Shown piece by piece: positions 1-30,032 of a stretch of DNA of 30,032 nt. This stretch comes from Candidatus Iainarchaeum sp. (GTDB lineage Archaea > Iainarchaeota > Iainarchaeia > Iainarchaeales > CSSED10-239), in NCBI GenBank assembly GCA_028700905.1, contig JAQVRT010000004.1, forward strand, positions 1 through 30,032, given 5' to 3'. Under the pieces are notes generated by a model. That model saw only the letters and a list, made by a program, of their open reading frames with translations, was not told the origin of the DNA and made no database searches. The number at the start of each line of letters is the position of its first letter. Position 1 is the first letter of the stretch. A program made the position numbers and the translations under genes.

Positions 1-466
1 TTGTTGAAGAAGGGGTTGCACTTGAAAGCACAACATTAATTGGATCTTCTAAATTTATAGAACTATCAGGAGTTGCAGTTACTGAAGATACTGTATCATA
101 AGAAACTGTATAAGTTCCAGAAGCAATATTAGAATAAATAGAACCTTTTAAAGAAACTGCTTTTATAGTAGTATTTGAATTAATTGAAACAGGAGAACTA
201 TATAAATAAGATGATGAATCAGGATCACTACCATCTAAAGTATAATAAATTAAAGAACCAGACTCATTAGAATTTAAAGAAACAGACAGAGGAAATTCAG
301 AAAAATTAAAAGAACCAGGTACAGGATTAAAAACTGGTCTTGAAACAATTGAAGTTTTAGCCCCACTATCTTCCCAACTAAAAGAATATCTAGAAGATGT
401 TTTGGATTGATTATTTTTTGAAACTTCTATAGATAAATAATAAGAATCACCACAAGAACCATTACC
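1..466 (-). CDS. Partial ORF running off the window start, with a chitobiase/beta-hexosaminidase C-terminal-like (CHB_HEX_C / Fn3-associated type) surface domain. It has no start codon and lies in frame directly after the TAA of the pilin-like ORF, so it may be an interrupted gene or pseudogene.
   Basis: My own translation of the minus strand from 466 to 1, in the frame of ORF 467..955, is stop-free: GNGSCGDSYYLSIEVSKNNQSKTSSRYSFSWEDSGAKTSIVSRPVFNPVPGSFNFSEFPLSVSLNSNESGSLIYYTLDGSDPDSSSYLYSSPVSINSNTTIKAVSLKGSIYSNIASGTYTVSYDTVSSVTATPDSSINLEDPINVVLSSATPSST. The segment FNPVPGSF...IYYTLDGSDP..SS.LY..PV.I..NTTIKAV matches the hallmark pattern of CHB_HEX_C-type domains. There is no in-frame ATG or TTG, and the only GTG sits near position 25. 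Confidence 0.5.
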
Positions 467-910
467 TTAATCAATATCTGAAACAATTAAATTATTTGTA
501 ACTAATGGATTTAAATTATCTTCAGGAATAATATTTCCATCTAAAATAACAGTATAATCTCCTTCATTTAAAACATCATTATCTTTATTTTCAATAATTA
601 ATTTATAAGTACCTTCTCTGGATAAAGGTTTCCAAGAAAAAGACAAAAGCCCAATTTTTCTTAAAGTACCTCCAACATCAATAGTTTCACAGTCTAAATA
701 ATTAGCTTTAACAGAAGTTATTGTTGGGGGTAAAGGACCATCGGTTGAAGAAGAAACATTATCAACTTGTTCTGATGCTGAATCTCTAGATTGTCCACCT
801 AAAGAAACTAAAATAGTTACAATAACAACAGCTACTAATACACCACCACCTATTAATATTAAAGTTTCTAAACTTCCTTGACCTTTTTTAGATTTAATAG
901 AATTTATCAT
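467..910 (-). CDS. Archaeal type IV pilin-like protein with a class III signal peptide
   Basis: From the ATG at 908..910 the protein starts MINSIKSKKGQGSLETLILIGGGVLVAVVIVTILV. This is a basic N-terminus, a KG/Q prepilin-peptidase-type site, the QxSxExxxL class III signal motif (QGSLETLIL) and then a hydrophobic helix. A GGGA Shine-Dalgarno-like element precedes this ATG. The track start at 955 is a TTG that adds 15 unlikely residues. Confidence 0.7.
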   Translation of the reverse strand: MINSIKSKKGQGSLETLILIGGGVLVAVVIVTILVSLGGQSRDSASEQVDNVSSSTDGPLPPTITSVKANYLDCETIDVGGTLRKIGLLSFSWKPLSREGTYKLIIENKDNDVLNEGDYTVILDGNIIPEDNLNPLVTNNLIVSDID

Positions 911-978
911 TTTTCCCAAATTAAATAATTGTATATAATTAAAAATAACATACAAAATATTTATAAAGGAATAGATTT

Positions 979-2325
979 TTAATTATCATCTATTTTTTCT
1001 TTAGAATCTTTATTTTTATTAGATTTTTTAATTAAACTATAAGGATTAGCCTCTTCTTCCTGAGAAGAATCTTTTTGTGAAGATTCTTCATTTAAAGACT
1101 CTTCTTTAAGTTTATTTCTTTCTGTAAAGAAAAACATAAAAGTAGTTGTAATATTTGTTAAAAAGATTACAAGAAAAGTTATTGGTAAAAGAATTAAAGT
1201 ATAACTATTAACAAGCCCCATAGCAATAGGGTAAGTTCCTAAAACAGCAGCAGCAAGTCCTCTTGCATGAAGAGATAAAATATATCTTGTATCTTGCTTA
1301 ATTGTCTTATCTCCAGAAAAAACATATATGGATAAATATCTAGAAGCAATTGACACAAAAATTAAAACTGCAGAAATTAAAATAATATTTAAAGTTACAG
1401 AAGAAAAATCAATTATAAGCCCTAAATAAATAAAGAAAAATGCTTTTATAAATAAACTAATTTCTGCTTGAAATTTATAAACTTCATTTAAACTTACAAC
1501 ATTATCAAGACTTAAAGTTTTCATTTTAAATATTTTTAAAATCTCATTTGAATTACCTAAAACTAAACCAAAGATTAAAACTCCAAATGCTCCATTTCCT
1601 TTCGCATATTCTATTAAAACATAAATTAAAAATAGAAAAGAAAGAGTTAAAAGATAATTAAATTTTCTAATAACATTAAAATCTCTTAAAACCTTTGTCC
1701 AAACAATTCCAGAAACTGCACCAATAACAGTTGCAATTGCAAATGCAGAAATTATATTTTGAGTTACAAACTGAACACTTGATTTTTGAGTTACAATTAT
1801 TTCAAAAAGAGTTATAAAAACAATAATACACAAAACATCTGTAATTGCAGACTCTAAAGTAATTAAAGTTTTAGTTTCTTCTTTAGATTTAGAATTCATA
1901 ACTAAAGGAATTACCACAGCAGAACTTACACCTCCAATTGCAGAACCAATTAAAAGTGCATAAATTGCAGGTATTGAAAAAATATAATGAAGTAAAACTC
2001 CAGAGAAAAGAACTGTAAAAAAGAAAACTGCAATTGTAAACATTGTAGCTTTTCCAATCTCTCTTAAAACTTTATAGAAATTAAGATGAAGTCCACCTTC
2101 AAAAAGAATAATAATTAAAGCTAAAGACCCAAATAAAGAAGACATACTTTTTAAAATTTCAAGTTGAGAATTAGTAATAAGGTTAAATACAGAACCAATT
2201 AAAAAACCGATGATTAAAAGAATAGAAATATCTGAAAATCTTGTCTTTTTAAAAAAAAGATTCCCAAAGAAAGCAATTAAAAAAATTGCAGAAAATATTA
2301 AAAAAAATGTATTTGGTTCAATCAT
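979..2325 (-). CDS. Monovalent cation:proton antiporter (Na+/H+ exchanger family, CPA1/NhaP-like)
   Basis: The 448-aa protein is polytopic (about 11-12 hydrophobic helices). The N-terminal pattern FFLIFSAIFLIAFFGNLFFKK..ISILLIIGFLIGSVF...LALIIILFEGGLHLNF is typical of Sodium/hydrogen exchanger family proteins. It ends in a hydrophilic, acidic/lysine-rich C-terminal tail. ATG start, TAA stop. Confidence 0.8.
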   Translation of the reverse strand: MIEPNTFFLIFSAIFLIAFFGNLFFKKTRFSDISILLIIGFLIGSVFNLITNSQLEILKSMSSLFGSLALIIILFEGGLHLNFYKVLREIGKATMFTIAVFFFTVLFSGVLLHYIFSIPAIYALLIGSAIGGVSSAVVIPLVMNSKSKEETKTLITLESAITDVLCIIVFITLFEIIVTQKSSVQFVTQNIISAFAIATVIGAVSGIVWTKVLRDFNVIRKFNYLLTLSFLFLIYVLIEYAKGNGAFGVLIFGLVLGNSNEILKIFKMKTLSLDNVVSLNEVYKFQAEISLFIKAFFFIYLGLIIDFSSVTLNIILISAVLIFVSIASRYLSIYVFSGDKTIKQDTRYILSLHARGLAAAVLGTYPIAMGLVNSYTLILLPITFLVIFLTNITTTFMFFFTERNKLKEESLNEESSQKDSSQEEEANPYSLIKKSNKNKDSKEKIDDN

Positions 2326-2344
2326 GGTTTATTATCTCTTTTTA

Positions 2345-2404
2345 TTATTTATTTTATTATTTATTTTATTATCTATTTTATTATTTATTTTATTATTTAT
2401 TTTA
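2345..2404. repeat. Tandem 12-bp repeat ttatttatttta x5 (third copy ttatctatttta), with a degenerate extra copy just upstream
   Basis: Counted directly: copies at 2345-2356, 2357-2368, 2369-2380 (one mismatch), 2381-2392 and 2393-2404. The repeat lies 20-80 nt upstream of the antiporter ATG (2325) and downstream of the stop of the 2467..3840 gene. Confidence 0.9.
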
Positions 2405-2466
2405 AATTTAAATATATATCTTTTATTTATTATATTTATAAACAGATTTTTAAATTTATCTAAAAA

Positions 2467-3840
2467 TTAATCTTTAAAACTATCATAAACATTATTGATC
2501 TTAGAAATGATTTTATCTTGAAAAGTTTTCTTATTTTTAGTTAAATCAATATTATTTTTCTTAAATTCATCAAAAAGATCCATAATAGTTTCATAACAAT
2601 AACCTTTAGAAATTAAAAAAGAATAAACTTGATCTTTTGTAATTGAGTCTTTATAGTTTATAAATAAATTATATAAATTTCTAATAATCTCAGCCTTATC
2701 TTCCTTAAGTTCAGATCTATGATGTAATTTACTTGAAATTTCATCAGTTATATTTCTTTCAAATTCTTTGGATTTATTTAAATTAAGTTTAATATTTTTA
2801 TAATAATCCCAATCATTAGAATTAATTTTTTCAACAGTTTCTTGAATTTCTCTAATTTGATTAATTTTTTCTTTTAAAGAAAGCACTTCTTTTTCTTTAT
2901 TTTTAACATCTTCATAAAATTTTAAAATATTCTCAATCTCTAAAGAGACATCTTTAAAAGAGGCTTTATTAGCTTGAGAATTAAAATCTTCATTTGATTG
3001 CATAATTAAATCTTTTAAACCATAAGAATCTTTTTTTCTAGAATCAATTATTTCTACAATATCTTTTTTTTTAAAACCTTGTTTTGTTAAATTAAAAACA
3101 ACATCTTTTATTTTTTCTCTAAGTTCATCTCTCTTACTAAATGTAGAGTTTATTTCATTTTCACTTTCAGTTAAATCTTTCTTACTATTAATTAATGCCT
3201 TTTTATTAATTATTACAAGATTAATATAAAAGCTTGAAGGGATCTTAGAAGACAATCTACTTTCAAATAAAAATATAAAAAATAATAATAAAGAAATAGA
3301 AATTGGGAAAAATTTAGTTTCTCCAATAATATTAAATAAACTAACTTTTGTAATTATAAAATAAACAATTACAGAGATTAAAAAACCAGAAATTGTTAAA
3401 ACATTTTTTGTAAAGCTAATATTCTTTAAAATTTTATAAACTTTAAAAGCAGCATCAGAATCTAAACCAACTGTTTTTCTAATAATAAAAATTGAACCAT
3501 CTTTATCTGAAAGATCAAGATTATAGAAAACTTCTTTAAATCTACTAATCATTTTTTGAATATTTTCTTCAGAATCATCTAAATTAATTCTACTTATAAG
3601 TTTTGATAAATCTCTTGGAGAAGAAATTAAACTATATAATTTAGTTGTAAGTTTATAGTTAAAAAAACCAACTATAAATAAAACAATTAAAATAATTAAC
3701 GAAAAGATAAATGGAAGAGAATTATTTTTAGAAATTCCAAATACTTGGAAATAATATAATATAGAAAATATTAATGAAGAAAGTAAAATACTTAATATCC
3801 AAAAAAACAATCTACTTTCTTTTTTAAAAGAATAACTCAT
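2467..3840 (-). CDS. Membrane/coiled-coil protein of unknown family (paralogue A of 15226..16620)
   Basis: The 457-aa protein has two hydrophobic helix pairs (about aa 10-62 and about aa 150-195) separated by a soluble segment of roughly 80 aa. These are followed by a long K/E-rich, heptad-like region and a small C-terminal domain (LISKGYCYETIMDLFDEFKK...KINNVYDSF). It is collinear with the 464-aa ORF at 15226..16620. Confidence 0.75.
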   Translation of the reverse strand: MSYSFKKESRLFFWILSILLSSLIFSILYYFQVFGISKNNSLPFIFSLIILIVLFIVGFFNYKLTTKLYSLISSPRDLSKLISRINLDDSEENIQKMISRFKEVFYNLDLSDKDGSIFIIRKTVGLDSDAAFKVYKILKNISFTKNVLTISGFLISVIVYFIITKVSLFNIIGETKFFPISISLLLFFIFLFESRLSSKIPSSFYINLVIINKKALINSKKDLTESENEINSTFSKRDELREKIKDVVFNLTKQGFKKKDIVEIIDSRKKDSYGLKDLIMQSNEDFNSQANKASFKDVSLEIENILKFYEDVKNKEKEVLSLKEKINQIREIQETVEKINSNDWDYYKNIKLNLNKSKEFERNITDEISSKLHHRSELKEDKAEIIRNLYNLFINYKDSITKDQVYSFLISKGYCYETIMDLFDEFKKNNIDLTKNKKTFQDKIISKINNVYDSFKD

Positions 3841-3888
3841 AATTATCTAATATATATTAGTTAATTAGATTTATAAAGCTTTATTTTT

Positions 3889-3896
3889 AAAAAAAA
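3889..3896 (-). terminator. T8 tract immediately 3' of tRNA-Ile(UAU)
   Basis: An A8 run on the plus strand (3889-3896) corresponds to T8 on the minus strand, starting 2 nt after the discriminator base. Oligo-T tracts are the usual archaeal termination signal. Confidence 0.4.
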
Positions 3897-3897
3897 G

Positions 3898-3972
3898 TGG
3901 AAATGGCAGGATTCGAACCTGCGACCTTTGGTGTATAAGACCAATGCTCTAACCAGACTAAGCTACACTTCC
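3898..3972 (-). tRNA. tRNA-Ile, anticodon UAU (reads AUA)
   Basis: Hand-folded reverse complement: GGAAGTG TA GCTT AGTCTGGTTA GAGC A TTGGT CTTATAC ACCAA AGGTC GCAGG TTCGAAT CCTGC CATTTCC A. This gives a 7-bp acceptor stem (one G-U), a 4-bp D stem, a 5-bp anticodon stem, a 7-nt loop C-T-TAT-A-C, a 5-bp T stem and a TTCGAAT loop. No CCA is encoded and there is no intron. Confidence 0.9.
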
Positions 3973-4005
3973 AAAATAATAATATTTTTAAAAAAGATAC
4001 AAAAA

Positions 4006-4344
4006 TTAAACTTCTTTTGAAATATTATTTTCATTGTTAACTTCAATTTCTTGAGAAACTTCTTTAAATTCTCCAAATCTTCCAAGATTAAGTCTTAAAG
4101 ATTTTTTAAATTCTGAAGAATAAAGATTTTCAAAAGAATAAACCTTACCTTCTTCTAACTTTTCTATAGATAAATCCCACAAAGTAAGATAAACAACTCC
4201 AGTATCATCACCAATTAAAGCTTCACAAACTTTATGTTCAATTTCATCTAATCTTGAAACTACTTTTCTTATTTCAGTCTTTGAAATAACTTTACATAAA
4301 AGACTTATTTTTTTTTGGAAAGGTTTTATATCTTTTACTTTCAT
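4006..4344 (-). CDS. Single OB-fold nucleic-acid-binding protein (short archaeal SSB/RPA-like)
   Basis: The 112-aa protein has the segment ISLLCKVISK.....VCEALIGDDTGVVYLTLWD....LEEGKVYSFENLY...F.KSLRLNLGRFGE. This follows the classic RPA/SSB OB-fold pattern (V.V......E..vGDeTG.i.ltlW.......G........f.g...L.lg..g). Confidence 0.6.
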   Translation of the reverse strand: MKVKDIKPFQKKISLLCKVISKTEIRKVVSRLDEIEHKVCEALIGDDTGVVYLTLWDLSIEKLEEGKVYSFENLYSSEFKKSLRLNLGRFGEFKEVSQEIEVNNENNISKEV

Positions 4345-4367
4345 ATATTTATCAAATTTATAAAATA

Positions 4368-4393
4368 ATAACTTGTTAAAATTTACAAGTTAT
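4368..4393. promoter_or_regulatory. Perfect 9-bp inverted repeat ataacttgt-N8-acaagttat upstream of the OB-fold gene
   Basis: Read directly: arms at 4368-4376 and 4385-4393 with an 8-nt AT loop. On the minus strand it sits just upstream of a TTTTATAAA TATA-like box about 20 nt before the ATG at 4344, and downstream of the thermosome stop. Whether it acts as an operator or a terminator hairpin is unknown. Confidence 0.25.
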
Positions 4394-4440
4394 AAATATT
4401 TATAGAAGGTAAGAGTTTATATATTTTTCTTTTTTAAAAT

Positions 4441-6063
4441 CTACATTAAATTGTTTGGCATTCCTTGAAAACCTTGCCCCTTATTCTTTGAAGAAGCTGC
4501 AATAATATCATCTATTCTTAAAATCATTTCAACAACTTCAAAAGAAGAATTAATAATTTGGGTTTTAAGGTTTAATGGTTCAATTACATGTAATTTTGTC
4601 ATATCTTCTATTTTACTATTAATTACATCTACCCCATAACTTTTATTATTTATATCTTGATGTATACTTCTTAAAGAAACTAAAGTATCAATTGCATCAA
4701 GACCAGAACTTTCAGCTAAAATTTTTGGAATAGATTCTAAAACATCTGCAAATGCTTCAATTGCAAGTTGTTCTCTTCCTCCAATTGTTTTTGCATAATT
4801 TTTAAGTCTTAAAGAAACTTCTATTTCACAAGAACCTCCTCCAGAAACATATTTTCCTGATTTTAATGAAGAAAGTACAGCACCAATAGCATCTGTAATT
4901 GTTCTTTCTGTTTCAGATAATACTTGTTCTGAAGAACCTCTTAAAAGAATTGTAACAATTCCTTTTTGTTTAGGATTTTCAATAAACAACATGTTTTCTC
5001 CAGAAATTTTCTTTTCATATACTTTTCCAAAGAAACCTAAATCTTCTTGTGACATATCATTTATTCTTGTAATAATCTTTGCACCTGAAGATTTTGCTAA
5101 AATCTCAATATCTGATTGTTTAACTCTTTTTATTGCAGAAATACCAGCTTTTGAAAGATAATGTTCTGCAAGATCATCAATTCCTTTTTGACAAAAAACA
5201 ATATTTGTTCCAGTTTCAATTAATTTATCAACCATTTTTCTTAATTGACTTTCTTCTTGTTCAATAAACATTTGAAGTTGTTCAGGAGAATTAATTTGTA
5301 TTTTAGTATCATTTTCAGGCTCTCTAATCTCAAGAGCAGTATTTAAAATTGCAACTTTACAATTTTCTAAAGATTTTGGCATTTCAGGATGAACAATCTC
5401 TTTGTCAAGAACAATACCATCAATTATCTTTGTTTCAGAAATTGAAGATCCAATCTTTTTTTCAAGTCTTATTTTATCTCTATCAATTTCTTTATAATTT
5501 GTTTCATTTAAAATCATTAATATAGAATCAACAACAGCTTTTGATAAATAATCACTATAATCTGACGCTTTTCCTGTCATTGAAGTTTTTGCAATATTTA
5601 ATAAAAGTTCTTTATCACTTAAAGAAATATCTTCTGAGATTTCTTGATAAAAAGAAATTGCTTTTTCAGAAGCCATTTTATATCCTCTAATTATTATTGA
5701 AGAATGTATATTTTCATCAAGTAAGTTTTCAGCTTTGGAAACTAACTCTCCTGCAATAATAACACTTGAAGTTGTACCATCTCCAACTTCATCATCTTGA
5801 GTTTTTGCAAGTTCAACAAACATCTTACCTATTGGGTGTTCTATTGACATTTCTTTTAAAATTGTAGCACCATCATTACTAATAGTTACATCTCCAAGTT
5901 CATCAACAAGCATCTTATCCATACCTCTTGGACCTAAAGTAGACTTTACCGCATTAGCAACTGCTTTTGCAACAAGTATGTTTATTTTTTGAGCATCTTT
6001 ACCTCTTTCACGTCTAGTTCCTTCACCAAACATGGCGTTATTTTGTGTTTGAGAATCAGTCAT
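4441..6063 (-). CDS. ths: Thermosome subunit (group II chaperonin, Cpn60/TCP-1 family)
   Basis: Full-length similarity to thermosomes is recognisable. Examples are [11 protein letters not shown], the ATP-site motif [15 protein letters not shown], and a C-terminal Gly/Met-rich tail [12 protein letters not shown] place the start at the ATG 6061-6063 (MTDSQ...). The GTG used by the track at 6070-6072 lies inside the Shine-Dalgarno-like GGTGAT. Confidence 0.95.
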
Positions 6064-6078
6064 AAAAATCACCTTCTT

Positions 6079-6087
6079 TTTAAATAG
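6079..6087 (-). promoter_or_regulatory. TATA-like box CTATTTAAA upstream of the thermosome gene
   Basis: The minus strand reads aaCCTATTTAAAAAGAAGGTGATTTTTATG. The same CTATTTAAA core occurs upstream of the histone-fold and cysteine desulfurase genes. Confidence 0.35.
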
Positions 6088-6126
6088 GTTTTTTGTTTTT
6101 TTTTTTTTAAGTTAAAAAAATATTTT

Positions 6127-6166
6127 AAAAAAAATAAAAATAAAAAAATTCCATCTATTCATGGAA
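6127..6166 (-). terminator. Hairpin plus T-tracts at the end of the histone-fold gene
   Basis: The minus strand reads TTCCAT-GAATAG-ATGGAA, a 6-bp stem overlapping the TAG stop. It is followed immediately by TTTTTTT A TTTTT A TTTTTTTT. Confidence 0.4.
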
Positions 6167-6568
6167 TTTTCTTTCAACATCGTTAACTAAGACATCACAA
6201 TCTGCTTTAATTTTTTCTAAAGCTTTTATGATTCTTATTTTTTCAAGTTCAATTGTTTGAATATTTTCAAAAGTTTCTATTGCTTGCTTAAACATACCAT
6301 AATCAACATAACTATAATCAAATTCGTTCATTTTCTTACAAATAGTTTCAACTATTCTTCCTAAGAAAATATTCATTTCTTTTTTAACAACAGATTTTAT
6401 TTGCTTATTTTGATCTAAACTCTCTCTCATAAGTCTTACAACTCTTGCATTAGGGAAAGGAAGTTTTTCATCATCTTCATCTAAAGTTTCATCTTCATCA
6501 TCAACTAAAGATGCATCTTTATTCTCTAAAACTTCTTGATCATTTATTTGTTTTTCAACTTCACTCAT
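6155..6568 (-). CDS. Histone-fold protein (CBF/NF-Y/archaeal-histone-like) with an acidic N-terminal tail and a C-terminal helical extension
   Basis: The core KLPFPNARVVRLMRESLDQNKQIKSVVKKEMNIFLGRIVETICKKMNEFDYSYVDYGMFKQAIE lines up with the histone-fold pattern (compare HMfB ELPIAPIGRIIKDAG.ERVSDDARITLAKILEEMGRDIASEAIKLA....KTIKAEDIELAV). It is preceded by about 35 aa rich in D/E (LVDDEDETLDEDDE) and followed by about 40 aa of predicted helix. AGGGG Shine-Dalgarno-like element, ATG start. Confidence 0.5.
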   Translation of the reverse strand: MSEVEKQINDQEVLENKDASLVDDEDETLDEDDEKLPFPNARVVRLMRESLDQNKQIKSVVKKEMNIFLGRIVETICKKMNEFDYSYVDYGMFKQAIETFENIQTIELEKIRIIKALEKIKADCDVLVNDVERKFHE

Positions 6569-6627
6569 ATTTAAATACCCCTTTCATTAATTATTAAAAA
6601 CACTATAATAATATATGGTACAAAGTA

Positions 6628-6639
6628 TTTAAATAGATT
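6628..6639 (-). promoter_or_regulatory. TATA-like box (AATCTATTTAAA) about 60 nt upstream of the histone-fold gene
   Basis: The 12-mer tttaaatagatt (plus strand) is identical to the one at 25478-25489 upstream of the cysteine desulfurase gene. It matches the archaeal TATA consensus TTTAWATA. Confidence 0.4.
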
Positions 6640-6677
6640 ATTATTAACTAAAAAATAGCACTAAAATAAAAAAAAAA

Positions 6678-6851
6678 TTAATAGTCAGAATCGCTATCAT
6701 CTGACTCATCATCCCATTCATCATCCACACGAACTTCTTCTTCTTGTGAATCTAATTGGTCTTGTTTTTTCTTTTTAGGATCTTCATCATAATCAAATTC
6801 TGAAAAATCATAATCAGAATCTGATTTTAATACATCTTGTATATTTTTCAT
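6678..6851 (-). CDS. Small hyper-acidic protein (57 aa), not in the supplied ORF track
   Basis: My translation: MKNIQDVLKSDSDYDFSEFDYDEDPKKKKQDQLDSQEEEVRVDDEWDDESDDSDSDY*. It has 24 D/E against 7 K/R. The start is the ATG at 6849-6851, preceded by AAAGAGGATAATTT (GAGG Shine-Dalgarno-like element), and the stop is TAA at 6678-6680. It is co-directional with the downstream histone-fold gene. Confidence 0.5.
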   Translation of the reverse strand: MKNIQDVLKSDSDYDFSEFDYDEDPKKKKQDQLDSQEEEVRVDDEWDDESDDSDSDY

Positions 6852-6892
6852 AAATTATCCTCTTTTTTTAAAATCTATATAAAAATAGAAAG

Positions 6893-6967
6893 TGGGAATG
6901 GCAGGATTCGAACCTGCGGCCTCTCGATTATCAGTCGAGTGCTCCAACCAGACTAAGCTACACTCCC
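6893..6967 (-). tRNA. tRNA-Ile, anticodon GAU
   Basis: Hand fold: GGGAGTG TA GCTT AGTCTGGTTG GAGC A CTCGA CTGATAA TCGAG AGGCC GCAGG TTCGAAT CCTGC CATTCCC A. The D and T arms are nearly identical to those of the Ile(UAU) gene. No CCA is encoded. Confidence 0.9.
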
Positions 6968-7099
6968 TTTATATATTAATTTATAAAGAATAGTATATAA
7001 AAATATTTCTATTATTAAATATTTAACTTAATAAAGAAATAAAAACCCTTCCTTTTTAAAATATTAATATAAAAGAAATATTTCTTTGCTAAATAAAAT

Positions 7100-7172
7100 A
7101 GTCCGGTAGTGTAGTGGCCAAGCATGTCAGGCTTTGAACCTGGCGACAGGAGTTCGAATCTCCTCCGGACTA
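7100..7172 (+). tRNA. tRNA-Gln, anticodon UUG
   Basis: Hand fold: AGTCCGG TA GTGT AGTGGCCAA GCAT G TCAGG CTTTGAA CCTGG CGAC AGGAG TTCGAAT CTCCT CCGGACT A. It has an A1-U72 first pair and a 4-nt variable region. No CCA is encoded. Confidence 0.88.
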
Positions 7173-7204
7173 TATTTATTAAAATAAACTAATTGTGATA
7201 AAAA

Positions 7205-7402
7205 ATGGTATTTGGATTATTTAATAAAAAAAAAGAAAATAAAGAAGAAACTGAAAAAAGAATAGATTTTTCAAAATCTAAATACCCTGAAGAAACATGT
7301 GCCCTTTGCAACCAAAAAGGTTGTGATAAAAAATGGGGTGGACAATACTGGCATAAGAAATGTTTAAGATCAACCAAAGGTATGGCAAAAGGAATGATCT
7401 AA
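7205..7402 (+). CDS. Small lysine-rich putative zinc-binding protein (65 aa)
   Basis: MVFGLFNKKKENKEETEKRIDFSKSKYPEETCALCNQKGCDKKWGGQYWHKKCLRSTKGMAKGMI. The Cys/His pattern is CxxC-x4-C-x10-H-x2-C. A GTGAT Shine-Dalgarno-like element lies 5 nt upstream of the ATG. The composition is typical of real genes here, unlike the antisense ORF 7189..7377. Confidence 0.5.
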   Translation: MVFGLFNKKKENKEETEKRIDFSKSKYPEETCALCNQKGCDKKWGGQYWHKKCLRSTKGMAKGMI

Positions 7403-7450
7403 AATATTTTATTTTTTAAAACTAATTTTATAAAAAAAGAAAAAAAAGAT

Positions 7451-7936
7451 TTAAGAATATAAATAATCCTTAATCTTGTTCTTAATAACATTAATATTTG
7501 TAAGATAAACATTTAAAGCATTTTCAAGTCTTGAAGCTTCTAAATTAAATTCTTTTGCTCTACCTGCAATTAAATATTCTTCATCTTTTTGTTTATCAAT
7601 AATTTCAAGTTCTTTTCTAACAACAATATATCTTTTAAGAGTCATAGCATAATAACTATAATTATCTAAAAGATCACTATAAAGTTTTCTTGTAACATCA
7701 TCTTTATAGATTTGTTTTCCTTCAAAAGTAAATTTTCCTTGTTGTCTTGCCCCTGTTTTTTTACCAGATGCAACTTCTGAAACTACTATATAGTGTTGTT
7801 CAAGCCAGTCAATAGATTTTACTCTATAGTTCTTTTGTTCTACTTGAACTACTTTTGGTCTTTTAATTTCAGAAATAACAGACTCGTCAATTTCAACAAC
7901 TTCTGTAACTCTTGTTTTCTTAAATAGTTTAAACAT
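7451..7936 (-). CDS. Hypothetical protein (161 aa), no family recognised
   Basis: A clean ORF with an ATG start preceded by GGTGAT at 6 nt. It has coding-like K/E/I-rich composition and a C-terminal helical/coiled segment. I cannot assign a family by eye. Confidence 0.6.
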   Translation of the reverse strand: MFKLFKKTRVTEVVEIDESVISEIKRPKVVQVEQKNYRVKSIDWLEQHYIVVSEVASGKKTGARQQGKFTFEGKQIYKDDVTRKLYSDLLDNYSYYAMTLKRYIVVRKELEIIDKQKDEEYLIAGRAKEFNLEASRLENALNVYLTNINVIKNKIKDYLYS

Positions 7937-8063
7937 ATCTTAATCACCAAAAAAGCATAAATATAAAATTTATATATATAATGTATAAATATATTTAAAA
8001 ACTAATGGTTATATGTAAACCATAGAAAAAATAAAAAAAAGATAAAAAAACAAACTATTTTAA

Positions 8064-8573
8064 TTAAAGATTAAATTTTTTTGCAAGTTTATTTTTTTCA
8101 ATAATCTCTTTAAGACTAATAGCAAGTTCATTTGGGGATAATGAAACAACTTCAAAATCACAAAGTCTTGACCAAGCAACATCCCCTTTATATCTTGGCA
8201 AGATATGGAAGTGTAAATGTTTTATACTCTCTCCAGCAACATCACCTATACTACAACCAATATTATAACCTTCAGGTTTCATAAAAATATTTAAAGCATA
8301 AACTGAAAGATCAATCATATTAAATAATTCTTCTCTTTCTTTAGAAGTTAGATCAATAACTTGATTTACATGTCTTTTTGGAATTACTAAAAGATGACCT
8401 TCCCCATAAGGATATTTATTTGCTTGAAGAAATATTTTTTTACTTGAAAATATTACCTCTTCTTTTGGAGCTTTACAAAAAATACAAGTTTTAGGATTTT
8501 TACTTTCTTTTTTAGTATTTGAAGTTACATATTTTTTTCTCCAAGGAGCATAAAGAATATCATGTTTAGCCAT
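8064..8573 (-). CDS. HIT (histidine triad) family nucleotide hydrolase/phosphorylase
   Basis: The histidine triad HLHFHILPR is present. The N-terminal segment APWRKKYV....CIFC is typical of the Ap4A-phosphorylase/GalT-like branch of HIT proteins. The gene lies 15 nt downstream of gatE on the same strand. Confidence 0.8.
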   Translation of the reverse strand: MAKHDILYAPWRKKYVTSNTKKESKNPKTCIFCKAPKEEVIFSSKKIFLQANKYPYGEGHLLVIPKRHVNQVIDLTSKEREELFNMIDLSVYALNIFMKPEGYNIGCSIGDVAGESIKHLHFHILPRYKGDVAWSRLCDFEVVSLSPNELAISLKEIIEKNKLAKKFNL

Positions 8574-8588
8574 AAATAATTCACATTT

Positions 8589-10511
8589 TTATTTTTTTAA
8601 AAATAAATCTAATCTTTCTTTAATTGTTTGAGAGATAATCTTACCATCATATTTATTTTCAGTTTTAGACATTACTCTTCCCATCAATAAACCTAAAGAT
8701 CTTTCTTTTTGTTTTAAAATAAAATCTTTATTATCTTCTATTACTTGATCAATTATATTATTTAATACATCTTTAGATAAATCTTCTTTTTTATTTTCTT
8801 GAATAATTCTTTCTAAATCAAGAGGATTTTTTAAATATTCAATAAACACATCTAAAAGTTTATTTTTATTAATTCTGTTAAACAAATCTTTTGTTTTAAA
8901 AAAACTAATTAATAAAGAATCATTTATATCATCAAGATCTAAGACACCTTCTCTTGAAGCTTTAATTAAATCTTCAAGTAAAAATACTGAAAGAGTTGTA
9001 GGATTAATCTTATATTCAGAAACTATTTTTTCAAAAATTGGTGCAAAATTATTAAGTTTCATTTTATCTGCAAGTTGTGAACTTAGTTTAAAAGTATCAA
9101 TATATAATTTTTTTCTATCTTCTAAAGATAAAGGAATTTCTTTTTTAGCTAAATCTAATAATTCATCATTAAAAACAATTGGTGAAAGATCAGTTTCAGG
9201 ATACATTCTAGAAGAAGTTGAAAGAGGTCTTTGATATTCTGTATTTCCTTCAACAGTTGAAGCTCTTGTTTCTTTTAAAACCCCTTCTTTAAGTTTATTA
9301 AGTCTATCTTCAATTACATTTTTAACTGAAGAAATTTCATTATCAGAAGAAAAAATAATAATAAAAGAATCATTTTCTTTAACAGAAAAATCTTTCTTTA
9401 TAACTTCAACATCTTTCTCTGTAATTCCATAATTTGGAAGTTCATCTAAATGGAAAAGACCTTTTAGAGTAGTTCTCATTTTTAAAACACTTGCAATTTC
9501 AGTTCCAAGTCTTCTATTTGGTTGGATTTCTCTACCTAAAAAACCTTTAAAGCCAGGAAGTAAAAATAAATAAGCATTTTTATTTTCTGAAAAAGATTTT
9601 AAAACAACTTTAGAACTTGTATTCTTAAAATAATCATTAATAATAATAGGCTCTAAAGAAAAAGAAGTAAGATTTTTTTCAATAACTTCTTTTTTAATAT
9701 CTATTAAATTTAATTGACGAACAATCTCTCTGTTAATAATTTCAGGGATTAAATCAAGATCTTGACAACCTTTAATCTCTACTCTTGAACCATCTTTAAT
9801 AGAAATGTTAATGTCTTGCCTGATTGAACCTAATCCTCTTTTTGTTTTACCAGTACTTCGAAAGAGTTGTCCAAGATATAATGCAACTTCTTTAACTTGT
9901 TCAGGAGTATGCATATCGTGCCATGCAACAAGTTCAATTAAAGGTATTCCTAATCTATCTAAAGAATAAGTTACAACAGAATCTGTTTTTTCAATAGTTC
10001 TTGCAGCATCCTCTTCTAAAAGTATCTTATCAATTCTAACTCTTCCAAAACTAAAATCAAGATAACCATCAGTTGAAATCATTGTAGTTCTCTGAAACCC
10101 AGAAACATTTGAACCATTAATTACTTGTTTTCTCATAACATGAGAAGTATTTACAACAACAGAATTTGTTAAAAAAGAAATAACTAACGCAATATTTAGA
10201 GCATCTTTATTAATATTTAAAGGAGGTTGAGAATCAGTTTCAACTAAACAATTACAAGAATTATAAAATAAATATTTAAAAATTTTATTTTTATCTTGCT
10301 CTTCTTTTGCAGTAATATCTAAATCCCCAGTTTCAGAAGAAACTGCTCTTAATTGTCTATAGATTACTTTATCAGGTTTTAAATCATCATTAATTAATTT
10401 TGAAGGACAATTACAAAATAATTTATTTGTGTTTAATTGTTGATGTAATTCAAGACCGCACATAAGGCCTAATTTTTCATAATCTAAATTATTTATATCA
10501 ATCTTAGTCAT
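8589..10511 (-). CDS. gatE: Glutamyl-tRNA(Gln) amidotransferase subunit E
   Basis: The 640-aa protein starts YEKLGLMCGLELHQQL.T.KLFCNCPS, characteristic of GatE/GatB-type kinase-amidotransferase subunits. It has GatE length with the C-terminal YqeY-like tail, and it sits directly downstream of gatD. Confidence 0.92.
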   Translation of the reverse strand: MTKIDINNLDYEKLGLMCGLELHQQLNTNKLFCNCPSKLINDDLKPDKVIYRQLRAVSSETGDLDITAKEEQDKNKIFKYLFYNSCNCLVETDSQPPLNINKDALNIALVISFLTNSVVVNTSHVMRKQVINGSNVSGFQRTTMISTDGYLDFSFGRVRIDKILLEEDAARTIEKTDSVVTYSLDRLGIPLIELVAWHDMHTPEQVKEVALYLGQLFRSTGKTKRGLGSIRQDINISIKDGSRVEIKGCQDLDLIPEIINREIVRQLNLIDIKKEVIEKNLTSFSLEPIIINDYFKNTSSKVVLKSFSENKNAYLFLLPGFKGFLGREIQPNRRLGTEIASVLKMRTTLKGLFHLDELPNYGITEKDVEVIKKDFSVKENDSFIIIFSSDNEISSVKNVIEDRLNKLKEGVLKETRASTVEGNTEYQRPLSTSSRMYPETDLSPIVFNDELLDLAKKEIPLSLEDRKKLYIDTFKLSSQLADKMKLNNFAPIFEKIVSEYKINPTTLSVFLLEDLIKASREGVLDLDDINDSLLISFFKTKDLFNRINKNKLLDVFIEYLKNPLDLERIIQENKKEDLSKDVLNNIIDQVIEDNKDFILKQKERSLGLLMGRVMSKTENKYDGKIISQTIKERLDLFLKK

Positions 10512-10532
10512 AATAAATCATATTAATAAACA

Positions 10533-11873
10533 TTATAAAACTTCATCATAAAATGAAGGAACTTCTTTAGAAGTTATTTCTCCAGAAATATTAGTTTTAA
10601 GATATCTAATAATTTCTTCTTTTGTTTTAAATTTCTTTAAAGCAACTGAAAGTTTTATTTGTAAAACTTCAGGTAAAATGTCATGAGAATCTAAATATTG
10701 AACACCTGCTTGAGAAAGATATCTTAAATTTGAATAAACTTTATCATTAACTCTTCCAAAAAGACATTGAGAAGACATGACAACAATTAAATTAGATTCA
10801 ATTGCTTTTTTAATATAAGGTATAAACTGATATTTTAAAGGAAGAATAGATTCATTATTTTCTGCAGTTGGAACATGACCTAAACCAGTTCCTTCAAAAA
10901 TAATTCCTTTATAACCTTTTTCAATATACCAATCAATAATAGAAGGATCAATATTTGGATGTATTTTAATAAGTGCAACTTTTTCTTCAAATTCTTTATT
11001 TAATAAAGGAATTTTATCTTTTGAAAAAATTTCTTTTTTTAAAAAATCTATTTTCCCATCAGAAAAAACTTTTGCATAAACAACATCATTTACAGGTATA
11101 AAAGCATCTCTTCTAGAAGTATGCATTTTTCTAGATTTAACAGCTTTAATAACTGAACAAAAATCATCATTAATAGACCCATGCATAACAGTAAAAACAC
11201 CAGGTATTTTTTCCTTTACAAAACGAGCCGCACAAATAAGATTTAAAGAGCCATCAAAACTTGCTCTATCAGGAGATCTTTGAGCTCCAACTAAAAGAAC
11301 AGGTTTATTTATGTTTTCAATTAAAAAAGAAAGTGCACTTCCAGTAAAAGATAAAGTGTCTGTACCATGAGTTATAATAATCCCATCAATTGATGGATCA
11401 TTTAAATATTTAAAAACCACTTCAGATAAAACTAACCAATCTTTATAGTAAATATCTTCAGATGCTTTTCTAAAAGGAGATTCTATTTTTTTAATATTAA
11501 TAATTTTTTCAAGTTCTGGGGTTGTAGAAATAATTTCTTGAGGAGTTCTAGACATTGTAACTCCTCCAGTCACATAATCTACATGTGTTCCAATAGTTCC
11601 CCCTGTTCCAATATACACAATATTTGGAAGAGAAGAATTTTCTATAAAATCTTTAGAATTAACTTTTCCTAAAGATACCTTAGTATCATCTAAAGAAAAA
11701 GAAGAGATTTCTTTTAAATAAACACTAATATTATAACCATTATCTAAAAGTTTAACTTTTAAAGAATCATTTAATATTTCTACCAAATAACCTTTATGAG
11801 TAATCTCTTGTTCATTTACTTTTCTTTTAATTTCTATGATTTTACCAATATCGTCAATTGTTAAATTATTCAT
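10533..11873 (-). CDS. gatD: Glutamyl-tRNA(Gln) amidotransferase subunit D (asparaginase-like glutaminase)
   Basis: The 446-aa protein has an N-terminal small barrel domain followed by an L-asparaginase fold with IVYIGTGGTIG (catalytic Thr motif) and ITHGTDTL. Its position next to gatE supports the call. Confidence 0.92.
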   Translation of the reverse strand: MNNLTIDDIGKIIEIKRKVNEQEITHKGYLVEILNDSLKVKLLDNGYNISVYLKEISSFSLDDTKVSLGKVNSKDFIENSSLPNIVYIGTGGTIGTHVDYVTGGVTMSRTPQEIISTTPELEKIINIKKIESPFRKASEDIYYKDWLVLSEVVFKYLNDPSIDGIIITHGTDTLSFTGSALSFLIENINKPVLLVGAQRSPDRASFDGSLNLICAARFVKEKIPGVFTVMHGSINDDFCSVIKAVKSRKMHTSRRDAFIPVNDVVYAKVFSDGKIDFLKKEIFSKDKIPLLNKEFEEKVALIKIHPNIDPSIIDWYIEKGYKGIIFEGTGLGHVPTAENNESILPLKYQFIPYIKKAIESNLIVVMSSQCLFGRVNDKVYSNLRYLSQAGVQYLDSHDILPEVLQIKLSVALKKFKTKEEIIRYLKTNISGEITSKEVPSFYDEVL

Positions 11874-11922
11874 TATATATCACATATATTATATTATATC
11901 AAAACAAATATAATTGTTCTTT

Positions 11923-12459
11923 TTAATTAAACTTACAATTTGATAACTGCTTTCTTGAAAATACAAAATTATGTCCTGTATATATCATTATAAAAATAAT
12001 TATTGAAGAAAACACTTTACCAATTAAATAATAAACATTAAAAACTTCAACAAAAACAAATATCAATAAAACGCTTAATACAAAACCAGATAAAGAAACT
12101 AAAAAATAATTAAATAAAGCACCAAATAATTCAGATTTATTTAAAGGTTTATATTTAAACGTAAATATAACATTTAAAAAGAAATTATTTAATATTGCTA
12201 GAAAATATGCAATTACTGCTGATAATAAATAAAAAATATTAAAAAATTCAGTAAATAAAAGTAAAAATGAAAAATCAATAATTTCTCCAGAAAGTCCTAT
12301 GACTAGATATTTAAGAGTTTTTTTATTTCTGTAAAACAACTTAAAGTCCATTAACCAATAATAGATTTTATAGATAAAAGAAGTTTTTTTATAAACTATT
12401 AAACTATTAAAAAAACTAGGTTTTTTAAGCTTAAAGTCAGATAGCTTCGTTTGTTTCAT
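11923..12459 (-). CDS. GtrA-like small membrane protein (polyisoprenoid-linked glycan translocation family)
   Basis: It has four hydrophobic helices with KYLVIGLSGEIIDFSFLLLF......YLLSAVIAYFLAILNNFFLNVIFTFK, the GtrA pattern (vG..g..vd..........a..ia.....i.nF.ln..wtF). The internal ATG at 12349-12351 (MDFKLF..., 142 aa) would give a more typical GtrA length. Confidence 0.65.
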   Translation of the reverse strand: MKQTKLSDFKLKKPSFFNSLIVYKKTSFIYKIYYWLMDFKLFYRNKKTLKYLVIGLSGEIIDFSFLLLFTEFFNIFYLLSAVIAYFLAILNNFFLNVIFTFKYKPLNKSELFGALFNYFLVSLSGFVLSVLLIFVFVEVFNVYYLIGKVFSSIIIFIMIYTGHNFVFSRKQLSNCKFN

Positions 12460-12551
12460 GTTTGTTTCAGATAACTTAATTATTTTAGTAATTGTATATA
12501 AGTAATTATACTAAATATTATTTTAAAAAAGTAACTATACACTAATATTAC

Positions 12552-13940
12552 ATGGACAAAAAAATAATACCTATGCTTTATGATATTAAGAAATATCTAA
12601 ATACAAAAAATCTTGATTATTTTGAAATAAGATTTGAAAAACATAAAAATAGAATTATAGATGTTGAAAATACTTCAACAAAAGAACTTATTGAAAAAGA
12701 AACTGAAGGAATTGGAATTAGGATAATTATAGATAAAAAAGTAGGTTTCTTAGCATTAAATGAATTTTCAAAATATAAAGAAAAAATAGATAAAGTAATT
12801 GAAAATACAAAAAGAATTAATAAAAAAACAGAATTTAAAAATTATTCTACAAATAAAGGAAAAGACATCTTAAAATATAAAGATTTTGAAAGTATTTCAA
12901 ATTCTCAAAAAATAAAAGAAATTAATGAAATTAATAAAGAAATATTAAAAACAAGTAATAGAGATATAAAAATACTTAATTCAGAAATAATTTATAAAGA
13001 AACAGAAATTGAAAAATACTTTTTAACAAACCATGCAGAAATACATCAAAAAAGACCATACACTGTTTTTTATTCAAAAATAACAGGTAAAAAAAATTAT
13101 CAAATAGAAACTAATGTAGATAGACTTGGAAGTATCGGTGGTCTTGAACTATTTAATAAAGAAGAAAAAATAAAAATGGTTCTTGAAAATAGAAAAACAC
13201 TTCAAGAATTATTAGAATCAAAACCATGTCCTGCAATTACAACAGATATAATTTTAAGTCCAGATGTTGGCGAACTTTTAGCACATGAAGCTATAGGACA
13301 TGCTTGTGAAGGAGATTTTTTAATAGATAAAACAACTGTTCTTAAAAAAGGATTAAAAGTATCTAAAAATCCAGAAGTAAATATTATAGATAATCCAGAA
13401 AAAAAAGATTTTGGTTATTTTAAATATGATGATGAAGGAATTAAAGCAAAAAAAGTAGATTTAATTAAAAACGGAGTTGTAAATGATTTTATGACAGATA
13501 TTACAACTGCAACAAAATTAAATGAAATTTCAAATGGATCTGCAAGAAGTGAAAATTATAATTTCCTTCCTATAGTTAGAATGAGTAACACATATTTTAA
13601 AGAAGGAACTACAAAAGAAAAAGATATGCTGTCAGATTATACTGGATTTTTACTTAAAGGTTTTTCAGGTGGAGAAGTAGATACAAACATAGGTACATTT
13701 ATGTTTGGTATAAGACAAGCTTATGAATACAAACATGGAGAAATAATAAATAAATATAAACAAGCATCCATTTCAGGAGATATTTTAAAATATTTAAATA
13801 AAATTACAGAAATTTCAAATAAAATTGGAAACTTTGAATTTGGGTATTGTGGAAAAAATGGGCAAACTGCTTTTGTTAGTGGAAGTAGCCCCTTAATTAA
13901 AATAGAAGATGTTATTGTAGGGGGTACAAAACATGAATAA
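12552..13940 (+). CDS. tldD: TldD-type metalloprotease
   Basis: The 462-aa protein contains LLAHEAIGHACEGD, the HExxxH zinc site characteristic of TldD. It is followed by a PmbA-like partner with an 8-nt overlap (ATGAATAA). Confidence 0.85.
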   Translation: MDKKIIPMLYDIKKYLNTKNLDYFEIRFEKHKNRIIDVENTSTKELIEKETEGIGIRIIIDKKVGFLALNEFSKYKEKIDKVIENTKRINKKTEFKNYSTNKGKDILKYKDFESISNSQKIKEINEINKEILKTSNRDIKILNSEIIYKETEIEKYFLTNHAEIHQKRPYTVFYSKITGKKNYQIETNVDRLGSIGGLELFNKEEKIKMVLENRKTLQELLESKPCPAITTDIILSPDVGELLAHEAIGHACEGDFLIDKTTVLKKGLKVSKNPEVNIIDNPEKKDFGYFKYDDEGIKAKKVDLIKNGVVNDFMTDITTATKLNEISNGSARSENYNFLPIVRMSNTYFKEGTTKEKDMLSDYTGFLLKGFSGGEVDTNIGTFMFGIRQAYEYKHGEIINKYKQASISGDILKYLNKITEISNKIGNFEFGYCGKNGQTAFVSGSSPLIKIEDVIVGGTKHE

Positions 13941-15222
13941 AGAAGAAATATTTAATTATTGTAAAAATATTAGTAAAAAAGAAGAAATTACTTTTAAATA
14001 TATAAAAAGTGAAAGTGAAAAGGCAGAGTTTAGAAATTTCTCAATTGAGAATTATAAAATGAATAATATAGATAAATTATTTATAAGAGTGATTGATAAA
14101 GGAAAAATTGGATCTTATAGCATACAAGGAATTACAAAAGAAAAGATTGAAAAAGGAATTAAAAAAGCAAAAGATATTGCAAAAAATAAAAAATCAGAAG
14201 TTAAGTTTGAAAGTTTTGGTAAAGATGTCAATCATAAGCAAATAAAATCTGATTTCAGAATAGAAAATGTAGATTTTTCAAAAAAATTAGAAGAAATTAA
14301 AAAAAATTTAACTAAAGATAAATATATTCAAGGATATCTTGGAGGAATTTCAAAAAACCATATTGAAAGTTTTTTTATTAACCCTTATTTTAGTAAAGAA
14401 AATAAAAAAGACTTTGTTTCATTATCATCATTAGTAATTACAAAAAATAAAAAAAAATCATCTGGTGACTTCTTTTCAATATTTACAAAAGAAGAAGATA
14501 TTGATATTAATCAGACATTTATGCAGGCAAAACATAATGCATACACTCTTATGGACCCTGTAAATGGTGAAAAAGGAGAATATACTTTAATATTTACACC
14601 AGAAATTACAAGAGAATTTTTTGAATTTATTCTTTCAGGAACAAAAGGAGAAGCTATTGAGAAAAAAAATAGTTTTTTACATGATTCTTTAGGTAAAAAA
14701 ATCTTTTCAGAAAACATAAATCTAAAAGAAGAACCTACTCTTGATTATTTTTTAAGTTCTTCAAAAATAGATGATGAAGGATTTAAAACATCTAAAAAAA
14801 ATATAATTAATAAAGGAGTTTTTAGAAAACCTATATATAACCTTTATGAAAGTATAAAATATAATAAGAAACCTACAGGAAATGCATTCCTTGAGAATGG
14901 ATTTGATCCAGAATATACAAATATCATACAAGAAGCAAGTAATAAAAAAATAGATGATATGATATCAAAAACTAAAAAAGGAATCTTAATCTATGAGATT
15001 TTAGGGTTCCACACAAACAAAATAACTACAGGAGACTTTTCTTTAACAATTTCTTCTGGAAAGGCTATTAGAGATGGACAATTTAAAGAAACTGTGACAA
15101 ATTTAAATTTAACAGGTAATTTAAGAGAATTATTTAGAGAAATAGAATTTTCAAAAGAACAAAAGTTTTTTGGAAGTTCACTTTATAGTTTTTCAAAAAT
15201 ACAAAAAGTAAAATTAATATAG
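13933..15222 (+). CDS. pmbA: PmbA/TldE-type partner of TldD (TldD/PmbA family, no HExxxH)
   Basis: The 429-aa protein is translationally coupled to tldD. It has family-typical C-terminal segments (DDEG....K..I.kGv, GDFS..I..G..I.dG) and lacks the metal-binding HExxxH, as expected for the PmbA/TldE subunit. Confidence 0.7.
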   Translation: MNKEEIFNYCKNISKKEEITFKYIKSESEKAEFRNFSIENYKMNNIDKLFIRVIDKGKIGSYSIQGITKEKIEKGIKKAKDIAKNKKSEVKFESFGKDVNHKQIKSDFRIENVDFSKKLEEIKKNLTKDKYIQGYLGGISKNHIESFFINPYFSKENKKDFVSLSSLVITKNKKKSSGDFFSIFTKEEDIDINQTFMQAKHNAYTLMDPVNGEKGEYTLIFTPEITREFFEFILSGTKGEAIEKKNSFLHDSLGKKIFSENINLKEEPTLDYFLSSSKIDDEGFKTSKKNIINKGVFRKPIYNLYESIKYNKKPTGNAFLENGFDPEYTNIIQEASNKKIDDMISKTKKGILIYEILGFHTNKITTGDFSLTISSGKAIRDGQFKETVTNLNLTGNLRELFREIEFSKEQKFFGSSLYSFSKIQKVKLI

Positions 15223-15225
15223 TTT

Positions 15226-16620
15226 TTATTTAGATGAAAATAAATCATAAAAACTATTAATTTTATTTACTAATTTTTCAGAGAAAGATATTTTTTTATC
15301 TTTCCCAAAAGTAATTTTTTTATCTTTAAATTTCTGTAAAACATCTTCTACAATCTCATAAGGATAACCATAATAAACTAATGTAGAAAAAACATCATTT
15401 TGAGAAGAAGTTTCAACTGTTGGTAAAAATAAGTGATATAAATAACTTATAAGTTTATCATATTCTTCATTTCTCTTATCGAGCAATTCTTTAATTTCTT
15501 TAGGATCTGCTTTTTTAAGATCTTTATACTTATTTGACATTATTGGTTCTTTTTTAAGTTTTTTAACTTCTTTTGAAACACTAATAGTTGACATCTTTTC
15601 AAGTTTTTCTTGTCTTTGAGAAATTTCACTAACTTCTTTTTGAAGTTTTGAAACTTCATTATAAATTTGATTAATTTGTTCAAAACTATCATGTATTTTT
15701 GAAAGAGTTAATCTTATTGCAGAATCAGATTTTGCATTAAATAAAACTTTTCCAGAATTATTTTTTTCAAGATTTAATTCTTTTTCAGACATTTCAATAA
15801 ATTTTGAAATTGTAGATTGATCAACATCATACTTACTAAAGAAATTAGAAATAGCTTCTTTACTTACATCTTGAGATAAAAGAAATTTAGTTGCTTTTTG
15901 AATATTATCTAATAAACCTTTTTGTTTTTGATTATAATTATTTAACTTTTCTTCTTTTTCTAAAGATTCTCTTTTTACTTCTAATATTTTTTCTTTATTT
16001 ATATTTATTAAATTTAAATAAAAAGAATCAGGCATTCTTGTAATTAAATAACCTTCTAAAACAAATAAAAGAAATATTATTACTGCAGATATAATAAAAA
16101 CATAATTAGGAATAATATTAAATACTGGTAAACTACTTACAAAAAAATATAAACCTAAAGAAATTATTACACCTAAAGATATTGATAAAGTTTTTAATCT
16201 TTTTAATCTTTTTATATTTTTAACAATCCCATCTGCACTCTCTTTAGAAATACCAACATTTTTAATTAAATAATTTATAGAAATTTGAGAATAATTGCTT
16301 TTACTTATATTTCTTATAGCGTCTTTTAACTTATCAACTAATTGATCAATATTTTCTTCAGTTTTTTTAACATCAACTTCAGATAAAACTTCATTAAGAT
16401 TGGATTTTCTGAATTTAGAATACCAAAAGAAAGGTATTTTTGAAAATAAAATACCAATTAAGAAAAATAATAAAATAATTATAAGCATTATTACATATGG
16501 AAGAAATTTAATTTCAGTAATATATGATAAAGAAGTAGAAGTCTTTGAGAAAAAATAAAAAATTCCACTGAATATTATACCAAATATCCAGAAAAATAAT
16601 TTAGTTAAATTTTTGTTCAT
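15226..16620 (-). CDS. Membrane/coiled-coil protein of unknown family (paralogue B of 2467..3840)
   Basis: The 464-aa protein has the same architecture as 2467..3840. Collinear shared strings are LFFWI (N-terminus), EENI, VG..S.A, FNII, P-SFY-NL-I-NK after the second helix pair, GY-YE-(I/V), and K(I/L)..KIN..YD-F at the C-terminus. Confidence 0.75.
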   Translation of the reverse strand: MNKNLTKLFFWIFGIIFSGIFYFFSKTSTSLSYITEIKFLPYVIMLIIILLFFLIGILFSKIPFFWYSKFRKSNLNEVLSEVDVKKTEENIDQLVDKLKDAIRNISKSNYSQISINYLIKNVGISKESADGIVKNIKRLKRLKTLSISLGVIISLGLYFFVSSLPVFNIIPNYVFIISAVIIFLLFVLEGYLITRMPDSFYLNLININKEKILEVKRESLEKEEKLNNYNQKQKGLLDNIQKATKFLLSQDVSKEAISNFFSKYDVDQSTISKFIEMSEKELNLEKNNSGKVLFNAKSDSAIRLTLSKIHDSFEQINQIYNEVSKLQKEVSEISQRQEKLEKMSTISVSKEVKKLKKEPIMSNKYKDLKKADPKEIKELLDKRNEEYDKLISYLYHLFLPTVETSSQNDVFSTLVYYGYPYEIVEDVLQKFKDKKITFGKDKKISFSEKLVNKINSFYDLFSSK

Positions 16621-16706
16621 ATTAATAATCTCTTTAAAATATATTTAAAATATTAATATATATTATAGATGTCTTTTTAAATGTTTTCTTAAAAAAAATA
16701 AGTAAT

Positions 16707-17342
16707 ATGGATATTGAAAAAATATATAAAATTCTTAAAAAAGAACTTAAAGAATATACAATTCCTCTTGCAGAACAAATAGAGATAAAAAGTAAAAATC
16801 CTTTTTATGTATTAATTGGAACAATGCTTTCAGCAAGAACAAAAGACCAAACTACTGCTAAAGTTTGTGATAATTTATTTAAAGAGATAAAAAATACAGA
16901 TGATTTAATAAAAATTAAAATTGAAAAATTAGAAAAATTAATCTATCCTGTTGGATTTTATAAAACAAAAGCTAAAAATTTAAAATTACTTGCTGAAAAA
17001 TTAAAAGAAGATTTTAATGATAAAGTGCCAAATACTATAGAAGAGTTAATTACTCTTCCAGGTGTAGGAAGAAAAACTGCAAATCTAGTAATTGCAGTAT
17101 CATATAAAATTCCTGCAATTTGTGTTGATACACATGTACACAGAATATTTAATAGAATAGGCTATATTGAAACAAAAAACCCTTTAGAAACAGAAATGGT
17201 TTTAAGAAATAAACTTCCTAAAAAATTTTGGATAGACACAAATTATTTATTTGTTATCTTAGGACAAAACATTTGCTTTCCAAGAAATCCTAATTGTAAA
17301 AATTGCCCAATAAACAAAATTTGTTTAAAAAAAATTAAATGA
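16707..17342 (+). CDS. nth: Endonuclease III (HhH-GPD DNA glycosylase/AP lyase with a 4Fe-4S cluster)
   Basis: The helix-hairpin-helix motif LPGVGRKTANLV is present, along with the catalytic-region motif VDTHVHR. The C-terminal iron-sulfur ligand pattern is C-x6-C-x2-C-x5-C (CFPRNPNCKNCPINKIC). Confidence 0.92.
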   Translation: MDIEKIYKILKKELKEYTIPLAEQIEIKSKNPFYVLIGTMLSARTKDQTTAKVCDNLFKEIKNTDDLIKIKIEKLEKLIYPVGFYKTKAKNLKLLAEKLKEDFNDKVPNTIEELITLPGVGRKTANLVIAVSYKIPAICVDTHVHRIFNRIGYIETKNPLETEMVLRNKLPKKFWIDTNYLFVILGQNICFPRNPNCKNCPINKICLKKIK

Positions 17343-17814
17343 ATTTTTTATAATTTTTGTGAAAAAATTTAATATCTGAATAAATTTTTTTAACAACTTC
17401 TATATTATAAATCTTACCTCTAAAACCTTTATATTCTTTTAAAATTTCATTATTATCATAAACAGGATAATTAACACCGTAACACACTTTATTAAATAAA
17501 ACAGAAGAAATACCATATTTTTCTATTAAATATTTTTTATGATTATAACTCATAGAGATTACTAAATCAAAAGATTTTAAATCAACTTTTGAAACATTCT
17601 TAGATAAATGCTTTGAAACATCTATACCTTTTTTAAAAAGTAACTCTTTAACTTCTAAAGCAATATTTTGTGGTTTTTTAGAAGTTACAGAAATACCTGC
17701 AGAATCTACAGAAATATTTTTAATATTATTTTTAGCTAAAAAATATTCTAAACAATATTTAGCACACATACTTCTAAAAACATTCCCACTACATACAAAT
17801 AATATTTTAACCAT
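17335..17814 (-). CDS. Low-molecular-weight protein-tyrosine phosphatase / ArsC-like phosphatase
   Basis: The P-loop is ILFVCSGNVFRS (a CX5R(S/T) motif) at the extreme N-terminus. I prefer the ATG at 17812-17814 (MVKILFVC...), which overlaps the upstream stop as ATGGTTAA. The ATG at 17826 is an alternative start. Confidence 0.8.
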   Translation of the reverse strand: MVKILFVCSGNVFRSMCAKYCLEYFLAKNNIKNISVDSAGISVTSKKPQNIALEVKELLFKKGIDVSKHLSKNVSKVDLKSFDLVISMSYNHKKYLIEKYGISSVLFNKVCYGVNYPVYDNNEILKEYKGFRGKIYNIEVVKKIYSDIKFFHKNYKKFI

Positions 17815-18547
17815 AAAAATTACCATTATTTAAAAAATCAATAAAATCTTTTTTTGCCAGATTGTATTCTTCTAAAAGAAAAGGTAAATGTCTTTCTAAA
17901 AAATTAAAATCTGGATTAAATAATTTAGACACACTGTATCCATAAGAATTAAAAGCAAAATAATAAGAAGTTTTAAGAAAATTATTTTTTAAAAAATTAC
18001 CTTTTTTTATTTTTTTATACTTAATATCAATAGTCTCTTTAATTATATAATTACAAACAAACAAAAATAATCTTTTAATTAATATATTTGGAATAAAAAA
18101 ATAGTTTTTTTTATTAAAATAAAATTTAAATGTTTTTTTTAATAATTTTTTTGGATTTTTAGAAACACTAACTTTTGTTTTTTTATCTAAAAACATATCT
18201 AAATAAAACTCTAAAGATAAATGTTCAGGACCATCAATAAAACCAATTTTTTCTAAATAACCATGTATTCTTTTATCTAGAAAAAAGTGAGATAAAAAAC
18301 CAATTGAAAAAGATCTTTCAGAAATATTAGATGAATTATTATAAAGTTCTTCACCAATTTTTATAATATCTTTATTTTCATGAAGATAAAGTGAAAAATT
18401 AGGTTTAATTTTTAATAATCTAATATAAAAAATATCTGGATAAACAACTCCATAATAAAGCGATTTTTTATTATATTTTTTAAAAAGATTTGGATACTCT
18501 TTTATAATTTCTTTTAAAAAAACAACATGTGTTTGCTGTAAAGCCAA
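17807..18547 (-). CDS. Hypothetical protein, possibly a zinc-dependent phospholipase C-like metal hydrolase
   Basis: The 246-aa ORF has no ATG, so the start is a TTG at 18545-18547 preceded by AAGGGATAA. The weak recognisable pattern is an N-terminal QQTHVVF plus GFLSHFFLDKRIHGYL, which resembles the His/Asp metal ligands of Zn_dep_PLPC-type proteins. Confidence 0.35.
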   Translation of the reverse strand: MALQQTHVVFLKEIIKEYPNLFKKYNKKSLYYGVVYPDIFYIRLLKIKPNFSLYLHENKDIIKIGEELYNNSSNISERSFSIGFLSHFFLDKRIHGYLEKIGFIDGPEHLSLEFYLDMFLDKKTKVSVSKNPKKLLKKTFKFYFNKKNYFFIPNILIKRLFLFVCNYIIKETIDIKYKKIKKGNFLKNNFLKTSYYFAFNSYGYSVSKLFNPDFNFLERHLPFLLEEYNLAKKDFIDFLNNGNFYG

Positions 18548-18559
18548 AAATTATCCCTT

Positions 18560-19258
18560 TTATCTACATCCAATCTCTTTTAGAAAAGAATCCTCTAAAT
18601 TTACATCATAATATACTTTTCCATTAATATAAACTGATGGAGAAGAACTAATATTATAATCAGAAATAATTTGATTTAAAATGGGAATATAATTAACATA
18701 AGGAAGAGCAATTGAATTTAAATTACATTCTTTAGTTAATCTTTCTAATTTTTCTGCAAAAAATAATGTTCTAGCATCAGACTCTGCTTTTTCTACACTA
18801 AAATCTTGAAATTCAGGATAGAAATATAAAATTGCTCTTTCTTTATTATATCCACATTCTTTTTCAATAGAATTATAATGAAGCCAAAGATTAATGTTTG
18901 TTAAAACAAATAAAAGTTTAGTTCTATCATCTGATTCAACAATTGCATTTCTATTTATTTTTTTTAATCTTAAATAAAGTTCACTATTAATATTAAGATA
19001 AGAATCTAATTGATTTTTTAAAACAGTACATTTTTCAGAATTACCCTCATCTAAATATTTTTTATAAAGATCATTTAAAATAATTTGTTGTTGTAAAATA
19101 TTATAATCATCTTCAATTACTTTTCTTTTATGACTATCATAAAAATTAATTGCAGAAAATACAACAATAAATAATACTACAATAATTAAAAATGCAAACA
19201 ACAATATATTATTGTTAAAAGTTTTATTTTTAATAAAAATTTTATCTTTTTTATTCAT
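18560..19258 (-). CDS. N-terminally anchored membrane protein, unknown function
   Basis: The 232-aa protein has a single TM helix (LLFAFLIIVVLFIVVFSAINF) and an extracytoplasmic domain with four Cys. The C-terminal SPSVYINGKVYY resembles the end of a thioredoxin/DsbA-like fold, but no CxxC motif is present. Confidence 0.55.
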   Translation of the reverse strand: MNKKDKIFIKNKTFNNNILLFAFLIIVVLFIVVFSAINFYDSHKRKVIEDDYNILQQQIILNDLYKKYLDEGNSEKCTVLKNQLDSYLNINSELYLRLKKINRNAIVESDDRTKLLFVLTNINLWLHYNSIEKECGYNKERAILYFYPEFQDFSVEKAESDARTLFFAEKLERLTKECNLNSIALPYVNYIPILNQIISDYNISSSPSVYINGKVYYDVNLEDSFLKEIGCR

Positions 19259-19268
19259 ATAATTTCAT

Positions 19269-20573
19269 CTACCACTTATTTTCAAAACCTAAAAACTCTT
19301 GTATTATAGATATTAAATATACAGAAATTAATAAATAGGTATATATAAATATAAAAAATACAAAAGGAAGGATATATCTATAATTTAAATTAAATCTTGT
19401 AATTTTAAATGCAAATAAAGCATATATCAAAAAAATTATTAAAGATAAGAAAATTACATAAATTGTTGATGGAAGCACAATACTACTAAAGTTTGGATAT
19501 AATAAAATAGAATTTTTAAAAAATTCAGAAATTAAAAAATAAATAAAAATAAAAAATCTTCTTAAATAAATAAAAATATATGTAAAAATAAAAGCAACAC
19601 CGATAGTTTGAACAAAAAAAGTAAATGGTAAAACAAACATTCCAAACACACTATATTTAAAGTTAAATAAAACATCTCTATGCTCATATATTGTTGCAAG
19701 TTCACCTCTAGACCATCTTTTTCTTTGTTTATACCAACCATTTAATGTTTTTGGAGTTTCTGTAAAACCATATGCAACTTCACAACATCTTATTTTATAA
19801 CCTGCTTTAATTATTCTATAACCTAGTTCTTTGTCTTCTACAAAGTTATTAGTTGAATAGCCCCCTAATTGATCAAATACTTTTTTTTTCATTAAAAACA
19901 TAGCACCAATAGGGATGTTAATAGAGTCCATTGCAGATAAAATTCTTTGATAAATACCCCAATTAAGACTATATTCAATGACTTGAACTTTTTCCCAAAA
20001 ACTTTTTCTATTTTCAGGAACTAAAATTCCATTTACAGCAACTACTTTATTTTCTTCTAAAAAACCAGTCATTCTTTTTAAAGCCTTACTATCAACAATT
20101 GTATCTCCATCTACACAAAAAATATTTTCATCTTTTATATATTTTAAACCTTCATTCATCACAATAGATTTAGTATTTTTTGATTTTTTAAAATATTTTT
20201 TATCAATTACAATTTGTTTTACACCTTTTAAATTTTTTAAAAAAATACAAGTTCCATCAGTAATTACATAAACCTTAAAAGGGATAGGATACTCTAATTT
20301 TAATAAAGCTTCAATAGTTCTTTTAACAGGTTGAAAATTATTAAAAGCATAAGTTACAACTGCAACAGTGGGTGCTTTTTTAGGAAAAGACCTTTCTTTT
20401 GCAATATTTGGGTATAACACATATAAAATAATTATTAAAACTATTAAATATAAAAAAATAAAAGACATTATTAAAAAAATTACAAAACTTCCTTTAATAG
20501 AGATATAATAAAAAATAAAGATAAATAGAAAGATTATAAAAAAAAACATTCTTTTTGATAATTTAAAAGCCAT
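19269..20573 (-). CDS. Membrane-embedded processive family-2 glycosyltransferase (PgaC/IcaA/NodC/cellulose-synthase-like)
   Basis: The D,D,D,QxxRW signature is present: VAVVTYAFNN (GT-A start), CVDGDTIV (DxD), VEDKELGYR (ED) and QRKRWSRG (Q(R/Q)xRW). TM helices flank the catalytic domain on both sides. Confidence 0.8.
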   Translation of the reverse strand: MAFKLSKRMFFFIIFLFIFIFYYISIKGSFVIFLIMSFIFLYLIVLIIILYVLYPNIAKERSFPKKAPTVAVVTYAFNNFQPVKRTIEALLKLEYPIPFKVYVITDGTCIFLKNLKGVKQIVIDKKYFKKSKNTKSIVMNEGLKYIKDENIFCVDGDTIVDSKALKRMTGFLEENKVVAVNGILVPENRKSFWEKVQVIEYSLNWGIYQRILSAMDSINIPIGAMFLMKKKVFDQLGGYSTNNFVEDKELGYRIIKAGYKIRCCEVAYGFTETPKTLNGWYKQRKRWSRGELATIYEHRDVLFNFKYSVFGMFVLPFTFFVQTIGVAFIFTYIFIYLRRFFIFIYFLISEFFKNSILLYPNFSSIVLPSTIYVIFLSLIIFLIYALFAFKITRFNLNYRYILPFVFFIFIYTYLLISVYLISIIQEFLGFENKW

Positions 20574-20580
20574 AATAAAA

Positions 20581-22215
20581 TTATTTAAAATTATTTTTTA
20601 AAAAATTATAATAACTATAATGATTTTGAGATTTTTCTTTAATAGATAAATCTTTTTTACTATAATTTATTAATAATGATTTAGAAGAATTAATTATTCC
20701 AAAATCATTCTCTTTTGTAATAAAACCTAAAAGATCACTATTTGTACCACCAGTAAACATAATAGATTCATTGTTTGGTATATAATCTATACCTAAGATA
20801 TATTTATAAAGAATATCTTTAAAATCTAAATGAGATAAAAGAGAATTATTCTCTAAATAATCTAAATTATTTGAAACAACTAAAAAAGGAATATGATAAC
20901 CTTCAGGAGAAATCATTTCATTGTAAGCTCTAGAACCATGATCAGAAGTAATAATTATTAAAGTATCTTCTAATAAAGATTCTTTTTCTAAAAAATCATA
21001 TAAATTATTAAAATATTCATTATAATATTGAGTCCTTGATTTTTTTGTATCAATAATATGTTTATAACTATGACCATAAATAAATTCTTGAACTAAGAAT
21101 ATATTTTCTTCAGAAATTATTTTTTCTTTAACATCCTCAAAAATAGATAAATCTTCACATGAAGTTTCATAAGTAAAAAGTGAAGAACAATAATATTTAT
21201 TGCTATTATAAACATCTTCTTTCAAAGTAATTATCTCATTCCAATTAAATGGAGTTGCAATATCTGGCTTTTCAATTGAAGATACCACAAAGAAAGTAGA
21301 ATAATTATTATCATTAAAATAATTAACAAGACTAGGACTATTTTTTATTTTATCAAGATATATTGAATAAGTAGAATCTAGATATGCTTCAAAAGGAATA
21401 AACTGACTTGTAAGTAAAGTGTAAATTGCAGTCCTACTATCTTGATTTGAGGTATGATAATTTGAATAGAAATGAGTATCGTTTTTTATTCTTTTAAAAA
21501 AATTATTTTCTAAACTCTGACTATCTTTTACAAAACTAGAAAACATCCATTCTTCACCTATAAGTAGAATTATTTTTTTATACTTAACTTCTAATTTAGA
21601 ATCAGGAAAAATTGAAGAATTATTACTAAATAAAGATAAATCTTTTGAATCATCCTCTAAAGGAATATAACTAAAACTATTTTTAAAATTTAAAACAACA
21701 TCAGCATAAGGATTATAATTTAGATTAAATAATAAAATTAAAAATAAAAATAGAAATATTGAAATTAAAGAAAATATTTTTAAAAAAGAAGAGGATAAAA
21801 ATAATTTTTTGTTTTTTAAAATAAAAAATGATAAAAAATAAACTATAAATAAAGCTAAAAAAACAATAAAGACTAATTTTAAAGAAATTATGTTTTTTAA
21901 AACAAAAATAATTGAATCTAATTTTATTTTAGAAATTAAAATCCCTCTTTGAGAAACATCATAAAAAAAGATATAATAAAAAGAAAAAAGTATAAAATTA
22001 AAAACATAAATTACATGAAACAAAATCTTTGAAAAAATATTTTTAAACAAAATAAAAACAAAAAAGATAAATACAAAGATTAAAATATCAAAAAAAGTTG
22101 TAATTAAAATAAGATCAAATTGTTTAATAAAAAATATTTTAAGTATAAATAAAGCAACTAGAGAAAACAGTAATAATTTTAACTCTAAAGTAAAAATATT
22201 TTTTTTAATTACCAT
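20581..22215 (-). CDS. LtaS/sulfatase-like (alkaline phosphatase superfamily) membrane enzyme
   Basis: The 544-aa protein has about five N-terminal TM helices and then an extracytoplasmic domain. That domain contains IILLIGEEW, DSRTAIYTLLTS (candidate nucleophile Thr region) and IIITSDHGS (the sulfatase/LtaS DHG motif). Confidence 0.6.
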   Translation of the reverse strand: MVIKKNIFTLELKLLLFSLVALFILKIFFIKQFDLILITTFFDILIFVFIFFVFILFKNIFSKILFHVIYVFNFILFSFYYIFFYDVSQRGILISKIKLDSIIFVLKNIISLKLVFIVFLALFIVYFLSFFILKNKKLFLSSSFLKIFSLISIFLFLFLILLFNLNYNPYADVVLNFKNSFSYIPLEDDSKDLSLFSNNSSIFPDSKLEVKYKKIILLIGEEWMFSSFVKDSQSLENNFFKRIKNDTHFYSNYHTSNQDSRTAIYTLLTSQFIPFEAYLDSTYSIYLDKIKNSPSLVNYFNDNNYSTFFVVSSIEKPDIATPFNWNEIITLKEDVYNSNKYYCSSLFTYETSCEDLSIFEDVKEKIISEENIFLVQEFIYGHSYKHIIDTKKSRTQYYNEYFNNLYDFLEKESLLEDTLIIITSDHGSRAYNEMISPEGYHIPFLVVSNNLDYLENNSLLSHLDFKDILYKYILGIDYIPNNESIMFTGGTNSDLLGFITKENDFGIINSSKSLLINYSKKDLSIKEKSQNHYSYYNFLKNNFK

Positions 22216-22397
22216 ATAGAAATTATGAAGAGAACTATTTTTAAACTAAAAGTTTATGTTTCTCGGCCAGCTACCCCCCTTGAAAAGTGATATATTTTAT
22301 TTAAACATATTATATATTGCCTTTAAAGATAACTAAAAAGAACTGCCAACTTTTTAGATTATTTAGAATATTTGTGAAAATTATAAGTGAATAGATT

Positions 22398-23846
22398 ATG
22401 GAACAACTATATTTAACAGAATGCGTGTATGAAGAAGAAAAACAAAGAATAATAAGCTATTTTTCAAAAGATCCTTATAGCAATAAATATGATTTTGTAT
22501 ATAAAGAAAAATTTAATCCTTATTTTTATATAGATCTTCCAAAAGAAATAGTGCAGAAACTATTATCTGATTTTAGAAAAGAAATTAAAGTTGAAAAAAT
22601 TGAACAAAATAAAATAAAAGTAATTGCAAAAAATAAAGAAACTTTAAATAAAATATATAAGATATTATCTATATCGACTTCTAAAAACATATTAATATTA
22701 GATATTGAAAGAGAGTATTTAATTGAAAAAGAATGGAGTTATTATGATTTATTCATAATAATATCTAAAATAAAAATTAAAAAGATTGAAAATAATAATA
22801 TAAGTGCAATTGTTAAAAAGTATATTAATCCTTTCTTAAAAGAAGAGCAATTAAAGTTAATTGAAAATCTAACTAAAAAATTACTTTTAAGCAATATATT
22901 AAAAATAAAAATAAAGAATATTAATAATCAAGAAATATTAAATAACTTCTTTGAAAATTTATATTTTGAAAATAAAATGATGTTAAATAACAAAATAAGC
23001 ATAGAATATTTAGAGAAAGAGAAAAATATAAAACAAGGAATAAAGATGGATTTTTCAAATATTTGGCCATATCTTTTAACAAAAGACTTTTACAACATTG
23101 GACACGACACCTTAAACTGTGATTGTTGTAAGCCAAAGAATTATCTAGATATTAATGTATTATCAAATTCAATTGTTAAAGTAAGATTTAAAAAACAAGG
23201 ATTCTATTTTATTTCAAAAGATCAAAATTGGGCTTATGAACAATTTCATAAAAATAATCTTAATAAAGAGAATAGACTTAATTTCAAGAAGAATAACGGC
23301 TTAAAAGAAATGCCTACAGGTCCTTTTTACAAAGGAGATTTTGCAAACATACCTTTAATAGATGCAATAAATTTAGTTTCAGAAGAAGAAATTGAAATTA
23401 TTGATGATTTAAAAGAAATAAAATGGTATTGTTTAAAGAAAGAATCTTTTTTATCTTTAAAAATAAAAGAATATTTAAAAAGATTAAAACATTTAGAAAC
23501 TTCCATAAATTTAAGTAATTCTTTTAATTACAATTATTCTTTTAAAAACAATTTAGACAAAAATCCTATGTTCATACAATATTTGACAGAATATAAACTA
23601 ATAAACGATCTTATTGAGGAGATTCCAAAATTTATAGAACATAAAAACACTAAATTTTATGATTCTTTACTTGCTCAATCAATAAAATATTTAAAACTTG
23701 AAACCATTAAAAAAATAGACATAAATGAAAATAAATATTTAATAGACAAAGAAAAAGTAATTGTAAAAGAAAAAAAAATTATTGAGAAAATAAATAATTA
23801 TTTTCCTCAATTAAACTTACCAATACCAAAACTAATAGTTAATTAG
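22398..23846 (+). CDS. Miniaturised, apparently inactivated family-B DNA polymerase-like protein
   Basis: PolB landmarks occur in canonical order. They are LYLTECVYEEEKQRIISYFSK..KFNPYFYI (N-terminal domain), NILILDIEREY (Exo I-like) and MDFSNIWPYLLTKDFYNIGHDTLNCDCCKPKNYLD (motif A region). They continue with INLSNSFNYNYSF (motif B-like), KFYDSLL (motif C position) and IIEKINNYFPQLNL (post-motif-C segment). Key catalytic residues are substituted, and the protein is only 482 aa. Confidence 0.6.
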   Translation: MEQLYLTECVYEEEKQRIISYFSKDPYSNKYDFVYKEKFNPYFYIDLPKEIVQKLLSDFRKEIKVEKIEQNKIKVIAKNKETLNKIYKILSISTSKNILILDIEREYLIEKEWSYYDLFIIISKIKIKKIENNNISAIVKKYINPFLKEEQLKLIENLTKKLLLSNILKIKIKNINNQEILNNFFENLYFENKMMLNNKISIEYLEKEKNIKQGIKMDFSNIWPYLLTKDFYNIGHDTLNCDCCKPKNYLDINVLSNSIVKVRFKKQGFYFISKDQNWAYEQFHKNNLNKENRLNFKKNNGLKEMPTGPFYKGDFANIPLIDAINLVSEEEIEIIDDLKEIKWYCLKKESFLSLKIKEYLKRLKHLETSINLSNSFNYNYSFKNNLDKNPMFIQYLTEYKLINDLIEEIPKFIEHKNTKFYDSLLAQSIKYLKLETIKKIDINENKYLIDKEKVIVKEKKIIEKINNYFPQLNLPIPKLIVN

Positions 23847-23850
23847 AAAT

Positions 23851-24141
23851 TTACTTTGCAAGTATAATTTCAATTGCAGAAACTTTCATAGGGGTATTGT
23901 TTTCAGTTGTTATTTCTTCTGTAGAAATATTTATTTTTTCAACTCTTAAAGTGTTAACAAATTTATTTTTCACAATTTCAGAAACATCTACTGCTTTTGA
24001 TATTGTTTTACCTCTTGCTTTAATAACAACACTTTCTGCACCTTGGTTAAATTGAGTAATAACTGCTAAAACATAAGACATAGTAACTTTTTTACCAATA
24101 TATATTACATTTGTTTCAACAGATCCATTTTCGCTAGTCAT
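23851..24141 (-). CDS. albA: Alba (Sac10b family) DNA/RNA-binding chromatin protein
   Basis: The 96-aa protein has NVIYIGKK..MSYVLAVITQFNQGAESVVIKARGKTISKAVDVSEIVKNKF, the typical Alba pattern (v.iG.K..m.YV.a......g...v.ikArG.aIskAVdvaei..). A strong GGGGG Shine-Dalgarno-like element is present. Confidence 0.9.
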   Translation of the reverse strand: MTSENGSVETNVIYIGKKVTMSYVLAVITQFNQGAESVVIKARGKTISKAVDVSEIVKNKFVNTLRVEKINISTEEITTENNTPMKVSAIEIILAK

Positions 24142-24240
24142 ATTTTTCCCCCTTTCATATTGGAATTGTATATGTACATTTTATATTAATATTATGAATA
24201 GAAAGTATTTAAAATATTAATTATTATCTAAAAAACATCA

Positions 24241-25455
24241 CTATTTGTTAATTTTAGCATCAACTGTCTTTATTGTCTCTACAAACTTATCAATTTCTTC
24301 AAAAGTATTATAAAAATATAAAGAAGCTCTTGAAAGTCCATTTTTATCAAACCTTGTAACAATTGGCTCTGCACAATGAACTCCAGCTCTTGTTGCAATA
24401 TTTGACATATCATCTAAAATTGCAGAAAGATCACTACAATCAATACCTTTAAGCCTAAATAAAAAAATAGGACTTTGTAAATTTTTATCTAAAGGATTAA
24501 ATAATTCTAAATTCTTAATAGCTTTTAATTTTTCAATACCATAATCTAATAAAAGTTTATCTTGTTTTTCAATATTTTCAAGCCCAATATCAGATATATA
24601 ATCAATAGCTTTTGAAAAACCAAAAACTCCAGAAATATTTGGAGTTCCTGCTTCAAATTTAAAAGGAATACTATTAGTACTAAAATCAGTTATTGAAACA
24701 TTTTTAATCATGTCTCCACCAAACTTATAGGGCATAAATTTTTCTAAATTATTTTCTTTTGAAATTAAAAATCCTAAACCAGTAGGACCTAACATTTTAT
24801 GAGCTGTAAATACTAAAAAATCACAATCAAGCTCTTTAAAATTTAACTTTAAATGAGGTGCTGATTGAGAAGCATCAATTAATGTTAGACAATTATATTT
24901 TTTAGATAAAGAAATAATTTCTTTAATTGGAATTATAGTTCCTGTAGTATTTGAAACATGTGTAATTGCAACCAACTTTGTTTTTGAAGAAAGCTTATCT
25001 TTAAAATCTTCAATATCAAGTGTAAAATCATCTTTTATTTCAACAAATTTAAGTTTAACACCTATTTTTTTAGATAAAAAAAGCCAAGGAACTAAATTTG
25101 CATGATGTTCTAAAATAGAAAGAACAATTTCATCATCTTTTTTAAAATATTGAGAATTATAAAGAGAATACATCACTAAATTAATTGAATCAGTACTATT
25201 GTTTGTAAAAACAACTTCATTTTCTTTAGAACCTATAAACTTTGCAAGCTTTTCTCTTGTTTCTTGATAAATTATAGAGGCTCTCATTGATAATTTATGT
25301 ATCCCTCTATGAATGTTTACAGGAAAATCTAAATAATACTCACTAATTCCTTCTAAAACTTGCTTTGGTTTTAAAGAAGAAGCTGCATTATCAAAATAAA
25401 CAATTTTATTTTCTTTTAAAACTTTAAAGTCTTCTCTAATTTTTAAAATATCCAT
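24241..25455 (-). CDS. sufS: Cysteine desulfurase (class V aminotransferase, SufS/CsdA-like)
   Basis: The N-terminal segment is IREDF..L.....VYFDNAASSLKP..V......YY......IHRG.H. It also has LEHHANLVPW, the PLP-lysine region FTAHKMLGPTGLGFL, and the catalytic Cys loop ATRAGVHCAEP. Confidence 0.88.
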   Translation of the reverse strand: MDILKIREDFKVLKENKIVYFDNAASSLKPKQVLEGISEYYLDFPVNIHRGIHKLSMRASIIYQETREKLAKFIGSKENEVVFTNNSTDSINLVMYSLYNSQYFKKDDEIVLSILEHHANLVPWLFLSKKIGVKLKFVEIKDDFTLDIEDFKDKLSSKTKLVAITHVSNTTGTIIPIKEIISLSKKYNCLTLIDASQSAPHLKLNFKELDCDFLVFTAHKMLGPTGLGFLISKENNLEKFMPYKFGGDMIKNVSITDFSTNSIPFKFEAGTPNISGVFGFSKAIDYISDIGLENIEKQDKLLLDYGIEKLKAIKNLELFNPLDKNLQSPIFLFRLKGIDCSDLSAILDDMSNIATRAGVHCAEPIVTRFDKNGLSRASLYFYNTFEEIDKFVETIKTVDAKINK

Positions 25456-25477
25456 AACTATATATTAATACAATTGC

Positions 25478-25489
25478 TTTAAATAGATT
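25478..25489 (-). promoter_or_regulatory. TATA-like box (AATCTATTTAAA) about 23 nt upstream of the cysteine desulfurase ATG, implying a leaderless or very short leader
   Basis: The 12-mer is identical to 6628-6639. No Shine-Dalgarno-like element lies between it and the ATG. Confidence 0.4.
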
Positions 25490-25540
25490 TTTATATGATA
25501 AATATATTATATATAAAGAAATATTTAAAATATAAAAAAA

Positions 25541-25613
25541 AGCTCGGTAGTGTAGTGGCCAAGCATGTAAGACCCTGGATCTTACGACAGGAGTTCGAAT
25601 CTCCTCCGAGCTA
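25541..25613 (+). tRNA. tRNA-Gln, anticodon CUG (with C at position 33)
   Basis: Hand fold: AGCTCGG TA GTGT AGTGGCCAA GCAT G TAAGA CCCTGGA TCTTA CGAC AGGAG TTCGAAT CTCCT CCGAGCT A. It has an A1-U72 pair, and its D and T arms are identical to those of tRNA-Gln(UUG) at 7100..7172. No CCA is encoded. Confidence 0.85.
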
Positions 25614-25651
25614 TATTTTTCTTAGATTTATAATAAAAAACAGGATTAAAT

Positions 25652-26272
25652 ATGAAAATTGGAATAGATATTGATAACACAATTGCACCTACATTTAAAA
25701 CAATTATTAACTATTTAAATAAAAAATATTCTCTTAAAAAAAAAGAAGTTCATTCAAAAAAACCATCAGGATATGATTTATTTCATTCTGATTTTAATAG
25801 TTTTTATAATGATTGGAAAGAATTTCTAAATACTGAAAAACATTTATCAATGAAGCCTATTAAAGGATCTACAAGAGTAATTAAAAAATTAAGTTTAAAA
25901 CACCAAATATATATAATTACAGCAAGAAATAGTAAAGATAAATTTCAAACAATTCTTTGGATAGATAAACATTATAAAAACAAATTTGAAGAAATATTAT
26001 TTATTGATTACAAAGATAATTCTGGAAATCAACCTTTATTTACAAAAGGAGATTTAGTAAATAAATTGAAAATAGATGTTGTAATTGAAGATAATTTAGA
26101 TGAAATAAAAGATATAGCTTCAAAAAATAAAAAAACAAAACTATTTTTATTTGATAAAAATAATCAATATACTTGGAATAAAAAAAGACCACTTCCTAAA
26201 AATACAAAAAAAATAGAAAGTTGGAAAGATTTTGAAAGAGAGATTGAAAAATTAGAACATAAATCTATTTAA
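25652..26272 (+). CDS. HAD-superfamily phosphatase, 5'(3')-deoxyribonucleotidase (NT5C)-like
   Basis: Motif I is IGIDIDNTI (DxDxT) at the N-terminus. Motif II is YIITAR, and the acidic motif IV is VVIEDN. The size is about 200 aa. Confidence 0.6.
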   Translation: MKIGIDIDNTIAPTFKTIINYLNKKYSLKKKEVHSKKPSGYDLFHSDFNSFYNDWKEFLNTEKHLSMKPIKGSTRVIKKLSLKHQIYIITARNSKDKFQTILWIDKHYKNKFEEILFIDYKDNSGNQPLFTKGDLVNKLKIDVVIEDNLDEIKDIASKNKKTKLFLFDKNNQYTWNKKRPLPKNTKKIESWKDFEREIEKLEHKSI

Positions 26273-27449
26273 TAATAAATTTGAAAAATTCAGGAATTAA
26301 TACAAAACTATTTTTATTTGTAAAAATTTTGGATAAAAATTCACTAGGATAATCCATGTTGCCATGTTCTTCTAAAATTTTATGAATATTTGAATCTTTT
26401 ATTTTTAAAAGTAATTTATCTTGTTCTACAAAATTTTTAGATAACAAATATTTTCTTATTTTATAGTGAGTATTTAATTCTTGACGATATTTCTTTAGCA
26501 AAGTATTGTAATTTTTAAGAGATTTATATTCTTTAATTCTTTCATTAATTGCTTTAGATGCCATTTCAGAAGAAAGTAATCCAAAATTAACTCCTCCTCC
26601 AGTTGTAGATTTAACAAAACAAGCAGCATCTCCAACAAGTAAAACATTATCATTTACAAGATTTTTAATAGGTTTAGAAATAGGTAATATACCTGAACAT
26701 TCATAAATCACTCTTTGATAATTAAGTTTATATTTTTCTTTAAATTTTAAAAAAGCCTCTTTAGGGTTTTTACCTAAAGAAACACCTAAACCTATTTTCG
26801 CAACACTTGATGATTCTGGAACAATCCATGCAAATAAACCTTTTGCAAAATCACCTAAATAAACAGAAACATTTCTATTATCAAAATTACCTTCAACAGT
26901 TACTTGATAAGTATGCACAAATTCAGAGTTTTTAACTTCAGGGAAAAAAGTCTTTCTAACCAAAGAATTAGGTCCATCAGCTCCAACTAAATAATCATAT
27001 CTTAATTGTTCTTCTAAGTTAGTTTCTAAATCTTTAAAAGTTACAAAATTATTTTCAATAGAAATTACTCTTTTTCCAGATAAAAGTTCAACTTCAAAAC
27101 TTAAGGCTAATTCTTTTATACTATTATCAAATTTTTCTCTATCAATAACATATGCTTTAACGTCTTTTGAAAGAACATCTATTTTTGCTTCTAAAGGACC
27201 ATAGATGTGAGATCCATATATTTTATTTACTAAAAAATCTTTTAAAACTAAAAAATTTTTAAGCTTAAGTCTATTATAACCAGAAACATCAATTAGACCA
27301 CTACAACACATTGGAGAACCACAAGTTTTATGTTCTTCTATAACTGTTATAATTATATTTGGATTTAATTTTTTTAAAAGATAAGCACAATAAAGTCCTG
27401 TTGGACCTCCTCCAACAATAATTATTCTTTTATCTATACCTTCAATCAT
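26265..27449 (-). CDS. Geranylgeranyl reductase family flavoprotein (archaeal lipid saturation)
   Basis: The FAD dinucleotide fold is IIIVGGGPTGLYCAYLL. It also has EEHKTCGSPMCCSGLI and the C-terminal LLVGDAACFVKSTTGGGVNFGLLS, matching the GGR pattern (lvGDAAg.v.p.tGgGi..a..sg). Confidence 0.8.
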   Translation of the reverse strand: MIEGIDKRIIIVGGGPTGLYCAYLLKKLNPNIIITVIEEHKTCGSPMCCSGLIDVSGYNRLKLKNFLVLKDFLVNKIYGSHIYGPLEAKIDVLSKDVKAYVIDREKFDNSIKELALSFEVELLSGKRVISIENNFVTFKDLETNLEEQLRYDYLVGADGPNSLVRKTFFPEVKNSEFVHTYQVTVEGNFDNRNVSVYLGDFAKGLFAWIVPESSSVAKIGLGVSLGKNPKEAFLKFKEKYKLNYQRVIYECSGILPISKPIKNLVNDNVLLVGDAACFVKSTTGGGVNFGLLSSEMASKAINERIKEYKSLKNYNTLLKKYRQELNTHYKIRKYLLSKNFVEQDKLLLKIKDSNIHKILEEHGNMDYPSEFLSKIFTNKNSFVLIPEFFKFIIK

Positions 27450-27461
27450 ATTTTTTCAAAA

Positions 27462-30032
27462 TTATTTATTACTTCTTTTAACAGCATCTAAAATAAACTC
27501 ATAGTTACTATCATACTTCTTTTTCTTTTCAATATCACTTTTATGTTCTTCTTCTTTTTCATCTACATTTTTTTCAGAAGTATTATTATCAAGTTTATTT
27601 CCAAGATATTTATTCATGGCATCCTTAGGTTCCATTTCTTTGAAAACATCTTCTTTTTTCTTACGACCAGAAGCAACCATCCAGATAACTAAAAGTAAAA
27701 TTATAATTACTAAAAGAACAACAGCTACCATAAACAAAGATTTACTATCAATTAAAGGTTTTTCAAAATTTAAATCTTCTAAATTAACAGAACCAGTTAA
27801 AAGAAGAGGTGAACTATAAACAATTGCATCAAATTTTGTTAAAATATCAAAACTGGTAATTGGAGTTTGACTAATATATTTTGTTGTAAGAGATGAATTT
27901 TTAGGTATCACTAAATTATAAAGGATGATTGGATCTTTATCAATAACAACAATTTCTCTATCAAAATAAATGTTATCTGAAGATTTTTCAAATTCCTTAG
28001 GAATTACTTCAATAAATGAAATTATTTTATCTTCATTTGCATCATTTACAAAAATTAAATTACTTGAATAAAAATTTTGACCAGACACTTCAAAAACACT
28101 AAACTCTCTTGAGACTGAAATAAAGTTTAAATCTTGATTATTAACATCATAGAAAGATAAATTATCTGTCAATATATTTTGATCTAAAATAACTGTATTA
28201 AGATCAAAAGAATTATTTAAAAGATCAATTTCAATAGTTTTTGTTTTTAAAATATTTTCTTTAGGTAAAACGTCTAAAATTTCAAGTAAAGAATTATTTG
28301 AAGAAGTATATGTATTTACAGCTTCAGAAAAATTATTTGAATCTTCTAAAGATTTTGCAAGAACAACTTTATCTTTTGCATCAGAAAATTTATCTAAAAG
28401 CTCTTGAGAAACATCTAAAGAAATTGCTTGAAGAAAAGAGATTCTATCTTCAATAGTTAAAATATTTGAATTTATTTCAGCAACTAAACTTTCTTTTAAA
28501 ACTAAAGCTTCATCAACATTATCAATTTCAAAAGAAATAATTTCTGTTTCATAATTTAATGCTTGATCATAAACTAAAACATACATTTTATGATTTCCAT
28601 CTTCATAAAGAGTAGAATCAAGTGAACAAAGATAATCATTATTTGAATCTTCAATAAAACAAACTTCTTCAACATTATTTAATAAATATTGAGCTCTGAA
28701 AACATCTTCTGAAAAATCACTTATTTTAAATTCATATAATTTAGTTTCTTCAAAGAAATTATAGTCTGCTGTAAAAGTTGGAACTTCTGCATCTACTATA
28801 AAATTAAAAGTATCAGTTGTAGTTTCATTACTGTTATTTGTACCAGTTATTTCTAAAACAGAATCTCCACTTTCTTCTAAAGAATAATTAAAAGTTGTAA
28901 TTAAGTTACTATAACTTGCAGAAATTGATTTATAAGGTAAACTTCCAACTTTAAGTCTAATTATAGGGGTTTGTTTTAATTCTTCACTACTTGTAATAGT
29001 AAACAAAACATTTCCTTTTTTTAAATAATAAACATCATCTACTAAATTTTTTGGACTTGCATTAAAAGTAAAAGAAGGTCCAAATCTTTTTGCAGTTCCA
29101 GAAGCAATAGATGAAAGATCAGATTCATTTAATGCTTCATCAATTGCAGATATTTTAAAATAAAAAGTTTTATCTTCATTAGGATTAAAAATATATTCTT
29201 CATCTGAAGAAGTCATATATTGTGAAGATTTAGAAACTGACTCAGATTCTGAATAATAAATTCTATACTCATCAAGACCACTGCCATTTACATCTGTTGA
29301 GCTTGTCCAAGAAAGCTTTAAGGAACCATTTGCTAGTTCTAAAACTTCTATGTTACTTGGGATTGTAGGAGCTTTTGAATCAAGTTCAAATTCAAAAGAT
29401 TTTCTTGTTATTAAATAAGGGTCATCTTCACTTCTTGCCTCAACATAAATTATTTTGTCTCCCTGATCTGTATTACATCCATTTCCAGAAGTTATATTAA
29501 AACTATCATAAACTTCAGAAGTTCCTGAAACTTCTACCCATGAAGTAAAAGTTGAAGCATTACAACTAAACCTAACAGCATTAACATCAGAACCATACTC
29601 TAAATTAATCTCTGGAGTTACAGTATTTACAAAATCAGAATCTTCTAAATCAATATCAACATCAAGTTCAGGACCAGTTTTTATACTTGCAGTTACAACT
29701 GAACTATTATTTCCTGCATTATCAATTGCAGTAACCCCATAATAATATCTAGTATCATCTGATTTTGAAGTTGAATCAAGACAAGTTTTTGAAGCTGCTG
29801 CAGAAACTGTACAAATTAAATCTTGATTTGAAATTTCTGTAAAAGAAGAAGTTGATCTATAAACTTTATATTCTTTTAAACCACTTCCAGAATCAGTTGA
29901 AGTGCCCCAATTTGAAATTGTAACATTATTATCTACTGCTCTTGTAACTGTTGACACTGTAGGAGTTGTTGGAGATGTTTCATCTATCATTATTGAAAAT
30001 TCTTTTTCATTTAAATTACCTAAAAGATCTGT
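27462..30032 (-). CDS. Large cell-surface protein with fibronectin-III-like domains and a C-terminal transmembrane anchor (5' end outside the window)
   Basis: The frame stays open upstream of the listed ATG (29990) to the window edge (TDLLGNLNEKEFSI-MIDE...), and the listed N-terminus has no signal peptide, so the gene is probably truncated by the window. FN3-like units are VTISNWGTSTDSGSGLKEYKVYRS...YYYGVTAIDNAGNNS and LKLSWTSSTDVNGSGLDEYRIYYS...FYFKISAIDEALNES. The C-terminal helix is LFMVAVVLLVIIILLLVIWMVA, followed by a K/E-rich tail. Confidence 0.75.
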   Translation of the reverse strand, partial: TDLLGNLNEKEFSIMIDETSPTTPTVSTVTRAVDNNVTISNWGTSTDSGSGLKEYKVYRSTSSFTEISNQDLICTVSAAASKTCLDSTSKSDDTRYYYGVTAIDNAGNNSSVVTASIKTGPELDVDIDLEDSDFVNTVTPEINLEYGSDVNAVRFSCNASTFTSWVEVSGTSEVYDSFNITSGNGCNTDQGDKIIYVEARSEDDPYLITRKSFEFELDSKAPTIPSNIEVLELANGSLKLSWTSSTDVNGSGLDEYRIYYSESESVSKSSQYMTSSDEEYIFNPNEDKTFYFKISAIDEALNESDLSSIASGTAKRFGPSFTFNASPKNLVDDVYYLKKGNVLFTITSSEELKQTPIIRLKVGSLPYKSISASYSNLITTFNYSLEESGDSVLEITGTNNSNETTTDTFNFIVDAEVPTFTADYNFFEETKLYEFKISDFSEDVFRAQYLLNNVEEVCFIEDSNNDYLCSLDSTLYEDGNHKMYVLVYDQALNYETEIISFEIDNVDEALVLKESLVAEINSNILTIEDRISFLQAISLDVSQELLDKFSDAKDKVVLAKSLEDSNNFSEAVNTYTSSNNSLLEILDVLPKENILKTKTIEIDLLNNSFDLNTVILDQNILTDNLSFYDVNNQDLNFISVSREFSVFEVSGQNFYSSNLIFVNDANEDKIISFIEVIPKEFEKSSDNIYFDREIVVIDKDPIILYNLVIPKNSSLTTKYISQTPITSFDILTKFDAIVYSSPLLLTGSVNLEDLNFEKPLIDSKSLFMVAVVLLVIIILLLVIWMVASGRKKKEDVFKEMEPKDAMNKYLGNKLDNNTSEKNVDEKEEEHKSDIEKKKKYDSNYEFILDAVKRSNK

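Follow-up and report, generated by a model that had tools for sequence, protein, structure and literature searches.

A thumbless, apparently inactivated family-B DNA polymerase-like protein of Iainarchaeota with a GINS B-domain-type insert in its palm

The archaeal PolB2 (B2-group) proteins are homologues of family-B DNA polymerases (PolBs) in which the exonuclease and polymerase centres are disrupted but no PolB domain is missing, the thumb being present too. Inactivated archaeal PolBs were described by Rogozin et al. (2008; PMC2527604) and by Makarova et al. (2014; PMC4104785), and the PolB2 operon also holds arCOG07300 and an inactivated RadA paralogue (PMC4104785). A role in repair or regulation has been proposed for PolB2, whose gene neighbours connect it with recombination and repair.

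The C-terminal module of Pol epsilon is likewise an inactivated PolB fold with a structural role (Tahirov et al. 2009; PMC2669801). Yeast cannot live without this non-catalytic module, which contacts the CMG helicase (PMC7544198). The module belongs to a giant two-module polypeptide, carries C-terminal zinc fingers and binds GINS via the separate Dpb2. Pol epsilon also has a P-domain inserted in its palm, with three cysteines at the N-terminal base and one at the C-terminal base. The CysX motif was defined by ter Beek et al. (2019; PMC6582351), and the P-domain insertion site and cysteine layout have been called unique to Pol epsilon orthologues (PMC7544198, PMC6582351). Finally, the GINS B-domains, N-terminal in Psf2/Gins23 and C-terminal in Gins51/Psf1, share a five-strand, one-helix fold with the PriS C-terminal domain, an earlier graft of a B-domain onto another replication protein (Swiatek and MacNeill 2010; PMC2861644).

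The gene described here is found in Candidatus Iainarchaeum sp. (assembly GCA_028700905.1, contig JAQVRT010000004.1). The window, that is, the whole stretch of DNA analysed, is 30,032 nucleotides long, and all coordinates are positions in it. The ORF of interest starts with ATG and encodes 482 aa followed by a stop, as in a preliminary description made from the sequence alone. That description called the product a miniature, thumbless PolB homologue with degenerate catalytic motifs and a probably non-catalytic role, and this overall call is supported here. The features are as follows.

22398..23846, plus strand: whole ORF, a thumbless and apparently inactivated PolB-like protein with a putative GINS B-domain insert (ORF listing, AlphaFold2, Foldseek, dN/dS)
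22398..22748, plus strand: PolB N-terminal domain, residues 1-117 (DSSP of the model, hhalign to Pfu)
22749..22838, plus strand: vestige of the exonuclease domain, residues 118-147 (DSSP: one beta-hairpin and one short helix)
22839..23036, plus strand: remainder of the N-terminal domain, plus a linker, residues 148-213 (hhalign, DSSP)
23037..23135, plus strand: first part of the palm with degenerate motif A, residues 214-246 (hhalign to Pfu 399-430 and Pol2 639-668)
23118..23129, plus strand: three N-terminal cysteines of a predicted Cys4 metal site, C241, C243 and C244 (conservation, hhalign)
23136..23420, plus strand: GINS B-domain-like insert, residues 247-341 (stand-alone AlphaFold2, Foldseek, Pfam, hhalign)
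23430..23432, plus strand: fourth cysteine, C345, in W343-x-C345, closing the insert (conservation, hhalign)
23448..23639, plus strand: fingers, residues 351-414 (DSSP; hhalign to Pfu 440-503 and Pol2 814-835)
23640..23843, plus strand: second part of the palm, residues 415-482 (hhalign to Pfu and Pol2; DSSP)

The best reading, to which we give a probability of about 0.45, is that a dead PolB derivative with a GINS B-domain insert acts as a non-enzymatic DNA-binding adaptor.

The ORF is a real gene under strong purifying selection, with a dN/dS of 0.04 against the orthologue from Ca. Forterrea. Close relatives of the protein fall into 37 clusters, and a profile search extends the family to about 160 representatives at 50% identity, the best 150 of which are each at most 546 aa long. 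Nearly all members with an organism name come from Diapherotrites/Iainarchaeota, and the family is conserved across the sampled MAGs of this lineage, annotated in databases as 'hypothetical protein' throughout. Literature searches on PolB in DPANN or Diapherotrites, on HerA/NurA with inactivated PolB and on Forterrea brought up no description of it, and Iainarchaeia go unmentioned in the PolB diversity survey supplements. The protein would be a previously undescribed, lineage-wide accessory protein for DNA replication or repair in these tiny DPANN archaea. The family would then give a concrete role in DNA replication or repair to part of the large unannotated fraction of the DPANN proteome.

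The relationship to PolB is far above chance and is visible by comparison of structures and of profiles. The template-free AlphaFold2 (AF2) model of the whole protein has a pLDDT of 86.4 and a pTM of 0.86, and its best 50 Foldseek matches in the PDB are family-B polymerases without exception, with E values from 8e-8 to 3.5e-6 at probability 1.00. The best of these is 4fm2_A, aligned over about 690 columns (E 8.1e-8, probability 1.00). The TM-scores are moderate, 0.45-0.52, and the rmsd over the full length is 11-14 Å, a high global value that is expected because about 300 residues are missing. Against a viral library the named matches among the best 50 are also DNA polymerases, except for the last one, and viral PolBs are poorer matches than cellular PolBs. 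By hhalign, the family profile is collinear with Pfu PolB (E 2.7e-4 and 0.21) and with yeast Pol2, and the two alignments agree with each other. The Pfu reference profile is shallow, since the homologues listed for it are all from Thermococcales, at 72% identity or more.

The PolB3 enzymes of Thermococcales (Pfu, KOD, Tgo, 9N) are among the best structural matches and resemble the family in N-terminal domain, motif A region and the topology of fingers and palm; in the family these PolB parts follow one another in the same order. They are active, about 775 aa long and equipped with an exonuclease domain, a thumb and intact catalytic motifs, whereas the family proteins are about 300 aa shorter than Pfu PolB and have neither thumb nor exonuclease domain. 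Ordinary profile searches do not detect the relationship. The single protein matches nothing in Pfam or NCBIfam at E <= 10 and nothing among PDB sequences, and the family profile has no significant match among PDB sequences. Two of the checks proposed in the preliminary description gave different results: the Pfam search with DNA_pol_B (PF00136) and DNA_pol_B_exo1 (PF03104) finds no match for the window protein, and no PolB model is reached at E <= 0.1 by any of 52 diverse members, whereas the AlphaFold model with Foldseek bears out the resemblance. The family thus differs from PolB2, which is recognised as B-family by sequence and has the full domain set.

The N-terminal domain runs through four strands, a helix, two strands, a long helix and the helix REYLIEKE (residues 1-117, by DSSP). 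Its strands had been likened to those of PolB, and the best hhalign alignment places residues 13-65 on Pfu 10-65, collinear but weak (E 0.24). Among the 52 diverse members over which residue conservation was counted, position 11 is Y in 49, P41 is present in all and R105 in 50. REYLIEKE aligns with KRYLIDKG (118-125), a helix of the Pfu N-terminal domain, so NILILDIEREY, whose last three residues open this helix and which had been taken for Exo I, was misplaced. The exonuclease region comprises about 30 residues, compared with about 195 in Pfu. Pfu 125-332, the exonuclease domain, receives no hhalign alignment from the family, which confirms the reported absence of Exo II and Exo III; Exo I is absent as well. 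Position 117 is D in 43 of the 52 members and position 119 is F in 51, and F119 appears to occupy the place of the Exo I Glu. The following part (residues 148-213) has the helices LSNIL and FFENLYFEN and then a loop in place of the first palm strand (GGxVxxP), modelled with low confidence (pLDDT 57-77, residues 200-220). Family residues 164-245 align with Pfu 333-430 at E 2.7e-4, and position 186 is E in 51 of the 52 members. In global mode or with N-terminal slices, hhalign gives weak and short alignments alone, so that in these two regions, N-terminal and exonuclease, the assignment relies partly on the order of secondary structures.

Conservation is strongest in an insert of about 95 residues between motif A and finger helix 1, not in the surroundings of the active site. 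Six residues are invariant over the 52 members, and four of them (R293, G308, P309 and D322) lie inside the insert. The insert consists of strand b1 (259-264), strand b2 (269-272), two extra helices (276-299) that hold the invariant R293 and the near-invariant H284, strand b3 (306-310, with GPF), strand b4 (315-319), a helix (320-328, with D322) and strand b5 (332-340), that is, the five-strand, one-helix fold of the GINS B-domain. A stand-alone, template-free AF2 model has a pLDDT of 88.5. With this model Foldseek finds Gins51C (5ghr_B) with a TM-score on the target of 0.74 and an rmsd of 2.1 Å, and about 45 of the best 50 matches are chains from GINS or CMG/replisome entries, four of them confirmed PSF2; the best E value is 0.11. 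By sequence, Pfam PSF2_N (PF25005) matches 7 of 40 members (best E 5.3e-4), and Gins51_C (PF22090) scores 13.2 bits on the window protein against a cut-off of 27. The alignment of the insert with residues 3-65 of human PSF2 (hhalign, E 4.2e-4) has a score attained by none of 200 shuffles (z about 6), and the signature GPF..G....(I/V)PL..A..L is common to both. Together, model and sequence comparisons identify the insert as a GINS B-domain, although each single match lies below the curated thresholds, the Pfam threshold for the GINS B-domain included. The protein is not a GINS subunit because it has no GINS A-domain: the PSF2 match spans residues 3-65 alone, and the remainder is PolB fold. The B-domain here sits inside another domain rather than at a terminus and has two extra helices; the Sld5 B-domain likewise has an extra helix between b2 and b3 (PMC2861644). 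B-domain hosts have so far been the GINS subunits and PriS, and this protein would be a third.

Cysteines conserved in 51 of the 52 members stand at both ends of the insert. The first palm part reads D218 FSNIWPYLL, then the invariant N233 (52 of 52) and DTLN, and leads directly into C241-D-C243-C244-K-P; C345 closes the insert. The N-terminal cysteines align with Pfu C429 and C345 with Pfu C443, with W-x-C345 opposite H-K-F-C443 directly ahead of finger helix 1. In a single-sequence hhalign alignment VKVRFKKQGFYFI stood opposite Pfu VGHKFCKDIPGFI; this was dropped in favour of a longer, collinear alignment with W-F-C345 in that position, which matches the Pol2 alignment. C429 and C443, which form a disulfide in Thermococcales PolB3, bracket the same loop that the family expands. 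On Pol2, C241 and C244 align with C665 and C668 of CysX, and C345 would correspond to C763 by its position relative to finger helix 1. The four cysteines probably bind metal, either zinc or an iron-sulfur cluster. No other parts of the protein are as well conserved as the insert and the cysteine cluster, both of which had been overlooked in the preliminary description.

The family thus shares with the P-domain/CysX arrangement of Pol epsilon an insertion that separates motif A from finger helix 1 and has three cysteines on one side and one on the other. What is inserted is not homologous to the P-domain, and identification of the insert as a P-domain was rejected, with an hhalign E of 0.74 against Pol2 660-770 and no Pol epsilon chain in its Foldseek best 50. 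Pol epsilon differs further in that the enzyme is active and processive, and metal binding in the family is a prediction from the cysteines.

The adaptor reading combines these parts. Of PolB, the protein retains the N-terminal domain, the fingers and a palm of reduced size; exonuclease domain and thumb are missing, as are the conserved residues of motifs A, B and C. What is left of PolB would bind DNA, either at an end or where single strand meets duplex, while a partner would be held by the B-domain, a module known to dock proteins. To judge by gene order, the likeliest partner system may be NurA-HerA/Rad50, in DNA-end resection and recombinational repair, followed by the CMG-PolD replisome. 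In all five divergent lineages examined, NurA, HerA and the family gene are on the same strand, with the family gene 3' of NurA and HerA and adjoining a convergent Rad50. At another locus (L025) NurA and HerA lie within 7 kb of the family gene, and a HerA-like gene is found 3-5 kb away in 5 of 17 related loci. The linkage is not universal, because NurA, HerA and Rad50 were not found in the DNA examined from the window and from the Ca. Forterrea locus. If functional, it would provide an entry to recombination in this lineage, for which homologous recombination is reported to shape the population structure (PMC5905446). The preliminary description did not mention the link. In its neighbours the family differs from PolB2, since NurA, HerA and Rad50 take the place of RadA-like genes, none of which is listed in the neighbourhoods examined; the GINS B-domain insert and the Cys4 site are further additions relative to PolB2. 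Inactivated PolBs are known, but none has been described that lacks thumb and exonuclease domain and carries a GINS B-domain in the palm behind a Cys4 site.

A role in the replisome rather than in repair, with the dead PolB serving as a scaffold tethered to the CMG helicase and the NurA-HerA-Rad50 synteny merely inherited, is an alternative that we regard as unlikely but deserving of attention. It draws on the homology of the insert to GINS B-domains, which have documented partners, GAN and DP1N for Gins51C and Dpb2N for Psf1C, so that the partner types are GAN/Cdc45 and DP1N/Dpb2N (PMC9023282). The fold alone does not identify the partner, because no role in docking a partner is established for the B-domain of PriS. 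An analogy is offered by Pol epsilon, whose non-catalytic C-terminal PolB module sits on CMG, and the window and Forterrea loci have no NurA or HerA nearby. The neighbourhood also keeps the genes for S17e and EF-1beta, which suggests that inherited gene order rather than function may account for part of the synteny. Two of the 52 members also weakly match DUF1744, which covers part of the inactive Pol epsilon C-terminal module, but at E 0.018 this is noise level and the relationship was rejected. Against a replisome role, no MCM, GINS, GAN, PolD, PCNA or primase gene adjoins the family gene in the neighbourhoods examined; the exception among replication genes is a Cdc6/Orc1-like gene about 7 kb away, at locus L024 only. 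The order NurA-HerA-family gene, on the same strand and closely spaced, is moreover kept between members about 35% identical.

A broader proposal, which we consider improbable, is that an archaeal dead PolB is coupled to GINS/CMG-type contacts, with a metal-stapled insertion at the P-domain/CysX site, a wiring deemed a speciality of eukaryotic Pol epsilon. The GINS-type domain would here be built into the dead polymerase itself, in contrast to the separate Dpb2 of Pol epsilon. Were an iron-sulfur cluster bound, and were the B-domain to dock GAN/Cdc45, PolD-DP1 or the HerA hexamer, insertions would have favoured the P-domain site of PolBs since ancient times, and helicase-attached, non-catalytic PolB scaffolds would have arisen in archaea, independently of or before the Pol epsilon architecture.

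A different question is whether some enzymatic activity has been retained. A weak, unconventional or specialised polymerase or primer-extension activity seems very improbable, although there are precedents in PolB2/Dpo2, reported active, and in the primer-independent PolBs, which are active without the first Asp of motif C (PMC7544198, PMC4104785). The motif A region had been identified correctly, with DFSNIWPYLL...DTLNCDCC pairing with Pfu ...DTLNLEGC (hhalign E 2.7e-4). Its catalytic Asp (DxxSLYPS) is kept as D218 in the window protein and in 42 of the 52 members, but is replaced in the other 10, by N in six and by E, S, A or P in one each. The fingers are two long antiparallel helices (351-378 and 390-414, by DSSP), and the alignments with Pfu and Pol2 place the motif B equivalent at 403-411, NDLIEEIPK. 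The columns equivalent to KxxxNSxYG (403, 407, 408, 410 and 411) vary over the 52 members (N/S/K..., E/S/N..., P, F/K/L...), so that the Lys, Asn-Ser and Tyr-Gly are lost. Replacement of the Lys and Tyr-Gly had been noted before, but for INLSNSFNYNYSF, a stretch unconserved in the family with which finger helix 1 ends. The second palm part begins with NTKFY, equivalent to Pfu ARWY, and continues with a long helix, a hairpin (447-456), the helix IIEKINNYFPQ and a last strand; family residues 342-479 align with Pfu 440-575. KFYDSLL, formerly assigned to motif C, aligns instead with the segment after motif B (RWYCKECA in Pfu, RWYSMEMA in Pol2), and the motif C equivalent is the hairpin, with strands 447-450 and 453-456 (DSSP). 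The window protein has D450 and E452 in its turn, but columns 444-450 are variable over the 52 members, and the turn has no conserved acidic residue corresponding to YxDTDS.

The C-terminal stretch IIEKINNYFPQLNL aligns with EFVKYINSKLPGL in hhalign, as had been proposed. The protein ends three residues past the end of the alignment at Pfu ~575 of 775, before the primer-binding KxY strands and the thumb, and the previously reported absence of the thumb is confirmed. Thus, of the landmarks in the preliminary description, the N-terminal strands, motif A and the C-terminal match hold, whereas Exo I, motif B and motif C were misplaced. Residual activity is also made less likely by the loss of thumb, KxY strands and first palm strand and by a peak of conservation in the insert rather than around the active site. 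Once aligned to Pfu and Pol2, the catalytic positions are unconserved over the 52 members, and the sequences thus point to a catalytically dead PolB derivative in which conserved motif A, B and C residues are lacking, as the preliminary description had held.

Split PolBs exist in Methanothermobacter. Another has been reported for Nanoarchaeum equitans (PMC4104785), and the preliminary description had raised the alternative that the present protein is one half of a split polymerase, with the motif C/thumb half encoded elsewhere. The protein does stop just past the motif C hairpin, a plausible split point, but this alternative has very little left to recommend it. Providing the thumb in trans could not bring catalysis back, because motifs A, B and C all lie inside the ORF and are degenerate. 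No gene recognisable as the missing polymerase part is present in the neighbourhoods examined, a tblastn search with Pfu PolB finds no canonical PolB in the window and 25 loci (335 kb), and the protein has no intein remnants. That the likeness to both PolB and GINS is a prediction artefact of a shallow alignment, with an unrelated fold underneath, would fit the lack of significance in every sequence-profile library and the modest TM-scores and large rmsd, but is hardly credible given two confident template-free models, the agreement of sequence-only hhalign at motif A and, with its shuffle control, at PSF2, the PSF2_N matches and the collinear, consistent alignments to Pfu and Pol2.

A mobile-element or viral origin is unlikely as well, given the conserved chromosomal synteny and the poorer match of viral PolBs, and no integrase or obvious mobile-element gene surrounds the family gene in the neighbourhoods examined. 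At two loci (L020 and L021) the family gene is preceded by small unannotated ORFs of 114-129 aa.

The 482-residue protein encoded at 22398..23846 on the + strand is judged, at a probability of about 0.8, to be a dead family-B DNA polymerase (PolB) scaffold that carries a B-domain docking module of the GINS type. The boundaries and length assigned in the preliminary description are reproduced exactly in the ORF listing, with an ATG start. The nearest genomic relative, with 95% amino acid identity, is encoded by Candidatus Forterrea multitransposorum (Diapherotrites, DPANN), on a chromosome that is complete (CP045477.1, 840 kb). Comparison of the two orthologues gives a dS of 0.61 and a dN of 0.024 (dN/dS 0.04), and therefore the ORF is functional and under strong purifying selection. 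The window has a G+C content of about 22% and is archaeal in character; its genes include those for Alba, GatD/GatE, a thermosome and an SSB-like protein with an OB fold.

A word-indexed search with the window protein matched 37 clusters whose identity ranges from 43 to 100% and almost all of which are about 482 aa in length; none of the 37 has a Pfam domain, and every named cluster is a 'hypothetical protein'. When 1.84 billion cluster representatives were searched exhaustively with a profile, 160 family proteins were recovered at E <= 1e-3, and 108 of these reached E <= 1e-30. The best 150 of these 160 do not exceed 546 aa, and therefore the family profile stops short of canonical PolBs (~750 aa or more). 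Named members come from Diapherotrites/Iainarchaeum ('ainarchaeum') MAGs, with a sole exception labelled Micrarchaeota. No description of the family was found in the literature, and it is best classed as a further form of the already known inactivated PolB homologues. One 535-aa member, P0016, has a 53-residue internal tandem duplication in the ILNILFENNFY helix region (columns 214-266 of the family alignment that includes it), so the linker before motif A tolerates added length.

Searches of Pfam, NCBIfam and PDB sequences with the single window protein were empty, as was a search of PDB sequences with the family profile, and the Pfam PolB model matched 0 of 52 diverse members. An AlphaFold2 model of the window protein (pLDDT 86.4, pTM 0.86), built from 26 family sequences, was used to search the PDB with Foldseek. 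All of the best 50 matches are family-B DNA polymerases (E 8e-8 to 3.5e-6, probability 1.00, query TM 0.45-0.52, ~690 aligned columns), including the P. abyssi, 9N, Pyrobaculum, KOD, Tgo and Pfu enzymes and human Pol epsilon. Among the best 50 matches in a viral structure library, which score more weakly than those in the PDB, the named ones are all DNA polymerases except the last.

Sequence-only evidence from hhalign agrees with this structure-based result. The 52-member family profile was aligned to a shallow reference profile of Thermococcales PolBs, for which the Pfu sequence had been checked and is the same as that of PDB 3a2f_A. Family residues 164-245 align with Pfu 333-430 (E 2.7e-4), such that LSNIL pairs with LSRLVG, FLENxFFKN with VEWFLLRKAYERNE, and DFS..W..LL...N.G.ET.NC.CC with a segment of the Pfu motif A region. 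Collinear with this match, residues 342-479 align with Pfu 440-575 (E 0.21): WFC.KKESFLS corresponds to HKFCKDIPGFIPS, long helices at 351-378 and 390-414 correspond to the fingers, SKFYS..LA.AI corresponds to ARWYCKECAESVT, a hairpin at 447-456 takes motif C's place, and the final helix corresponds to EFVKYINSKLPGL. At the N-terminus, the best alignment pairs family residues 13-65 with Pfu 10-65 (E 0.24). A verified fragment of the yeast Pol epsilon catalytic subunit, Pol2 (residues 637-991 of 4m8o), yields the same map, with NC.CC matched to DCASC and SKFYS to SRWYS. Weak matches to the Pfam family DUF1744, which belongs to the catalytically inactive, PolB-like C-terminal half of Pol epsilon, occur in 2 of the 52 diverse members (E 0.018), which is noise level for that many comparisons.

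This map upholds the earlier placement of the N-terminal strands, the motif A region and the C-terminal helix, and with it the general view of the protein as a small, inactivated PolB; three other landmarks are relocated. The segment NILILDIEREY, read as Exo I, belongs to a helix of the N-terminal domain, with REYLIEKE matched to KRYLIDKG at Pfu 118-125. The proposed motif B (INLSNSFNYNYSF) sits where finger helix 1 ends and lacks conservation across the wider family; motif B in fact corresponds to NDLIEEIPK, at residues 403-411. The proposed motif C, KFYDSLL, is the RWY segment that follows motif B, and the 447-456 hairpin is the true equivalent.

At the motif A aspartate position, 42 of the 52 diverse members have D and 6 have N; E, S, A and P occur once each. 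The residues at the places of Lys, Asn-Ser and Tyr-Gly of motif B vary among these members, and no conserved acidic residue is present at the motif C turn. In the AlphaFold2 model, a low-confidence loop stands in for GGxVxxP, the palm's first strand. The chain stops short of the KxY strands and of the thumb, the latter noted as missing from the outset, and about 30 residues occupy the place of the 195-residue exonuclease domain of Pfu. Nothing aligns within Pfu 125-332, in keeping with the reported lack of Exo II and Exo III. Given the degenerate motifs A to C and the missing palm strand, KxY strands, thumb and exonuclease domain, it is very unlikely that the family protein has polymerase or proofreading activity.

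The collinear map also uncovered an insert overlooked in the preliminary description, at residues ~247-341, that has no Pfu counterpart. It is bracketed by C244 and C345, equivalent to Pfu C429 and C443, which are invariant in the Thermococcales PolB alignment. The equivalents of these two cysteines form a disulfide in the KOD and Tgo polymerases, so the insert's two ends are expected to lie close together. Each of C241, C243, C244 and C345 is kept in 51 of 52 members, and six residues are invariant in the family: R293, G308, P309 and D322 inside the insert, and P41 and N233 outside it. In Pol epsilon, the CysX [4Fe-4S] motif comprises C665/C668/C677 and C763 at the P-domain's base (PMC6582351), and the P-domain and CysX are stated to be unique to Pol epsilon orthologues (PMC7544198; PMC6582351). 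The family has the same layout: its insertion between motif A and finger helix 1 is preceded by three cysteines and followed by one, and hhalign pairs C241/C244 with Pol2 C665/C668.

The inserted domain itself differs. No Pol epsilon chain is among the best 50 Foldseek matches of the insert, and hhalign against the Pol2 P-domain gives E 0.74, so a P-domain was rejected. A stand-alone model of residues 236-352, built from 20 sequences (pLDDT 88.5), best matches Gins51C from T. kodakarensis in the crystal complexes 5ghr_B/D and 5ghs_D (best figures E 0.11, probability 0.99, TM 0.74 on a 55-residue target, rmsd 2.1 A); 5GHS is a GAN-Gins51C complex. About 45 of the best 50 matches are of the GINS kind, four of them confirmed as PSF2, and they include S. 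solfataricus GINS, T. kodakarensis GINS (3anw_A) and, from CMG structures of human, yeast, worm and frog, PSF2 and further chains of GINS size. In Pfam, 7 of the 40 insert sequences match PSF2_N, with a best E of 5.3e-4, as do 4 of 52 full-length members; for the insert of the window protein itself, Gins51_C is the top match (E 0.077, across GPFYKGDFANIPLIDAINLVSEE). The insert profile aligns with residues 3-65 of human PSF2, the whole B-domain, at E 4.2e-4 (hhalign; PSF2 sequence verified as identical to 2e9x_B). None of 200 shuffled versions of PSF2 reaches the score of 27.1 (mean 10.8, sd 2.6, maximum 23.5), and the two share the signature GPF..G....(I/V)PL..A..L. A B-domain has five strands and one helix, with an extra helix between b2 and b3 in human Sld5 (PMC2861644); the insert, b1-b2-[two extra helices]-b3-b4-helix-b5, has its additional helices at that same point. 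Each single GINS match falls under curated thresholds; taken together, Foldseek, Pfam, hhalign with shuffles and topology identify the insert as a GINS B-domain and not a P-domain. Therefore, the family shares the insertion site and cysteine bracket with Pol epsilon but carries a different domain there. The architecture is unprecedented, and is the first cysteine-bracketed insertion at the P-domain site outside Pol epsilon.

Genes in the neighbourhoods of the family include the following.

Window 12552-15222, + strand: tandem pair of TldD/PmbA metallopeptidases
Window 16707-17342, + strand: HhH-GPD base-excision glycosylase
Window 24241-25455, - strand: cysteine desulfurase, ~400 bp from the family gene
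Locus L025 12508-15012, + strand: HerA (DUF87) with an intein that contains a LAGLIDADG endonuclease, located 3 kb downstream from the gene for family protein P0038

The window gene is flanked by a divergent sulfatase-like membrane protein gene and a convergent Alba gene, followed by the cysteine desulfurase, an arrangement common to the window and Ca. 'ainarchaeum' MAGs. The TldD/PmbA pair and the glycosylase also lie upstream of the family member in one such MAG (L001), and thus synteny spans ~53% protein identity. In five divergent lineages, with proteins ~33-39% identical to family protein P0043, the gene order is NurA, HerA (DUF87), 0-3 other ORFs and the family gene, with HAD or toxin-antitoxin inserts between NurA and HerA in some. 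Downstream, some loci have an Rpb6-like gene and S17e, and Rad50 then EF-1beta follow the block on the opposite strand. The gap between HerA and the family gene is only 121 bp in L023. In the window's subfamily, a HerA-like gene is 3-5 kb away in 5 of 17 loci, and L025 also has NurA 6 kb upstream; neither HerA nor NurA was found near the gene within the 30,032-nt window or the examined Forterrea stretch. The Diapherotrites NurA...HerA.../Rad50 block is kept in L020-L024 (~3-12 kb in locus coordinates), where toxin-antitoxin or HAD genes are frequent between NurA and HerA and no Mre11 (metallophosphatase) was called beside Rad50. Fe-S assembly genes (cysteine desulfurase, NifU and an HTH_5 regulator) lie divergently beside NurA in L020 (641-2588), L021 (573-2548) and L023 (2167-4160); their presence in the same block could be related to the Cys4 site or be a coincidence.

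The elements established here are a PolB-derived fold without catalytic residues, exonuclease or thumb, a B-domain insert, four basal cysteines and strong selection. In a possible mechanism, the cysteines would staple the insert via a metal, the PolB remnant would bind a DNA end or junction, and the B-domain would recruit a partner, most likely one within the HerA-NurA/Rad50 end-resection/recombination system. In GINS, B-domains help to hold subunits together at their interfaces and serve as docking sites for partners (PMC9023282; PMC2861644); Gins51C binds GAN and the N-terminal domain of DP1, and Psf1C binds Dpb2N (PMC9023282; PMC2861644). NurA-HerA-Rad50 linkage is found in most lineages sampled, and a partner in repair or recombination is tentatively favoured. 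A partner in the replisome (CMG-PolD) is the less likely alternative. PolD is present in DPANN according to a review whose statement is general to the superphylum (PMC6355029). No replisome gene adjoins the family gene in the neighbourhoods examined, the nearest approach being a Cdc6/Orc1-like gene ~7 kb away in L024.

Other genes of the window include the following.

3897-3972 (-), 6892-6967 (-), 7099-7173 (+) and 25541-25613 (+): four tRNA genes
27462-29990, - strand: 842-aa protein with weak Ig-like/fibronectin-III repeats
467-955, - strand: small protein whose signal peptide is of the archaeal class III (pilin) type
15226-16620, 2467-3840, 18560-19258, 7451-7936 and 6155-6568, all - strand: five ORFs of 137-464 aa with no Pfam match (E <= 0.001-0.01)

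The five Pfam-less ORFs are in line with the ~45% of the Forterrea proteome that is reported to lack annotation (PMC5905446). The 842-aa repeat protein is probably located on the cell surface. The tRNAs are tRNA-Ile with a UAU anticodon, tRNA-Ile(GAU) and two tRNA-Gln. An isoleucine tRNA with a UAU anticodon is uncommon in archaea, in which AUA is usually decoded by a modified CAU tRNA, and its presence here fits the very AT-rich genome.
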